This document shows, one piece after another, positions 1 through 64,000 of a DNA stretch of 64,000 nt. Below the pieces are notes generated by a model. The model saw only the letters and a list, made by a program, of their open reading frames with translations. It did not search any database and was not told where the DNA came from. Source of the stretch: Cyclobacteriaceae bacterium (GTDB lineage: Bacteria > Bacteroidota > Bacteroidia > Cytophagales > Cyclobacteriaceae); contig OZ254082.1 of assembly GCA_965267535.1 (NCBI GenBank), positions 4,409,904-4,473,903 of the forward strand. The letters run 5' to 3'. The first letter of the stretch is position 1; each line of letters opens with the position of its first letter. The position numbers and the translations under genes are program-made.

Positions 1-47
1 GTAGTAAACTCCAGTTTTCTTTTTCGTGCTTCGTTGTATAAGTCCAT
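1..47 (-). CDS. 5' end of a gene running off the left edge, probably a DUF1501-domain protein
   Basis: ATG at 47 (minus) in an A-rich context 6 nt after the PSD1 gene stop; reads MDLYNEARKRKLEFT. DUF1501 genes typically follow DUF1549/DUF1553 genes; the identity is inferred from context only. Confidence 0.5.
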   Translation of the reverse strand, partial: MDLYNEARKRKLEFT

Positions 48-53
48 AGTTGT

Positions 54-2765
54 TTAGTTTTTCACGATAAATTCATCCATATTCATTAGCGCATTGGCCA
101 TTACGGTTAATGACGCCAGCTCGGGGTTTTCCTCCTGCACAAGTTTTTCTGCCTCTTCTACATTTTCACTGTAGTATTGTTCTGTTTCGTTCAGCAGGTT
201 TACAAGCACATCTACTTTGCCCGGATCGGGCGATTTCCCCATCACTTTTACATACGCTTTTTCCGCTTTGGTTTTCTTGTCTCCGTCTATTTTGAGCACT
301 TCACGAGCCAGGTTCTGGGCTGCCTCTACATACACCGGATCATTCAGTGTAATGAGTGCCTGGAGTGGCGTATTGGTAATTATTCTTCTCGAAAGACATA
401 CTTCCCTTCCTGATGCATCAAAACTTAAAAACGACGGATACGGGCTAGAGCGCCGCACATAGGTATACAAAGCCCGGCGGTAGGCATCTTCTCCTTCACT
501 CGTTATCCATTGCTGGCCATTGTATACTACAGACCATACGCCCTCCGGCTGATGGGGCATTACACTTGGCCCATTCATTTTGTCGCTCAGCAGTCCCGAT
601 ACTGCCAATGCCTGATCTCTGATCTGCTCCGCCGACAACCTCACGCGGGGGCTTCTTGCCAGCCACTTATTATTCGGATCTTTTTCTTTGGCTATAGCAG
701 ACACTTTTGCGCTTTGCTTATATGTGCTGGTCATCACGATGTTTTTTATCAGGGTCTTGAAGCTCCATTGCCATTCACCAGCAAAGCGAAGCGCCAACCA
801 ATCGAGGAGTTCGGGGTGTGTGGGGTAATCTCCCAAAGTCCCGAAATCTTCCACGGTAAGTACTATCCCTTTTCCAAAAATCTTAGCCCAGATACGGTTC
901 ACCGTTACTCTCGCCGTGAGGGGGTTTTCTTCGCTTATCAGCCATTGGGCCAGGTCCATCCGGGTTTTGTAATTTTTTTCGTTCGGGTTTAGCAGTTTTG
1001 GAATGCCCGGCGACACTTCGTCTCCTTTTACCATCCAGTTTCCCCGGATGAAGACATTGGTTTTTCTTCCGTGGTTTTCAAGCTTTTCTACCATTACCGG
1101 AGTGGTGAGCCTCGCTTTTGCATTTAACAGTTCGTCTATGGTTTCATAGATTTCTCCTGCTTTATTGGTTGGCAGTTTTTCTCCCAACAAAAAACCATCG
1201 ATGAAAGTAGTGTAATCTGATTTGGCTCCTTTAAACTGGAAGTACAAGTCGAAAACACCTTCTGCGTTGTTCAATGTAACCGGTATATGCTTAAATCCTC
1301 CCGTTTTGTTTAGCTGGGTTTCCCCCAGCACTCTGCCGGTAGCACTATCTGCCCGAATAGTAAATGTAGCAGCGGCCTTTTGGCTCTGGTTGTGGCTTAA
1401 GTATATCCTATCTACCTGACGCAGATCTACCTGCTTAATCAAGATTTCGGTACCATCGTACACCTGCATATAATCCTGCCCCGATCGATTGTGGTGTATC
1501 ACATTTTCTACATCGTCGAAATCTTCCGGTCTGAGCTTAGGTTCTGCTATTCTCACAAAACGCTCCCACTTGTTGGCCAGCTTTGGTGTTGCCTGTTGCT
1601 CTATCCATTGTTTTACTTCTTCCAAGCGTGCCTCTTCCTCTTCTTGAAACTCTTTGAGTACCGGATGCTCCGTGGGCACATCCCAGTCGGCAGTATTGTT
1701 AAAAAAAGCATAGGAAGTAAAGTACTCTTCGTGCTTTATAGGGTCGTATGGGTGACTATGACACTGCACACAGCTCATGGTGGTGGCTTGCCACACTTCC
1801 CAGGTAGTGTTTACCCGGTCGATCACTGACGACACCCGGTACTCTTCGTTATCAGTTCCTCCTTCACCGTTGTTTAGGGTATTTCGGTGAAATGCCGTGG
1901 CTATCATCTGATCTGTAGACGGGTCGGGCAAAAGGTCTCCAGCCAGCTGCTCAATGGTAAATTGATCAAATGGCATATCGTCATTGAATGCTTTTATCAC
2001 CCAATCTCTATACTTCCATATCTGCCTTGCCCTGTCGGCCTCATACCCTTTGGAGTCTGCATAGCGAGCCAGATCGAGCCACATGCTGGCCCAGTGCTCC
2101 CCATATTTGGGTGAAGCCAGGAGTTGATCTACCGTTTTTTCATAAGCATCGGGATCTGTATTGGCTACAAATTGCTCCACCTGCTCTATCGTTGGGGGTA
2201 CACCTGTTACGTCAAGGTACAGCCTCCTTATCAGGTCATACTTATCCGCCTGCTCCGAGGGGCTCAACTCGTTTTCTTCCATTCTGGCATACACAAATTG
2301 ATCTATAGGGTTTGCTGCCCAATCTTCACCCGTTTCCGGCACTTCAGGGTCTTCCGGTGGCAGATACGCCCAGTGCTCTTCCCATTGTGCGCCTTGCTCT
2401 ATCCACTTTTCCAGCACTTCTATTTCTTCAGGCTTTAAGGGATCGCGATCCAACGGCATACGCATCTCGGGATTGGCATGCTTTATCCGGGCAATCATTT
2501 CGCTTTTTTCGGGATGGCCGGGCACTATACCCAGCTTGCCATTTTTGGTTTCTCCCAGAGCATTTTCTCTAAAAATCAAACCAAAGCCTCCGGACTGTTT
2601 TACTCCTCCATGACAGCTGATACAACTCTTATTGAGTATGGGCCTTACCTGCGTATTGAAATCGACCCGATCTTCCTGGCAGGAGGTAGCTATGAGCAGT
2701 GATGATAAGCAGAAGAGTAACACTCCTGCGCTTGTTTTTTTTACCTGTCTAAATAGAATAGTCAT
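54..2765 (-). CDS. PSCyt1/DUF1549/DUF1553 (PSD1, planctomycete cytochrome c domain) lipoprotein with internal CBM6-like domain
   Basis: Lipobox-like IATSC; two CxxCH motifs (CISCH, CVQCH); family motifs YGEHWASMWLDLARYADS, NPLTARVTVNRIW, PTHPELLDWLA, RLSAEQIRDQAL; internal segment FTIRADSATGRVLG..TGG..GVFDLYFQF resembles CBM6. Confidence 0.9.
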   Translation of the reverse strand: MTILFRQVKKTSAGVLLFCLSSLLIATSCQEDRVDFNTQVRPILNKSCISCHGGVKQSGGFGLIFRENALGETKNGKLGIVPGHPEKSEMIARIKHANPEMRMPLDRDPLKPEEIEVLEKWIEQGAQWEEHWAYLPPEDPEVPETGEDWAANPIDQFVYARMEENELSPSEQADKYDLIRRLYLDVTGVPPTIEQVEQFVANTDPDAYEKTVDQLLASPKYGEHWASMWLDLARYADSKGYEADRARQIWKYRDWVIKAFNDDMPFDQFTIEQLAGDLLPDPSTDQMIATAFHRNTLNNGEGGTDNEEYRVSSVIDRVNTTWEVWQATTMSCVQCHSHPYDPIKHEEYFTSYAFFNNTADWDVPTEHPVLKEFQEEEEARLEEVKQWIEQQATPKLANKWERFVRIAEPKLRPEDFDDVENVIHHNRSGQDYMQVYDGTEILIKQVDLRQVDRIYLSHNQSQKAAATFTIRADSATGRVLGETQLNKTGGFKHIPVTLNNAEGVFDLYFQFKGAKSDYTTFIDGFLLGEKLPTNKAGEIYETIDELLNAKARLTTPVMVEKLENHGRKTNVFIRGNWMVKGDEVSPGIPKLLNPNEKNYKTRMDLAQWLISEENPLTARVTVNRIWAKIFGKGIVLTVEDFGTLGDYPTHPELLDWLALRFAGEWQWSFKTLIKNIVMTSTYKQSAKVSAIAKEKDPNNKWLARSPRVRLSAEQIRDQALAVSGLLSDKMNGPSVMPHQPEGVWSVVYNGQQWITSEGEDAYRRALYTYVRRSSPYPSFLSFDASGREVCLSRRIITNTPLQALITLNDPVYVEAAQNLAREVLKIDGDKKTKAEKAYVKVMGKSPDPGKVDVLVNLLNETEQYYSENVEEAEKLVQEENPELASLTVMANALMNMDEFIVKN

Positions 2766-2872
2766 TGTTGTGATTGTGTAGTAAAATTTCCAATCTCAAA
2801 AATGCTATTTTACTACAAACTTGACTTGTCTAACCGTATCAAGGGCTTGACTGAACGTATCGAAGGGGTAAA

Positions 2873-5770
2873 TTATTGAGCTTGTACGTACGCTGAGGGC
2901 GATTTTCCAAATTTTTCTTTAAACGAGCGTGTAAAGTGTGCATGTGATTTAAAACCTATAGTATAGGCCACTTCACTTACGCTTCTCGGGTTTGCATCGA
3001 GGTACAATCGGGCCTTTTCGAGCCTGATATCTTTAATGAAATTAGACACAGTTTGTCCGGTAATTTCTTTCACTTTTCTAAACAGCTTGGCTCTGCTCAT
3101 ACCCAACTCTGTGCACATCGCTTCGATGGACAAATCGTCGTTGGTCATGTTGGATTCTACATAGGTAACTATGCGCTCAATCAGCGCATGGTCTTCGCTG
3201 TTTTTAGACAGTATAACAGACTCTCCCTCGGTATGATTATTAAATACTAAATCGGCTAAGGAAGGCTGCTCTCCCTGTCGGCGTGCCAGCTTTCTGTACA
3301 GAAAAAAAGCTAAAAGCAGAAGCGAAACTATTGTCAGCAGAATAGCTGCTTTGAATATCATAGTCTCCCATATCACAGGAGTAATCCGTATTGTCAGCGC
3401 AAGACCTTCTCTGTTCCACACGCCATCGTTGTTGGCTCCTTTTACCCTGAGTCGGTAAGTTCCCGAAGGAAGGTTTGCAAAAGAGGCCAACCCCTTATTG
3501 CCTACATACCGCCAGGTATCGTCGTACCCTTCTAGCATATAGGCATATTGATTTTTTTGTGACTTCACATAATTGAGTGCCGAAAACGAAACGTCTAACA
3601 GGGAGGCATCTTCTCTCGACAAAGTGATATCCGGTTCTTCACCTCCTGTTGGCTTCTGCTTCATCTCCATCGCCTTGCCATTTACTTTCACTCCTGTCAA
3701 TACTACCGGCGGCTTATTAGGATTTACATTCATCCTGTCGGGATTGAATACATTGAGCCCTTCCAGACCTCCCAGCAATACCTCGCCGGAGAGGTTATGG
3801 TAGATGGCGGTTTGTTCATTGAACACCTCACCCTGCAATCCATCGTTGGTATTGAATCTATTGACAATATAAATCGACTGATTCACATGGTCTACTTCAC
3901 ATTTGTACAGACCGTCCTGGCATGTAATCCAAAAAACGCCGTGCTTGTCTTCTACTATGTTGGTGATTTTTTTCAGCTCATCATTGGCATTAGTCACTCT
4001 GAATTTTACGGGCTTCCTGTTTACATCCAGCATAACCAATCCCTCGTCGAGTGTGTTGAGCCAAAGGTGCTGCTGACTATCTTCATGGATATAAGACACC
4101 CACCGTGGAGTTTCACCAGCAGCTACCGCTTCATACAAGCACGCCTCAAATCGCTGGCTTTTCTCATTGAAGTAATGCAAACCTGTCTCTGAAGCTACCC
4201 ATAGCTTGTACGTATAGTCCAGCATCATACTGTTCACTTTACCCAGCGGGATTTTTTCTTTTCGGAGGAAAGAAAAATCATAGTGCGTGGCTTTTTCGGA
4301 TTTTGGATCAAAAAAAGCAGCACCACCGTCTAGTCCGAGCCAAATTCCACCGGCCTTTTGCACCACTTTCCTTACCAAATCGGAAGGTATACTGTGTGGA
4401 TCCTGCGTGTGGTGACGGTAATATGTGAACTTGCCATTAGCTGAATTGTACTCAGCCAGTCCGTTTTCCAGCGTGGCTATCCACAATTTTTTATGTTTTG
4501 GATCGTACGACAGCCCATTGATGGTTTTGTCTTTAAAACCTGAAAAAGACTTTATTTTCTTGGTTTTGATGTCCATCAGACACAATCCTCCTCCATGCGT
4601 TCCCAGCCAGACATTTCCTTCAGTATTTACAGCCATTGCCGACACATTGTTCATGGGCAGAGAACTGCTACTGCCTTTGACATGGCGATATACCTCTATG
4701 GCTGCCGGATAATTATCCTGTATTTTCACTCCGCCGTTTGAAGTCGCAATCACTACTTCTCCGGTGCGCAGCTTATAATGTGCAAACACACTGGCCTTGC
4801 TGCCAAAGGGGTTGTAATTTCCCTGCGTATCGAAGCGAAAAAAATTATCTTCCCTGCCGTTGTATATGCTTATACCGCCGTTCATACCGCCTACCATGAG
4901 AGCGCCATTGTTGTCTTCGATAATCGAATAGACCGTATTGCTGGCCAGACTGGTAGATTTATTTTCGTTTCTGTACCATCTAAATGTTTTGGTTTTTTCT
5001 TCAAAGCGATTGAGTCCTCCTCGCTCGGCTCCCACCCATAGCTGGCCACTGTCGTCTTCGTATATGGCACTTATACTATTTCCACTTATGCAATTGTCTT
5101 TGTTTATATTTTTCTGAAACCGCTCCATTTGCCCTGTTTCCGGATCCAGCAGGTTGAGACCTGAAAACGCTGTACCTATCCAAAACCTGCCTTTACTATC
5201 TTCCAGTATGGTGGTTATTACATTTCCACTGAGGGTTTCCGGATTTTGAGGGTCATGGGTGAAATTGACAAAGTCATTTGACGATTCCCTATACAAACTC
5301 AGCCCACCCCAGGAACCTACCCACATTCTGTCTTTGCTGTCGCGGTATACTACCTCCACATTGGGGCTGGGAAGTGTATGCTGGTTTCCTTCTTCCGGAA
5401 AAAAGTGCTCAAAGTTGCCACCTACCATTCGATTCAAACCATACTTAGTTCCTACCCAGAGCTGTTGGTGTTTGTCTTCCGCTATACTGTTTATATAGTT
5501 GCTGCTAATGCTCCTTGTATTGTTTTCTATGGTTTGGTAGGTCTGGTAGGTATTGCCATCGTAGCGATTGAGTCCGTTGATAGTACCCAGCCACAAAAAA
5601 CCGGTTTGATCCTGAAAAATACAATTGACTGTATGGTGAGAAAGCCCCTCGAAAGGAAGTTGTATAAAATGAAGATTTTTATCCCGTTCTGCGGCAAAGG
5701 CATGGCTATACAGCAGTATGGCCATAGCCATACTTATCATGAAGCCATATTGTTTTACCAGCAGTCGCAT
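2873..5770 (-). CDS. Membrane-spanning sensor/regulator: Reg_prop beta-propeller repeats + Y_Y_Y + 1 TM + AraC HTH (HTCS-like but lacking kinase and receiver)
   Basis: Signal peptide; repeated DxxGxLWxGTxxGL units; YAYMLEGYDDTW...LPSGTYRLRVKGANNDGVWN; hydrophobic stretch near aa 805-830; C-terminal LGMSRAKLFRKVKEITG...VAYTIGFKSHAHFTRSFKEKFGKSPS. Confidence 0.9.
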   Translation of the reverse strand: MRLLVKQYGFMISMAMAILLYSHAFAAERDKNLHFIQLPFEGLSHHTVNCIFQDQTGFLWLGTINGLNRYDGNTYQTYQTIENNTRSISSNYINSIAEDKHQQLWVGTKYGLNRMVGGNFEHFFPEEGNQHTLPSPNVEVVYRDSKDRMWVGSWGGLSLYRESSNDFVNFTHDPQNPETLSGNVITTILEDSKGRFWIGTAFSGLNLLDPETGQMERFQKNINKDNCISGNSISAIYEDDSGQLWVGAERGGLNRFEEKTKTFRWYRNENKSTSLASNTVYSIIEDNNGALMVGGMNGGISIYNGREDNFFRFDTQGNYNPFGSKASVFAHYKLRTGEVVIATSNGGVKIQDNYPAAIEVYRHVKGSSSSLPMNNVSAMAVNTEGNVWLGTHGGGLCLMDIKTKKIKSFSGFKDKTINGLSYDPKHKKLWIATLENGLAEYNSANGKFTYYRHHTQDPHSIPSDLVRKVVQKAGGIWLGLDGGAAFFDPKSEKATHYDFSFLRKEKIPLGKVNSMMLDYTYKLWVASETGLHYFNEKSQRFEACLYEAVAAGETPRWVSYIHEDSQQHLWLNTLDEGLVMLDVNRKPVKFRVTNANDELKKITNIVEDKHGVFWITCQDGLYKCEVDHVNQSIYIVNRFNTNDGLQGEVFNEQTAIYHNLSGEVLLGGLEGLNVFNPDRMNVNPNKPPVVLTGVKVNGKAMEMKQKPTGGEEPDITLSREDASLLDVSFSALNYVKSQKNQYAYMLEGYDDTWRYVGNKGLASFANLPSGTYRLRVKGANNDGVWNREGLALTIRITPVIWETMIFKAAILLTIVSLLLLAFFLYRKLARRQGEQPSLADLVFNNHTEGESVILSKNSEDHALIERIVTYVESNMTNDDLSIEAMCTELGMSRAKLFRKVKEITGQTVSNFIKDIRLEKARLYLDANPRSVSEVAYTIGFKSHAHFTRSFKEKFGKSPSAYVQAQ

Positions 5771-5800
5771 TGATGAATCAGGGTGTGTTATCTCAACTTA

Positions 5801-5808
5801 CAAAAGTA
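5801..5808 (-). promoter_or_regulatory. Bacteroidota sigma70 -7 box (TACTTTTG) for the sensor-AraC gene
   Basis: Exact TAnnTTTG match about 30 nt upstream of the ATG at 5770. Confidence 0.6.
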
Positions 5809-5924
5809 CAGATTTTAAACCACTTTCAAATCCAATGCCAACCGCCAAACGAGTATATATCAATTGTGTGTCTTTTTAGAGCAATGGTAAATAAGGCATT
5901 TGCTCCTGTTTTACCGGAAACAAA

Positions 5925-5995
5925 AAAACTCTGCCTCAAAAGGTCGGTGTTTGCGGGTTTCCCCAAAAACCGTTTCCCTTTAGAGGCAGAGTTTT
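5925..5995. repeat. Long intergenic inverted repeat / stem-loop
   Basis: AAAACTCTGCCTCAAAAGG (5925-5943) is complementary to CCTTTAGAGGCAGAGTTTT (5977-5995) with one mismatch; inner arms also pair (cggt/accg, ggg/ccc). Confidence 0.75.
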
Positions 5996-6061
5996 ACTAA
6001 GTGGTTTTCTATGCTCAGGCCTGCTTCACGCTATCAAGCAGAGGCTAGCGCACAAAAACCT

Positions 6062-6087
6062 GCTTTGCCTGAAATACAGGCACAAGC
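6062..6087 (-). terminator. Probable icd terminator hairpin
   Basis: tgcctg/caggca plus gctt/aagc stem directly after the icd stop, followed by GGTTTTT on the minus strand. Confidence 0.55.
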
Positions 6088-8328
<2,241 letters not shown>

Positions 8329-8555
8329 TCAAGTAGTGATACTCTCGCCACTCTTTTTTTGTATATGGATAATGTAACGGTTGATAATACTTGTGCCCGT
8401 TTTGGCCGTTTTACCTGCGAAAACAGACATTTTTTAAAGGTGCGAATTTAGATAAATGTTTCGTAATAAGGGATTTAATCCCATTCATTTTGTGGAAATA
8501 ATGGCCGCTAACCAAAAAGCATCGCCACAGATGAGGCTATCACCTGACAAAGACC

Positions 8556-11162
8556 TTATTTTCCTTTCAAAATAGACTTGATTTCATTGAGCTTTAGCAA
8601 GGCTTCTACCGGCGATATGGTGTTTACATCCAGTTTATTGAGAAGAGCAAGCACTTCTTCGTAGTGAGGGTCGGCCTCAAACATGCTCAATTGGAAATTG
8701 TTTTTGGGCAGGCTTTCAATTTTTTGATCGTGCTGCTCTTTGATTTTATCTTTTTCGAGGTGATGCAGTATTTCATTGGCACGAATTACTACTTCGTTGG
8801 GCATACCGGCCATTTGCGCCACGTGTATACCAAAGCTGTGCTCGCTCCCTCCTTCTTTGAGCTTGCGCATGAAAATCACGCGATTGTCGAGTTCTTTCAC
8901 CGACACATTGAAGTTTTTCACTCTGGGAAAGTCCTCGGCTATCTGATTGAGTTCGTGATAGTGGGTAGCAAACATGGTTTTGGCCTTGCATCGGGGGTGG
9001 TTGTGTATATGCTCTACAATAGACCAGGCAATAGACACCCCATCGTATGTGCTCGTACCCCTGCCTATCTCATCCATCAGCACCAGGCTTTTTTCACTCA
9101 GGTTGTTGAGTATGCTGGCGGTTTCGGTCATCTCCACCATAAAAGTCGACTCCCCTTTGGAAAGGTTGTCAGAGGCTCCTACACGTGTAAACACTTTGTC
9201 TACTATGCCTACCTTGGCATAAGCCGCCGGCACAAACGAGCCCATTTGCGCCATCAGTACTATGAGAGCCGTCTGCCGTAGCAAGGCCGACTTACCCGCC
9301 ATGTTGGGTCCTGTAATGACCATAATCTGCTGCGACACATCATCCAGAAAAACACTGTTGGGAATGTAGTCTTCTCCTGCCGGCAACTGCTGCTCGATTA
9401 CCGGATGCCTGCCTTCTTTTATATCTATCAGGTTTTCTTCTGTGATACCCGGGCGGCAATAGTTGTTTTTAATCGCTATTTCAGCAAATGACGACAGACA
9501 ATCTATCATGCCGATTGTCTTGGCGTTTTGCTGTATTTCGGCCACATAATCTGCAGCAAACAATACCAGATCGCGAAACAATCGCTGCTCGATCACATGG
9601 AGTTTGTCTTCTGCATTCAGTATTTTTTCTTCGTAGGTCTTCAGTTCTTCGGTAATGTATCGCTCTGCATTTACCAGTGTCTGCTTTCTGATCCATTCCG
9701 TCGGCACCTTGTCTTTGTGTGCATTGCTCACCTCCAGGTAATACCCAAAAACCTTGTTGTAGGCTATTTTAAGTGATGATATACCCGTTCGCTCTATCTC
9801 TCTTTTTTGTATTTGGAGTAAAAAGTCTTTACCGGAGTAGGCAATGCTGCGCAATTCGTCCAGCTCTTCGTTCACCCCATCTTTTATCACATTGCCGAGG
9901 TTGCTGTGAATGGGCGCATCCTCTTTTAGCTCCTTTTCTACTTTTTCGAGCAGGTGAGTGCAGGGGTTCAGCAGGTCCGAGTATTTTTCCAGGGTAGCAT
10001 TACCCGATGCTTTCAGCTCTGCGATGATCGGCGCTATGTTAGTGACAGCCTTTTTGAGCTGAACCATCTCCCGGGGATTGATCCGCAGTACGGATACTTT
10101 CGAGATGAGCCGCTCCAGATCTCCTATGTGCTTAAGCAAGCCGAGGAGTTTATCCTGTAGGGGTTGATTTTCTACCAGCGCTTCTACCACCGATAAGCGT
10201 TCTTCTATCACTGCTTTGTCTTTGAGTGGCAATACCAGCCACTTTTTGAGCATACGGGCTCCCATAGGAGTCAGTGTTTTGTCCAGTATGTCGATAAGCG
10301 GCGTACCATCCGACTGCTGGGTGTAAAGCAGCTCGAGGTTGCGAATGGTAAACTTGTCGAGCCACACATACTTATCTGCCTCTATACGTGACATGGCAGA
10401 TACATGTCCAATCTCTTTATGCTCGGTTTCTTCTAGGTAAAAAAGCACAGCCCCCGCTGCACAAATCGCCTCCTGCATGTCTTCCACGCCAAACCCCTTG
10501 AGGTTAGTCGTCTTGAAGTGAGACGTTAGTTTTTCATAGCCATAGTCTAAGCCAAAAATCCACTCTTCCAGACAATAGGTATTGTACTTGTCCTGCAGCC
10601 TGTCATCGAAACGCTGCTTGAATTTTTTGCAGAAGATGACTTCCGACGGGTTAAAACCCTGCAGCAATTTGTCTATGTAGTCTTCATTGCCCTGCGATAC
10701 CATAAACTCCCCCGTACTGAGGTCGAGCAGCGATATCCCTATGGTATCCTTACCAAAAGAGAGTGCTGCCAGGTAGTTGTTGCTCCGTTGGTCGAGCACA
10801 TTGTCGTTCATAGATAGCCCCGGAGTTACCAGTTCAGTAACGCCTCGCTTTACTATGCCCTTCACAGACTTGGGGTCTTCCAATTGGTCGCAAATAGCCA
10901 CTCGGTTGCCGGCTCTCACCAGCTTGGGCAGGTAGGTATCCAGCGAATGGTGTGGAAAGCCTGCCAGCTCTATATGTGCTGCAGATCCATTGGCTCGCTT
11001 GGTCAGCACAATGTCCAGTATTTTACTGGCTTTAACAGCATCTTCGCCAAAAGTCTCGTAAAAGTCGCCCACCCTAAACAGCAACAACGCACCGGGGTGC
11101 TTTGCCTTTATGGCATTGTACTGCTTCATCAACGGGGTTTCTTTTTTTGCTTTTGCTGCCAT
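8556..11162 (-). CDS. mutS: DNA mismatch repair protein MutS
   Basis: TPLMKQY, LFRVGDFYETF, Walker A GPNMAGKS, DEIGRGTSTYDG, FATHYHEL; likely start MAAK at 11162 below a TAAATTCG box (11182-11189). Confidence 0.97.
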   Translation of the reverse strand: MAAKAKKETPLMKQYNAIKAKHPGALLLFRVGDFYETFGEDAVKASKILDIVLTKRANGSAAHIELAGFPHHSLDTYLPKLVRAGNRVAICDQLEDPKSVKGIVKRGVTELVTPGLSMNDNVLDQRSNNYLAALSFGKDTIGISLLDLSTGEFMVSQGNEDYIDKLLQGFNPSEVIFCKKFKQRFDDRLQDKYNTYCLEEWIFGLDYGYEKLTSHFKTTNLKGFGVEDMQEAICAAGAVLFYLEETEHKEIGHVSAMSRIEADKYVWLDKFTIRNLELLYTQQSDGTPLIDILDKTLTPMGARMLKKWLVLPLKDKAVIEERLSVVEALVENQPLQDKLLGLLKHIGDLERLISKVSVLRINPREMVQLKKAVTNIAPIIAELKASGNATLEKYSDLLNPCTHLLEKVEKELKEDAPIHSNLGNVIKDGVNEELDELRSIAYSGKDFLLQIQKREIERTGISSLKIAYNKVFGYYLEVSNAHKDKVPTEWIRKQTLVNAERYITEELKTYEEKILNAEDKLHVIEQRLFRDLVLFAADYVAEIQQNAKTIGMIDCLSSFAEIAIKNNYCRPGITEENLIDIKEGRHPVIEQQLPAGEDYIPNSVFLDDVSQQIMVITGPNMAGKSALLRQTALIVLMAQMGSFVPAAYAKVGIVDKVFTRVGASDNLSKGESTFMVEMTETASILNNLSEKSLVLMDEIGRGTSTYDGVSIAWSIVEHIHNHPRCKAKTMFATHYHELNQIAEDFPRVKNFNVSVKELDNRVIFMRKLKEGGSEHSFGIHVAQMAGMPNEVVIRANEILHHLEKDKIKEQHDQKIESLPKNNFQLSMFEADPHYEEVLALLNKLDVNTISPVEALLKLNEIKSILKGK

Positions 11163-11256
11163 GTGCTTTCTTTTCAAAGGGCGAATTTAAAAAGTCGATG
11201 GATACTTACCCAATACCAATCGGGTATTTTGAAAAGCGCTCGTTTCGAATGCCTTA

Positions 11257-12387
11257 TCAGGATTCTAAAGTTTGTGTACTTAGCGGCTCTATGCTATATA
11301 CATTTACCGGCACAGACTTGCCTTTGAGGGGCACATACCCGATCAGTATTTTTTTATACTTACTGTGAGCGTCGAGCAACTCTGCAAAGGACTCAGACGC
11401 CAGTAGTTTTTTCTTGTATTGATTGCATACCTTCTGTATGCGAGCAGCTGTATTGAGCACATCGCCATGAAAAGCTATCTCTCTTTTCACACTTCCTACT
11501 TCTGCGGCTGTTACGGTACCCTGATTGATTCCGGCTTTAAACTCCGGCACAAAGCCATATAGCTTTTCATATTTTCTGGCCTTTTTTTGAAGCAATGCGG
11601 CAAATCCGTAGTACAGACTCACACAGTCCTGCGCAGCTCCGGGATGGTTTTTATCCCACATAAGTACTGCTTCGTCTCCCACGTACTGATAGATGCTCGC
11701 ATTGTGTCTGGTCACTACACTATTCAAATCATGAAAACAACTTTGAATAAGCCTGCTATACCGTATGTGACCCAGTTTTTCAGCATAGCCGGTAGAATCT
11801 TTCAGGTCTAAAAACATAAAAATCTTATCCTCCACCACCGGTGAATGATATTTGCCAATAAACAGGTTCCACAGGTTTCCCGGCCCAAATTTCTGACTGA
11901 CTTCCAAAAAGAAATTGACTATAACAATGATAACCAGCGTATAGCCTGTAAGTACAATGAGAAAGGCGGGGTTGTTTTGCACCAGCACCCAAAACAACTC
12001 GTAATCGTCGAACGGAAAAGCCTCTATGCTGGTCATCACCATTGTCATGAGAACAGACACAACCCCAAAAGCCAGAATGTAGAGCAGGGTTTGTACCAAA
12101 ATAATCCTCCCAAAAGACAGTTTGCGTAAACGGGTATTTTGTGTGGCCCAGTAGATCACAAAAAACAGAGAGCCAAAAAAGAATCCAAAAAGCCCACCCT
12201 CTACAAAAGGGAGGTGAGACGTACTGTAGTTTAAAAATACATTGTTGCTGGCTGCCAGATCGATATTGAGTATACCCATCATAGTACGGAAGTACGACAT
12301 ACCTATAAGAGTAAACACAAAACTGGCTACCTGCCAGGCAAAGACTGTGCATAGCCACGTAATAAGGTTTTGCTTGATTGAACTCAC
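11257..12387 (-). CDS. Membrane-bound adenylate/guanylate cyclase domain protein (class III)
   Basis: About 4 N-terminal TM segments; MFLDLKDST, YVGDE, FHGDVLNTAARIQ, LKGK. Confidence 0.9.
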   Translation of the reverse strand: MSSIKQNLITWLCTVFAWQVASFVFTLIGMSYFRTMMGILNIDLAASNNVFLNYSTSHLPFVEGGLFGFFFGSLFFVIYWATQNTRLRKLSFGRIILVQTLLYILAFGVVSVLMTMVMTSIEAFPFDDYELFWVLVQNNPAFLIVLTGYTLVIIVIVNFFLEVSQKFGPGNLWNLFIGKYHSPVVEDKIFMFLDLKDSTGYAEKLGHIRYSRLIQSCFHDLNSVVTRHNASIYQYVGDEAVLMWDKNHPGAAQDCVSLYYGFAALLQKKARKYEKLYGFVPEFKAGINQGTVTAAEVGSVKREIAFHGDVLNTAARIQKVCNQYKKKLLASESFAELLDAHSKYKKILIGYVPLKGKSVPVNVYSIEPLSTQTLES

Positions 12388-13304
12388 GTTATCTGCTGGC
12401 TGTTTCTCTGGTTGAACCCGGCTATTCCCTGCAATCCTCCGGTATGGAGCGCTACGAGAGTGGTACCCGGTTTGAAAACTTTTTTTTCTATCATATCAAA
12501 TAGTGCCATCATCATTTTTCCGGTATATACCGGATCCAAAGGCACCTGATGGCGCGCCTTGAAATCATTGATGAATGACACTAATGGGTCTGTAAAACGT
12601 GCATAGCCCCCTACATGATAGTCATGGTTTATTTTCCAGGTGGCTCCTGGCTTCTGTGGCAAAGAGCCGAGCAGGGCACTCACTTCCTGATCCAGATAAG
12701 CAGCTCCCTTTAGCACGGATATCCCGAGCGCTGAGCTGGCCGGAGGCAAACCGGAAACCAACCCTGCCAGTGTACCCCCCGTTCCCACGGCTGTTACTAT
12801 TACATCAAAAGGCCTGTCTATTTCATCTACTATTTCTTTACACCCTGCCAGTGCCAAAGGATTAGACCCCCCTTCGGGCAATTGATAAAATGGACCAAAC
12901 TTGTCTGCCAATGCAGTACTATATTCCGGTTGGTATTTTTTCCTGTATACCTCGCGGGAAACAAACTCCAGCTGCATGCCATCAGCTGCTGCCCCGGCAA
13001 GAGTAGGGTTGGCGTTCTCATTCAGTTCATCGCCACGAATTATACCTATGGCTCTAAACCCATACGCTTTGGCAGCAGCAGCAGTAGCCGCTATGTGATT
13101 AGAGTACGCACCGCCAAAGGTCAGTATAGTCGTATGCCCCTCTTCTTTGGCCTGTATTAAATTGTATTTGAGTTTTCGCCATTTATTACCCGATATCTTT
13201 GGGTGAATGGTGTCGTCTCTTTTGATGTAAAGGGTAATTCCCTTGTCATCTAAAAAAGGATCGTGAATACGCTGCAATGGCGTGGGTGATACCGCTTCAA
13301 ACAT
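12384..13304 (-). CDS. PLP-dependent D-cysteine desulfhydrase / ACC deaminase family protein
   Basis: SGNKWRKL (PLP lysine), GGAYSNH, GTGGTLAG, LDPVYTGK, LHTGG. Confidence 0.9.
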   Translation of the reverse strand: MFEAVSPTPLQRIHDPFLDDKGITLYIKRDDTIHPKISGNKWRKLKYNLIQAKEEGHTTILTFGGAYSNHIAATAAAAKAYGFRAIGIIRGDELNENANPTLAGAAADGMQLEFVSREVYRKKYQPEYSTALADKFGPFYQLPEGGSNPLALAGCKEIVDEIDRPFDVIVTAVGTGGTLAGLVSGLPPASSALGISVLKGAAYLDQEVSALLGSLPQKPGATWKINHDYHVGGYARFTDPLVSFINDFKARHQVPLDPVYTGKMMMALFDMIEKKVFKPGTTLVALHTGGLQGIAGFNQRNSQQIT

Positions 13305-13405
13305 GCCGCAATTTATACATTCAACTGCACAATCACCTCGCCGGCTTTGGTGCAGTTTTCTGCTAAAAACCCTGTAACTTTTGAACTTATCGCTAATTTT
13401 GGCGC

Positions 13406-14428
13406 ATGAATCAGGAAGAGATACCCGAAGAAGAGTTGTACGAACACCACCGAATAGTAGCCGACCCTAACCAGGCGCTACTCCGCATAGACAAATTTTT
13501 AATGGATCGCCTTCCTAATGTAACCCGCAACAAGGTTCAGGCAGGCATCAAGGATGGTTTTGTACTGGTAAATGACCAAGCCGTAAAACCCAACTACAAA
13601 GTGCATCCTAATGATGTAATTACGGTATCGCTCCCCGAACCCCCACGTGACACTGAGGTAGTGCCGGAAAATATCCCGCTCAATATCGTATATGAGGACG
13701 AGGATGTGCTGGTCGTAAACAAAGAACCGGGAATGGTTGTACATCCGGCTTACCAAAACTGGTCGGGTACGCTGGTCAACGCCCTGACATGGCATTTTCA
13801 AAACCTGCCCACCATGCCCAACAATGACGGCCGGCCGGGCTTGGTTCATCGTATAGACAAAGACACCTCGGGCCTGCTGGTTATCGCCAAAACCGAACTG
13901 GCCATGACACATTTGGCCAAGCAGTTTTTCGACCACTCAATCGAGCGCACCTACTATGCTCTTGTATGGGGCGAACCCTCAGAATCTCAAGGCACCATAG
14001 ATGTAAACCTCGGCAGAAGCCTGAAAGACCGCCGTGTTACGGCTGCATTTCCCGAAGGTGACTATGGGCAAACCGCTGTAACCCACTATGAAGTGTTGCG
14101 CGAGTTGCGTTACGTAAGCCTGATCAAGTGCAACCTCGAAACCGGCCGAACTCACCAAATACGCGCACACATGAAACACCTGGGGCACCCTTTGTTTAAC
14201 GACGCTACCTATGGTGGCGATAAAATCTTAAAAGGAACTACATTTACAAAATATAAGCAATTTGTAGATAACTGCTTCAAGCTTATGCCACGTCAGGCAC
14301 TACATGCCAAATCATTGGGTTTTGTACACCCACGCACGGGCAAGTTTGTGCAGTTTGATTCCGAATTGCCCGAAGATTTTGCCGCGGTAATTGAAAAATG
14401 GGAACACTATGTCAATTTTGTAGACTAA
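13406..14428 (+). CDS. rluD: RluA/RluD family 23S rRNA pseudouridine synthase
   Basis: N-terminal S4 domain (RIDKFL), catalytic HRIDKDTSG, LETGRTHQIRAH, RQALHA. Confidence 0.93.
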   Translation: MNQEEIPEEELYEHHRIVADPNQALLRIDKFLMDRLPNVTRNKVQAGIKDGFVLVNDQAVKPNYKVHPNDVITVSLPEPPRDTEVVPENIPLNIVYEDEDVLVVNKEPGMVVHPAYQNWSGTLVNALTWHFQNLPTMPNNDGRPGLVHRIDKDTSGLLVIAKTELAMTHLAKQFFDHSIERTYYALVWGEPSESQGTIDVNLGRSLKDRRVTAAFPEGDYGQTAVTHYEVLRELRYVSLIKCNLETGRTHQIRAHMKHLGHPLFNDATYGGDKILKGTTFTKYKQFVDNCFKLMPRQALHAKSLGFVHPRTGKFVQFDSELPEDFAAVIEKWEHYVNFVD

Positions 14429-14523
14429 AAATAAAAGATTCCGGTATCGGAGCGTTACCATACAACCTTGGCTTACTTTTTGTAATTTCAGCTAGTAGTA
14501 TCATTTAATAAATCAGAGAGGCG

Positions 14524-17166
14524 TTGGACATACAGGTTAGAATCTCACCCCGTATCAGGCTGGCAAGTGTTTTGGTGTTGCTTATGGTAGCAATGGCTCA
14601 TTCCCTTATAGCCGACAAAACCAAACCTGCATTAAAAGCACTGGAAAAAAAAGAATACGGCAAAGTAGAGGAGCTTTTGCTAAAGGCTCTTGAAAAAGAC
14701 ACCCTAAGCCCCGGATCGTTCTATGTCTACTCCCTGTTGTATGTTACCGATTCTTTTCCCAGATACAACATCGACACTGCGCATACCCACATCCTCAAAG
14801 CTGAAAAAAACTTCATCCTGAGTAGCGAGAAAGAAAAAGAAAGCCTGGCCAAAGACAATATAACACAAGAAACCTTACGCAAACAGCACGCCTATGTAGA
14901 CAGCCTGGCTTTCGGTCGTGCATCCAGACTCAACACTCTGGAAGCGCTGGAACACTTTACCAAACACTACCCAATGGCTGAACAGCACTCGGTAGGGGTA
15001 GCCATGCTCAATACCGTTGCGTTTGACATAGCCGAGAGCAAAGATACCTGGCAGGCGTATCAGGATTTTTTTGAAAAGTATCCCAAGGCGACTCAGGCAG
15101 ACAAGGCTAAAAAAAGGTATTACAGGCTCATTTTTGAAGAAAAAACAAAGTCAGGAACCCTTAGTGATCTGGAAGCTTTTCTGACTGATCAACCCAACAG
15201 CCCTTTTCGAGCAATTGTGGAAGAAAAAATATTCCGAATCATGGGCGCCTATGGGGAAACCAGCCGGCTGCTGGCTTTTATTCAAAAAACCACCAACCGG
15301 CAGCTTCAGCGGCAAGCCATGGACTTGATCTACTACCTCAATCCTACTCTGCCTGCTTTTCAGACCATGCTTGAATCCAGCCGATGGAAAAGCTACAGCG
15401 ACTCCCTGAAAACTCAACAAGCGCTTCAGGCTACTGCACTTGTACCTTTCTTAAAAGACAACAAATACGGCTTTACCGATTTAAACGGCGAGCTCGTGAT
15501 CGACAGCAAGTTTGACAAAATAGCTCCTGCATACTACTGCGGCAACATAACCAGCCATATACTCGATGTATCTATCGGCAAAAAACACCTGCTGATAAAC
15601 CGAAGCATGGACACAGTATATGCCAAGCCGTTTGAAAATGTAACAAAGCTAAACGGAGGAATGCTCAAACTTTTTCATCAGAATAAGGCAGGACTGCTTC
15701 ATCAGACCGGCATTACAATTCTTTCTACGCGGTATCAGGACATTTCGACCTTGTCAGAGGGGTTGTTTCTTGTCAAAAGCAATGGCAAATTTGGCATCAT
15801 TGGTTTTCTCGGCAAAGAGTTGCTGCCTACTAAATACGACGACATCTACCTCGATAACGATTACCTGATAATAGAAAACGGTGACCGGATAGCAATTACC
15901 CGACTGGGAGCGTTCATTGCTCAAAGTAAGCAGGGCAAGCCTGTGATCAAATTTCGATACGATGATTATGAAATTATCGATCAGCACCTGATCTGCTTCG
16001 ACGGCAACAAAGAAACGCTCCTCGACAGCCTGCTCAACGAAGTGGTGCCCCTCGACGAACACCGCATCAATACCAAATTTGACACCTGGGTAATTAAAGA
16101 AAAAGAAGGTTACCGCCTATTTGACAGAGAAAGTAGGGAGTTTAAGGAGGAGATGTACGATAAGGTGGTGCAAAACCAACAATGGATGGCCGTAAAGCAG
16201 AGCGACAAATGGTCGGTATACAGCAAAACCTTAAGTGATGTACCCATAGTAGGCTTAGATTCTGTCAATCTACTCGGTGAAGACATAGCACTGGTCTTCA
16301 GGGGGGAAGATGGTATGGCTATTTTCCCTAACAAAAAAATAGTAGAGTTTTCGAAGGAAGACAAGCTGTACTCTATAGGATCGGGTAAAAAAGCCAACGT
16401 CCATTACCTGGTGATTCGCAAAAACGGCAAAAACATACTTTACCGCGATGGCGAACGTGTAATCGAATCGGTATACGAAATAGGATACATCTCCGACAAT
16501 GTATTTTCGGCGAAAGCGCGAGGAGAATACGGGGCTATGGACGACCGTGCCCGCCTTATTATGCGTGTACGATACGACGCTATCGGTGAAGCGGAAAACG
16601 GTATTGCTCCGGTGCTTTACAACGGCCGGTTTGGCGCCTACAACTTCCGTGACAACATACTGATCAGTCTGAAGTTTGACGAAAAACTAAAACCGTACAA
16701 CTCCGACCTGCTGATCACTAAATCCAGAGGCAAAAAGGGAATTTACAATGTGCGCAACGAAAATATAGTGGATAACGAATACGAAGAGATCGTGTATTGG
16801 TCTGACAGTGTGGCACTGATGAAATCTGAAACCGAATGGGCGCTACGGCACATTTACACAGGAGAGGTGCTCTTTGGTGGCATGACCGATTTCGAGTTTT
16901 TGTCAGACAAAGCAGGAGAGCAGATAGTGAAGTTTCGGGCAGAGAGTGGCATGGGAATTTATACGGCACAGCAAGGTGTGCTTTTTGACCCTACATTCAA
17001 CGACATCATCAACATAGGATCGGAAGACCACCCATACTACTTCTGCGAAAAATCGATACGTGAGGCGGGTTATTATGTAGCGGTATACATGGACCAGACC
17101 GGCAAAACCGTGCGTTCGCAGGCTTATCGGGAGGAAGAGTATGACAACATCTTCTGCGAGCGTTAA
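14524..17166 (+). CDS. Exported WG-repeat protein with N-terminal helical repeats
   Basis: Signal-like N-terminus; three FxxxYP/QP-type helical repeats; repeats such as KYGFTDLNGELVIDSKFD and KFGIIGFLGKELLPTKYDDI; start uncertain. Confidence 0.75.
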   Translation: MDIQVRISPRIRLASVLVLLMVAMAHSLIADKTKPALKALEKKEYGKVEELLLKALEKDTLSPGSFYVYSLLYVTDSFPRYNIDTAHTHILKAEKNFILSSEKEKESLAKDNITQETLRKQHAYVDSLAFGRASRLNTLEALEHFTKHYPMAEQHSVGVAMLNTVAFDIAESKDTWQAYQDFFEKYPKATQADKAKKRYYRLIFEEKTKSGTLSDLEAFLTDQPNSPFRAIVEEKIFRIMGAYGETSRLLAFIQKTTNRQLQRQAMDLIYYLNPTLPAFQTMLESSRWKSYSDSLKTQQALQATALVPFLKDNKYGFTDLNGELVIDSKFDKIAPAYYCGNITSHILDVSIGKKHLLINRSMDTVYAKPFENVTKLNGGMLKLFHQNKAGLLHQTGITILSTRYQDISTLSEGLFLVKSNGKFGIIGFLGKELLPTKYDDIYLDNDYLIIENGDRIAITRLGAFIAQSKQGKPVIKFRYDDYEIIDQHLICFDGNKETLLDSLLNEVVPLDEHRINTKFDTWVIKEKEGYRLFDRESREFKEEMYDKVVQNQQWMAVKQSDKWSVYSKTLSDVPIVGLDSVNLLGEDIALVFRGEDGMAIFPNKKIVEFSKEDKLYSIGSGKKANVHYLVIRKNGKNILYRDGERVIESVYEIGYISDNVFSAKARGEYGAMDDRARLIMRVRYDAIGEAENGIAPVLYNGRFGAYNFRDNILISLKFDEKLKPYNSDLLITKSRGKKGIYNVRNENIVDNEYEEIVYWSDSVALMKSETEWALRHIYTGEVLFGGMTDFEFLSDKAGEQIVKFRAESGMGIYTAQQGVLFDPTFNDIINIGSEDHPYYFCEKSIREAGYYVAVYMDQTGKTVRSQAYREEEYDNIFCER

Positions 17167-17168
17167 GC

Positions 17169-17837
17169 CTACCTGATTTTCTTTAACTCATCCTTGTAGT
17201 GGGCTATTTGTTTTTGGTGAGCAAACAATGCCACTCTTGCCTTTTCCATTTTAGTATCATTGGCTTTCATTTGCTGCCCTATCGCAGCGATATTAGCATT
17301 CTTCTTTTCTTTAGATGCCTCCAGCTTACGCTGTTTTTTCTCCATCTTTTCCAGCTGCTTACTTACTTTGCGGGCTTCTTTTTCCTGTTTTTGTATGTAC
17401 GTTTCGAAAAAATCGGCATATAGCCCTACTTTAAAATCCAAAATAAGGTCTGCCACAAACTGACGATATACCGACAAGTGCTCCTCAGCTAATCCGTCGG
17501 TGTTTAGCGCTGCTATCAGCTTCGATTGTTTTTTGTCTTCTTCTATCCTCGAAAAAAAAGACACAACTTCTCCTGACTGCTTCTTCTTGGGCTGCACCTT
17601 GTTTTCGTAATATTCCCCTTTATTTATCAATACAGCTTTTTTTCGAATATACTTCCACCATTCTTTTTTGGTTTTTTCATACCCGAAAGCCACAGGAGTC
17701 TCCAGCCCCTGATACGTTTTCAAACCAAACCTGACCGACAGGGGGCTATTTGCCAAACTAAAATCCTGAGCAGCAACAGTACAGCATGCCACCACCCAGA
17801 GCATAAAACTTACCAGCAAAATTTTCTTCATTGTCAT
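17169..17837 (-). CDS. Exported hypothetical protein with C-terminal coiled coil
   Basis: Signal peptide MKKILLVSFMLWVVACC..AQ; K/E/Q-rich heptad C-terminal half. Confidence 0.7.
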   Translation of the reverse strand: MTMKKILLVSFMLWVVACCTVAAQDFSLANSPLSVRFGLKTYQGLETPVAFGYEKTKKEWWKYIRKKAVLINKGEYYENKVQPKKKQSGEVVSFFSRIEEDKKQSKLIAALNTDGLAEEHLSVYRQFVADLILDFKVGLYADFFETYIQKQEKEARKVSKQLEKMEKKQRKLEASKEKKNANIAAIGQQMKANDTKMEKARVALFAHQKQIAHYKDELKKIR

Positions 17838-18050
17838 TCCGATTACGTCAACTTCTCGAAAGCCAAAATTGCGCCATCTGCTCCCGATTCAAAAATTATC
17901 ACCCATCTTTCTCCTGAGTAAATAAAACCTACAACACCCTACACCCATATACACCAGCAGCAAAAAAGAGCTGTTTTTGGTATGTTTATTCTTTCATAAT
18001 CAACCCGAAATTTGACAGAAAGGTATAGTTTTGGGAATTATTAATGAATG

Positions 18051-18058
18051 TATATTTG
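18051..18058 (+). promoter_or_regulatory. -7 box (TATATTTG) for the ion-channel gene
   Basis: Exact TAnnTTTG match 65 nt upstream of ATG 18123. Confidence 0.6.
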
Positions 18059-18122
18059 TGGCACATGCTACTAATTCATTAGTTTTAATGATTAGAGCAT
18101 AAAAGCCGTATTGAATCCACTT

Positions 18123-20027
18123 ATGAAACAAGAAGCATCGTTTAAAGCCCGAGCCAAATACACGTTTGACAACTTTGTATCGAGAGGTACAGTAGCACTT
18201 ATCTCCTGGCTGGGAATACTTTCATTGATAGTCATCCTATTTTTTGCATTGCTACTCATGCTTTTTGGCCAAAAGCCCGATAACATAGAGGACTTTAACG
18301 TTTTGGAATCAATATGGACAAACCTAAACCTTGTTTTGGATCCCGGAGTACTGAGCGGCACTGAGTCCAATTGGTTTTTGCGGGTGTATTTTCTTTTGGT
18401 TACCATAGTAGGTGTAGTAGTACTGTCTACACTTATCGGTCTTGTTTCCAACGGTATCTTAACCAAACTGGAAGAACTCAGAAAAGGAAGGTCATTTGTA
18501 ATAGAAGAAGACCACACCATTATTTTGGGATGGTCATCAAAGATATTTACGATTATATCGGAGCTGATCATAGCCAACGAAAACCTGAAAGAAGGTGTCA
18601 TTGTAATTCTAGCCAACAAAGACAAGGTGGAGATGGAAGACGAAATCCGCCTGAAAGTAGGAGACACGGCCAATACCCGAGTGATATGCCGTACCGGTAA
18701 TCCTATCGACATTGACGACATCCACATAGCCAACCCGTTTGACTCCAAGTCGATAATCATTCTCGACAAGGATAACGAAAACTCCGATTCGCAGATTATA
18801 AAAACAATAGTGGCCATTGTCACTAATCCTAACAGACGCCCTGAGCCTTACCATATCACGGCTGAAATTCAGGACAGCAAAAACTTTGAAGTGGCTAAGA
18901 TGGTAGGTAAAGACGAAGTAGAGCTTATCCTCTCGGATGATTTTATTTCGCGGATTATGGTACAAACCAGCCGTCAATCTGGGCTAAGCGTAGTTTATAT
19001 AGAACTAATGGATTATGGCGGGGACGAAATTTACTTCGTAGAAGAACCTGCCCTTATCGGCAAATCTTTCAAAGAGGTAATATTTGCCTACGAAGATTCA
19101 GCAATCATGGGATTACAGTTTGCAGACGGCACTGTAGCCATCAACCCTCCTATGGAAACCATATTCAATGAAGGAGATAAAGTAATCGGTATTACCGAAG
19201 ATGACGACACCCTCATACCATCCGGCCTTACTTCCTACAGCATAGCCACAGATATGATCAAGGAAACTGCTGAAGAGGAGCATAAAGAAGAAAAAATACT
19301 GATTATAGGGTGGAATGACCGAGCCAAAAACATCATCCGTGAGCTCGACCAATACACTCCTTTTGGCTCTACTGTAAAAGTAGTATCGAAATTTGAAGAC
19401 CCTATACCGGTACTCCAGCGCCTGAAACCTACGCTTAACAATCTTTCTATAGAATTTAAAAAAGCGGAAACTACAGATAGCTCTACCATAGAAAAGCTCG
19501 GCATACTCGACTATGACTATGTAATGCTACTCTGCTACGAGCAGCACTTCCCTGTACAGGAAGCTGATGCCCAAACACTCATCACTCTCCTTCACATACG
19601 CAGCATTACTGAAAAATCCGAAAAGCATGTGAAGCTGGTGAGTGAGATGATCGACATGAAAAACAGGCAACTGGCAGACATTACCAGTGCCGATGACTTT
19701 ATTGTAAGTGATAAATTGCTGAGTTTGCTCATGACCCAGGTGTCTGAAAACAAATACCTGATGCGGGTATTTGAAGACTTGTTTGATGCCGACGGCTCAG
19801 AGATATATATCAAACCTGCTGTAGAATACGTGTCGCTTGACAAGCCCGTAAACTTCTACACCATATTGGAATCTGCAGCCATGAAAAACGAAGTAGCCAT
19901 TGGTTACCGTATTTTCTCCAAGAGCAAAGACGTCAACTATGACTATGGTGTAGTAGTCAATCCTAAAAAATCGGAAATGATAGAACTTACAGAACAAGAC
20001 GAAATAATCGTTTTGTCTGAAGACTAA
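18123..20027 (+). CDS. CASTOR/POLLUX(DMI1)-like cation channel with RCK domains
   Basis: TM-pore-TM (WTNLNLVLDPG), LEELRKGRSFVIEEDHTIILGW, RVICRTGNP, RIMVQTSRQSGLSVVYIELMDYGGDEIY, LFDADGSEIYIKP; ATG at 18123 preferred to TTG 18111. Confidence 0.88.
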   Translation: MKQEASFKARAKYTFDNFVSRGTVALISWLGILSLIVILFFALLLMLFGQKPDNIEDFNVLESIWTNLNLVLDPGVLSGTESNWFLRVYFLLVTIVGVVVLSTLIGLVSNGILTKLEELRKGRSFVIEEDHTIILGWSSKIFTIISELIIANENLKEGVIVILANKDKVEMEDEIRLKVGDTANTRVICRTGNPIDIDDIHIANPFDSKSIIILDKDNENSDSQIIKTIVAIVTNPNRRPEPYHITAEIQDSKNFEVAKMVGKDEVELILSDDFISRIMVQTSRQSGLSVVYIELMDYGGDEIYFVEEPALIGKSFKEVIFAYEDSAIMGLQFADGTVAINPPMETIFNEGDKVIGITEDDDTLIPSGLTSYSIATDMIKETAEEEHKEEKILIIGWNDRAKNIIRELDQYTPFGSTVKVVSKFEDPIPVLQRLKPTLNNLSIEFKKAETTDSSTIEKLGILDYDYVMLLCYEQHFPVQEADAQTLITLLHIRSITEKSEKHVKLVSEMIDMKNRQLADITSADDFIVSDKLLSLLMTQVSENKYLMRVFEDLFDADGSEIYIKPAVEYVSLDKPVNFYTILESAAMKNEVAIGYRIFSKSKDVNYDYGVVVNPKKSEMIELTEQDEIIVLSED

Positions 20028-20038
20028 TACCTACAATA

Positions 20039-20218
20039 TCAAAAGCGGCTTTTTCTGAGAGCCGCTTTTATTTCTCTCAGTGCTTTCTTTCTTCTTTTCC
20101 TCTTCAGTGTTTCTTCCGAAGAAATGTTTTTTACAAAACTGAGCACATCACTTTTCTGACGGGCATCTAAAGATTTCATGCTCTCCAATAATTCGAGTTC
20201 GATTGTCGGGTTATTCAT
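20039..20218 (-). CDS. Small (59 aa) hypothetical protein, basic C-terminal helix
   Basis: MNNPTIELELLESMKSLDARQKSDVLSFVK...KRKRRKKALREIKAALRKSRF; amphipathic pattern; start 20218 (or 20245). Confidence 0.6.
   Translation of the reverse strand: MNNPTIELELLESMKSLDARQKSDVLSFVKNISSEETLKRKRRKKALREIKAALRKSRF
20041..20069. terminator. Bidirectional intrinsic terminator
   Basis: AAAAGCGGCT-N9-AGCCGCTTTT perfect 10-bp arms, 13 nt after the channel stop, between convergent genes. Confidence 0.8.
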
Positions 20219-20435
20219 GATCCTTTTATTTGGTGGTATACTCAAATAAAACGCTTTTATGTTAATTGAGGTTCACTTTGGCTTTATTGCTGTATTATCA
20301 TTTGGTTTGCCAGGCCCTGCCGAGAAACAGCCTGCTCCGGTATTTTGAGGTCAGACTATCGACTGGCACGTCTCTTTTGAGGCAAGTCCTGTTTCGTTTT
20401 TTTCACACCAAAGACATTGGAAATCCTACTATCAG

Positions 20436-20466
20436 TTGCGTAAATAACCGCGTGGTTATATCTTTG
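20436..20466 (+). promoter_or_regulatory. Complete Bacteroidota promoter (TTG-N20-TATCTTTG)
   Basis: -33 TTG at 20436-20438 and -7 TATCTTTG at 20459-20466 with consensus spacing, followed by an A-rich leader and ATG 20491. Confidence 0.7.
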
Positions 20467-20490
20467 GCGCTCAAAAAAACACATATAAAT

Positions 20491-20598
20491 ATGTTAATGC
20501 TATTATTCATCGTTGCGCTTTTTGTTTTAGCTATTTTATGCCCTAAGCTAATCCCCAACCAGAAAGTGAGTAACCATAAAAAAGACTGGGAAGGCTGA
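20491..20598 (+). CDS. 35-aa single-pass membrane peptide
   Basis: MLMLLFIVALFVLAILCPKLIPNQKVSNHKKDWEG; own promoter, A-rich leader (aaaaaaacacatataaatATG), weak hairpin plus T-run at the stop. Confidence 0.6.
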   Translation: MLMLLFIVALFVLAILCPKLIPNQKVSNHKKDWEG

Positions 20599-20741
20599 TA
20601 GCCCTCCTTTTTCTTTCCCTTAGCCGATTTCCATTCTCTTATCCTGATTTTAATAGGGTAATATTGCTGATGTTGCTATTTTAGTATCTTAATACCTGTA
20701 TATGCGTATGGGTATATTACCTTTTACTATATGCTCGGCTT

Positions 20742-22367
20742 ATGGAAATCAAAAACTCTAACTATTATATAAAATTACCCCTCCTTCTTTCGATTGCGAT
20801 AGCTGCGGGCATCCTCATTGGTGCCAACATGGCATCTCCGGCCGGCAGTAAAAATGACGTAATCAGCAGTATATTCAAGTTTAGAGAGGTACTGAACTAC
20901 ATAGACAAAAACTATGTAGACGAAGTAGAAACAGACGAACTCGTAGAAACGGCCATTTCTTCCATGCTGGAAGACTTAGACCCCCACACAGTATACCTGC
21001 CAGCCAAAGACCATGAGTACTCCAAGTCAGAACTGGAGGGCAATTTTGATGGTATAGGTATAGAATTCAACATTTTTCGAGACACCATCTACGTAGTGGC
21101 CCCCTTAAGTGGCGGCCCTTCAGAAGAGGTCGGTTTGTTGCCTGGCGATAAAATCATAAAAGTAGACGGTGAAAACGTAGCAGGTGTAGGCATCAACACC
21201 AGAGGGGTATTTGATATACTGAGAGGCCCTAAGGGCAGTGAAGTGACCGTAAGCATCATGCGGAGAAATGTAAAAAACCTTATGGATTTTGAAATTGTAC
21301 GTGACAAAATCCCACAATACTCGCTTGACGCTTCTTACATGGTAGACGATGAAATCGGATACATCAAAATCAACCGATTTTCTTCCACCACCTACAATGA
21401 ATTCAGGGAGGCACTCCAGAAGCTGGTAGAAAAAGGCATGAGTAAGCTCATACTAGACCTGACAGGAAACCCCGGCGGGTATATGGACAGAGCCATCAAA
21501 ATGGCAGATGAATTTTTGCCCTCCGATCCTATGATTGTTTTTACTAAAGGAAAGGAACTACGTTACAATCAGCAACACAAAGCCAGCCGTGAAGGAATTT
21601 TTGAACGTGGCGGACTCATCGTACTGATTGACGAAGGCAGTGCCTCTGCTTCCGAAATTGTATCGGGTGCTATTCAGGATAACGACCGTGGACTAATCGT
21701 GGGACGTAGATCGTTTGGCAAAGGGCTTGTACAGCTGCCTATAGAATTGAGCGATGGCTCTGAGCTACGCCTGACCATATCCAGATACTACACACCCAGC
21801 GGCCGATCCATCCAAAAAGCATATGAAAAAGGACAAAAAGACTACTATCAAGACGGCTTCCACAACCGATACAGTCGGGGTGAAATGTTTAGCGCTGATA
21901 GTATAGACGTAAACGACTCTTTGGTATACAAAACCTCCAAAGGACGTATCGTTTATGGTGGCGGTGGTATAGTACCGGATTATTTTGTACCTCTGGACAC
22001 CACCTACAACAGCGCTTACCTGAGCAAGCTCTTCACTACCGGAACCATACGGGAATACGCCCTGCACTACAACGAAACACACCGCGAGCGTCTGGAAAAA
22101 GAAGGGTTCGAGGCATTCAGAAATTCGTTTATCGTATCTGAAAACATGCTACAGGATTTGGTAAAACTGGCTGAAGCCAATAAGGTGACCTTTAATGAAA
22201 ATCAGTTTAACCACTCCAGGTCACTCATCAAAATCTATGTAAAAGCCCAAATAGCACGGGGCATATGGAAAAACGATGGTTTCTACCCTATCTTCAATGA
22301 AACCAACGAGATTTTTCAGCAGGCGCTTGAACTGTTTGATGAGGCAGAGCAGCTGGCCGCCAAATAA
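20742..22367 (+). CDS. S41 family C-terminal processing protease (CtpA/Prc)
   Basis: LDPHT, PDZ (GIGIEF..GDKIIKVDG), LDLTGNPGG, SASASEIVSGAIQD, RSFGKGLVQ, RYYTPSGRSIQ. Confidence 0.93.
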   Translation: MEIKNSNYYIKLPLLLSIAIAAGILIGANMASPAGSKNDVISSIFKFREVLNYIDKNYVDEVETDELVETAISSMLEDLDPHTVYLPAKDHEYSKSELEGNFDGIGIEFNIFRDTIYVVAPLSGGPSEEVGLLPGDKIIKVDGENVAGVGINTRGVFDILRGPKGSEVTVSIMRRNVKNLMDFEIVRDKIPQYSLDASYMVDDEIGYIKINRFSSTTYNEFREALQKLVEKGMSKLILDLTGNPGGYMDRAIKMADEFLPSDPMIVFTKGKELRYNQQHKASREGIFERGGLIVLIDEGSASASEIVSGAIQDNDRGLIVGRRSFGKGLVQLPIELSDGSELRLTISRYYTPSGRSIQKAYEKGQKDYYQDGFHNRYSRGEMFSADSIDVNDSLVYKTSKGRIVYGGGGIVPDYFVPLDTTYNSAYLSKLFTTGTIREYALHYNETHRERLEKEGFEAFRNSFIVSENMLQDLVKLAEANKVTFNENQFNHSRSLIKIYVKAQIARGIWKNDGFYPIFNETNEIFQQALELFDEAEQLAAK

Positions 22368-22389
22368 AAACAGGTGCTACTGACAAAAA

Positions 22390-23139
22390 TTAAGTTAACG
22401 TTAAAGGCTGCATATCGGAAGAATAGTAATGCAGCCCTACTATGGCCGTTTTGTTTAGCGGACCTTGTATATGAGGAAAGTGGCAATCTCGCTCCTCGCT
22501 ATACACATACGTAACTGCAGGTATAAGTAGTCCCGGCGCTATCACCAGCAATACCATGCTCTCCCTTCCTGAGTAGTAGCGTGTATAGGTATCCGCAAGA
22601 TTGTCTGCTGTAGAGGCATGAATAAACCCTTCATCAGAAAAAGAACCCGGTGTGTATTGCTCATCAGTAAGGTGGCGCTCCCACTCTTCAGGCTCTGCCA
22701 GATGGTATATATATTGGCTTTCTCTATGCATGGTAGCTCGTTGGCTGGTTTGAAAAAACACCAAAAATCGTCTTAAGCTTGATTTTACTCGCTTCAAAAG
22801 GAAGATTGAATTGTGCCCCTTTTCGATTAACTCTAAGGCTTCTTTTCCCACAAACCCGTAATACAATACCGCAAAAAAGACAAAAACAAACAACAAGTTA
22901 AGCTGACGATGATACCACCCCATAGACAGTGCAATGATCCCCATAGATGTGCCTATACCTCCTAGTACCAAAGGCACAATCAGCTTTTTTACTCCTACAG
23001 CCAATTGCTGAATGCTACTCTTGTAAAACATTTGCGCCTTTCCCTGATATACTACAATGAGCTTATCGTGTGTTAGCATCAATTGATTGCGCGTGTCTCC
23101 ATCGGCACCCAGGTAGCATAGCAGTAGTATTGGATCCAT
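22390..23139 (-). CDS. Membrane protein with C-terminal DUF952 domain
   Basis: Two TM helices, then YIYHLA..EW..Y..GS..EGFIHAST...FPHIQGPLNKTAIV, the DUF952 signature. Confidence 0.8.
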   Translation of the reverse strand: MDPILLLCYLGADGDTRNQLMLTHDKLIVVYQGKAQMFYKSSIQQLAVGVKKLIVPLVLGGIGTSMGIIALSMGWYHRQLNLLFVFVFFAVLYYGFVGKEALELIEKGHNSIFLLKRVKSSLRRFLVFFQTSQRATMHRESQYIYHLAEPEEWERHLTDEQYTPGSFSDEGFIHASTADNLADTYTRYYSGRESMVLLVIAPGLLIPAVTYVYSEERDCHFPHIQGPLNKTAIVGLHYYSSDMQPLTLT

Positions 23140-23163
23140 GTCTATCGAAAATATTCAGGCAAT

Positions 23164-24024
23164 TTACACTGACAAAAACTCAACGGTTTTCTCTAAAGCC
23201 TCCAGTGCATGGTCCGGCAAATTCTTTTGTGGATAAGGATGCCCTCCCCCAAAAACATGATTAGCACCTTCTACTGTAACCAGTGTTGCTTTGGGGTTTT
23301 CATTGCGCAAAGTAGTAGCCGCCTGATAGGGTACAGTCTCATCCTCTGTACCGTGTACAATCAAATGTGGAATTGTCAGCCTTTTTTCTGCACTGGTCAC
23401 GCTCAGCCGCTGTTCGTTTGCCAGATAGTCTTCCACGATCTGATAATAAAGAGGCATTTCCTGCTTGGTTCGGGAGTTAAAAATATAATGCACACCACTT
23501 TGCTTCCATTGAGGCAATATATCCATGGGAATAACAGACGTAAGAGCAGCTACAGAAGCCCACGTCACCAGCTTTTTCACCCGGCTGTCTTCGGCCGATT
23601 TGACAATAGAGATACCTCCCCCTCTGCTATGCCCCATCAGGGTCAATGCCCCGGCATCTCTTTCTTCTACAGGCACTACACAAGCATCGCCTGTGAGATA
23701 ATCAATAGCCTGGCCTATGTCGTTTAGTTCTGTCGTATAGTTGTTCTGACCAAAAGCCTCCAAATCCGCAAAATCCAAAGGAGCCTCGGGCGTAGTACCA
23801 TTGTGCGACAGGTTTATCTTGGCAAAAACAAAACCCCGACTCGCACAATAGTCAGCCATAAGGTCAAAATACCCCCAGTCTTTAAATCCTTTAAAGCCAT
23901 GAATAAACAAAACAATCGGTTTAGCCTCTCCATTGGAGACATAGCGCACGTCTCCCAAAAAAACACGCTGATGATGGATTCCTTTCAGGGTAAAGTCTTC
24001 TCTTTTTATGTCCATATATGGCAA
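23164..24024 (-). CDS. Alpha/beta hydrolase
   Basis: HGFKGFKDWG, nucleophile GHSRGG, HGTEDETV, GANHVFG. Confidence 0.9.
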   Translation of the reverse strand: MPYMDIKREDFTLKGIHHQRVFLGDVRYVSNGEAKPIVLFIHGFKGFKDWGYFDLMADYCASRGFVFAKINLSHNGTTPEAPLDFADLEAFGQNNYTTELNDIGQAIDYLTGDACVVPVEERDAGALTLMGHSRGGGISIVKSAEDSRVKKLVTWASVAALTSVIPMDILPQWKQSGVHYIFNSRTKQEMPLYYQIVEDYLANEQRLSVTSAEKRLTIPHLIVHGTEDETVPYQAATTLRNENPKATLVTVEGANHVFGGGHPYPQKNLPDHALEALEKTVEFLSV

Positions 24025-24254
24025 TTTTTTCTTCTTTGAATAAACAAAACTGAAGATATTGAATCTTGATAATGATTTGCCTTTCTGAGCTACTTTTTAT
24101 TAACAAAAAAGACAAAACCCAAACCGGATAACAATGCGGTTTTTACCAGACCAATAGCCCACAGGCTCTTGTAAAAAGGAAATTTACTTTGCTCCGGCAA
24201 ATATTTTTGCTACGGATAAACTCCTAACCAACATTATATTATTATTGCACTCCA

Positions 24255-25229
24255 ATGCCGATTAAGATAGCTGACATACAGGCACCCATCGCACACGAGA
24301 TGGCTGAATTTGAAAAAAAATTCAGAAATTCTATGAAGAGCAACGTCATGTTGCTCGACAAAATAATGACCTACATCGTGAAGCGAAAAGGCAAACAGAT
24401 GCGCCCCATGTTTGTCTTTCTTAGCGCTGGCACCACTGGCAAAGTAGACGAATCGAGTTATAGGGGAGCTTCTCTGATCGAACTGCTACATACTGCCACC
24501 CTGGTACACGACGATGTAGTAGACGACTCCAACTACCGAAGAGGTTTTTTTTCCGTAAACGCACTCTGGAAAAACAAAATAGCAGTGTTGGTCGGCGACT
24601 TTCTGCTGTCAAGAGGCATGCTACTGTCGATAGAAAATGAAGATTTTGGTTTGTTGAAAATCGTTTCGGAAGCTATTCGAGAAATGAGCGAAGGGGAGCT
24701 TCTGCAAATGGAAAAAGCTAAAAAACTCAACATCACCGAAGAGGTATACTACGAAATCATTCGTCAGAAAACGGCCAGTCTGATTACTGCCTGCTGCAAA
24801 GTAGGTGCTGCATCGTCCGGGGCTGATACTGAAGCGGTGACTCGTATGGGTGAATTTGGAGAAAAAGTAGGCATGGCCTTTCAGATCAAAGACGACCTTT
24901 TCGACTATGGCGTACAGGAAATAGGCAAACCTCTCGGGATAGATATCCGCGAAAAAAAAATGACCCTGCCTCTTATTTATGCCCTGCAAAATGCTTCCTG
25001 GTCTGAAAAAACCCGCATCAAAAACATCATCAAACACCAAAGTGAAAACACGAAAAAGGTAAACGAGGTTATTCGATTTGTAAAAGACAAAGGAGGCATT
25101 GAATATGCTGAATCTGTCATGAATACCTACCACCAAGATGCGCTCGGCATTTTGCATTCGTTTCCGGAATCTCCAAGCCGAACCTCCCTGGAACAACTCG
25201 TGCAATACACCATTGACCGCACGAAATAG
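24255..25229 (+). CDS. ispB: Polyprenyl diphosphate synthase (IspB-like)
   Basis: GKQMRP, first DDxxD (HDDVVD), second DDxxD (KDDLFD), GKPLGIDIREKKMTLPLI. Confidence 0.9.
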   Translation: MPIKIADIQAPIAHEMAEFEKKFRNSMKSNVMLLDKIMTYIVKRKGKQMRPMFVFLSAGTTGKVDESSYRGASLIELLHTATLVHDDVVDDSNYRRGFFSVNALWKNKIAVLVGDFLLSRGMLLSIENEDFGLLKIVSEAIREMSEGELLQMEKAKKLNITEEVYYEIIRQKTASLITACCKVGAASSGADTEAVTRMGEFGEKVGMAFQIKDDLFDYGVQEIGKPLGIDIREKKMTLPLIYALQNASWSEKTRIKNIIKHQSENTKKVNEVIRFVKDKGGIEYAESVMNTYHQDALGILHSFPESPSRTSLEQLVQYTIDRTK

Positions 25230-25231
25230 AA

Positions 25232-26590
25232 TTAATACTTTTCGTAAATGAGTTTCAGTGTCTTTTCCATTTCCGATTTTACCGGAGAGGAAGAGGAATT
25301 GTAGTTGTTGTGCATAAAACTAAAAGTGAGTAACCTCCCCGACCGTGTACGAATATACCCCGACAGGCAATGATTGTTGGTAAATGTTCCCGTTTTCGCA
25401 AATACATAGGGCTCTCCCGCTGACCCCTTATACCAATGCCTCAATGTCCCGTCGACACCCCCCGCCGGCAACAACGAAAGCAAGGTATGTTCGGGCAATT
25501 CTTTTTTTAGTTTTTCCAACAGCACAACCATAGATCTGGGTGTAAACAAATTGTAGCGAGACAACCCCGATCCGTCGCGCCATACCGGCGGAGACGGCAA
25601 ATCAGCAAGATGTGTAGCGGCCATATAGGCCCTGATACTCTCGGCATTGAGTTTATCACCACGCTCTGCAGCACAGAGGTACAGTATCTGTTCGGCTAAA
25701 AAATTATCGCTCGCTTTGAGCATCCAGGCATATAGCTCATTTACACTACCCCCATACACCGTACTCACCTCCTGCCTATCCTGAAAAGGAATCATCCTGA
25801 CTGGCTTGGCCAGGGTATCACTTAGCAGCGTTACAAACAATTCATCCGAGACTTTGAAGGGTACACGGTTTTTATAATTACTCTTTTTGCTATCCGGATA
25901 ATATTGAAAAATATTGTACTCCACCCCGCGACTAGGACCTGTACCTACTTCCTCCTCACCGAGAATATCCGTAAAGTCTTCAAAAAAAGAAGGCACAATG
26001 TAATGGCTCTCCGATAGCGTGTCGTAAAGAAAATGAACCATATTGCCATAAATAGGCATAGCAGAACGCTCTGTTTGAAAATAATACGAGTAGTCGTCCC
26101 ATGCCCACCCGGCACCAAAGTGAGTGTCTTCAAAATTTCCCGGAGCATAATACAACTGCTTATCTGTGTTTTTCAACAAATCGAAAGCAGGCTGATAAGC
26201 AAAATCAGGATGCAAAAAAGTAGGATCTCCCGTACCCCAGAAAATGAGAGAATCTCCTGAAACCGTATACTTCATGGAGGGGATACTATTACTCAGCAAT
26301 TTTAAGCCCGCATAAAATGTAAACAATTTGGTGTTGGATGCTGGTGTAAAATACTTATCTGCATTGTGCTCTTGCAAATACGCTCCACTCTCCGGGTCGT
26401 AAAGCACAAACCCGGTAAAGTGACGCTGAAAGAGGGGCGACTTTTCTACGCTTTTGCGTACTGTGCTGTTAGCTATGTGCTCCTTGAACACTGTACATGA
26501 GCTCAAAACCACAACTGATACAACAACCTGAAAAAAGAAGAATACACGCATGTAGCGAATATATAAATTGCCCGACTGGGAAGCGAACAT
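25232..26590 (-). CDS. dacB: D-alanyl-D-alanine carboxypeptidase/endopeptidase (peptidase S13, PBP4)
   Basis: SxxK (PASNTK), SDN, KTG motifs; DGSGLSRYN; likely start 26551 with lipoprotein signal LSSC. Confidence 0.9.
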   Translation of the reverse strand: MFASQSGNLYIRYMRVFFFFQVVVSVVVLSSCTVFKEHIANSTVRKSVEKSPLFQRHFTGFVLYDPESGAYLQEHNADKYFTPASNTKLFTFYAGLKLLSNSIPSMKYTVSGDSLIFWGTGDPTFLHPDFAYQPAFDLLKNTDKQLYYAPGNFEDTHFGAGWAWDDYSYYFQTERSAMPIYGNMVHFLYDTLSESHYIVPSFFEDFTDILGEEEVGTGPSRGVEYNIFQYYPDSKKSNYKNRVPFKVSDELFVTLLSDTLAKPVRMIPFQDRQEVSTVYGGSVNELYAWMLKASDNFLAEQILYLCAAERGDKLNAESIRAYMAATHLADLPSPPVWRDGSGLSRYNLFTPRSMVVLLEKLKKELPEHTLLSLLPAGGVDGTLRHWYKGSAGEPYVFAKTGTFTNNHCLSGYIRTRSGRLLTFSFMHNNYNSSSSPVKSEMEKTLKLIYEKY

Positions 26591-26675
26591 CCCCTATGTA
26601 AAAAACTTGTACAGTTCGTTCTCTTCCCTGAAAATATAGCTAACTTAGGTCAGTGGTGCCAACTCATATCTACCT

Positions 26676-27644
26676 ATGCTAAAAAAGCTGCTGTCGGTCT
26701 GCATTTGTCTACTAATTGTCCCTGTTTCCGGATTCCCCTGGGGCTTTTTTGCTCACAAGCGCATCAACAAGCTAGCGGTATACACGCTCCCTCCCGAAAT
26801 GATGCCTTTTTATAAAAAGTATATCCGCTACATCGAAGAAAACGCCGTAAACCCGGATATGCGACGCTATTCAGTAGAAGGGGAAGCTCCCAGACACTAC
26901 ATCGACCTGGACGTATACGGCGACAGTGCCCTATATACTATGCCCCACTCCTGGCACGAGGCAGTAGCACGCTATACTGAAGATACCCTCATGACATACG
27001 GCATAGTACCCTGGCATATCGTAACGGTAAAAAACTGGCTGACCAGGGCCTTTAAGATCGGAGATGTAGACGCCATACTCAGACTATCGGCGGATTTGGG
27101 CCACTACATAGGCGATGCTCATGTACCTCTTCACACTACCGAAAACTACAACGGACAGCTGAGCGGGCAATACGGTATTCATGGCTTTTGGGAATCTCGC
27201 CTGCCGGAATTGACCTCTGATGAGTATGACTACTGGGTGGGCAAAGCCGAATACATAGAAAACCCTCAGGAAACAGCCTGGCGTGCTGTTGCCGAATCGC
27301 ACATGGCAGTTGACTCAGTACTAAGTCTGGAAAAAACACTGTCGGAAAAGTTTCCACCGGACAAACGATACAGCTACGAACAGCGGGGCTCTACCACCTC
27401 CAAAGTGTATTCCAGAAAGTATTCTCTGGCGTATCACAAGCTCCTCGGCGATCAGGTAGAACGACGCATGAGAGCATCAATCAAAATGATAGGTGACTTT
27501 TGGTATACCTGCTGGATAGATGCCGGACAACCCGACATGCTCGCCATGATGCAAAAAGGGCTATCTGAAAAACAACAACAAAAACTCGAAGAAGACATTC
27601 GTCTCTGGAACAGACGCACTATCATATCCAGACCCCATAATTAA
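26676..27644 (+). CDS. Zinc-dependent phospholipase C / S1-P1 nuclease family protein
   Basis: Signal peptide then WGFFAHKRIN; HYIDLD; HYIGDAHVPLH; IHGFWE. Confidence 0.85.
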   Translation: MLKKLLSVCICLLIVPVSGFPWGFFAHKRINKLAVYTLPPEMMPFYKKYIRYIEENAVNPDMRRYSVEGEAPRHYIDLDVYGDSALYTMPHSWHEAVARYTEDTLMTYGIVPWHIVTVKNWLTRAFKIGDVDAILRLSADLGHYIGDAHVPLHTTENYNGQLSGQYGIHGFWESRLPELTSDEYDYWVGKAEYIENPQETAWRAVAESHMAVDSVLSLEKTLSEKFPPDKRYSYEQRGSTTSKVYSRKYSLAYHKLLGDQVERRMRASIKMIGDFWYTCWIDAGQPDMLAMMQKGLSEKQQQKLEEDIRLWNRRTIISRPHN

Positions 27645-27648
27645 CCCG

Positions 27649-28308
27649 TTAGAGGCTTTTCATCTGCTGAATAGTAGCCTGTGGATCTTCTGTATTGTAA
27701 ATCCCCGAACCCGATACAACGATATCTGCTCCTGCATCTATCACTTCCTTTAAGTTGTCGAGTTTTACACCTCCGTCTATTTCTATCGCTATGTGGTCAA
27801 GCCCTCGGTCCTGCAGTATTTTTTTCAGCTTCGCTATCTTAGTCAGGGTTTCAGGTATCAGCTTCTGCCCTCCAAATCCGGGGTTCACTGACATTATCAG
27901 CACAAAATCCAACACCGGCAATATCTCGTCGAGCGTACTCAGGGGCGTGTGAGGGTTGAGAACCACTCCAGCCTGGCAGTTGTGTTCTTTGATCAACTGA
28001 ATGGTTCTGTGCAAGTGCGGGCAGGTTTCTACATGTACCGAAATCATGTCTGCACCGGCCTTTGCAAAGTCTGGAATATACTGGTCAGGGTTAGTAATCA
28101 TCAAATGCACATCTATAGGCAATTCGGTACATTTTCTTATATCTTTCAGTACCAAAGGCCCTATGGTCAGGTTGGGCACGAAATGCCCGTCCATAACATC
28201 GTAGTGAATAATATCTGCGCCTCCCTCATCTACGAGTTTTATATCGTCTCCAAGGCGCGAAAAATCAGCCGATAATATAGATGGTGCTATTTTTATGTTT
28301 CTGTTCAT
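27649..28308 (-). CDS. rpe: Ribulose-phosphate 3-epimerase
   Basis: IAPSILSADF, HYDVMDGHFVPN, DVHLM, MSVNPGFGGQ, EIDGG; start MNRN at 28308. Confidence 0.96.
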   Translation of the reverse strand: MNRNIKIAPSILSADFSRLGDDIKLVDEGGADIIHYDVMDGHFVPNLTIGPLVLKDIRKCTELPIDVHLMITNPDQYIPDFAKAGADMISVHVETCPHLHRTIQLIKEHNCQAGVVLNPHTPLSTLDEILPVLDFVLIMSVNPGFGGQKLIPETLTKIAKLKKILQDRGLDHIAIEIDGGVKLDNLKEVIDAGADIVVSGSGIYNTEDPQATIQQMKSL

Positions 28309-28496
28309 TACTTTTGCGGGCAATTGTATTTGATTTTGCAAGTATAGGGAAATAAAAAGTGCATTCGTACTGCAGCTGTAAGATATTGTAAAAGCAAGAT
28401 CCTACCCGCTAAACGAATCTCCCGGATCAAAAACACACAGGCAATAAAATGGTAAGCAATGAAGATAATGCTATATTGCCGCCATAAACTACAGCT

Positions 28497-30194
28497 ATGA
28501 GGCAAATCGTACTGAGAAAGAGGAGAAAAAAGACGAAATACACCCCAATATTAAAGGACTCAAAAAGCTGGCCGGTAGTACAAATGGCCAAAAAGAGAGA
28601 AGAGTTTGTCAATCTGGTGTTTGAGGAAAGTTACGAAACTTTACTGGAAGCCCCCAGAGGAAAATCTCTGCGCGAAGAGTTGGAAACCACGGTATACAGA
28701 GAGCTGCAGCGCATCAAACACAACCCCTGGAAGGTAGACCCAAAAGACGAAAAAAAGTATTTTGAGTCGCTGCAAAAGCAAATAGCAGACACAGAAATAC
28801 TGCCCGAAGAAGAGGCCGAAAAAAAACTTAAGGAAATTCTGAAAGACCTGACTCACCGCTATGCGGAAGAAATAGCAGGCAACTTTCGTCACACCTGGTA
28901 TCGGCTTACCCGCACACTCATTACGATCGGCTTTGCCCGATTACTCAATGCAGCCCGGGTAAGAGGGCCCTGGTCGCTGTTTAGCAACCAACTCGACCTG
29001 GACGACAAGATACACATAGTGGGCGAAAACGATCAGATACGAAAGCTCGCCCGACTAGGTACTGTAGTTATGGTACCTACACACTTTAGCAACCTGGATT
29101 CCCCGCTTATAGGCTGGGTCATACAGTACCTGGGATTACCTCCTTTTATTTATGGGGCCGGACTGAACCTGTTCAATGTCAAGATTTTTTCATACTTCAT
29201 GAATAGCCTCGGCGCATACAAGGTAGACAGGAGAAAAAAGAATGCAATTTATCTGGAGACACTCCGCACATACTCAACCATTGCACTGCGCGAAGGATGC
29301 CACAGCCTGTTTTTTCCGGGTGGCACCCGCTCACGATCGGGTAAAATCGAAAAAACACTTAAACTCGGCTTACTCGGCACAGCCATAGAAGCCCAGAGGC
29401 AGATATACCAAAACGAAGACAACATTGCTTCACGTAAAATTTTTATCGTACCGGTTACGATCAATTATCACTTTGTGCTGGAAGCCCCAAGCCTGATCAA
29501 CGACTATCTGAAACGAAAAGGCCAGCAACGCTACTTTGTAGAAAGTGATGAATACACCTCTTCTTACAAGATAGCTAAGTTTCTGGTAAAGTTTTTCACA
29601 CAGGGATCAGGCGTATCAGTATCTATAGGCAGAGCCATAGACGTAGTGGGCAACTACGTAGATGACAATGGCAACAGTGTAGACAAAAAAGGCAACCCCG
29701 TAGACCTGAGAGATTACTTCCGATCGGGCGGTGAAATAACCGAAGATACTCAGCGCGAGCAGGAATATAACCGTATTTTGGGCAAGCGTATCGTAGAAGA
29801 ATTTCACAAAAACAATCGGGTGCTTTCCAGTCATCTGCTTGCTTTTACTGCTTTCAAAATGATTGGTAAGCGTTTTAGCCACATGGACTTGTATGGTTTG
29901 CTCAGGCTCCCCGATCAGGATCTTATCATCCCTTACGATGAGTTTAAAGAGAAAGTGAGCTTTTTTCTCGATATAATCAAAGCCATGAAACAACGCGGCG
30001 AGGTGAGTATGGGCGATCACATGATGCAAGAAACAGATGACATCATAGCGCATGGCTTGCGCAATCTGGGCATGTATCATCCGGTAAGACCTCTGGCTCG
30101 AAATAAGAAAGGCGATATTGTAGTACAAAACATGAATCTGTTGTACTTTTATCATAACAGACTGCTGGGGTATGACCTTGAAAAACTCATCTAA
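28497..30194 (+). CDS. Glycerol-3-phosphate / lysophospholipid acyltransferase (PlsB-like)
   Basis: HX4D motif (PTHFSNLD), FFPGGTRSRSG block, adjacent to gpsA. Confidence 0.85.
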   Translation: MRQIVLRKRRKKTKYTPILKDSKSWPVVQMAKKREEFVNLVFEESYETLLEAPRGKSLREELETTVYRELQRIKHNPWKVDPKDEKKYFESLQKQIADTEILPEEEAEKKLKEILKDLTHRYAEEIAGNFRHTWYRLTRTLITIGFARLLNAARVRGPWSLFSNQLDLDDKIHIVGENDQIRKLARLGTVVMVPTHFSNLDSPLIGWVIQYLGLPPFIYGAGLNLFNVKIFSYFMNSLGAYKVDRRKKNAIYLETLRTYSTIALREGCHSLFFPGGTRSRSGKIEKTLKLGLLGTAIEAQRQIYQNEDNIASRKIFIVPVTINYHFVLEAPSLINDYLKRKGQQRYFVESDEYTSSYKIAKFLVKFFTQGSGVSVSIGRAIDVVGNYVDDNGNSVDKKGNPVDLRDYFRSGGEITEDTQREQEYNRILGKRIVEEFHKNNRVLSSHLLAFTAFKMIGKRFSHMDLYGLLRLPDQDLIIPYDEFKEKVSFFLDIIKAMKQRGEVSMGDHMMQETDDIIAHGLRNLGMYHPVRPLARNKKGDIVVQNMNLLYFYHNRLLGYDLEKLI

Positions 30195-31227
30195 AGCAAT
30201 GATCGGTGTAGTAGGTGCCGGTAGCTTCGGCACTGCCATATCCAATATGATCGCCGAGCGATCGCCCGTACTGCTTTATGTGCGCGACAAGGAAAAAGCC
30301 GCTACCATAGCCAAAACCCGGAAAAATCAGGGCAATGATGTACACCCAAACATCACCATCACCAATACGCTGCAGGAAATAGCCGACCAGTGCGAAATCA
30401 TTTTTCCCATTGTACCTTCGGCCAACTTTAGAAGTATGATGCGGCAGCTGGCTCCTTTTCTCAGGCCATACCATATTCTGATTCATGGTACAAAAGGGCT
30501 CGACCTAAGTATAGGCAAAGACGAAATAATAGACAAAAAGAACCCGCTCACGCGCAAGCATGTAAAAACCATGAGTGAGGTGATAAAAGAAGAGAGCTGC
30601 GTACTGCGTGTGGGATGCCTCGCCGGCCCTAATCTGGCCAAAGAAATCCAAATGCACCAACCCGCCGCTACTGTAGTAGCCAGCCATTTTGAAGAAGTAA
30701 TAGATGCCGGTCAAAAATTGCTAAAAAACGACCGTTTTCTTGTGTACGGCAGCAACGACCTGATCGGCATAGAACTCTGCGGCATCTTGAAAAACATCAT
30801 CGCTATAGCAGCCGGGGCTATCAGTGGCATGGGTATGGGAGAAAACTCAAAATCGCTCCTTATAAGCAGGGGAATGGTAGAAATGATACACATAGGTAAA
30901 GCGCTGGGAGGCAATACACAAGCTTTTCTGGGGCTGGCAGGTCTGGGCGATCTGGTAGCTACCTGTACTTCAAAGCTCAGCCGCAACTATACCGTAGGCT
31001 ATCGCCTTGCTCAGGGCGAACCTTTGCAGCACATCATAGACACCATGGAAGAAGTGGCTGAAGGAGTAAACACGGTGAACATCATCAATAAACTGGCCAT
31101 AAGCTACGACATCAGATGTCCGATCACCGAAACCCTTCTCAAGATTTTTGAAGGAAAAATGACCGTGAAAGAATCTTACGCTTTCTTTATGAAATTTCCC
31201 TTCCGCACAGAAATTGATTTTATCTAA
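30172..31227 (+). CDS. gpsA: NAD(P)H-dependent glycerol-3-phosphate dehydrogenase
   Basis: GAGSFGTA, GPNLAKE, LKNIIAIAAG, GLGDLVATC, SRNYTVG, AEGV. Confidence 0.95.
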   Translation: MTLKNSSKAMIGVVGAGSFGTAISNMIAERSPVLLYVRDKEKAATIAKTRKNQGNDVHPNITITNTLQEIADQCEIIFPIVPSANFRSMMRQLAPFLRPYHILIHGTKGLDLSIGKDEIIDKKNPLTRKHVKTMSEVIKEESCVLRVGCLAGPNLAKEIQMHQPAATVVASHFEEVIDAGQKLLKNDRFLVYGSNDLIGIELCGILKNIIAIAAGAISGMGMGENSKSLLISRGMVEMIHIGKALGGNTQAFLGLAGLGDLVATCTSKLSRNYTVGYRLAQGEPLQHIIDTMEEVAEGVNTVNIINKLAISYDIRCPITETLLKIFEGKMTVKESYAFFMKFPFRTEIDFI

Positions 31228-32468
31228 CTTTCACTCAACTGCTCCATAGCCTCCATTCGCTGAAGTAGTGTAGGATGCGAATAGTTGAAAAACACATACA
31301 ACGGATGAGGCGTCAGGTTGCCAAGGTTATCAGAAGTCAACTTTTTTAGTGCATCGATCAGTGGTTCTTTTCGATAAGTTGTAGCAGCATAAGCATCCGC
31401 TTCATATTCATTTTTTCTGCTAAAAACATTCATAAGAACCCCGGTCACTTTAGACAGTGGTGAAAACAAAATACCAAAAGCCAGTATATTTAGATGCATG
31501 GCGGTAGTCTGCCCTCCCATAGCATAAGACACTTCACTATTAAAAATCATCAGCGATAGCAAATAGAGCATAACACCGGTCTGTAGTACGCCCAGTACCA
31601 TTGACCATATTATATGTTTTTTCTTAAAATGTCCCACCTCGTGAGCCAACACTGCCACCAGTTCATCAGTAGTGTGCTTCTCTATCAGAGTGTCATACAA
31701 GACCACTTTTTTGTTTTTGCCCAATCCGGAAAAAAACGCATTGCCTTTAGACGACCGCTTCGAACCGTCAATTACAAAAATGTTGGTGAGCGGAAAACCT
31801 ACCTTCTGACTATATGCCTCAATAGCTGTTTTTAGTTCACCATCACCCAAAGGTGTCAGCTTGTTAAACAACGGCACGATCAAAGTGGTGTAAAACATAT
31901 TGACAAACACCATAAATACGGTGATGATAATCCAAAAGTAAAACCAGAAATCACTACCCAGCGAAAACACCAACCAGATAAGTGTAGTAAGGATGATTCC
32001 ACCAATAAGTACAGCCAGCAGGTAACCTTTAAGTTTGTCTGTTATAAAAGTTTTGAGAGTAGTCTTGTTAAAGCCAAATCGCTCTTCAATCACAAACGTA
32101 CTATACAGCTGAAAAGGAATTGTGAGAATATCGGAAGCAAAATAAAGGATACCAAAAAAATACAATGATGCCACTATATTCAATGGAGCCACTCCCCTGA
32201 GCCAGGTATCCAGCTCACCAAACCAGCCAAAGTACAGCATACTCATTGTCACGGCAAAGCTGAGCGCTGAGGTGAGCATCGAAAAATTATTAGACACACG
32301 ATGATACTCCTGCGACTTTTTGTACTGCTCTTCATCGTATATTCCCTGCAATTTTGGGGGTACAGGGAGCTTTCTGTTTTTATCGTTGAGGTAAGACAGC
32401 ACCTTGTCAAAAAGAAAATCGAATGTTGTGATACCCAGCAATAAATAAAGTATAGTCTGCTCCTGCAT
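31224..32468 (-). CDS. M48 family (Ste24-like) membrane zinc metalloprotease
   Basis: Multiple TMs, DGSKRSSKGNAFFSG, HEVGH, EYEAD, SHP; start MQEQ at 32468. Confidence 0.93.
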   Translation of the reverse strand: MQEQTILYLLLGITTFDFLFDKVLSYLNDKNRKLPVPPKLQGIYDEEQYKKSQEYHRVSNNFSMLTSALSFAVTMSMLYFGWFGELDTWLRGVAPLNIVASLYFFGILYFASDILTIPFQLYSTFVIEERFGFNKTTLKTFITDKLKGYLLAVLIGGIILTTLIWLVFSLGSDFWFYFWIIITVFMVFVNMFYTTLIVPLFNKLTPLGDGELKTAIEAYSQKVGFPLTNIFVIDGSKRSSKGNAFFSGLGKNKKVVLYDTLIEKHTTDELVAVLAHEVGHFKKKHIIWSMVLGVLQTGVMLYLLSLMIFNSEVSYAMGGQTTAMHLNILAFGILFSPLSKVTGVLMNVFSRKNEYEADAYAATTYRKEPLIDALKKLTSDNLGNLTPHPLYVFFNYSHPTLLQRMEAMEQLSES

Positions 32469-32672
32469 GTTTTCTTTTTTCAGGCAAAAATATAGGATCG
32501 TATTCGGTTTACCCTTCACATCCCCAAAAACCTGATATGTCGGCAGGTTATCTTCCGGCGCTTTATTGGGGCACACATTTATCCGCAATTCATCAATTTC
32601 GTATAGGTATATGCAAATGGCGATATATCACACCTGTTTTTTACTATCTAGCTTTGCATCAAACTTATAGGG

Positions 32673-33869
32673 ATGAAAACTTCTACTCTGTCCTTTGACG
32701 ATACCAAGATAGCATTTGGTGATAAGTCTGAAAGCGAATTGCGCATGATGCACTTTCTGTTTTCGACCATGAACTACCCCTTCATTGCCGATTTTGGCAT
32801 CTGGTCTACCCTCACTGCGCTCAAACTGGGACTGCCTGTAAAGGGACTCATCCGCAAAACGATCTTTGCTCAATTTTGCGGGGGCGAATCTCTGGAGGGA
32901 TGCAAAAGTACCATCGATAAATTGGGCCAATCAAACATCAAAGCCATTCTGGACTTTTCTGCCGAGGGCGAAAAAACAGAGGAAGGCTTTGAAGCTAATA
33001 TGGAAGAAACACTCCAAGCCATTCGGTTTACCGAAGGTTCTGAGAACACGCCCATAGCGGTAATGAAACTAACTGCTTTTATCGATTTTGATATTCTGGT
33101 AAAAGTGCAAAATGGCCAGCCCCTGAACTCGGAAGAAAAAGAGAAATACAGCCGGTTTGAAACACGTATAAAAACGATATGCCAGCAGGCTGTGACCAGC
33201 GATAGGTCCCTATACATAGATGCGGAAGAATCCTGGATACAAGAGGCCATAGATCAGGTAGCCATCCGCATGATGCTTACCTTCAACAAAGAAAAAACCT
33301 ACATTTTCAACACATACCAACTCTACAATGTACACGCCCTAAATAACCTAATGACAGCCCACCAGCTGGTTGCCGGCGAGGGTTGCTTTTTTGGGGCCAA
33401 ACTCGTAAGAGGTGCCTACATGGAAAAAGAACGCGAACGCGCGGAAGAGCTAGGCTATCCGGACCCCATCCAGCCCAACAAGTCCGCATGCGACCATGAC
33501 TATGATCAGGCACTGCGCTATTGCATCAACCATCTGGAAAACTTGTCCCTATGTGCAGGCACACACAATGAGCAAAGCTGTGCATTGCTTGCAGAACTGA
33601 TCGATGACAAAGACCTACAACACAACGACCCCAGGGTATATTTTGCCCAGCTCTATGGCATGAGTGACAATATATCCTACAAGCTGGCGCATGAAGGCTA
33701 CAACGTGGCTAAATACGTGCCTTATGGTCCTGTAGCCAAAGTGATGCCCTACCTCATTCGTAGAGCCGAAGAAAATACAGCCATGGCCGGGCAGTCCAGC
33801 CGCGAATACCGCATGGTAAAAAAAGAACTACAAAGGCGCAGGGAAGTTAAAGCCGGCGTTAGTGTGTAA
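32673..33869 (+). CDS. Proline dehydrogenase family protein
   Basis: QFCGGE, IDAEESW, KLVRGAYME, GTHN, QLYGMSD, YVPYGP, YLIRRAEEN. Confidence 0.93.
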   Translation: MKTSTLSFDDTKIAFGDKSESELRMMHFLFSTMNYPFIADFGIWSTLTALKLGLPVKGLIRKTIFAQFCGGESLEGCKSTIDKLGQSNIKAILDFSAEGEKTEEGFEANMEETLQAIRFTEGSENTPIAVMKLTAFIDFDILVKVQNGQPLNSEEKEKYSRFETRIKTICQQAVTSDRSLYIDAEESWIQEAIDQVAIRMMLTFNKEKTYIFNTYQLYNVHALNNLMTAHQLVAGEGCFFGAKLVRGAYMEKERERAEELGYPDPIQPNKSACDHDYDQALRYCINHLENLSLCAGTHNEQSCALLAELIDDKDLQHNDPRVYFAQLYGMSDNISYKLAHEGYNVAKYVPYGPVAKVMPYLIRRAEENTAMAGQSSREYRMVKKELQRRREVKAGVSV

Positions 33870-35124
33870 GCACCTGCATTCGGTGTGCATCGAGGTTGAG
33901 CAGAATAAACAACAAAACCGTAAACGACCAGAGAGACGAACCTCCGTAGCTAAAAAACGGCAGGGGTATACCTATAACCGGGAAAAGGCCGATCGTCATG
34001 GCTATGTTGACCATAAAATGAAACAAAAGCACTGACAATACTGCATAACCATACACACGGGCAAAACGAGACTTTTGCCGCTCGGCTATCATCGAAATCC
34101 GGATGAGTAAGGTACTAAACAGGGCAATCAAAATAACACTGCCTACCCAGCCGTGCTCTTCTCCCAGCGTACAAAAAATAAAGTCTGTACTTTGCTCGGG
34201 CACAAAATCGAACTTGGTCTGGGTACCATTCAAAAAACCTTTACCAAACAACCCTCCCGATCCTATGGCTATTTTAGATTGAGTCACATTCCACCCTACT
34301 CCCAGTGGATCAATATCGGGATTGAAAAGAGAAATCACCCGATTTCTCTGGTGTGGCTTCAATACATCGGTCATGATAAAGTCAACACTTTTCACCATAC
34401 CCACCACCAGTACCACAACTCCGATGATCAGTAAAATCTTCTTGAAATTTTTGATGGACAGTCCTATAGCTATGAGTGCCAGTGTGCCCGTAACAATAAA
34501 AATAAGGGTTTGATCTACCAGTAAAGACACGATAAACAAAGCTACCACTCCCAAACCCAGCACAAATATCATGGGAGACAATCCCTCACGATAATACACC
34601 AGCACAAACGCTCCGAACACCATAGCTGACCCCAAATCACCCTGAAGTATAATGAGAAGAATCGGCACACCTATCAGTGCCCCTGCTATCAATTGATTTT
34701 TGGTATTATCTAGTTTTACATTGACCGTACCTAAAAATTTAGCAATTGCCAGTGCCGTAGCAAACTTGGCAAATTCAGACGGCTGCAGCCTAAATCCTCC
34801 TATCTGAAACCACGACTTAGAACCTGCTACCATAGTACCCATGCCTAACACCGCTATGAGCAGCAGGATCATCAAAGCATAGAATACATAAGCAAAAGAA
34901 TCGTAAAACTTAAAGTCGAGCATCATCACTCCCAGGATGAGCAAAAACGAGGTACCAATCCATATCAGTTGCTTACCCGCGTTGGTTTTGAGCGAAAACA
35001 TAGACACGGCCAGCTCCTCATCGTACACTGCCGCATAAATATTAAACCAACCCCAAAACACCAATATCAGGTACAATAGTACTGTAAGCCAATCTATACG
35101 ATCGATGACACTGCCTCTTCCCAT
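33859..35124 (-). CDS. rodA: Rod shape-determining protein RodA
   Basis: LQPSEFAK, SKIAIGSGG, VPEQSTDFIF, PLPFFSYGGSS. Confidence 0.96.
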   Translation of the reverse strand: MGRGSVIDRIDWLTVLLYLILVFWGWFNIYAAVYDEELAVSMFSLKTNAGKQLIWIGTSFLLILGVMMLDFKFYDSFAYVFYALMILLLIAVLGMGTMVAGSKSWFQIGGFRLQPSEFAKFATALAIAKFLGTVNVKLDNTKNQLIAGALIGVPILLIILQGDLGSAMVFGAFVLVYYREGLSPMIFVLGLGVVALFIVSLLVDQTLIFIVTGTLALIAIGLSIKNFKKILLIIGVVVLVVGMVKSVDFIMTDVLKPHQRNRVISLFNPDIDPLGVGWNVTQSKIAIGSGGLFGKGFLNGTQTKFDFVPEQSTDFIFCTLGEEHGWVGSVILIALFSTLLIRISMIAERQKSRFARVYGYAVLSVLLFHFMVNIAMTIGLFPVIGIPLPFFSYGGSSLWSFTVLLFILLNLDAHRMQVLTH

Positions 35125-36932
35125 CAGAATAAAAAATCTCCTTTTAACACAAACTCTTCTAGCCAGGGGCGCGTGATCTCTCCACGCACGTGCTCTTCTA
35201 TGAGCAAACTGGCAATAGATGCAGCAGCTCTACCTCCCCAGCCAGCATTTTCCACATACACCGCTATGGCTATTTGTGGGTTTTCTTTGGGGGCAAAAGC
35301 CATAAACACAGAGTGGTCTTCTCCGTGAGGGTTTTCTACTGTACCTGTTTTTCCACATATGGCTATATCTTTGATAATTGCCCGCTGGCCTGTGCCGTAC
35401 AATGCCTGCTCCATGCCACTTATTACCGGAGGAAAATGTTCAGCTGCTATGTGTGTATCTACCCTTGTGGTATACTTTGGATCCAAATAGCCACTATCAC
35501 CCACCCCTTTGGTCACGTGGGGTATGTAGTAGTAGCCTTTGTTGGCCATAATAGCAGCCAGGTTAGCCATTTGGATGGGATTGAGAGTGATTTCACCCTG
35601 CCCTATACTCAATGAATAAATATTGGAAAATTTCCAGCGTCCTGTTCCGTACAGGTTGTTGTATAGCGCCGGTCCGGGTATTTGCCCCGCTCCCTCTCCG
35701 GGCAAGTCTACCCCCAAAGGCTGACCAAGACCAAACTGGGACACCATCTCTTTCCACCGACGCAAACCAATAGGCGCCTGTTTGAACTGACTCTTTGGGT
35801 CGCCGGGAACTCCCCGGGTGATCAACCTTCTAAACACTTTATAAAAGTAATTGTTGGAAGAATACTTGATGGCCTTCTCCATGTCATAATCACCAAAAGG
35901 TGCATGGTCGCCTATCAGCGAGTGATCACAATAAATTTGCTCATCAGCACTTACCACCCCCTCTTGCAAGGCCACCAATCCCTGAATAATCTTAAAAATA
36001 GATCCCGGCGGATACATGGCCATCAGGGGCCTGTTGAATAAAGGCTGCAAAGAGTCATTGACAATGGAGCTAAAGTTCTTACCGAAATTTCTACCAGCCA
36101 GCAGGTTTGGATCGTAACTCGGACTGGACACAAACGATAGTATTTCACCCGTAGCAGGCTCTATGGCTACCACACTTCCTATTTTGCCGTCCATGAGCTT
36201 TTCGGCATACTCCTGCAAATCTAAATCTATCGTGAGTTGTATATTTTCTCCCGGAATCGCAAGAGTATCCAAAGACCCTCCTTTAAAAGACCCTTTTTCA
36301 ATCCCGCGGACATTTACCATCTTAAATTTTACTCCTCTGCGTCCACGCAGCTGCTCTTCATAAGAAGATTCTATTCCCGTAATGCCTATATAATCCCCGG
36401 ACTTGTAATAATTGGAAGTGTCTTTATCCAACTGCCGCGGGCTGATCTCGCCGATATATCCGAATACATTAGCCAGGCCGTTGTGCGAATATTTGCGTAC
36501 AGTTCTGGCTTTAGGGTAAAACCCGCGAAAGTTCACCATCTGATCCTGTATCCTGGCAAAATCCTCATTGCGCAGCTGCTTGATAAACTGGGAAGGTTTG
36601 ATATCGGAATAGCGTGAAGCTTTTCTCATTTTTTCTTCAAACTCAGCCCGCTCCAGACCAAAAGCCTTGCAGAATGCTACTGTATCCAGAAACTGCACTT
36701 CTTGCGGCACTACCATCAGATCATAACTCGGCTCGTTGTATACCAGCAGCTTGCCATTGCGATCAAACATCAGCCCTCTATACGGATATTCTATTATTTC
36801 CTGAACAATATTACTCTCAGCTGCCAGCCTGTAGCTTTGATTCAACACCTGTATAGAAAAAAGTTTGGATGCAAAAATGACTCCTATCAGTAGTATAAGC
36901 CCTCTAATAATATACTTTCTGCTATCCAACAT
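35124..36932 (-). CDS. mrdA: Penicillin-binding protein 2
   Basis: PYRGLMFDRNG, SxxK (GSIFK), SSN, KTGT. Confidence 0.96.
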   Translation of the reverse strand: MLDSRKYIIRGLILLIGVIFASKLFSIQVLNQSYRLAAESNIVQEIIEYPYRGLMFDRNGKLLVYNEPSYDLMVVPQEVQFLDTVAFCKAFGLERAEFEEKMRKASRYSDIKPSQFIKQLRNEDFARIQDQMVNFRGFYPKARTVRKYSHNGLANVFGYIGEISPRQLDKDTSNYYKSGDYIGITGIESSYEEQLRGRRGVKFKMVNVRGIEKGSFKGGSLDTLAIPGENIQLTIDLDLQEYAEKLMDGKIGSVVAIEPATGEILSFVSSPSYDPNLLAGRNFGKNFSSIVNDSLQPLFNRPLMAMYPPGSIFKIIQGLVALQEGVVSADEQIYCDHSLIGDHAPFGDYDMEKAIKYSSNNYFYKVFRRLITRGVPGDPKSQFKQAPIGLRRWKEMVSQFGLGQPLGVDLPGEGAGQIPGPALYNNLYGTGRWKFSNIYSLSIGQGEITLNPIQMANLAAIMANKGYYYIPHVTKGVGDSGYLDPKYTTRVDTHIAAEHFPPVISGMEQALYGTGQRAIIKDIAICGKTGTVENPHGEDHSVFMAFAPKENPQIAIAVYVENAGWGGRAAASIASLLIEEHVRGEITRPWLEEFVLKGDFLF

Positions 36933-37015
36933 GATTTTTCAATTTGACAGTATTACACGATTTACTGCATAATATTAGAACTATTGCTATCCGATTAGGT
37001 TTCGGACAGGTGCTA

Positions 37016-37531
37016 TCATTTCTCTTTATTTAAAAACAAATACTGAATGATCAGTACCACTACGGTGGTAAACAGTGAGCTATAAAAAGCCTTCGTTAGT
37101 GTTGCCCAAAAATTGGCAAAACCAAATGCCTCTACAAAAAATAAAATAAGACAATGTACAAAAACCAACGGATAGGTATAGGTAGCAAACCACTTTATTC
37201 CCTGCCTGTTGATCTGTATCCGATCTGCTGCTCCATACCCACTACCGGGACTCAATAGATTGATCCAATGCGGGCGTACAAACATCACGAATGTAGAAGC
37301 AGAGGCGTGCACTCCCTGGGTGTTGTAAAATACATCTATACAAAGTCCGGCAACAAAGCCAAAGATCAATTGCAGCAGTGGTGTAGTTTCTGCCGGTACT
37401 ATCAGCAATGCCAACAGGTAAAAAAAACAAAACGCAGCACCAAACAACACCAGGTCTTTGAATACAAAAACCTGTGCCAGTAGTATAACCAACGTGACAA
37501 GTACTATTCCCAATACACCGTATTTATTCAT
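37016..37531 (-). CDS. mreD: Rod shape-determining protein MreD
   Basis: Hydrophobic 171 aa between mreC and mrdA; GLCIDVFYNTQGVHAS. Confidence 0.85.
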   Translation of the reverse strand: MNKYGVLGIVLVTLVILLAQVFVFKDLVLFGAAFCFFYLLALLIVPAETTPLLQLIFGFVAGLCIDVFYNTQGVHASASTFVMFVRPHWINLLSPGSGYGAADRIQINRQGIKWFATYTYPLVFVHCLILFFVEAFGFANFWATLTKAFYSSLFTTVVVLIIQYLFLNKEK

Positions 37532-38357
37532 AGCGTTTTACTTGTGCGTTTTCGAGTGAATCTTTTTGTTCTTTGCGAGTATAGTCTACCAGATACACAT
37601 ACGACAGCCTGTAAAAGTCTGTAGCCAGCTTTGCCCTCACACTGTAGAATGTATCGTCATCTGCTATAGCCACATCGTCGACCACACCCACCACTGTACC
37701 CGGCGGAAATGTGGCATTATAGCCGGAAGTCAGTATGGTATCTCCTCTGGAAAGAGTAAGGTGTCTTGGCAAAAACTGTATATCGACATACATAGGGTCC
37801 CGGCCGTCCCATGCTGTGGTGCACAACGAACCGCTCGGTTTGTGTAGCGAAGATACCAGCATAGCACCATGCAAAACAGAAGCTACAGAAGCAAAGTGAT
37901 CGGACACTGCTACTACTCTACCGACTGCCCCTCGGGGGCCTACTACTCCCATTCCTTTATATACTCCCTCTTTCCGGCCTTTGTCTATCGTTATATGATT
38001 GTGTTGTAAAAACACCGAATTGTTAATCACCTTGGCCGGGCTAAAAACCCACAGTGACGAGTCTACTTCTACCGAATCTTTAACTAAAACGGCTACACTA
38101 TCCGGTGAATTATACAGCTGCTGCTTGAGTAGGGCATTTTCGGCTGCCAGAATTCTATTTTTTTCTGTTAGGTCGAAAAAGCCAAAAAAGTCGTTTGAAG
38201 CTTCGCTAATGCCTGCCGTAACAGCATTGGCCGAATTGAAGTAGCGTGCTCCCTGATAGCTGTTGTTTTCTACAATCAACCAAAAACTAAGACCCTCCAG
38301 CAATGCGAATAATAAAAACGATCGGTAACGAAATAAAAACTGAAGAAGTCTCCGCAT
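37524..38357 (-). CDS. mreC: Rod shape-determining protein MreC
   Basis: Coiled coil LAAENALLK, ITIDKG..GV..GMGV, GDTILTSG...FPPG. Confidence 0.93.
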   Translation of the reverse strand: MRRLLQFLFRYRSFLLFALLEGLSFWLIVENNSYQGARYFNSANAVTAGISEASNDFFGFFDLTEKNRILAAENALLKQQLYNSPDSVAVLVKDSVEVDSSLWVFSPAKVINNSVFLQHNHITIDKGRKEGVYKGMGVVGPRGAVGRVVAVSDHFASVASVLHGAMLVSSLHKPSGSLCTTAWDGRDPMYVDIQFLPRHLTLSRGDTILTSGYNATFPPGTVVGVVDDVAIADDDTFYSVRAKLATDFYRLSYVYLVDYTRKEQKDSLENAQVKRYE

Positions 38358-38362
38358 CTATA

Positions 38363-39391
38363 TCATTGCATTAATACTGCTTTGAATTTTTGAATGTCTT
38401 TGAGCGCAGCTCCTGTACCCTTTACCACGGCCAACAGCGGATCTTCTGCCACATGAATAGGCAATTTGGTTTTGGCTGCCAGACGTTTGTCCAGTCCCCG
38501 GAGCAATGCACCTCCTCCTGTAAGGTAGATGCCATTATCATAAATATCGGCCGACAGCTCGGGTGGAGCTATTTCCAGCGCCTTGAGTACCGCTTCTTCT
38601 ATCTTCGATACAGACTTGTCTATAGCAAATGCTACTTCCGAATACGATAGGTCTATCACCTTGGGGATACCCGTCATCAGGTCTCTTCCTCGTATATCAA
38701 AATCTTCCGGTGGTTCTTCCAGTTCGGTCAGAGCAGATCCAATAGTGATTTTCACTTTTTCAGCCGTACGCTCACCTATCAGCAGGTTGTGCTGCCTTCT
38801 CATATAGTCGAGAATGTCTTTGTTGAACGCATCTCCGGCTACTCGAATAGACTGATCGCATACTATACCCGACAAAGCTATCACAGCAATTTCGGTAGTA
38901 CCCCCTCCTATGTCCACAATCATACTACCCACAGGCCTGTCTATCTCTATCCCTATACCAATAGCTGCTGCTATAGGCTCAGAAATCATAAACACTTCCT
39001 TCGCTCCGGCATGTTCTGCAGAGTCTCTTACAGCACGTTTTTCTACTTCAGTAATACCCGACGGTATACAGATTATCATACGGTGCGAAGAGGGAAAGAA
39101 ACGCTTTTTATGATCATCTATCATATTGATCATACCACGAATCATAAATTCTGCTGCCTGAAAATCAGCGATTACACCATCTTTGAGTGGGCGGATGGTT
39201 TTAATATTATCATGGGTTTTCTCATGCATCTGCATGGCTTCATTGCCAATAGCCAGTACTTTGTTTTTAGCCTTGTCTATAGCGATAATAGACGGCTCAT
39301 CTACCACTACCTGGCCTTTGTGAATAATAAGCGTATTGGCTGTGCCCAGGTCTATTGCTATATCGCTTGAGAAAAAATCGAATATGCCCAT
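38363..39391 (-). CDS. mreB: Rod shape-determining protein MreB
   Basis: IDLGTANT, RPLKDGVIAD, DIGGGTTE, TGGGALLRGL. Confidence 0.97.
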   Translation of the reverse strand: MGIFDFFSSDIAIDLGTANTLIIHKGQVVVDEPSIIAIDKAKNKVLAIGNEAMQMHEKTHDNIKTIRPLKDGVIADFQAAEFMIRGMINMIDDHKKRFFPSSHRMIICIPSGITEVEKRAVRDSAEHAGAKEVFMISEPIAAAIGIGIEIDRPVGSMIVDIGGGTTEIAVIALSGIVCDQSIRVAGDAFNKDILDYMRRQHNLLIGERTAEKVKITIGSALTELEEPPEDFDIRGRDLMTGIPKVIDLSYSEVAFAIDKSVSKIEEAVLKALEIAPPELSADIYDNGIYLTGGGALLRGLDKRLAAKTKLPIHVAEDPLLAVVKGTGAALKDIQKFKAVLMQ

Positions 39392-39523
39392 GCTGTTGAG
39401 TTCCTTTTATGTATGAATTGACGGAAAATTACAAAATAGTTTTAATAAATAAGTCATAGCCGACAGGTTTCACTCCAGTGCCTGCTGGCGGCACTCTGCG
39501 AGCCTTGCTGCCGGGGTTGGTTT

Positions 39524-41044
39524 TTAGTGTTTAAAGTGTCTGGTGCCGGTAAATACCATAGCCATACCATGCGCATCGCAGTAGTCTATAGACAGTTGAT
39601 CTTTAATCGACCCACCAGGTTGTATCACAGCCTTGATGCCTGCTTTGTCGGCCAGCTCTACACAATCCGGAAACGGGAAGAAAGCATCTGAAGCCATGGC
39701 TGCTCCTTCCAGGCTCAGCCCAAAAGATTCGGCTTTATCCAGTGCCTGCTTCAGCGAATCCACTCGGGACGTTTGCCCTGTACCACTGGCTACAAGCCGA
39801 TCTGCTTTCGCAAAAACAATGGTATTGGACTTGGTATGTTTGGCTACTTTCGATGCAAAAATCAGTGCCGCTACTTCCTCCTCAGTAGGTGCTACTTTGG
39901 TCACCGTCTTCAGGTCTGCAGCTGCATCGGTAATATTATCTATATCCTGCTCTATTACACCATTGAGCAGCGACTTAAATTGTTTTTTCTGGTTGGCTTT
40001 TTTCTTTTCTACCAACAGAATTCTGTTCTTTTTAGACTTGAGCACTTCCAGCGCATCCTCATCAAAGGCTGGCGCAATCAATATCTCGAAGAAAAGCTTG
40101 TTGAGCTCATTGGCTGCTGCCAGATCTACTGTGGCATTGGTCGCCAGTACTCCTCCAAAAGCCGATACATTGTCGGCCTCCAGGGCTTTGAGGTATGCTT
40201 CGCAGGTAGTATCTGCTATAGCTACTCCGCAGGCATTGGTATGCTTGATGATAGCAAAGGCGGTTTGACCTTCAAATTCGTTGACTAAGGACAAGGCTGC
40301 ATCTACGTCCACCAGATTGTTGTACGACAGCTCTTTTCCGTTTAACTGATCAAACAGCTCGTTAAGATCGCCAAAGAAACGCCCTTTCTGGTGCGGGTTT
40401 TCACCGTACCGTAGCACCTTGCCATTTCGCACACTTACTTTCAGCGAAGGCTCTTCTTCACTGGCATTGAAATATGAAAAAATGGCTGAGTCGTAGTGCG
40501 AGGATATATCGAATGCTTTACCGGCAAACTTTTTACGCTGCTCCAGCGAAGTAGCGCACTCCTGCTCCTGCAGCATACTTAAAGTCTCGCCATATTGCTC
40601 CCGCGACGACACTATGAGTACATCCTGAAAGTTTTTGGCTGCTCCGCGAATCAGAGAAATTCCTCCAATATCTATTTTTTCGATTATATCTGCTTCTGAG
40701 GCACCTGATGCCACTGTTTCTTCAAACGGATAGAGATCTACTACCACCATATCTATATCGGGTATGTTGTAGGTGGCTTTCTCTTTTTCATCTCCTTCAT
40801 GGCCCCTTCTGTTCAGTATACCTCCAAATACCATCGGGTGCAGCGTTTTTACCCTGCCTCCAAAAATAGAAGGGTAATCGGTCAGGCTTTCTACTGCAGT
40901 AACGGGTATACCCAGTTCTTCGATAAAGGTCTGGGTTCCTCCGGTAGAAATTAGCTGTACACCATTGGCATGTAAGGTTTTTACAATTTCATCCAGATTG
41001 TCTTTGTGATATACTGATATTAGGGCTGAGGTAATTTTTTTCAT
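39524..41044 (-). CDS. purH: Bifunctional AICAR transformylase/IMP cyclohydrolase
   Basis: GRVKTLHP, IDIGG, RYGENPHQ, KHTNACG, ASDAFFPF, QPGGS, TGTRHFKH. Confidence 0.97.
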   Translation of the reverse strand: MKKITSALISVYHKDNLDEIVKTLHANGVQLISTGGTQTFIEELGIPVTAVESLTDYPSIFGGRVKTLHPMVFGGILNRRGHEGDEKEKATYNIPDIDMVVVDLYPFEETVASGASEADIIEKIDIGGISLIRGAAKNFQDVLIVSSREQYGETLSMLQEQECATSLEQRKKFAGKAFDISSHYDSAIFSYFNASEEEPSLKVSVRNGKVLRYGENPHQKGRFFGDLNELFDQLNGKELSYNNLVDVDAALSLVNEFEGQTAFAIIKHTNACGVAIADTTCEAYLKALEADNVSAFGGVLATNATVDLAAANELNKLFFEILIAPAFDEDALEVLKSKKNRILLVEKKKANQKKQFKSLLNGVIEQDIDNITDAAADLKTVTKVAPTEEEVAALIFASKVAKHTKSNTIVFAKADRLVASGTGQTSRVDSLKQALDKAESFGLSLEGAAMASDAFFPFPDCVELADKAGIKAVIQPGGSIKDQLSIDYCDAHGMAMVFTGTRHFKH

Positions 41045-41130
41045 TCGTAAATTCTCTTTCTATCAAAGGCTCAAATAGTATCGTTTGTCTGGCGAGTGTA
41101 CCCGAAAACGATTGGTTGTAAAACAAGCTG

Positions 41131-41138
41131 CAAAACTA
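41131..41138 (-). promoter_or_regulatory. -7 box (TAGTTTTG) for purH
   Basis: Exact TAnnTTTG match about 86 nt upstream of the purH ATG. Confidence 0.6.
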
Positions 41139-41233
41139 CTTTTTTATTATCTGTATTTCACAGTATTCTAAGCGAAAGATTTTCGTAAAGGAGTGAGAAT
41201 TAAGCGAATGATTTACAAAATAGCACGATCCGG

Positions 41234-41812
41234 CTACTGGCCATTTTTTTCGATATACCGATGCACCTCGCGAGGGAAGTGAGCATACTCCAGTTCGTGG
41301 ATTTTAGCGGCTATATCGTCGGGAGTATCGTCTGGTGCTATAGCTGTATTGGCCTGAAAAAGGATTTTACCGTCATCGTAAATTTCATTGACCAGATGAA
41401 TCGTGATTCCACTTTCTTTTTCACCGTTTTTTTTCACCGCTTCATGTACATGCATACCATACATCCCTTTGCCTCCATACTTAGGCAAAAGTGCCGGATG
41501 GATGTTGATGATCTTATCCGGGTATGCTGCAATAAGTTGAGTGGGCACCAACCATAAAAAGCCAGCCAACACGATAAAATCCACCTCAGCTGCCTTCAAT
41601 TCATCGAGCAAACGATCTGAGTGGTAGCAGTCTTGCCTGTTGAACACAACTGTCGGCACCCCATGGTTTTTAGCTCGGGTAAGTGCATAGGCATTGGCAT
41701 TGTTACTCGCCAGCAGGGCTATATCAATACCTGGCTGATCTTTAAAATATTCAAAAAACCTTTCCGCGTTTGTGCCTCCTCCCGATGCAAAAATGGCAAT
41801 TTTAGTTTTCAA
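41234..41812 (-). CDS. purN: Phosphoribosylglycinamide formyltransferase
   Basis: FASGGGTN, LAGF, NIHPALLP, SGITIH..YDDG. Confidence 0.96.
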   Translation of the reverse strand: MKTKIAIFASGGGTNAERFFEYFKDQPGIDIALLASNNANAYALTRAKNHGVPTVVFNRQDCYHSDRLLDELKAAEVDFIVLAGFLWLVPTQLIAAYPDKIINIHPALLPKYGGKGMYGMHVHEAVKKNGEKESGITIHLVNEIYDDGKILFQANTAIAPDDTPDDIAAKIHELEYAHFPREVHRYIEKNGQ

Positions 41813-41819
41813 TGTGCTT

Positions 41820-42689
41820 CTAATTTATGAGTGTCATGCTCAGCACTCCTCCTACCATCAACCACTTGCAATACTGGCTTAGTAGGTAGAAGTGTCGCTT
41901 GGTATCAGCCCTGACCAATTTGTAAATCAAAAAAACCGATGGCACTAACAGCACCAGAAAGTAACTGGTAATTGTCACACTATCCATCAGTGTGGCGAAA
42001 TAAAACAGACTTATGGTAAAACCCAAAATCAAAACGTAAAGCACCCATTTTGTCTTCCGAATACCCAAAACAATGGGCAAGGATTTACATCCAAATGCTT
42101 CATCGCCTTTCATATCTTCTATGTCTTTGATTATCTCCCGAATAAGGGTGATGCCAAAGGCAAAAAAGGCGTAAATAAAAATATAAAACTCTGCGGATCG
42201 GTAGTACACAGCCAACACCAGCAATGACAACCCGGTAAGAAAAGCAACGGCCATATTGCCAAGCAATGGTAGTCGCTTGAGTTGATTGCTGTAAAACCAC
42301 AATAGAAAAGCTGCAAACAAATTGATAAGCCCTATCCACAAAGACACCCAGGCACCTAATGCTATCCCTACAGCATTGAATATCAGGTGCCATGCCAGCA
42401 CCGGCCTTCTACTCAGCTTATTGCCCACTATCACCTTGTCGGGCTTGTTGATCATGTCTATTTTGATATCGTAGTAGTCGTTGATATAATATCCCGCTGC
42501 GGCTATAATGATCGTACTGACAGACAACATAAACAGAGAAGGATCGGTGAGCACCTCTCCCGCCCGATCTCTAAATCCGGTCAGGAATACTGCCGCACAA
42601 TATTGAGTCAGGAGAATAATCAGCAGGTTTGGTGTGCGCGACAACCTGAGTACCTGCCACAAGGACGATATAGACAAAACCTTGGTCAT
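41820..42689 (-). CDS. UbiA-family prenyltransferase (DGGGP synthase-like)
   Basis: GYYINDYYDIKIDMINKP, REIIKDIEDMKGD, multiple TMs. Confidence 0.88.
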   Translation of the reverse strand: MTKVLSISSLWQVLRLSRTPNLLIILLTQYCAAVFLTGFRDRAGEVLTDPSLFMLSVSTIIIAAAGYYINDYYDIKIDMINKPDKVIVGNKLSRRPVLAWHLIFNAVGIALGAWVSLWIGLINLFAAFLLWFYSNQLKRLPLLGNMAVAFLTGLSLLVLAVYYRSAEFYIFIYAFFAFGITLIREIIKDIEDMKGDEAFGCKSLPIVLGIRKTKWVLYVLILGFTISLFYFATLMDSVTITSYFLVLLVPSVFLIYKLVRADTKRHFYLLSQYCKWLMVGGVLSMTLIN

Positions 42690-42855
42690 GCGGTCAAAGA
42701 TACGATACCCGGCGCACTATCAGCACAAGGGTAAATAAAAGCAATATGATTTCCGGAATACCCGGCTTGTGTAGGAGGGAGGAAAAGCCAATCCGGCTAA
42801 CAAAAGAGCAGGCGGCTAATAGGTAGTCCGCATGCTGGTGCGGACAGGGTGGCGG

Positions 42856-43581
42856 TTACTTCTTTTTCCAGTTTTTTCTTAGGTCAGATATTTTGAGCAC
42901 AGGCGAATCAAATGCCATGGTGTCTGTACCAATCTCTACGGCATTGGCTTTCCAATTGTCGTGCAGCTTAGAAGGCACAATCTTTTTCAATTCCACGCCG
43001 GACTTTACCAGCACATAGGCTATCAGCTGTATATCTTCATTACTCACATCATCTCCATAGTAGAGGGCATTAGACGGATGGTCTGCAAAACTTTCGTCGG
43101 GCAGACGCTCGTGAATATAAAAACCATACTTACGCAGACCGTAGATTTTATCATCATCTTTGGCTTTGGTATAGTATCGCACCACCATGTCCTGTCTGGA
43201 CTCTGGTGGTGTTAATTTTGCCATTACTTTTTCTTTATAATTTTTCATCAAGCCGGCGAAGTACTCTTCATCGGACTGATCGGCTACCGGTGTAACTGTT
43301 TTCTGTGCCGACGATTTCTTTGGCGGATCGTCCACTATTTTTTCTTCCGCTTTTACCGGTTGCTTTTTCTTTTCTTGCTGGGGTTTTGTGGTACTGGGGT
43401 TGGCTTCAGAGTGACTTTCGGTCTTTAGGTGGGCGTTGTTCTTTCTGTCTTTGTATCGCTTTTCGGGTGGGCGGTTGTTGTGATCTATACAGGTATTGAG
43501 CACAGCTCCAAAAGCAATAATCAAAATGACAAATAGCACATTGGCTAAAGACAACCATTCGGGATTTTTTGACTCTGACAT
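42856..43581 (-). CDS. Hypothetical membrane-anchored protein
   Basis: N-terminal TM, K/P-rich linker, globular C-terminal domain. Confidence 0.75.
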   Translation of the reverse strand: MSESKNPEWLSLANVLFVILIIAFGAVLNTCIDHNNRPPEKRYKDRKNNAHLKTESHSEANPSTTKPQQEKKKQPVKAEEKIVDDPPKKSSAQKTVTPVADQSDEEYFAGLMKNYKEKVMAKLTPPESRQDMVVRYYTKAKDDDKIYGLRKYGFYIHERLPDESFADHPSNALYYGDDVSNEDIQLIAYVLVKSGVELKKIVPSKLHDNWKANAVEIGTDTMAFDSPVLKISDLRKNWKKK

Positions 43582-43759
43582 TTCTTAGTTTTTTTTAATA
43601 TTTAAATCTAGCAATTTGAATTATAGGAACAAAACGAAACAATTTATAGCGGAAATAATAACCGTTTTACCGTAGTTTTTATACAAAAAATCATTAATTT
43701 GATAGGTGATACCATCATAAAACAATATGTGATTTTTAACCCTTCTAAAAAAGACCGAT

Positions 43760-44341
43760 ATGAAAAGTACCATTACCCTTATTTTGTGTTGTTTAATTTC
43801 AGTTGGCATGCAGGGACAGGAAATGAGTAAAATGACGGATCCGAGAGATGGGAAGATATACAATACAGTGGATTTAAAAATTACCCTCGAAGGAGGTATT
43901 TATGTTCACCGCGTGTGGATGGCCGACAACCTGAGTTACGCTTCCGAAAACTCGGTTTGTTACAAAAACGAACCCGCTTACTGCGATGCTTTTGGACGCC
44001 TCTACAACTGGGCCGATGCGCAGAAAGTTTGCCCTGAGGGCTGGCACCTGGCCACCGCCAAAGAGTGGAAAGAGGTTATAGGCACCTTTGGAGGCATCTA
44101 CAAAGCCGGAAAGGCACTTAAAAAAGACGGTGCTAGCAACCTCAACATGCTCATGGGTGGTTTTGGCGATGCTGCCGACGTATTTAGCGACGTAGGCAAA
44201 AGCGCCAACTACTGGCAACTCGGCGAGGAAAAAAAACATACTGCTCCTATGATCTCTATCCATGGATCTCATGACGAACTCTCTGAAGTACAAATTAGAA
44301 AATCTAACTACAATAGCTGCAGGTGTGTAGAAAATTACTGA
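43760..44341 (+). CDS. FISUMP (Fibrobacter succinogenes major paralogous) domain protein
   Basis: DPRDGKIY, WMADNLSY, GRLYNW, CPEGWHL, SCRC. Confidence 0.9.
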   Translation: MKSTITLILCCLISVGMQGQEMSKMTDPRDGKIYNTVDLKITLEGGIYVHRVWMADNLSYASENSVCYKNEPAYCDAFGRLYNWADAQKVCPEGWHLATAKEWKEVIGTFGGIYKAGKALKKDGASNLNMLMGGFGDAADVFSDVGKSANYWQLGEEKKHTAPMISIHGSHDELSEVQIRKSNYNSCRCVENY

Positions 44342-44399
44342 TGATATACATCCGGCGTTGAACTCAGGCTTTGAAGTGTACTTCAAAGCCTGTTTTTTT

Positions 44400-45245
44400 T
44401 TACTCCTCCGGATATTGATAGCCGTACTTTTCGGTAATCTCTTTCTTTTTCATTTCCAGCACTTCCATTGTCAGGGGAATCTCTTCCAAAGGCTTATCTC
44501 TGGCTCCTGTTTGCTGCTCAGCTATTTTGTCTACTATATCCAGCCCCTCTACCACACGACCAAAAACTGTATAGTCTCCGTCCAGATGAGGCGCTCCACC
44601 TTTTGTAGTGTATACATTGACCTGCTCCGGACTCAAGGCTTTTTTTCTGATCTTTACATTGAGCTCCTTTTCAGCCATATCCACACACTCCAAAAACAAC
44701 TTCTGCATACCTTCCTGATCACCATTGCGCTGCATTTCGAGCAGTTTGTCTCTCAAATCTGCATGACTCTCGTATTGCACGAGTTGGTTCACCGCTTTAT
44801 TTAGTGCCCTGTGATCTATAGAAAACTGCTCCAGCTGCTCCTGACTAAACGTCTTGCCATGAACAATATAAAACTGACACCAACTCGACTTTTTCTCAGG
44901 GTTTACCTGATCGCCCTGTCGGGCAGCTGCCAAAGCTCCTTTTTCGTGAAAAAATTTAGTAACGATTTCCGCATCTATACGGTCACTACTGCGAGTATCC
45001 TCCTTGGCATCTATATCGCCTCCCTGTACCATAAATCCTTTGATGATCCTGTGAAATACTGTACTGTCGTATCTGCCTGAGCGGGCCAGCTTCAGAAAAT
45101 TCTCTTTATGCAAGGGTGTCTCATCGTACAATATGGCCTTCATATCTCCATAAGGAGTATGGATCACCACCACATAATCCTTATTCTTATTGCAGGAAAT
45201 AAGCAGTACGCTGCATAGCAGCATCACAAATATTTTTTTAGTCAT
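44400..45245 (-). CDS. Cyclophilin-type peptidyl-prolyl isomerase lipoprotein
   Basis: Lipobox LISC; TPLHKENF, FHRIIKGFMVQGGD, QFYIVHG, PHLDGDYTVFG. Confidence 0.93.
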   Translation of the reverse strand: MTKKIFVMLLCSVLLISCNKNKDYVVVIHTPYGDMKAILYDETPLHKENFLKLARSGRYDSTVFHRIIKGFMVQGGDIDAKEDTRSSDRIDAEIVTKFFHEKGALAAARQGDQVNPEKKSSWCQFYIVHGKTFSQEQLEQFSIDHRALNKAVNQLVQYESHADLRDKLLEMQRNGDQEGMQKLFLECVDMAEKELNVKIRKKALSPEQVNVYTTKGGAPHLDGDYTVFGRVVEGLDIVDKIAEQQTGARDKPLEEIPLTMEVLEMKKKEITEKYGYQYPEE

Positions 45246-45346
45246 AGCTCGTATGGGTCGTTTGGTTTTTTGAGTGGTCAAAATTATAAAATCTACAAAC
45301 TTAGCGATGGTCTACTCTTCATTATTTAGAATCAATTGTGCAGCGT

Positions 45347-46276
45347 TCACTTCATGGATTGCTGTCGCCTGATCTCTGCCAAAATGGCTCCTCCTCCATT
45401 ATCGAGCACATACTTACCCAGCGCCTGCCCCGCTTCTTCAGGCGTGTCATACCCGCTGGTTGTAGTGTGTACTACCATTTCGCTTCCATCAAGGCTTATA
45501 ATACCTCCCCGCAGGTTTATTTTTCCCGATGATACTTCCGCATATCCAAAAATCGGCACGCTGCATCCTCCCTGCATCGTTTTCAGGTAAGCTCGCTCAG
45601 CCAACACAGCCTTTTCCGACACTTCATGATTGATACACTTGCGTACAAAGTGCTTTTTGCTGTCGTCGAGAGAAGCCTCTACCTCAATGGCTATGCTTCC
45701 CTGCCCCACGGCCGGCGTAAACCTATCCACATCCATGGTAGCAGCTATCATGTCATTGTAGCCCATTCTGTTCACTCCGGCGTATGCCAGAAACAACGCA
45801 TCGCACACCCCTTCCTCCATCTTTCGGATACGGGTTTGCAAATTGCCACGCACAGGAACTGTACTTATGTGCGGGTAATGTTTTTTCAAAAAGGCAATTC
45901 TTCGGGTAGAAGATGTTCCAATTACCAATTGAGGGTCGTCCAGATTTATACCTGCACCGGGGGCAATCAACACATCGTTTACAGGTTCTCGCTCTCCAAA
46001 AGCAATCAATTCAAACCCCTCGGGCAACTCAGACTGCATGTCTTTTGCACTATGCACAGCTATGTCAATAGCACCTGATGCCAGTTGTTCTTCGATTTCC
46101 TCGGTAAACACCCCTTTACTGCCTATTTTGGCTATGGTTACATCCAAAATCTTGTCCCCTTTGGTCTCTATGGGTATGATTTCAGTATCTGCTCCGGCTT
46201 GTTGCAGCCGCTGCTCCACATAATGCGCCTGCCACATGGCCAGCTTACTCCCTCTGGTTCCTATCTTTATCTTCAT
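45347..46276 (-). CDS. hemC: Hydroxymethylbilane synthase
   Basis: IGTRGSKLAMWQA, AVHSAKD, GTSSTRR, RGNLQTR, PAVGQG. Confidence 0.97.
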   Translation of the reverse strand: MKIKIGTRGSKLAMWQAHYVEQRLQQAGADTEIIPIETKGDKILDVTIAKIGSKGVFTEEIEEQLASGAIDIAVHSAKDMQSELPEGFELIAFGEREPVNDVLIAPGAGINLDDPQLVIGTSSTRRIAFLKKHYPHISTVPVRGNLQTRIRKMEEGVCDALFLAYAGVNRMGYNDMIAATMDVDRFTPAVGQGSIAIEVEASLDDSKKHFVRKCINHEVSEKAVLAERAYLKTMQGGCSVPIFGYAEVSSGKINLRGGIISLDGSEMVVHTTTSGYDTPEEAGQALGKYVLDNGGGAILAEIRRQQSMK

Positions 46277-46282
46277 ATCGTC

Positions 46283-47410
46283 TTATTTTGCCGTCATTGC
46301 TTTCCCTATCCGCAACGACATGTCCATGAAAAGAATTTTAGGACTGGCATTTCTTCCCAAATAATAATGTGCTTTATTCAGCTCTTCGGCTATTTTTTCC
46401 AGTGCCGGCAAGCTGAGTGCTTTGCCAAAATTCTGAGCAAAAGCACTTTCTTCCTCATTGAGTCGTAGTTGGTTTGTAGTACCCATCTGCGACATGAGTG
46501 CCTCACGCATCATGGTGAGTCCGTACATCAGCAGCATCATTTGTGCCGACTTATTCATGGCAGAAAAAGCATCGTTCATTGCTGTAAGAGCTGTATAGTT
46601 GTGTGTCCAGCACAAACGCATCCAATCTCTAAACATCTTGTGCGCATCGTCTTCCACCTCGTCTATGAGCGTATCCGCTTTGCTAAGGTTGCCTTCGGCC
46701 AGTGCAGCTATTTTATGTGCTTTTTCTTCGCTCAGCTGATATTTGCCTTGCAGGTGTTGAATGATTTCTTCTTCATTAAATGCCCTGATTTTAAACAACT
46801 GGCACCTGGATAAAATAGTGGTAAGCAACTTTTCGTAATCGTTGGTCACCAATAAAAATATCGTTCTTTCTGAAGGTTCTTCCAATACTTTCAGGATGCC
46901 ATTAGCCGCATTCACGTGCATATACTCCGGCAACCATATCAGCATGATTTTATATTTGGCTTCAAAAGCCTTCAAAGAAAGGTTTTTGATAATATTACGG
47001 CTTTCTTCTTTTGATATATTGGCTTGTTTATTTTCTGCCCCGTAAGATGCCGACCATTGTTCTATTCCCTGATAGGGATTATTTAAAGCAAACGTCCTCC
47101 ACTCGGAAAGATAGCTGGAGCTTACCACGTTTTTACCGGTCACTTTTTTAGTTGAACTTACCGGAAAAACAAATTGTACATCGGGGTGCACCAGCTTGTC
47201 TATTTTTATACAGGAAGAACACTCGCCACAGGAGTCATTGTCTGTGGGATTTGCGCAGTTGATGTATGTAGCAAAAGCCAGCGCCATTGCCAGATTAGCA
47301 CTGCCTTCCGGACCAAAGAACAACTGTGCGTGTGCCACATGGTTATCCTTTACAGCAGCTATCAGTTTTTGCTTGCTTTCTTCGTGCCCTATGATATCCG
47401 AAAACCTCAT
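46283..47410 (-). CDS. holB: DNA polymerase III subunit delta-prime
   Basis: HAQLF.GPEG, CGECSSC zinc motif, HPD, ANGILKVLEEP, TILSRCQ. Confidence 0.9.
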   Translation of the reverse strand: MRFSDIIGHEESKQKLIAAVKDNHVAHAQLFFGPEGSANLAMALAFATYINCANPTDNDSCGECSSCIKIDKLVHPDVQFVFPVSSTKKVTGKNVVSSSYLSEWRTFALNNPYQGIEQWSASYGAENKQANISKEESRNIIKNLSLKAFEAKYKIMLIWLPEYMHVNAANGILKVLEEPSERTIFLLVTNDYEKLLTTILSRCQLFKIRAFNEEEIIQHLQGKYQLSEEKAHKIAALAEGNLSKADTLIDEVEDDAHKMFRDWMRLCWTHNYTALTAMNDAFSAMNKSAQMMLLMYGLTMMREALMSQMGTTNQLRLNEEESAFAQNFGKALSLPALEKIAEELNKAHYYLGRNASPKILFMDMSLRIGKAMTAK

Positions 47411-48612
47411 GTCTTTGTTTTGTTTTCCCAGCTACGGTATGGTTTCGACCGTCTGTATACTTCTTCAAAAATTGTATCATCCTGCGTCGACCATTCTTTT
47501 GTTTTCCTTCTCATGGCGATAGCTGCAGTTTGTTTTGCTTTTTCCAGATCGTATGTAGTAAAGGCTTCTTTACCTCCCCAACTAAACGACGGAATCATTC
47601 CGGGAGGATACCCCGCTCCGTATACATTGGTGGCCATGCCTACACTGGTGCCTGTATTAAACATCGTATTGATACCACACCGCGAATGGTCGCCCATCAC
47701 CAGTCCACAAAACTGCAATCCAGTCTCACCAAAGGCATCATTTGAGTAATCCCACACTTTCACCTGAGTATAGTTGTTTTTCAGGTTCGAGGTATTGGTA
47801 TCGGCTCCCATATTGCACCATTCGCCGATCACGGAGTTGCCGAGGTATCCTTCGTGCCCTTTGTTGCTGTAGCCCATGATCACCGAATTGCCTATTTCTC
47901 CCCCTACTTTGCAATGTGGCCCAAAAGTTGAATCTCCTCTTACTTTGGCTCCCATGCTTACCTGCGCAAATTCTCCCATTGCAAAAGGCCCTCTGATGAT
48001 GGCTCCTTCCAGAACTTTAGCATATCTACCTATATAGATCGGGCCATTTTCCGCATTGAGTATGGCAGCCTTTACATCTGCTCCTTCTTCCAAAAATACC
48101 TGATCGGAGTTATAAACCCGTGTAAAAGGATCATTTAAGGGTGCTGACTTTCTTCCCTTCGTAATGAGGTCAAAGTCGGCTCGTATCTGATCTCCGTTTT
48201 TGATAAAAATATCCCACGGACGGTTAATCCGTGTAAGGTCTCCTTGAAAATGTATTTTTTTTCCTTTTGGTGCCACTTCACTTCCATAGGTTGGGGATTC
48301 AGTGCATCGGGCAGCCAAGAACACACCTTCCTGCACGAGTTTTTCACCCACGCTTAGACGCAAAACAGCCTCTACCAAGGCAGGGGAAGGACATAGTGAA
48401 GCGTTGATCACCAAACACTCTTCCTCCAGATTTTCAGATGGGAATCTTCCCAGATAAGGCTCTGTAATAAAAGACGCTTTTTCAGAAAGGTAATGCGCCC
48501 ACTTTTCATGAATTTGCAATATTCCTACCCTTATTTCTCCGATAGACCGAGTATAGGTAATTGGTAGTAGCTGAGACCTTGTTTCAGCTATATCGAGGAG
48601 AAAAATCTTCAT
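47407..48612 (-). CDS. GlmU-family putative sugar nucleotidyltransferase / hexapeptide-repeat protein
   Basis: LLPITYTRSIGEIRVGI, hexapeptide repeats, YSNKGHEGYLGNSVIGEWCN. Confidence 0.85.
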   Translation of the reverse strand: MKIFLLDIAETRSQLLPITYTRSIGEIRVGILQIHEKWAHYLSEKASFITEPYLGRFPSENLEEECLVINASLCPSPALVEAVLRLSVGEKLVQEGVFLAARCTESPTYGSEVAPKGKKIHFQGDLTRINRPWDIFIKNGDQIRADFDLITKGRKSAPLNDPFTRVYNSDQVFLEEGADVKAAILNAENGPIYIGRYAKVLEGAIIRGPFAMGEFAQVSMGAKVRGDSTFGPHCKVGGEIGNSVIMGYSNKGHEGYLGNSVIGEWCNMGADTNTSNLKNNYTQVKVWDYSNDAFGETGLQFCGLVMGDHSRCGINTMFNTGTSVGMATNVYGAGYPPGMIPSFSWGGKEAFTTYDLEKAKQTAAIAMRRKTKEWSTQDDTIFEEVYRRSKPYRSWENKTKT

Positions 48613-48629
48613 CGGGCAAAAATAAAAAA

Positions 48630-48657
48630 GTCTTCAAGAAATTGAATTCCTGAAGAC
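48630..48657 (-). terminator. Intrinsic terminator of rpmE2
   Basis: 11-bp stem gtcttcaagaa/ttcctgaagac followed on the minus strand by TTTTTTATTTTT. Confidence 0.75.
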
Positions 48658-48680
48658 CTTTATATCCGAAGGGATTTCTT

Positions 48681-48926
48681 TTATTTGTTTCTGTACCTTT
48701 TGTTGAATTTCTCAACTCTACCAGCAGTATCCACAAAGAGTTTCTTACCTGTATAAAAAGGATGCGAAGCAGAACTAACTTCCACTTTGATCACTGGGTA
48801 CTCGTTACCATCTTCCCACTTGATTGTCTCGCTAGAGCTCATAGTAGATTTGGTAATAAATTTGAAGTCGCTAGACGTGTCGTGAAAAACAACTTCTCTA
48901 TATTCCGGATGTATGTCTTTTTTCAT
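48681..48926 (-). CDS. rpmE2: 50S ribosomal protein L31 type B
   Basis: [10 protein letters not shown]...[10 protein letters not shown]...[10 protein letters not shown], 81 aa, no Cys; TACTTTTG box upstream. Confidence 0.96.
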
Positions 48927-49120
48927 CTTGTGTGATGTTTTTGTCTGTGTCGATTTTCCTAAAAAGGAGTGCAAAAGTAGAAAGAATAGATTAAATCACA
49001 AACTATTCATCATAATTAACCCCAAAAGAAAAGAAATTTATTTCATTCCCACCAACAATTGCCCGAATCCTCTGTATAATTGACCTATCACTTACAATTG
49101 GTACGGTCTCCCGTTTGTCT

Positions 49121-50821
49121 ATGAAGCTATTCACCTACATCACTCTATTGCTTGTCTCCCTCTGCCCTTTGACTGTAGTGGCTCAAAGCGCCTATGCCCC
49201 ACTCAACAGCGACTATTACCACCTGATAGACCGATATCAGGTAATCGAAGGCAATCTTTCAAGAAATCCTATACACAGCACCTTCAAACCATACCAGCGC
49301 ATTCACATTGCTGCATTTACAGATTCACTTACTGCTTCTAGTCATCCTTTTGATCAGAGCAATATAGACTATCTCCAGACAGACAATTGGGAGTTTTTTG
49401 AAAACAAAAAAGCCAACAGCAGAAAACCATTTCTCAAGCATTTTTATAAAAAGAAACCTGATTTGGTATTTGTAGACTCCAAAGATTTTGATCTGCATGT
49501 AAAACCGGTTTTCTATTTCGGCGCAGGGCGAGATGCGCAAAGCGCTAGCAGCCCGTATGTAAACAGCAGAGGGGTAGAACTACGGGGAAAAATAGACCGG
49601 AAAATATCTTTTTACTCTTTTCTTACTGAAAATCAGGCTGTATTTCCTCGCTATGTTCAAAACTACGGAAGTCGATTTGGGGCTGTACCAAACGAAGGCT
49701 TCTGGAAACTCTTTGGCTCCAGCGGATATGATTTTTTCACTGCCCGAGGCTATATTCAGTTCAATGCCACCAAACACATTGGAGTCCAATTCGGTCACGA
49801 TAGAAATTTTATTGGCAATGGCTACCGCTCTATTTTACTATCCGATTACTCAGCTCCTTATCCTTTTATCAAACTGCAAACAAAAATATGGCGTCTTCAA
49901 TATACCAACCTCTACGCAGAACTGACCGCAGACGCCCCCTACTCTCCCACCGGGTCGTTAGGCACCAAGGAGTTTCCCAAGAAGTTTATGACTATGCATC
50001 ACCTGAGCGTGAATGTGTCGGACAAACTAAATCTGGGCATATTCGAGGCAGTAGTATTTCACAGGGGAGACAGCACCGGCACGGCTATAGAGTTCAACTA
50101 CCTGAATCCGGTAATTTTTTACAGCTCGATAGAACAACAAACAGGAAGCCCCGACAATGCCCTGCTCGGCCTGGATGCTACCTGGTATGCCAGACCCGGC
50201 CTGGCTTTTTACGGGCAATTTATTCTGGACGAACTCATAGTTAGCGAACTCAAATCCGACAGAGGGTGGTGGGGCAACAAATACGCCTATCAGATAGGAG
50301 CAAAATATTTCAACGCATTCCGCATCCATACACTAGACCTGCAAGCTGAATACAATTACGCTCGGCCGTTTACATACACCCATGAGTCTATATTTACCAA
50401 CTTCGCACACTACCGCCAGCCGTTGGCTCATCCGCTTGGCGCCAACTTCAAGGAACGTATATTTATAGCCCGCTACCAACCCCTTGAAAAACTTTTCCTT
50501 ACACTCAAAATCATTCAGGCCAGATACGGGAGCGATCCCGAAGGTGAAAATTTTGGAGGCAATGTACTCCTGTCATACAATACCCGAATGAACAACCAAC
50601 GCCCTGACACTGACTATGGCTACCAAACGGGTGACGGCCTGTCAAACCAACTCAATTTTATAGACATCACAGCGTCCTACAGGCTAAAGCACAACCTTTT
50701 TGTTGATCTAAAGCACATATACCGAAAAATGAGCAGCGAAGACCCTGCAGCAAATTTCAACACGCAGTTTTCATCGCTGGCCCTGCGACTTAATATTGCA
50801 GCCCGCGATTACAGCTTTTGA
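49121..50821 (+). CDS. Outer-membrane beta-barrel protein (capsule assembly Wzi / RemB-like)
   Basis: Signal peptide, alternating beta-strand pattern, GHDRNFIGNGYRSILLSD, C-terminal F. Confidence 0.65.
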   Translation: MKLFTYITLLLVSLCPLTVVAQSAYAPLNSDYYHLIDRYQVIEGNLSRNPIHSTFKPYQRIHIAAFTDSLTASSHPFDQSNIDYLQTDNWEFFENKKANSRKPFLKHFYKKKPDLVFVDSKDFDLHVKPVFYFGAGRDAQSASSPYVNSRGVELRGKIDRKISFYSFLTENQAVFPRYVQNYGSRFGAVPNEGFWKLFGSSGYDFFTARGYIQFNATKHIGVQFGHDRNFIGNGYRSILLSDYSAPYPFIKLQTKIWRLQYTNLYAELTADAPYSPTGSLGTKEFPKKFMTMHHLSVNVSDKLNLGIFEAVVFHRGDSTGTAIEFNYLNPVIFYSSIEQQTGSPDNALLGLDATWYARPGLAFYGQFILDELIVSELKSDRGWWGNKYAYQIGAKYFNAFRIHTLDLQAEYNYARPFTYTHESIFTNFAHYRQPLAHPLGANFKERIFIARYQPLEKLFLTLKIIQARYGSDPEGENFGGNVLLSYNTRMNNQRPDTDYGYQTGDGLSNQLNFIDITASYRLKHNLFVDLKHIYRKMSSEDPAANFNTQFSSLALRLNIAARDYSF

Positions 50822-50990
50822 TTGTTGGGTGTAGTTTCGTAAATTGCCTCCTGTGAAAAAATCATTTTTTTACCATTGCCGTATGCATAGTATGTGTTTT
50901 CACTCACTATAAATTCCGCACACAGGGAAAACATACCGGATTGTGTGGGCCGGCAAATGAACCCTCGCACTGAGGTTTAGTTAGACATTT

Positions 50991-52646
50991 ATGAGAAAAA
51001 GAATTAAATACCTATCGCTGGTTATACTACCTGCTACGCTATTGCTTTTTGTAGCATCGATAGACAAAGACGATCGATACTTCCAGATCGCCAAAAACCT
51101 CGACATCTTCGCCTCGCTATACCACGAGATCAATACGCACTATGTAGACGAGATCAATCCCAACCAACTCTTGAATACTGGCGTGAAAGCCATGCTGAAA
51201 AAGCTGGACCCGTATACTGTATATATACCGGAAGACGACATAGAGGACTACCGCACTATGGCAACCGGAGAATACGGAGGCATAGGCATACAATCCAATA
51301 AAATAAATGGCAAGCATATCGTACTGATGGTGTATGAGAATTCACCAGCCTATGAGGCCGGCATCACCATAGCCGATGAGATTCTAGCATTAGACGGAGT
51401 AGACATCACCAATAAAACGGATCATGAGTTTGGAAAACTACTCAAAGGGCAGGCGGGCACAGAGGCAGAGCTAACTCTAAAACGAAACGGAGCTGAACAG
51501 TACACTGTAACGGTCAAGCGTGAAAAAATATCAATTCCAAACATTAGCTACAAAGGGATGATCACCGAAGATATTGGTTACCTAAGGCTGAGTGAGTTTA
51601 CCCGAAACGCCGGAGATGATGTGCGTAGTACAGTAAAATCCCTGAAAGAACAAGGAGCTAAAAAGATAGTGCTTGACCTTCGCGACAACCCCGGAGGGTT
51701 ATTAAATGAAGCAGTAAACATCTGCAATGTCTTTATCCCCAAAGACGAAAAAGTAGTGCACACCAAAGGAAAAACGAAAAAACAAAGCTTCGTATACAAC
51801 ACACGCCACAATCCGCTGGACACTGAAATACCACTAGCTGTACTGATCAATAGCAAAAGTGCCTCAGCCTCTGAGATCGTTTCGGGGGTAATGCAAGACT
51901 ATGACAGAGGTGTGTTAATAGGCCAAAAATCATATGGCAAAGGACTCGTGCAAATGACGCGACCGCTTTCGTACAATTCTCAGTTGAAACTGACTACCGC
52001 CAAATACTATGTACCCAGCGGCAGATGCATACAGGCCCTGGACTACTCCAACAGGAGAGAAGACGGTAGTGTAGGAAAAATACCGGACTCATTAAAATCC
52101 TCCTTCAATACCAAAAACGGACGAGTAGTCTACGACGGTGGCGGCATAGATCCAGACATACAAACCGAACCTCGCTCCCTTTCTTCCTTCACTAAAAACC
52201 TTCAAAACAGCGGCCTGTTATTCGATTACGCTACACAATACTACTACTCGCACAAAGAAATAGGTGACGCTAAATCATTCAGCCTGTCTGAAAAAGAGTA
52301 TGCGGAGTTTTTAGATTGGATGAAAACCAAGGAATTTGACAACAAATCGCTTGCTGAAGCCACAATAGAAGATTTGAAAAAAGCCTCTGCAAGCGACAAG
52401 GTATATAAGCAACTAATCGATGAAATAGAAGCCCTGCAGGCTGCCGTAAGCGAATTGAAATCCAATGGCCTTACCATTTACGAAGAAGAAATTAAAAGAT
52501 TACTGGAACTGGACATAGTATCCAGGTATCACCTGAGAGAAGGCCGAATTGAGGCATCTATACAGCATGACGCTGATATCGATACAGCCATCAAAACCCT
52601 CAACAATCCCTCTCAATACAGTGAGGTACTGGCCCGGGCAAAATAA
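50991..52646 (+). CDS. S41 family C-terminal processing protease (second paralog)
   Basis: LDPYT, LDLRDNPGGLL, SASASEIVSG, SYGKGLVQ, KYYVPSGRCIQ. Confidence 0.93.
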   Translation: MRKRIKYLSLVILPATLLLFVASIDKDDRYFQIAKNLDIFASLYHEINTHYVDEINPNQLLNTGVKAMLKKLDPYTVYIPEDDIEDYRTMATGEYGGIGIQSNKINGKHIVLMVYENSPAYEAGITIADEILALDGVDITNKTDHEFGKLLKGQAGTEAELTLKRNGAEQYTVTVKREKISIPNISYKGMITEDIGYLRLSEFTRNAGDDVRSTVKSLKEQGAKKIVLDLRDNPGGLLNEAVNICNVFIPKDEKVVHTKGKTKKQSFVYNTRHNPLDTEIPLAVLINSKSASASEIVSGVMQDYDRGVLIGQKSYGKGLVQMTRPLSYNSQLKLTTAKYYVPSGRCIQALDYSNRREDGSVGKIPDSLKSSFNTKNGRVVYDGGGIDPDIQTEPRSLSSFTKNLQNSGLLFDYATQYYYSHKEIGDAKSFSLSEKEYAEFLDWMKTKEFDNKSLAEATIEDLKKASASDKVYKQLIDEIEALQAAVSELKSNGLTIYEEEIKRLLELDIVSRYHLREGRIEASIQHDADIDTAIKTLNNPSQYSEVLARAK

Positions 52647-52727
52647 CCCGAAACAAAAAACTTTCCCCAGATTTGAACTTTATGGCGCTTTTAGCGGTTG
52701 TCAGTTTGCACCCAACTGCTAAAAACC

Positions 52728-53213
52728 ATGAAGAACCTCATTTCAAGCTTATGGCTTATATTGGCCTTGCTGACCGTATCGTGCGGTGTAGTGAGTCTGG
52801 ACGAACTAGCCGCAGGAGATACCATAGCGATCGACCCGGCTCAGTATCCTGAAAACAATCAGGCACTCACTACAGCTCTTACAGACAACACCTCAAAAAG
52901 CTGGTCTACTACCGGCTTCAACTACCATATCGTAAAGAGATTTCAGGCGTGCAGACTAGACGACACCATCACATTGCTAGCCGACAACACCTACCAATAC
53001 GACGGTGGCGACCTCCTGTGCGGAGCTGAAGATGACACGCGTAAAAAATCCGGCACATGGGAAGCCAACTACGAAGGGCGTAAGCTCACCTTCGACAAAG
53101 GAACCTCACACGAAGTGGAGCTTTATATTGAAGAAGCCAGCGAAAACCAAATCATTGTAAGTGCCACCTACATGAATGTAAAAGTAGTAGGCCGATACGA
53201 ATTAGCCCTATGA
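52728..53213 (+). CDS. Lipoprotein, lipocalin-like beta-barrel domain
   Basis: Lipobox TVSC; CRLDD..C pair, GTW motif; ATG 52728. Confidence 0.65.
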   Translation: MKNLISSLWLILALLTVSCGVVSLDELAAGDTIAIDPAQYPENNQALTTALTDNTSKSWSTTGFNYHIVKRFQACRLDDTITLLADNTYQYDGGDLLCGAEDDTRKKSGTWEANYEGRKLTFDKGTSHEVELYIEEASENQIIVSATYMNVKVVGRYELAL

Positions 53214-54082
53214 AAACACTACTCCTTTTATGCACCTTGATGTGCTTAACTATAGCCGGTTATGGTCAGTCAAATGTTCAGGTTTATACTCCTTCGGTTC
53301 TTCTTCAAAAAGGACAGGTTGAAGTACTACAGTTTAACAACTACTACACGCAAACTCATATCCGAAATCAAAACGGCGACAAAGTAACTGTCGGTCAGCG
53401 GCAATCCTTTCTTCGCAATACTATTGGGCTACTATACGGCACTTCTACATCCGGAAAATTCAATATTGGAGTAGAAGCAAACATAAGCAGTGCACGATAT
53501 AGCGCTGCTTCCGATTCATTTTTTAGTCTTTTTGAAAATTCACAGGATGATTTCAAAAAAACAGTATTGTCTGCTATTGGGCCAAAAGTTAAGTTTATTC
53601 CATTCGACGCTCTCAATGGTTTTTCTATACAGTCTACCTTTTTAATTCCTCTCTCTGATCAACTTGAAGCAGGGCAATTTATCGACCACCATCGATACAG
53701 TTGGTTTACACAGTTTTTTTACGACAAGGCTCTTAGTCAAAATTTTCGGTTATTCCTGGAAGCCGACATCCTGTATCGCATAAAAGCCAATAGCGTGCAG
53801 CAAAACTTTTTCCGTACACCTTTGAGCGCTATCCTCAGTTACTTTCCAACCCCTCGCTCTACGGTATACCTCCTCTACCAGCATGCTCCTGCGTTTGGCA
53901 CTCTCAGAGGCGCCAGCAGCGAAGTATTTGGTCAGCTACGATGGTTTTCTCAAGCAGGCATTGGAGCAAAATATCAACTCACCAATAGCCTTGGCCTTGA
54001 GGTATCATATGGTAATTTCTTCTTGTCCAGAAACGATGGAGCCGGTCAGGTAGTCAATCTGGGCTTGCGGATTATCCGGTGA
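53210..54082 (+). CDS. Putative outer-membrane beta-barrel protein
   Basis: Signal peptide; amphipathic strands; C-terminal VVNLGLRII; ATGA overlap with the upstream lipoprotein gene. Confidence 0.65.
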   Translation: MKTLLLLCTLMCLTIAGYGQSNVQVYTPSVLLQKGQVEVLQFNNYYTQTHIRNQNGDKVTVGQRQSFLRNTIGLLYGTSTSGKFNIGVEANISSARYSAASDSFFSLFENSQDDFKKTVLSAIGPKVKFIPFDALNGFSIQSTFLIPLSDQLEAGQFIDHHRYSWFTQFFYDKALSQNFRLFLEADILYRIKANSVQQNFFRTPLSAILSYFPTPRSTVYLLYQHAPAFGTLRGASSEVFGQLRWFSQAGIGAKYQLTNSLGLEVSYGNFFLSRNDGAGQVVNLGLRIIR

Positions 54083-54296
54083 TAACCAACCCGTTTTCTC
54101 TAACTTTTGGTACGTAAGTAAAAGACTCTCAACTACTCGCAGAGCCGTCACGCCCGGGGGCTGCACCCCACTACTGACCTGCCTGAAAATAAATTCGTCG
54201 GATTATTGACCGGACTTGTCGAAATAATTCGACTAACTATATATATAAGCTTACTATTGCCGAGTCAACCAATTCAACCATTTTTTTAACACAGCT

Positions 54297-54515
54297 ATGA
54301 GTACTTATTTACTTTGGTACAATCCAATAAAACAAGAATATCAGGCAGGGGAAAAAGAGCAATACAATGAAGCCGCTTCTGAAAGCGACGAATCAGAAGA
54401 TTTTGTACTGCTGGAAACCTTCAACGACTTAACACAAGCCGGAATAGAAAAATTATTTGATCAGGTAAATGCCCTAAACGGATACAACCTACAAACTGTA
54501 AACTTCTCCGTTTAA
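54297..54515 (+). CDS. Small acidic hypothetical protein (72 aa)
   Basis: Good start context (tttttaacacagctATG), protein-like composition, fills an intergenic gap. Confidence 0.7.
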   Translation: MSTYLLWYNPIKQEYQAGEKEQYNEAASESDESEDFVLLETFNDLTQAGIEKLFDQVNALNGYNLQTVNFSV

Positions 54516-54618
54516 GCATCAACCAGGCCCTATCTACCATCACCTGCCAAAACCTGCACTTTATCGTTTGTTTTTGGCTGCTCAGCGAAAAGTCCATTTT
54601 CACCCTCTCCCTTTGACC

Positions 54619-54626
54619 TAATTTTG
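54619..54626 (+). promoter_or_regulatory. -7 box (TAATTTTG) of the candidate small RNA
   Basis: Exact TAnnTTTG match about 100 nt upstream of an orphan terminator. Confidence 0.6.
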
Positions 54627-54630
54627 GCGT

Positions 54631-54750
54631 ATAGTTATTCAGGCAACCCAACGCCCAATTGTCATTAACCCAAAAACAAGATCTTAAGCTATGGATAGGG
54701 CAGGTTGTATGAATAAAATTTGATTAGCACCCCGTTTGGGGTGCTTTTTT
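54631..54750 (+). ncRNA. Candidate small RNA (or micro-ORF mRNA) upstream of rpsP
   Basis: Bounded by a promoter and a terminator; 5' and 3' segments pair (ttattca/tgaataa, caacc/ggttg, gccc/gggc). Confidence 0.5.
54726..54750 (+). terminator. Intrinsic terminator
   Basis: AGCACCCC-GTTT-GGGGTGCT perfect 8-bp stem followed by a T run. Confidence 0.85.
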
Positions 54751-54826
54751 GTTGTCCGGGTTATTCAAAAATCCGAAAGAAAGATTTATAAATCAGACAC
54801 ATAATAGTATTTGCCAATATTTTACC

Positions 54827-54834
54827 TAAATTTG
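54827..54834 (+). promoter_or_regulatory. -7 box (TAAATTTG) of the rpsP operon
   Basis: Exact TAnnTTTG match 52 nt upstream of the rpsP ATG. Confidence 0.65.
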
Positions 54835-54886
54835 CGGACTTTTAAACCGTGGACGTGATCCACACCCTTTAAAAATTTAAATACTA

Positions 54887-55474
54887 ATGGCAACAAGAAT
54901 TAGATTAGCGCGTCGAGGACGCAAGAAAATGGCGATGTACGATGTAGTCGTAGCTGACACCAGAGCACCACGTGATGGTCGCTTCATTGAAAAACTGGGA
55001 ACTTACAACCCAAACACCAACCCTGCCAGCATCGTGCTAAACGATGACAAGGCACTAGAGTGGGTAATGACAGGAGCTCAACCTTCTGACACTGTAAAAG
55101 CAATCCTTTCTTACCGAGGCATCATGCTCAAGAAGCATTTGCAGGTAGGTGTAAATAAAGGAGCTATCACTCAAGAGCAGGCTGACGCCAAATTCGAAGA
55201 GTGGAAAGCTGGAAAAGATGCTAAAATCCAGAACAAAGTAGATTCGTTGGCACAGAAAAAAGCGGACGATGACAAAGCGAAGTTCGAAGCAGAAGCAAAA
55301 GTAAATGCAGCCAGAGCTGAGGCAATTCAGGCCAAGCAAGCTGTAGCAGAACCTGAAGCCGAAGAAGAAACTACTGAAGAAGCTGCTGAAGCTACCGCTG
55401 AGGCGCCTGCTACTGAAGAAGTAAAAGAAGAAGCTGCCGCTCCTGCAGAAGAAAAGAAAGAAGAAGAAAAATAA
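54887..55474 (+). CDS. rpsP: 30S ribosomal protein S16 with long Ala/Glu/Lys-rich C-terminal extension
   Basis: RIRLARRGRKK, RAPRDGRFIEKLGTYNP, GAQPSDTV. Confidence 0.97.
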   Translation: MATRIRLARRGRKKMAMYDVVVADTRAPRDGRFIEKLGTYNPNTNPASIVLNDDKALEWVMTGAQPSDTVKAILSYRGIMLKKHLQVGVNKGAITQEQADAKFEEWKAGKDAKIQNKVDSLAQKKADDDKAKFEAEAKVNAARAEAIQAKQAVAEPEAEEETTEEAAEATAEAPATEEVKEEAAAPAEEKKEEEK

Positions 55475-55480
55475 TCCAAA

Positions 55481-56014
55481 ATGAGGGTCGATGACTGCTA
55501 CCAACTTGGTTATGTCACCAAAACCCATGGATTAAAGGGGGAAATCCAGATTATGCTGGATGTAGACAACCCTGCAGAATATACCAATCTGGAATCAATG
55601 TTTGTTTTACGAAACAATACATTGATTCCATTTTTTATTGATCACATACAGGTAAACGGCAACAAGGCACTGGTGAAACTGGACGAAGTAGACGATGTAT
55701 CTACTGCCAAAGACCTTGTCTCGTCCGAAATATACCTGCCACTAAGCCTACTGCCTGAACTCAGTGATGAGCAGTTTTACTTTCACGAGATTATTGGTTA
55801 TCAGTTTTTCGACAAAGAAAACTTAATCGGCGAAGTGAAAAATGTGTATGCGATAGCCCCACAAACACTCATTGAGGTGGATCACAACGGAGTAGATGTA
55901 CTTGTACCTCTAAACGACGAAGTGATAAAAAAAGTCGCTAAAAATGAAAGCAAGGTATATGCAGAATTGCCCGAAGGATTATTAGACGTATACACCAGTT
56001 CTCATGAGGATTGA
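55481..56014 (+). CDS. rimM: Ribosome maturation factor RimM
   Basis: [20 protein letters not shown], operon position. Confidence 0.95.
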
Positions 56015-56690
56015 CATCATTACATGTGTACCCGACCTGCTCGCAAGTCCATTCAGTCACAGCATATTAAAAAGAGCTGAAGACAAAGGATTGGCTCAGG
56101 TGGTCGTTCACAACCTGCGCGACTATGCCACCAGCAAACATAAAAATGTAGACGACTATGCATTTGGTGGTGGAGCCGGAATGGTACTCATGATTGAGCC
56201 AATCGACAACTGCATAACCAAACTAAAAGCCGAGCGGGAGTACGACGAAGTAATCTACCTAAGCCCCGACGGTGACCTGCTGCAGCAAAGCATATCTAAC
56301 GAACTTAGCCTGAAGCAAAACCTGATTATGCTCTGCGGACACTATAAAGGTGTAGATGAGCGAGTGCGTGAGCACCTGGTTACTAAGGAGATAAGCATCG
56401 GCGATTATGTGCTCTCAGGCGGAGAGCTGGCCGCAGCTGTACTGGCCGATTCGGTCATAAGGCTAATTCCGGGAGTGCTCAACGACGAAACCTCTGCCCT
56501 GACCGATTCTTTTCAGGACGATCTGGTATCGCCTCCTGTATACACCCGACCTGCTGACTACAAAGGACTAAAGGTTCCTGAAGTACTCACCTCAGGCCAT
56601 GATGCCAAAATTCAGCAGTGGCGGTTTGATCAGGCCATTGAACGTACCAAAGAGCGCAGACCCGACTTATTAAAGAAAGACAACAATTAA
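56004..56690 (+). CDS. trmD: tRNA (guanine37-N1)-methyltransferase
   Basis: [34 protein letters not shown]. Confidence 0.97.
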
Positions 56691-56770
56691 TTTTTGCATA
56701 TATGGGATAATAAAAAATTATCTCTATATTTGCACTCCGTTTTTTACGGGCACTAAAAATACCGAACACG

Positions 56771-57124
56771 ATGAGCGAATTAATCAAATTAATAGAAAGC
56801 GAATACAATCCGATTAGAGAATCTATCCCGGCTTTTGATGCAGGTGATACAGTAAATGTTCACGTAAAGATCAAAGAGGGTAACAAAGAAAGGATTCAGC
56901 AGTTTCAGGGCACGGTAATGCAACGCAGAAACCCCGGAACCAACGGAGAAACTTTTACTGTAAGAAAAGTTTCTAGTGGTATCGCTGTAGAAAGAATTTT
57001 CCCATTGACTTCTCCAAACATCGACAAGATCGAAGTGCTCAGAAGAGGTAAGGTAAGAAGAGCAAGACTGTTTTACCTACGAGGAAGAAAAGGAAAAGCA
57101 GCTAGAATTAAAGAAAAACTTTAA
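56771..57124 (+). CDS. rplS: 50S ribosomal protein L19
   Basis: [31 protein letters not shown]. Confidence 0.97.
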
Positions 57125-57146
57125 TCGCTGTTTAAACAATATTAAG

Positions 57147-57178
57147 AAAGCCACTCCTCAGGGATTGGCTTTTTTTTT
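57147..57178 (+). terminator. Intrinsic terminator of the rpsP-rplS operon
   Basis: agcca/tggct plus tcc/gga stem followed by a run of 9 T. Confidence 0.75.
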
Positions 57179-57232
57179 ACCCATACCACATTACCTCTCC
57201 TAATTATCATCAAATCCTATTACTTTTGATTT

Positions 57233-58006
57233 ATGACTATACCCTTTTATAAATACCAGGGCACTGGAAATGACTTTGTAATGATAGATAACCGTGAAGG
57301 AAAATTTCCTCACGAAATTCATCACATACAGCAGTTGTGCGACAGAAGATTTGGCATTGGCGCTGATGGCCTCATCCTGATAGAGAACCATCCTACTTTG
57401 GATTTCGAAATGGTATACTTCAACGCCGACGGCAGTAAAAGCCTCTGCGGAAACGGCAGTCGTTGTGCGGTGAACTTCGCCAAACAACTGGGTATCATTT
57501 CATCCAGTACGCGGTTCCTTACAATAGATGGCGAGTATCATGCCATGATAGATGAAAATCAAATTGTTCACCTGAAAATGAAAGACATAGGAGGACTACA
57601 AGCAAAAGGCAATGACTTCTTTTTAGACAATGGCTCTCCTCATCACATCACTTTCACACAAAACAATGGAGCTACTGATGTGTATGGTGAAGGAAAAGCC
57701 ATACGCCAAAGTGACGCTTACAAACCCGGCGGAACGAATGTGAACTTCGTGGAAATTCTGGATGCTCAAACCATAGATGTAAGAACATTTGAACGCGGCG
57801 TAGAAGATGAGACATTCTCTTGCGGCACGGGTGTAACAGCCTCGAGTCTGGCAGCATCACAAAAAGGCATCAAGAGTCCTGTAGCCATTCACACCAAAGG
57901 AGGTCAGCTTGGCGTTCGCTTTGAGAAAACCGAAAAAGGTACTTTTGAAAATATATGGCTATCAGGACCGGCAAAGCTGGTTTTCTCTGGAGAAGTAACC
58001 CTTTAA
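57233..58006 (+). CDS. dapF: Diaminopimelate epimerase
   Basis: KYQGTGNDF, GIGADG, CGNGSRC, TFERGVEDETFSCGTG. Confidence 0.96.
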   Translation: MTIPFYKYQGTGNDFVMIDNREGKFPHEIHHIQQLCDRRFGIGADGLILIENHPTLDFEMVYFNADGSKSLCGNGSRCAVNFAKQLGIISSSTRFLTIDGEYHAMIDENQIVHLKMKDIGGLQAKGNDFFLDNGSPHHITFTQNNGATDVYGEGKAIRQSDAYKPGGTNVNFVEILDAQTIDVRTFERGVEDETFSCGTGVTASSLAASQKGIKSPVAIHTKGGQLGVRFEKTEKGTFENIWLSGPAKLVFSGEVTL

Positions 58007-58214
58007 GAATAGCACAAAACCCACGCATTGTTATGCTTTTTTCTCCTGATCGCGTAATGCCTTGCCTTTTACTTTTCAATACTAAAAAAGCGACTACCTT
58101 TACACCCCTTAAAATGGCTCTGACAATTTGTCTCCGAACCAAAAGTGGTGTAAATGTTGCAGGTCAGAGCAGACAGCTAACGAATACATTAAGAAAATAC
58201 AACTATCCGAATAT

Positions 58215-61200
58215 ATGTTAACTACTATTACTAAAGGCATTGCAAAGATATTTGGGACGAAAGCAGACAAAGACCTGAAAGAGCTAATGCCTTACGTGGG
58301 ACTGATCAATGGTGAGTATGAAAAACTACACAGCATTACTGACGATCAGCTTCGTGATAAGACAAAAGAACTAAAAGCGGAAATTAACGAAAGGTTAAAA
58401 GCAATAGATGACCAGATCGCGGCTATCCAAAAGCAGGTAGATGAAAACCCTGACATGGACATCCACGAAAAGGAAGCTGCCTTTGGTCAAATAGACAAAC
58501 TAGAAGAAAAACGGGACGAGGAACTCGAGGTTGTCCTACTGGAAATCTTGCCTCGCGCGTTCGCTATAGTAAAAGAAACTGCCAGAAGGTTTACAGAAAA
58601 CAAAAAACTAGTAGTAGCCGCTACTATGGAAGACAAGCAGCTTGCTGCAAGCAAGCCGCATATAAGCATAGAAGGCGAAACTGCAACCTGGCACAACAAA
58701 TGGATGGCACATGGCACAGAAGTAGAGTGGAATATGATCCACTACGATGTGCAGCTTATTGGTGGAGTAGTGCTCCATCAGGGAAAAATCGCTGAAATGG
58801 CCACCGGTGAGGGTAAAACCCTGGTAGCTACGCTCCCGGCCTACCTCAATGCACTGGCCGGACGTGGGGTACACGTGGTAACAGTAAACGACTATCTGGC
58901 TAAACGTGACTCGGAGTGGAACGCTCCCCTGTTTCAGTTTCACGGACTTTCCGTAGACTGTATCGATAATCACCAGCCAAACTCGCCTAATAGACGCAAA
59001 GCATACCAGTGCGACATTATCTACGGAACCAACAACGAGTTTGGGTTTGATTACCTCCGTGATAACATGTCGCGCCAACCCGACGAGCTGGTTCAGCGAA
59101 AGCACCATTTTGCCATGGTAGATGAGGTGGATTCCGTACTGGTCGATGACGCCCGTACGCCTCTTATCATTTCAGGCCCCATACCTAAAGGTGACGAGCA
59201 CGAGTTTTACGATCTCAAACCCCGAATAAGCAAACTGGTAGAGGCTCAAAAGAAACTTGCATCGCAATACCTCAATGAAGCTAAAAAACTTATCAAAGAG
59301 GGAAATGAAGCAGAAGCCGGTCTGCCGTTGTTTAGAGCTTACCGGGGACTACCCAAGTACAAACCCTTGATCAAGTTTCTCAGCGAAACGGGCATCCGCC
59401 AGATTCTCCAAAAAACGGAAAACTTTTACCTCCAGGACAATCAAAAAAACATGCCTGAGGCCGATGCTCCACTCTATTTTACTATAGATGAAAAGCACAA
59501 CAGCATCGAGCTAACAGAAAACGGCATAGACCTGATTACAGGAGAAGGCGAAGACGCCAACTTCTTTATCATGCCGGATATAGGGGTGGAAATATCCAAA
59601 CTGGAAAGCGACACCAGCCTTTCCGAAGCTGACATGCTGGCAGCTAAAGAAGCCGTAATAAAAGATTACTCTGTAAAAGCACAGCGCATCCACTCTGTCA
59701 ACCAACTACTCAAAGCTTATACACTCTTTGAAAAAGACGTAGAGTATATCGTAGTAGACGATAAAGTGAAGATTGTAGACGAGCAAACCGGTAGGGTGAT
59801 GGATGGCCGTCGCTATTCTGATGGGCTGCATCAGGCTATAGAAGCCAAAGAAAATGTAAAAGTAGAAGACGCTACCCAGACCTACGCTACCGTAACATTG
59901 CAAAACTACTTTAGAATGTATCACAAGCTTTGTGGTATGACAGGTACAGCAGAAACGGAAGCCGGAGAATTCTGGGAAATCTATAAACTGGATGTGGTAG
60001 TAGTACCTACCAACCGTCCTATTTCGCGAAACGACATGGAAGACAAAGTCTATAAAACCATGCGCGAAAAATTCAATGCGGTAGCCGATGAAATACTCGA
60101 ACTAACCAAAGCCGGAAGACCCGTACTGGTAGGTACTACTTCGGTAGAAATATCAGAAGTAGTAAGCCGAATGCTCGATATGAAAGGAATAAAACATCAG
60201 GTCCTGAATGCGAAGCACCACGCCAAAGAAGCCGACGTAGTAGCCGCAGCTGGTCAGCCCGGCACTGTCACGATAGCAACTAACATGGCCGGTAGAGGTA
60301 CTGACATCAAACTCACGCCGGAATCAAGAGCAGCTGGCGGTTTGGCCATTATAGGAACCGAACGTCATGAATCCAGACGTGTAGACCGTCAGTTGAGAGG
60401 TCGGGCAGGTCGTCAGGGAGATGTGGGATCGTCTCAGTTTTTTGTATCGCTGGAAGACAACCTAATGCGCCTCTTTGGCTCGGACCGTATAGCCAAAATC
60501 ATGGACAGGCTCGGTTTGGAAGAAGGTGAGGTAATTCAGCACAGTATGATTACCAAGTCGATAGAACGCGCTCAAAAGAAGGTAGAAGAAAACAACTTTG
60601 CCATGAGAAAGCGTCTGCTGGAATACGATGACGTAATGAATTCTCAGCGAGACGTTATCTATACCCGTAGAAAAAATGCCCTGTTTGGCGAACGCCTGGA
60701 CCTGGATATTCTCAACATGATGTACGACACATCAGAAGACCTGGTCATCAATGCCAAAGCAGCCGTAGATTACGACAGTTTCAGACTCAACACACTCAGT
60801 GTTCTCGGAATTGATGTAAAAATATCTCAGGAAGAATTTGAAAAAGGCACTGAGGCCGATCTGGCCGATCGACTGTATCACGAAATACTTGAGCAATACC
60901 ATGCTAAAAACGATCGGGTAGCCCAGCAGTCTTTACCCGTACTGCAAAACATACACGCCACCCGTGGAGCTACGGTAGATGACATTATGATCCCCTTTAC
61001 CGACGGCAAAAAGCAGGTAGGTGTAGTTGCCAACCTCGAAAAATGCATAGAAACCGAAGGCAAGGAGGTAATTAAATCCATGGAAAAAATGATAGCTCTG
61101 GCGGTTATCGACCAAAGCTGGAAAGAACACCTCCGCGAAATGGACGACCTGAAGCAATCGGTACAAAATGCTGTTTACGAGCAAAAAGATCCATTGCTCA

Positions 61201-61565
61201 TCTATAAATTCGAATCTTTTGAGCTTTTCAAACGATTTTTGGCCAAAGTAAACGAGGAAACCATTTCTTTCCTTATGAAAGCCATCATACCGGTAGAGAA
61301 TCCCGACGAAGTTCATGAAGCCCGCCAGCAACGATCGCAGCAAAACTACAACGAGTCTAAAGAGGAAAGTCGCTCGCTACTAAGTGGTAATAAAGACAAC
61401 AACAGGCCTCCGGTAGAGCGCTCTGCCCCTGTAAAATCGGAAAAGATTTATGGACGAAACGATCGGGTAAACGTGCAATATGCCGACGGTACAGTTAAAG
61501 AGAACGTAAAATTTAAAGCGGTAGAAGAAGATCTGAAAAACAATAGATGTGTCATACTTGAATAA
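58215..61565 (+). CDS. secA: Preprotein translocase subunit SecA
   Basis: [51 protein letters not shown]; ATG 58215 preferred to TTG 58128. Confidence 0.97.
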
Positions 61566-62079
61566 AACATACCAGCACTTTTGTTTAGGAGCCGTATTTG
61601 GCTTGCTGATGTATGCCTGTGCCCCATCGGCTACCAAAACCGTGACTCATACTACCTATGATGAAGATTTATCTATTCATAGGAATACATACCCCGAACC
61701 TGAAATTGTGCACACACAACCAACCGATCAACCGGTTGAGGAAAAGCCCACTGTAGAGCCGGTCTTTCACCTCAAAAGCGAAATGGATAGCGTGCTGCAT
61801 AAAGTAACCACTGCCAAAGAAAGCAACTATGTGCAGGGGCTAACCATACAGGTCTATTCTGGCAACAATCGGGAAATGGCCAGCGAAGTGAAAACACAGA
61901 TTTTTGAAATCTCTGAAGATTATTCTCCTGAAACTCACTACGACCAACCCAACTACAAAGTGACTGTTGGACAATACTTTTCCAGAATAGAAGCCAGCAA
62001 AGACTACAACACGCTAAAACAAACTTTCACACAGGCTCTCCTGGTACCAAAAAAAATTCGAATCCCTTCCGATAACTAA
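61549..62079 (+). CDS. SPOR-domain lipoprotein
   Basis: Lipobox MYAC; C-terminal IQVYSG...[16 protein letters not shown]. Confidence 0.8.
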
Positions 62080-63269
62080 TGTCGCTACTGCAACAAATAC
62101 AAGAGCTTTCCGCCAACCTTTTTGAGGAAACTCAAAAAAACAGAAGACACCTTCATGCTCACCCCGAACTTTCCTTCGAAGAGCACAATACCAGTCGGTT
62201 TATTCAAGATAAACTAACGGCCTGGGGGATACCCTTTGAAGCAGGAATAGCAGATACAGGCATTGTTGCCACTATACACGGCAAAAATCCTGACAAGAAA
62301 ACCATAGCACTACGAGGCGATATGGATGCTCTGCCCATCACAGAGCAAAATGACAAGCCCTACAAATCGACTAACGAAGGAGTAATGCATGCCTGTGGAC
62401 ACGATGTTCATACCTCTTCGCTCCTTTCAGCTACCTACATATTACACCAGTTAGCTGACAAGTTTGAAGGGTCTGTAAGATGTATTTTTCAGCCGGGAGA
62501 AGAAAAACTACCCGGAGGTGCTTCGCTCATGATCAAAGAAGGAGTACTGAAAACCCCCTCCCCCTCCGGTATATTTGGCCAGCATGTCATGCCACTGATC
62601 CCGGTAGGAAAGGTAGGATTTCGAAAAGGCATGTATATGGCCAGTGCAGACGAAATATACATGACCGTAAAGGGCAAAGGAGGCCATGCCGCTTTGCCGG
62701 AGCAAAATATCGACCCTATTCTTATCACATCCCACATCATAGTGGCCTTGCAGCAGGTTGTCAGTCGTATGGCCAGTCCCAAAATCCCCAGCGTATTGTC
62801 ATTTGGAAATGTGATCGCGAAAGGAGCCACCAATGTTATCCCGGACAAGGTAGAAGTAATGGGGACTTTCCGTACACTCAGTGAATCCTGGCGGGCTGAA
62901 GCTCACGAAAAAATGAAAAAACTAGCAGAAGGGCTGGCCCAATCCATGGGAGGTATATGTGATTTTGATATCAGAAAAGGTTATCCCTACCTGCAAAATG
63001 CCCCGGAGCTTACAGAACGAGCCATTCAAGCTGCAAAACAGTACCTCGGTGAGGACAATGTAGTAGAACTTGACATCTGGATGGGTGCTGAAGATTTTGC
63101 CTACTATTCTCAGGAAGTGGATGCCTGCTTTTACAGATTGGGCACTCGCAATGAAGAGCAAGGCATAACCTCTGCCGTACACACTCCTACATTCGACATA
63201 GACGAACGCGCCCTGTCCTTTAGCCCTGGGCTTATGAGCTGGATTGCCCTATGCGAACTACAATCCTAA
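62079..63269 (+). CDS. M20D family amidohydrolase
   Basis: RRHLHAHPELSFEE, RGDMDALP, HACGHD, QPGEE, AEDF, HTPTFDIDE. Confidence 0.93.
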   Translation: MSLLQQIQELSANLFEETQKNRRHLHAHPELSFEEHNTSRFIQDKLTAWGIPFEAGIADTGIVATIHGKNPDKKTIALRGDMDALPITEQNDKPYKSTNEGVMHACGHDVHTSSLLSATYILHQLADKFEGSVRCIFQPGEEKLPGGASLMIKEGVLKTPSPSGIFGQHVMPLIPVGKVGFRKGMYMASADEIYMTVKGKGGHAALPEQNIDPILITSHIIVALQQVVSRMASPKIPSVLSFGNVIAKGATNVIPDKVEVMGTFRTLSESWRAEAHEKMKKLAEGLAQSMGGICDFDIRKGYPYLQNAPELTERAIQAAKQYLGEDNVVELDIWMGAEDFAYYSQEVDACFYRLGTRNEEQGITSAVHTPTFDIDERALSFSPGLMSWIALCELQS

Positions 63270-63395
63270 ACGTTTACCTTTTTTAAACTACATGCTCTTT
63301 TCAGGGCTTTTTATTATTAAAAATTCAATTTCAGGAAGATTAGACAGCCGATCTGCTAAAATTTCGTCCTACCGTTAAAATAAATTGCTGATTTT

Positions 63396-63416
63396 TATTT
63401 AGATCAATTCTAAATA
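63396..63416. promoter_or_regulatory. Palindromic operator, Fur-box-like (TATTTAGA-N5-TCTAAATA)
   Basis: Perfect 8-5-8 inverted repeat directly upstream of the -7 box TATTTTTG (63419-63426). Confidence 0.7.
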
Positions 63417-63431
63417 GATATTTTTGTGCCC

Positions 63432-63572
63432 ATGAAGGCCAATGAGCATTACTACAACCCCATGAGTACATCCTGCGAGATGCAGGAAAACGATGGCTGT
63501 GTGTTCAAAAAATGTTGTAAAAAATACAAAAAGGCCAAAAAGAAAATGTGTAAAAGTTGCCCAAAGAGATAA
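63432..63572 (+). CDS. 46-aa Cys/Lys-rich peptide (below the ORF-track cutoff)
   Basis: MKANEHYYNPMSTSCEMQENDGCVFKKCCKKYKKAKKKMCKSCPKR; follows the promoter, ends 3 nt before the next ATG; alternative start 63462. Confidence 0.7.
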   Translation: MKANEHYYNPMSTSCEMQENDGCVFKKCCKKYKKAKKKMCKSCPKR

Positions 63573-63575
63573 AGG

Positions 63576-63944
63576 ATGTTTTTACGTAATTCGCCCATCA
63601 GCGCCAAAACATTAGAGCAGATATACAATACCAAACACTGCTCTGCACTTCAATGTGACTCTACCAACTCTTTCGAAATGAACCTGTTTGGAGACAAGGT
63701 TAGGATGAATATCTGTGCGCTTATCTCATTTAGAAAAAAACTACTCGACATAAACATCGAGACCTTGCTGCTCAGTGCAGACAGCCCCAGCATAGAGGTG
63801 ATAAACCTGGACTGTATAGACAAATTATTCGTATTCACAATCGAAGAAATTCTGGAATTGAGAGATTTGACTGAAGGCACATTTGCTATGCTTCAACTCA
63901 ACAGCATTATTCACCAAAACATTCACCGAAACATCCTGGTGTAA
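63576..63944 (+). CDS. Hypothetical protein (122 aa, Cys-containing)
   Basis: Continuous ORF in an apparent operon with the peptide; C-terminal ELRDLTEGTFAMLQLN. Confidence 0.75.
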   Translation: MFLRNSPISAKTLEQIYNTKHCSALQCDSTNSFEMNLFGDKVRMNICALISFRKKLLDINIETLLLSADSPSIEVINLDCIDKLFVFTIEEILELRDLTEGTFAMLQLNSIIHQNIHRNILV

Positions 63945-63968
63945 AGGCGTAAAACCGCCCTGTATTTG

Positions 63969-63989
63969 TATTTGGACTGGTTTTAAATT
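63969..63989. promoter_or_regulatory. Second, degenerate copy of the Fur-box-like operator
   Basis: TATTTGGA-CTGGT-TTTAAATT matches the first copy at 7/8 and 6/8 positions with the same 5-nt spacer. Confidence 0.55.
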
Positions 63990-64000
63990 AACATTTAATT

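Follow-up and report, generated by a model that had tools for sequence, protein, structure and literature searches.

A candidate small RNA specific to Reichenbachiella and its possible base-pairing with a widespread sRNA candidate

The window, a 64,000-nucleotide stretch of contig OZ254082.1, carries an unannotated unit, named W here, upstream of the rpsP gene. The initial annotation had described a promoter box, a set of three helices around an A/C-rich loop, an ORF of 10 codons and a terminator of 8 bp for W, and all of these features are present in this genome at the positions at which it had placed them. Two adjacent secreted-looking ORFs of 171 and 290 aa lie further upstream (window 52698-54082); the former shows a weak match to the NlpE N-terminal domain that falls below the Pfam cut-off, and the latter belongs to no Pfam family. 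The roughly 0.5 kb between the 290-aa gene and W (54083-54618) holds nothing but an orphan ORF of 72 aa. This ORF has no Pfam match, and a search of 5.8 billion proteins gave it a single homologue, which is 99% identical and comes from the same strain or one nearly identical to it. The features of the locus are as follows, in window coordinates.

54297-54515, + strand: orphan ORF for an acidic 72-aa product, upstream of W (context only)
54619-54626, + strand: -7 promoter box of the Bacteroidota type, TAATTTTG (consensus TAnnTTTG), read from the sequence
54630-54750, + strand: predicted W RNA of ~120 nt, from the presumed start to the end of the T-run, both ends deduced from the box and the terminator
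54635-54656, + strand: 5' arm of a long hairpin in predicted folds of this genome only; it resembles the seed of a second candidate RNA, X (described below), and masks the anti-X core
54657-54697, + strand: A/C-rich loop of ~41 nt (alignments of W copies)
54676-54683, + strand: conserved block CARGRTCT, inside the A/C-rich loop (alignments)
54688-54695, + strand: conserved block GCTATGGA, mostly inside the A/C-rich loop (alignments)
54691-54723, + strand: micro-ORF MDRAGCMNKI, ATG to TGA, 10 codons, judged non-coding from the lack of conservation of frame, length and residues in homologues
54701-54722, + strand: anti-X core CAGGTTGTATGAATAAAATTTG, the complement of the invariant 5' part of X
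54726-54750, + strand: intrinsic terminator (terminator scan), an 8-bp stem AGCACCCC-GTTT-GGGGTGCT at 54726-54745 followed by T6
54810-54836, + strand: promoter of rpsP itself, with TTTG at 54810-54813 and TAAATTTG at 54829-54836, conserved upstream of rpsP in four other Reichenbachiella
54849-54863, + strand: rpsP 5'-UTR hairpin GTGGA-CGTGA-TCCAC at the very start of the 5' UTR, conserved in four other Reichenbachiella

TAnnTTTG is the -7 consensus of Bacteroidota sigma-A promoters. At the other end of W, a T-run follows the terminator stem on the + strand only; the opposite strand lacks one, and the terminator therefore works for the + strand only. In the folds of this genome, both minimum free energy (MFE) and centroid, three helices are formed (54635-41/54710-16, 54643-48/54703-08 and 54653-56/54698-701). 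The fold z-score is -1.7 for 54619-54755 and -3.0 for 54630-54752, which includes the terminator, while the body of W without the terminator gives -2.3, with 11 of 500 shuffles folding equally well. The predicted fold of W is only moderately better than chance. The three-helix architecture proposed initially is reproduced in this genome but is not shared by its relatives, since the consensus structure of seven W copies keeps the terminator only and the other copies fold differently.

The view that W belongs to no known RNA family was borne out by the Rfam searches. Rfam 15 gave no family at the gathering score over the window, the matches at E<=10 over the window were terminator-driven noise only, and no Rfam match was found for the W homologues or the X loci. 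The weak matches to JA04, AaHKsRNA20, ncS54 and Phe_leader scored 17-24 bits, far under the gathering scores of 43-81, with only the generic terminator hairpin and U-run aligned, and membership of W in any of these families was rejected.

The position of W next to translation genes invites an association with the ribosomal-protein operon, which the initial annotation had drawn and which the comparison of genomes corrects as wrong. Upstream of rpsP in four congeners W is absent and the neighbours are different (an htpG-like gene in one, opposite-strand genes in others), and the six other copies of W face a convergent hemB-like gene instead of rpsP. The hemB-facing site of this genome holds an htpG-like gene with a terminator in place of W. 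Furthermore, the two junctions are swapped between species: in this genome the htpG-like gene faces the hemB-like gene (C1:4561000) and W precedes rpsP (window 54750-54830), and in the congener G004 (locus L074) it is W that faces hemB, with the htpG-like gene located before rpsP. Such an arrangement fits the excision and re-insertion of a chromosomal segment (translocation), with breakpoints right after the two terminators, and on this reading the proximity of W to the translation genes would be accidental. Judging from gene order, W has no real tie to the ribosomal-protein operon, and its variable location, before rpsP here and facing hemB elsewhere, is as expected of an autonomous small gene. 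The rpsP promoter and 5'-UTR hairpin are separate from W; they are near-identical in all five Reichenbachiella, and the DNA further upstream is entirely different. This hairpin could be a stabilising 5' stem-loop or a regulatory site of the S16 operon.

Relatives of W were searched for by BLAST, by scanning 185,579 species genomes for exact patterns and by a metagenome scan, and W-like units were found by these means in Reichenbachiella genomes and two metagenome contigs only. With a covariance model built from five copies, W was recovered from each of the five Reichenbachiella species genomes (135, 130, 76, 56.5 and 54.3 bits), and nothing convincing from 146 other genomes of the family. Seven distinct copies, that of this genome included, were aligned. 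A TAnnTTTG-like box with at most one mismatch occupies the equivalent place in 7/7 homologues (TAGTTTTG, TAGCTTTG twice, TAGTTTAG, TACTATTG and TAGTATTG in the others), always 100-130 nt upstream of the T-run of the terminator. Besides this box, the conserved parts of W are the block CARGRTCT, the block GCTATGGA, a core RTGAATRAAATTTG and the terminator, for which RNAalifold gave 11 consensus pairs over the seven homologues, three of them with changes on both sides. The core is the most conserved block of W outside the terminator in the seven-copy alignments, and CARGRTCT and GCTATGGA are conserved about as well; in all, some 70 conserved bases lie 5' of the hairpin. Between species the DNA of the flanking hemB-like gene is no more than about 78% identical, yet W is retained in all five Reichenbachiella genomes, which argues that W is under selection as a unit. 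The proposal of a self-contained, unannotated RNA-type unit is in this way upheld by its relatives, as all seven homologues share a box, a body of ~110-130 nt and a terminator, the last with covarying pairs. From this conservation, W is likely to be a novel self-contained RNA unit and is probably a real small non-coding RNA specific to the genus Reichenbachiella. The suggested role as a ribosome/S1 decoy found no support in any of the results.

The second proposal made for W, a micropeptide, did not survive the alignment. In 7/7 copies the ATG is kept unchanged within GCTATGG, and GCTATGG(A) forms a conserved block; the ATG follows an A/C-rich, unstructured leader, and every copy has an ORF of 6-10 codons that ends just 5' of the hairpin. 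These traits would suit a micro-mRNA or leader in which ribosomes translate the ORF from GCTATGGA onwards and modulate termination when they stop at TGAATAA, 3-14 nt short of the stem, and in which pairing with X blocks translation. Against it, the products (MDRAGCMNKI, MEAGYE, METGCE, MVTGYE, MDTGLYE and MEAQFV, 6-10 aa) are not conserved as peptides, and the few substitutions among the four closest copies are all non-synonymous. The stop codons derive from TGAATAA in the conserved core and therefore arise automatically from it. As frame, length and residues all change between species, a peptide is unlikely. Moreover, read-through in 6/7 copies would enter the convergent hemB-like gene, which leaves no downstream gene to be regulated, and rpsP here has its own conserved promoter. 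We thus hold a translated leader to be quite improbable.

W may also be no separate RNA at all, in which case the stretch would be the 3' UTR and terminator of an upstream gene, either the 72-aa ORF or the 290-aa gene in this genome and a transporter-like gene in congeners. The terminator scan is in keeping with this, as it gave no + strand terminator from the upstream ORFs up to 54726, and the upstream gene of the congener G001 likewise has no terminator before that of W. However, the upstream genes differ between species while the body of W and the TAnnTTTG-like box travel together, and the ~70 conserved bases 5' of the hairpin would be needless for a plain terminator. This origin seems improbable to us, and it would in any case be compatible with a function, since many sRNAs and sponges arise in this manner.

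The core of W led to a second unit, X. The genome searched is a single contig of 4.95 Mb, and the best complement to the core of W anywhere in it belongs to X, which lies outside the window.

genome C1:4159793-4159905, + strand: X unit with its boxes and terminator, the strand being given by these signals only
genome 4159835-4159855, + strand: segment of X that is complementary to the W core, ~305 kb upstream of W

X is much more widespread than W. Its 21-mer CAGGTGTATGAATAAAATTTG occurs exactly in 62 of 401 genomes of the family, representing 23 of 132 genera, usually as a single copy, and a reversed-pattern control gave no matches in the same 401 genomes. The usual position of X is between a gene for a low-molecular-weight phosphotyrosine phosphatase and an outer-membrane-like gene. 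Its layout is highly regular. All of the 35 copies examined have GGTTAC, exactly 16 variable bases, GTATA(T/A)A and then 9-14 variable bases, and downstream of these follow the invariant CACAAATTTTATTCATACACCTGTT, a variable linker, a GC-rich hairpin and a T-run on the same strand (35/35). About 25 invariant bases thus come after the boxes and before the terminator, whose hairpin varies freely in sequence and always pairs. The spacer that separates the second box from the invariant part tolerates indels, but none ever occur between the two boxes, which is promoter-like behaviour. The gene beyond the hairpin is co-directional with X at 4 of 20 loci, and there the hairpin cannot serve to terminate a convergent gene. 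In one genome (G264) four copies of X occur, three of them in tandem; the whole X unit is repeated, and the similarity extends past the hairpin. The 5' region of X is essentially unstructured in the predicted fold. Collectively, X looks like an sRNA gene of ~80 nt and is a candidate trans-acting sRNA, its strand read from the signals.

Two other identities of X were considered and rejected. A 17-codon ORF (MNKICVM...) runs along the motif strand, opposite to X, and a 17-aa protein was dismissed owing to premature stops in 9 of 31 copies and to a conserved part without synonymous variation. The arm ATGTTAAA in X recalls a dif/Xer-type site, and this assignment was abandoned since the sequence varies past the arm and the conserved part lacks dyad symmetry. 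The GGTTAC-N16-GTATA boxes matched none of the promoter classes tried, and the same pattern occurs in this genome at roughly chance frequency, which gave no regulon for a promoter of this type. A duplex scan of the genome yielded no convincing set of mRNA targets of X, and the literature search returned nothing on the X sequence or on relevant Reichenbachiella transcriptomes.

The relation between the two units is one of extended complementarity. Of the 22 bases at W 54701-54722, 21 are complementary to the invariant 5' region of X, with one bulged U. The 13-mer TGAATAAAATTTG is found exactly twice in the 4.95-Mb genome, once in W and once in X, and CAGGT(T)GTA precedes it at both places. The predicted W:X duplex energy in this genome is -29.1 kcal/mol, compared with -10.4 +/- 2.6 for shuffles, and over the 7/7 copies of W it ranges from -22.9 to -31.4 kcal/mol, whereas shuffled W gives about -10 to -12 +/- 2.7. 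When the opening of the structures of both RNAs is charged in cofolding, the ddG is -14 to -26 kcal/mol over all copies. This genome, at -14.3, has the weakest value of the seven, and half of the pairing capacity of its anti-X core is hidden in structure, with a mean unpaired probability of 0.47. In a genome-wide scan for the X seed, W is the second-best non-self site by energy and the best by contiguous Watson-Crick pairing. The variable sites of the 14-nt core are A/G only among the seven copies, and both of them face U in X, so that the pairing is kept as G-U.

The E-value of the W/X match by BLAST within the genome is only about 0.1, and the significance of the match comes from where it falls rather than from the match alone. 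That chance should have joined the most conserved block of W to the invariant core of X, oriented opposite to both terminators, is very unlikely (~1e-4 on a rough estimate). The sequence common to W and X could instead act at the level of DNA, for instance as a promoter element or as a binding site for a protein; the motif contains AAAATTTG, a 7/8 match to the -7 box consensus, and the invariance of X could reflect a DNA-binding constraint. In W, though, only 3 nt separate the motif from the terminator stem, and 6/7 copies place it between convergent genes, with nothing there to control. In X, both the boxes with their fixed spacing and the terminator go with the opposite strand. Such a site has very little probability in our view. 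Two narrower versions were rejected: the motif as a promoter within W would fire straight into the terminator, and the minus strand of W cannot be a paralogue of X, as it carries neither GGTTAC/GTATA boxes nor a T-run.

The blocks CARGRTCT and GCTATGGA are not accounted for by the pairing with X. Two conserved blocks outside the pairing, together with the genus-wide conservation of W as a promoter-to-terminator unit, would agree with W being an ordinary trans-acting sRNA that uses its core or GCTATGGA as a seed for mRNAs, in which case the match to X would be a non-functional by-product, for example of an old inverted duplication. One congener assembly (G002) with W and no detectable X seems to point the same way, but its contig C60 ends exactly at the flank of the X locus (L141:1897-1975), and this instance of W without X is uninformative owing to the contig break. 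Moreover, X is the best complement to the W core in this genome, and both core substitutions are wobble-compatible with X. We consider such an independent sRNA unlikely. X in G002 may be repeated or hard to assemble, and its apparent absence may be false.

W is limited to one genus while X is widespread, which means that X clearly works without W. Anti-X modules were also looked for in 13 genomes of other genera, with chance-level matches only. In one genome of another genus (G309, C1:2093581-2093596, L125), a stretch of 16 nt that is perfectly complementary to the 5' end of X lies between a stop codon and an intrinsic terminator, a layout like that of the W core; its E-value of ~0.35 means that it may be due to chance, and it is not conserved in a congener.

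Our preferred reading, put forward tentatively and with slightly less than even confidence, is that W pairs with X, be it as an anti-sRNA or sponge or as a target. In this scheme W, ~120 nt long, would have a sigma-A-type promoter of its own (-7 box 54619-54626), its transcription would stop at the intrinsic terminator (54726-54750), and it may additionally be released from the 3' end of upstream transcripts. The conserved 3' segment (54701-54722) would then pair with the invariant, unstructured 5' region of X. The resulting duplex of ~21 bp could sequester or destroy X, for example by triggering cleavage, which would make W an anti-sRNA or sponge; alternatively, W could be a dedicated target of X. 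In this genome only, the X-seed-like 5' arm folds back on the anti-X segment in the predictions, and access to it may be gated. The anatomy and conservation of the two units, their complementarity and the predicted energies come directly out of the sequence analysis; from these we infer that W and X are transcribed, that X is encoded on the + strand and that the RNAs pair in vivo with one of the two outcomes above.

What this reading adds to the first observation of W is the discovery of X and the predicted pairing of the two, by which W may bind or soak up X. The W-X pairing prediction is specific and testable. Two candidate genes missing from Rfam are brought forward, the genus-wide 120-nt W and X with its 21-mer identical in 23 genera and its unusual, rigid promoter, in a field (post-transcriptional regulation in Bacteroidota outside the gut Bacteroides) that is almost unexplored. 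To our knowledge, the Bacteroidota are a phylum without Hfq or ProQ, and we know of no sRNA sponge in it outside the gut Bacteroides. A bolder version of the proposal would make W and X the first sRNA/anti-sRNA pair described in Bacteroidota, with X as a family-wide regulator of ~80 nt under the non-housekeeping promoter GGTTAC-N16-GTATA and W as its dedicated 120-nt antagonist in Reichenbachiella, the ~21-bp pairing being long enough to do without an Hfq-like chaperone. We regard this version as doubtful.

Both candidates have analogues in other bacteria. RybB and MicA of enterobacteria are sRNAs that depend on Sigma-E and carry an invariant 5' seed ahead of the terminator. X would resemble them as a short gene (~80 nt) whose 5' end is invariant and single-stranded and leads directly into a linker and an intrinsic terminator, and in having a non-housekeeping-looking promoter with rigid box spacing, whereas no homology connects X with either of them. 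For W, the comparison is with RNAs that act on sRNAs, such as the proteobacterial sponge SroC acting on GcvB (PMC4474525) and, as further cases that have been reported, an RNA antagonist of PinT (PMC12721325) and an RNA sponge of Caulobacter (PMC12559287); in Bacteroides, RbpB has been described as an RNA-binding protein (PMC11697453). W differs from the proteobacterial sponges in that there is no sequence or structural homology, its complementarity of ~21 bp is longer than that of typical seed mimics, its host belongs to the Bacteroidota, and both W and X are candidates read from sequence. Like them, W would be a short RNA with a long stretch complementary to a conserved seed, here that of a candidate trans-acting sRNA, and such sponges often come from a 3' end or an intergenic stretch and are taxonomically younger than the sRNA they bind, as W would be with respect to X. 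By analogy, W may thus share the logic of the sponges, that of a younger RNA mimicking the target of an sRNA seed.

Follow-up and report, generated by a model that had tools for sequence, protein, structure and literature searches.

A conserved 46-residue cysteine-rich peptide, preceded by a predicted Fur box and encoded beside a non-heme ferritin in Cyclobacteriaceae

Introduction

To our knowledge, the return of iron from non-heme bacterial ferritins is poorly understood, and the sole well-worked bacterial case is that of Bfd, which acts through the heme of bacterioferritin (Bfr). Bfd is a small protein (~50-65 aa) with four cysteines in the pattern C-x-C-x31-32-C-x2-C, held in a helix-turn-helix fold; it is encoded beside an iron-storage gene, repressed by Fur and induced at low iron, and it delivers the electrons for iron release. 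As far as we know, FhuF and Bfd are the two known Fur-repressed [2Fe-2S] proteins, and both take part in reductive iron release. In gamma-proteobacteria, the feoABC operon encodes the small Fe-S binding protein FeoC directly downstream of feoB; and the FbpA/B/C proteins of Bacillus subtilis are Fur-regulated basic proteins that work with the sRNA FsrA, in which we know of no conserved motif of four cysteines. The ferric-siderophore reductases (FSR), of which FhuF is one, are defined as a family by the motif C-C-x10-C-x2-C, which binds a [2Fe-2S] cluster; the four ligands of the cluster are located in a single loop, and the adjacent cysteine pair bind different iron atoms (bioRxiv 10.1101/2023.07.04.547673).

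Here we describe a gene for a 46-aa peptide with a cysteine motif of this kind, located near the end of a 64,000-nt stretch (positions 4,409,904-4,473,903) of a Cyclobacteriaceae genome (the whole stretch that was analysed, called the window below). The cluster motif, Fur control and a site beside an iron store are already known from FhuF and Bfd; what is new is a stand-alone form of ~50 aa that is linked to a non-heme ferritin and to a new 122-aa protein.

Results

A 46-aa gene that annotation has missed

The gene occupies positions 63,432-63,572 of the forward strand, from an ATG start to a TAA stop, and its translation is MKANEHYYNPMSTSCEMQENDGCVFKKCCKKYKKAKKKMCKSCPKR. The original prediction had singled it out as an unannotated peptide of 46 residues with six cysteines and a CC-x10-C-x2-C tail, and translation confirmed the position, strand, length and motif: the cysteines are residues 15, 23, 28, 29, 40, and 43, and the last four are spaced C28-C29-x10-C40-x2-C43, with three residues following before the C-terminus. 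The translation also bore out the predicted division of charge (four D/E and one K in the acidic N-terminal half; 11 K and one R in the basic C-terminal half) and the predicted lack of a signal peptide, as there is no hydrophobic N-terminal stretch in it. The net charge is about +9, and the tail is rich in lysine. An alternative in-frame GTG at 63,426 would lengthen the peptide by two residues, and this codon is not conserved in the relatives.

The exact 46-aa sequence was not found among ~15 billion predicted proteins, while the adjoining 122-aa protein was found there, so that the peptide had not been called as a gene; this is consistent with its having been described as unannotated. Homologues that have been called bear the name “hypothetical protein” (for example, WP_221409475.1 from Marinoscillum furvescens). 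The annotation error recurs: gene callers either omit the peptide, or stretch the 122-aa gene across it in a different frame. The complete genome (4.95 Mb) contains only one copy of the peptide gene.

The peptide family is conserved and under purifying selection

A search for conserved homologues had been proposed as a check on the original prediction, and such homologues were found. Six-frame searches identified the homologous open frame in four of four same-genus genomes (64-74% identity) and in several other genera. In a profile search of 401 Cytophagales genomes, 111 genomes from 57 of the 158 genera carried the family, nearly always as stop-free frames of 45-80 aa; other Bacteroidia families contain it too (a sample taken across the phylum had it in 18 of 401 genomes). 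Using HMMER against 1.84 billion cluster representatives, we retrieved 179 clusters at 50% identity (E <= 1e-3), with a median length of 52 aa.

The family is defined by its tail. Among 147 clusters examined, 144 show the C-terminal motif CC-x(8, 9 or 10)-C-x2-C (x8 in 47, x9 in 69, and x10 in 28), usually followed by a proline and two further residues. The family pattern can be written KKCC-K-K-Y-x(5-7)-C-x2-C-P, at the C-terminus, and the corresponding conserved tail of the window peptide is C-V-F-K-K-C-C-K-K-Y-K-K-x5-C-K-S-C-P-K-R. Residues K26, K27, C28, C29, C40, K41, C43, and P44 are invariant, and C23, K31, and K34 are nearly so; the N-terminal half varies among homologues and is acidic for the most part. 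As a family trait, the six cysteines of the original prediction therefore hold in part: C28, C29, C40, and C43 are invariant and C23 nearly invariant, but C15 is not conserved.

Codon comparison of 47 homologues showed 1592, 1267, and 7588 differences at the first, second, and third codon positions, respectively, and 6205 synonymous against 2120 non-synonymous codon differences, which indicates purifying selection on the amino-acid sequence of the peptide. Both TGT and TGC are used at every invariant cysteine, and all four codons at the invariant proline. The 46-aa reading frame is thus a genuine conserved gene, beyond chance, and its predicted product is a small cytoplasmic protein of a Bacteroidia family of ~50 aa. 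Scans of the peptide against Pfam and NCBIfam gave no family above threshold, a search of PDB sequences with the family profile gave only a chance match (a C-type lectin), and literature searches found no published description of the family; it is absent from Pfam and NCBIfam, and is unnamed in public annotation.

A Fur box precedes the peptide gene

The sequence TTTAGATCAATTCTAAA, a 17-bp palindrome at 63,398-63,414, is located 18 bp upstream of the peptide ATG, between presumed -33 and -7 elements, and differs from the 8-1-8 consensus TTTAGAATnATTCTAAA by two mismatches. Alignment of the upstream regions revealed the palindrome TTTAGAATnATTCTAAA right before the peptide start codon in nearly all loci. 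When boxes with <=3 mismatches were counted in ~220 nt upstream of the gene (four samples, with control windows taken from the same loci), 65% of 113 loci had one, as compared to 3.5% of the control windows, an enrichment of ~19-fold; stand-alone copies of the peptide gene in other families also have a Fur box. In the genome of the window, which encodes three Fur-family genes, the same box (<=2 mismatches) also precedes feoA and the genes for four TonB-dependent receptors, a DUF4856 lipoprotein, and an ECF sigma factor.

This sequence is identical to the one proposed as the Fur box of Riemerella anatipestifer (ATTTAGAATTATTCTAAAT); in EMSA, purified Fur bound promoter fragments that contain it (PMC5609570). 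The peptide gene therefore carries what is expected of the Bacteroidota Fur regulon, a ATTTAGAATTATTCTAAAT-type box within ~100 bp of the start codon. Judged from these sequences, it is probably repressed by Fur and induced on iron starvation, and with it the Fur regulon predicted for Bacteroidia would gain a core member.

The -7 promoter element of Bacteroidetes has the consensus TAnnTTTG. We read a probable element of this type, TATTTTTG, at 63,419-63,426 of the forward strand, and the TTTG recurs at the equivalent site upstream of the peptide in relatives. The element lies 5 nt before the ATG, which predicts a leaderless or near-leaderless mRNA. The same consensus is mentioned in the Riemerella study (PMC5609570). 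There is also a degenerate second box, TTTGGACTGGTTTTAAA (63,971-63,987, four mismatches), between the 122-aa gene and the ferritin gene. Loci of the same genus carry TTTGGATTGATTTTAAA at this site, and many other loci have a box with two to three mismatches between these two genes; in the genome of the window it is weak, and its function is presumed from the sequence.

Linkage to ferritin, the 122-aa gene, and feoB

Genes for SecA, a SPOR-domain protein, and an M20 amidohydrolase are located 5′ of the peptide gene on the same strand. A hairpin followed by a T-run (63,294-63,317, forward strand; stem-loop GCTCTTTTCAGGGC, then TTTTTATTAT), found by a consensus scan only, is terminator-like and would divide the M20 amidohydrolase gene from the transcription unit of the peptide. 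The gene for the 122-aa protein (63,576-63,944, forward strand) has its ATG 3 nt past the peptide stop (TAA AGG ATG). It is followed after 108 bp, on the same strand, by a gene for a non-heme ferritin of 172 aa, which lies just beyond the window (at the window-equivalent positions 64,053-64,571); the distance from the peptide gene to the ferritin gene downstream of it is 480 bp. An HMM search found no second ferritin in the genome. Further 3′ are a holin-like membrane protein, a 105-aa ORF, and PcrB, and the genes within 10 kb also include AraC and acyl-CoA dehydrogenase. An Rfam scan of positions 63,200-64,000 matched no RNA family.

All four same-genus genomes, and many genera whose flanking genes differ, share the order peptide, 122-aa gene, ferritin; the peptide and 122-aa genes abut or overlap in the relatives. 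One other family and Pedobacter have a permuted order (122-aa gene, ferritin, peptide), and a further family has ferritin followed by the peptide. In several genera feoB is directly upstream of the peptide gene; in the genome of the window, feoA/feoB are 4.2 Mb away. Elsewhere, the peptide gene stands alone, or beside a gene for a HemN-like radical SAM protein or a DUF4198 protein; and in one other family the locus adjoins genes for secreted cysteine-rich proteins.

We also approached the linkage from the side of the 122-aa protein. A scan of one genome per species identified 214 loci for the 122-aa family, which belong to Cytophagales and Sphingobacteriales (Pedobacter, Mucilaginibacter), and 80 of these loci were fetched. 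Ferritin directly follows the 122-aa gene in 80 of 80, and all Cytophagales loci among them have the peptide gene immediately upstream of the 122-aa gene, in contact or overlap with it. Nine Pedobacter loci contain a shorter peptide variant 3′ of ferritin (e.g., MSKK...KKKDCCEKYLRGKRCKNCPLA), with just four cysteines, and no peptide was found within 4 kb in the remaining Pedobacter and Mucilaginibacter loci that were fetched. Of the 401 Cytophagales genomes, both genes are present in 46, the peptide alone in 65, the 122-aa gene alone in 57, and neither in 233 (odds ratio 2.9, Fisher p = 2e-5, uncorrected for phylogeny); a recheck with a wider profile showed that the genomes with only the 122-aa gene truly lack the peptide. 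We therefore rejected an obligate pairing of the two: given the 65 peptide-only and 57 122-aa-only genomes, the peptide is an independent module, which is often but not obligatorily joined to the pair formed by the 122-aa gene and ferritin.

Comparison with FhuF and Bfd

The window peptide has the FSR cysteine motif with its exact x10 spacing, and the family as a whole has it loosely (x8 to x10, as against x10 in FSR). E. coli FhuF ends in ...LVRRTCCQRYRLPDVQQCGDCTLK and the window peptide in ...CVFKKCCKKYKKAKKKMCKSCPKR; aligned at their C-termini, they read ...RRTCCQRYRLPDVQQCGDCTLK-end (FhuF) and ...FKKCCKKYKKAKKKMCKSCPKR-end (peptide). Both thus have CC-x10-C-x2-C at the extreme C-terminus, basic residues ahead of the CC, a tyrosine at CC+3, and three residues past the last cysteine. 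Both have an iron-mobilization context and Fur control, which for the peptide is predicted. hhalign placed the two in this same register, but with little strength (P = 0.03, probability 1.6%), and the cysteine tail of the peptide may therefore have come to resemble the FhuF loop by convergence.

The differences are considerable. FhuF has ~260 aa and the peptide only 46, which lacks the entire N-terminal FhuF domain (~200 aa, with the siderophore pocket); the loop of the peptide is saturated with lysine; and the peptide gene adjoins ferritin, not siderophore uptake genes. Two models gave the sole family signals, both of them weak and local. The C-terminal end of TIGR03950 (siderophore ferric iron reductase) matched 19 of 20 peptide members, the best of them (E 7e-4) falling far short of the cut-off for the whole protein, and TIGR03951 (FhuF) matched the tail in 10 of 20. 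Pfam FhuF_C (PF11575) matched none of the 20 members at E <= 10; and a six-frame scan of 21 related genomes with this model did not find the peptide locus, nor any canonical FhuF_C protein. Since PF11575 does not score the peptide, we do not claim that it belongs to FhuF_C; with PF11575 unmatched and no solved structure related in sequence, we say that the peptide may work in the manner of the FhuF loop and do not count it among the family.

The peptide shares with Bfd a small size, four (conserved) cysteines, and a gene beside an iron store; Fur repression and induction at low iron are predicted for the peptide, and the delivery of electrons for iron release is the job that we propose for it. 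On the other hand, the cysteine pattern of Bfd is unlike CC-x10-C-x2-C, the peptide has no sequence similarity to Bfd and no Pfam match to PF04324 (BFD-like [2Fe-2S]), and an additional gene, that of the 122-aa protein, separates the peptide gene from ferritin. The ferritin partner is a non-heme one, which rules out an electron path through heme like that of Bfr.

Possible functions of the peptide

We tentatively favor, at somewhat under an even chance, a reading in which the peptide is a Fur-repressed mini Fe-S protein for reductive iron mobilization, functionally like Bfd or FhuF. Fur would repress the gene when iron is plentiful, and iron starvation would switch it on. The four invariant cysteines of the Lys-rich tail (CC-x8-10-C-x2-C-P) would then hold a metal center, for which a [2Fe-2S] cluster with the ligand arrangement of the C-terminal FhuF loop is the likeliest candidate, and the holo-peptide would act as a tiny electron carrier or reductase that frees iron from Fe(III) stores. 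In this genome, where the peptide gene is translationally coupled to the 122-aa gene and the sole ferritin gene comes next, the likely substrate would be the ferritin core; the basic tail of the peptide may dock on the acidic surface or the pores of ferritin. The original prediction had suggested an Fe-S- or Zn-binding mini-protein, and this part of it gains indirect support from the FhuF-like cysteine register, the Fur box, and the iron genes in the neighborhood (ferritin and feoB). Besides the unmatched FhuF_C model, the weak hhalign match, the varying CC-to-C spacing and the fusion model described below, several points were counted against this reading: an iron-requiring protein made under iron starvation is costly (though Bfd and FhuF are made in this way), a Lys-rich tail with four cysteines could equally bind Zn, and the peptide can do without the 122-aa protein and without a ferritin next to it, as its many copies that stand alone or beside a HemN-like gene show.

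The original prediction had also given the peptide a nucleic-acid-binding surface, which it may have. It could be a Zn-binding, zinc-knuckle-like basic protein that binds RNA or DNA in an iron-sparing response, in the manner of FbpA/B/C, which are likewise very small, basic and Fur-repressed (as predicted for the peptide), but show no sequence similarity to it. The Fur box, the net charge and the Lys-rich tail would suit such a protein, the four cysteines could form a Zn(Cys)4 site, and in many genomes the peptide is independent of both ferritin and the 122-aa gene. However, profile and PDB sequence searches related the peptide to no nucleic-acid-binding family, its C-terminal CC with a tyrosine at CC+3 suits the FhuF loop better than the known zinc knuckles, its linkage to ferritin and feoB suggests the handling of iron itself, and no Rfam RNA lies nearby; we consider this reading unlikely. 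We give somewhat less credence still to a FeoC-like regulatory subunit or chaperone that senses Fe or Fe-S and, instead of carrying electrons, binds Fe(II) or a labile cluster and modulates FeoB, the 122-aa protein or the loading of ferritin. The position directly 3′ of feoB in several genera recalls that of FeoC, as do the small size and the four cysteines, and the translational coupling to the 122-aa protein would fit a modulator of it; but the peptide has neither the winged-helix part of FeoC nor any similarity or family match to it, it has its own Fur box and promoter, feoA/feoB are unlinked to it in this genome, and a fusion model showed no contact with the 122-aa protein (a weak test; see below).

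The remaining readings are far less probable. The original prediction had called the peptide metallothionein-like, and the window copy, with six cysteines in 46 aa, taken together with the one family whose locus is beside secreted cysteine-rich proteins, could suggest a buffer that sequesters Fe, Zn, Cu or Cd. A metallothionein has a high content of conserved cysteines in repeated CxC, CC or CxxC clusters; here, only four to five are conserved (just four exist in the Pedobacter forms), no metallothionein model matched, and the predicted inducer is iron starvation rather than metal excess. The claim is thus unsupported, and we rejected this reading as quite improbable. Still harder to credit is the other role that had been suggested, that of a metal-sensing leader peptide (uORF) that controls the downstream 122-aa and ferritin genes. 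The frame is short, directly upstream of the next gene and tightly coupled to it; yet a leader would be expected at a fixed site and with little selection on its peptide outside the sensing codons, whereas purifying selection acts on this one, each codon for an invariant cysteine or proline varying synonymously, and its position varies: it occurs alone or far from the 122-aa gene, without any 122-aa gene in 65 of the 111 carrier genomes, and 3′ of ferritin in Pedobacter and one Cytophagales family. No attenuator or Rfam element was found either, and the leader role was rejected. We likewise discarded, as barely plausible, a precursor of a modified or secreted ribosomal peptide (SCIFF/ranthipeptide-like or antimicrobial). 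The length and the cysteine count resemble those of the “six cysteines in forty-five residues” (SCIFF) peptides, and some stand-alone copies of one family adjoin a radical SAM gene; however, that gene is HemN/HemW-like, no radical SAM gene lies within 10 kb in this genome that could be a dedicated maturase, the SCIFF cysteine pattern and taxon are different, and the NCBIfam SCIFF model was not matched. Nor does the peptide have a signal or a leader-core architecture, or a transporter or protease gene nearby, and the conserved part is the whole basic tail.

Returning to a mini Fe-S protein, a bolder proposal, which we regard as doubtful, is that the locus encodes a hitherto unrecognized iron-release system for a non-heme bacterial ferritin, in which a Fur-repressed, stand-alone FhuF-type [2Fe-2S] mini-ferredoxin of ~50 aa docks on ferritin and reduces the core under iron starvation, with, in many lineages, a 122-aa partner of new fold whose gene always adjoins that of ferritin. 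If true, this would be an Ftn counterpart of the Bfd-Bfr system, and no natural [2Fe-2S] protein smaller than the mini-ferredoxin would be known. Should the tail suffice to hold the cluster, it would be a minimal natural scaffold of interest for Fe-S chemistry. The Fur box, the FhuF-type motif and the linkage to ferritin and the 122-aa gene together make up a concrete three-gene system, which can be tested in culturable Bacteroidota.

The 122-aa partner protein

The 122-aa protein had no match in Pfam or NCBIfam. Its AlphaFold model, based on 54 homologues, is confident (pLDDT 84.8); in it, four strands are followed by two helices, a further two strands, and a long helix at the C-terminus. When the model was compared to the PDB with Foldseek, no match was better than E = 0.12, and therefore we assigned no fold (the top match is a PUR-alpha repeat, with a TM of ~0.4). 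The peptide and the 122-aa protein share a reading frame across TAA AGG, so that a fusion of the two is possible; we folded such an artificial fusion with AlphaFold, from an unpaired alignment in which the first residues of some homologues were misplaced, and in the resulting model the peptide part has a pLDDT below 50 and makes no contact with the 122-aa part. In the 122-aa family, D28, E74, G101, F103, M105, L106, L108, and N109 are invariant. The constant pairing of this family with ferritin is noteworthy independently of the peptide.

A conserved partner of ferritin

The 122-aa family, conserved beside ferritin, stands as a separate finding alongside the peptide. The ferritin gene lies directly after the 122-aa gene in 80 of 80 loci from Cytophagales and Sphingobacteriales (family loci L067-L146); in the source genome this stretch covers window 63576-63944 and continues beyond it (L002 1480-2475 in the coordinates of the local stretch). 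The family was found in 103 of 401 Cytophagales genomes, and 57 of these 103 are without the peptide. Neither Pfam nor NCBIfam gave a match for it; the AlphaFold model of the 122-aa protein is confident, and no neighbour of this model was found in the PDB. In some Cyclobacteriaceae-labelled genomes a second paralogue of the 122-aa gene is located downstream of ferritin (L079 5155-5508, L087 and L088 5190-5552, and L092 5147-5482), placing the ferritin gene between two copies.

Gene calls and the N-terminal half of the peptide

In relatives the 122-aa gene was called too far upstream, giving proteins of 141-156 aa (P0007, P0008, P0009, and P0011); the added N-terminus (...KNVVRSIKRPRRK...) comes from the other frame of the Lys-rich region of the peptide. 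The corresponding region is window 63493-63615, and the extended calls mask the peptide gene: this is a systematic annotation error. Only in the source genome do the peptide and the 122-aa ORF share one reading frame, with TAA AGG between them (window 63570-63578), whereas in relatives the two genes are in different frames and overlap, either as ATGA or by 16 nt; no indication of meaningful readthrough was seen.

The N-terminal half of the peptide homologues is otherwise variable but often carries a short patch resembling F/Y-N/S-P-F/M-D/E about 12-15 residues ahead of the first conserved Cys (YYNPM, residues 8-12, in the source-genome peptide), which may be a docking motif. At one ferritin-peptide locus from another Cytophagales family (L036), we also observed two adjoining small secreted Cys-rich proteins (5182-5826, minus strand). 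They are 96 and 99 aa long, carry signal peptides and contain HCCKKCDDKKC-like runs.

Possible control of ferritin and a putative Fur regulon

An asymmetric second box, typically TTAGACTnATTATAAA, recurs in the intergenic stretch that separates the 122-aa gene from ferritin (L070-L130); the source-genome copy, at window 63971-63987, is weak (4 mismatches). The right half of this box resembles a PerR-type half-site, so ferritin may be under separate or dual control.

Genome-wide matches to the Fur box in the source genome (G000:C1 265387, 330847, 1278898, 2237515, 3439067, 3510349, 3586795, 4182695, 2698082, and 4591208) outline a putative regulon that would include feoA, four TonB-dependent receptors, a DUF4856 lipoprotein, and an ECF sigma factor. 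A LuxR-type response regulator (4182720) and an uncharacterised 142-aa protein (2697584) likewise have near-perfect boxes upstream.
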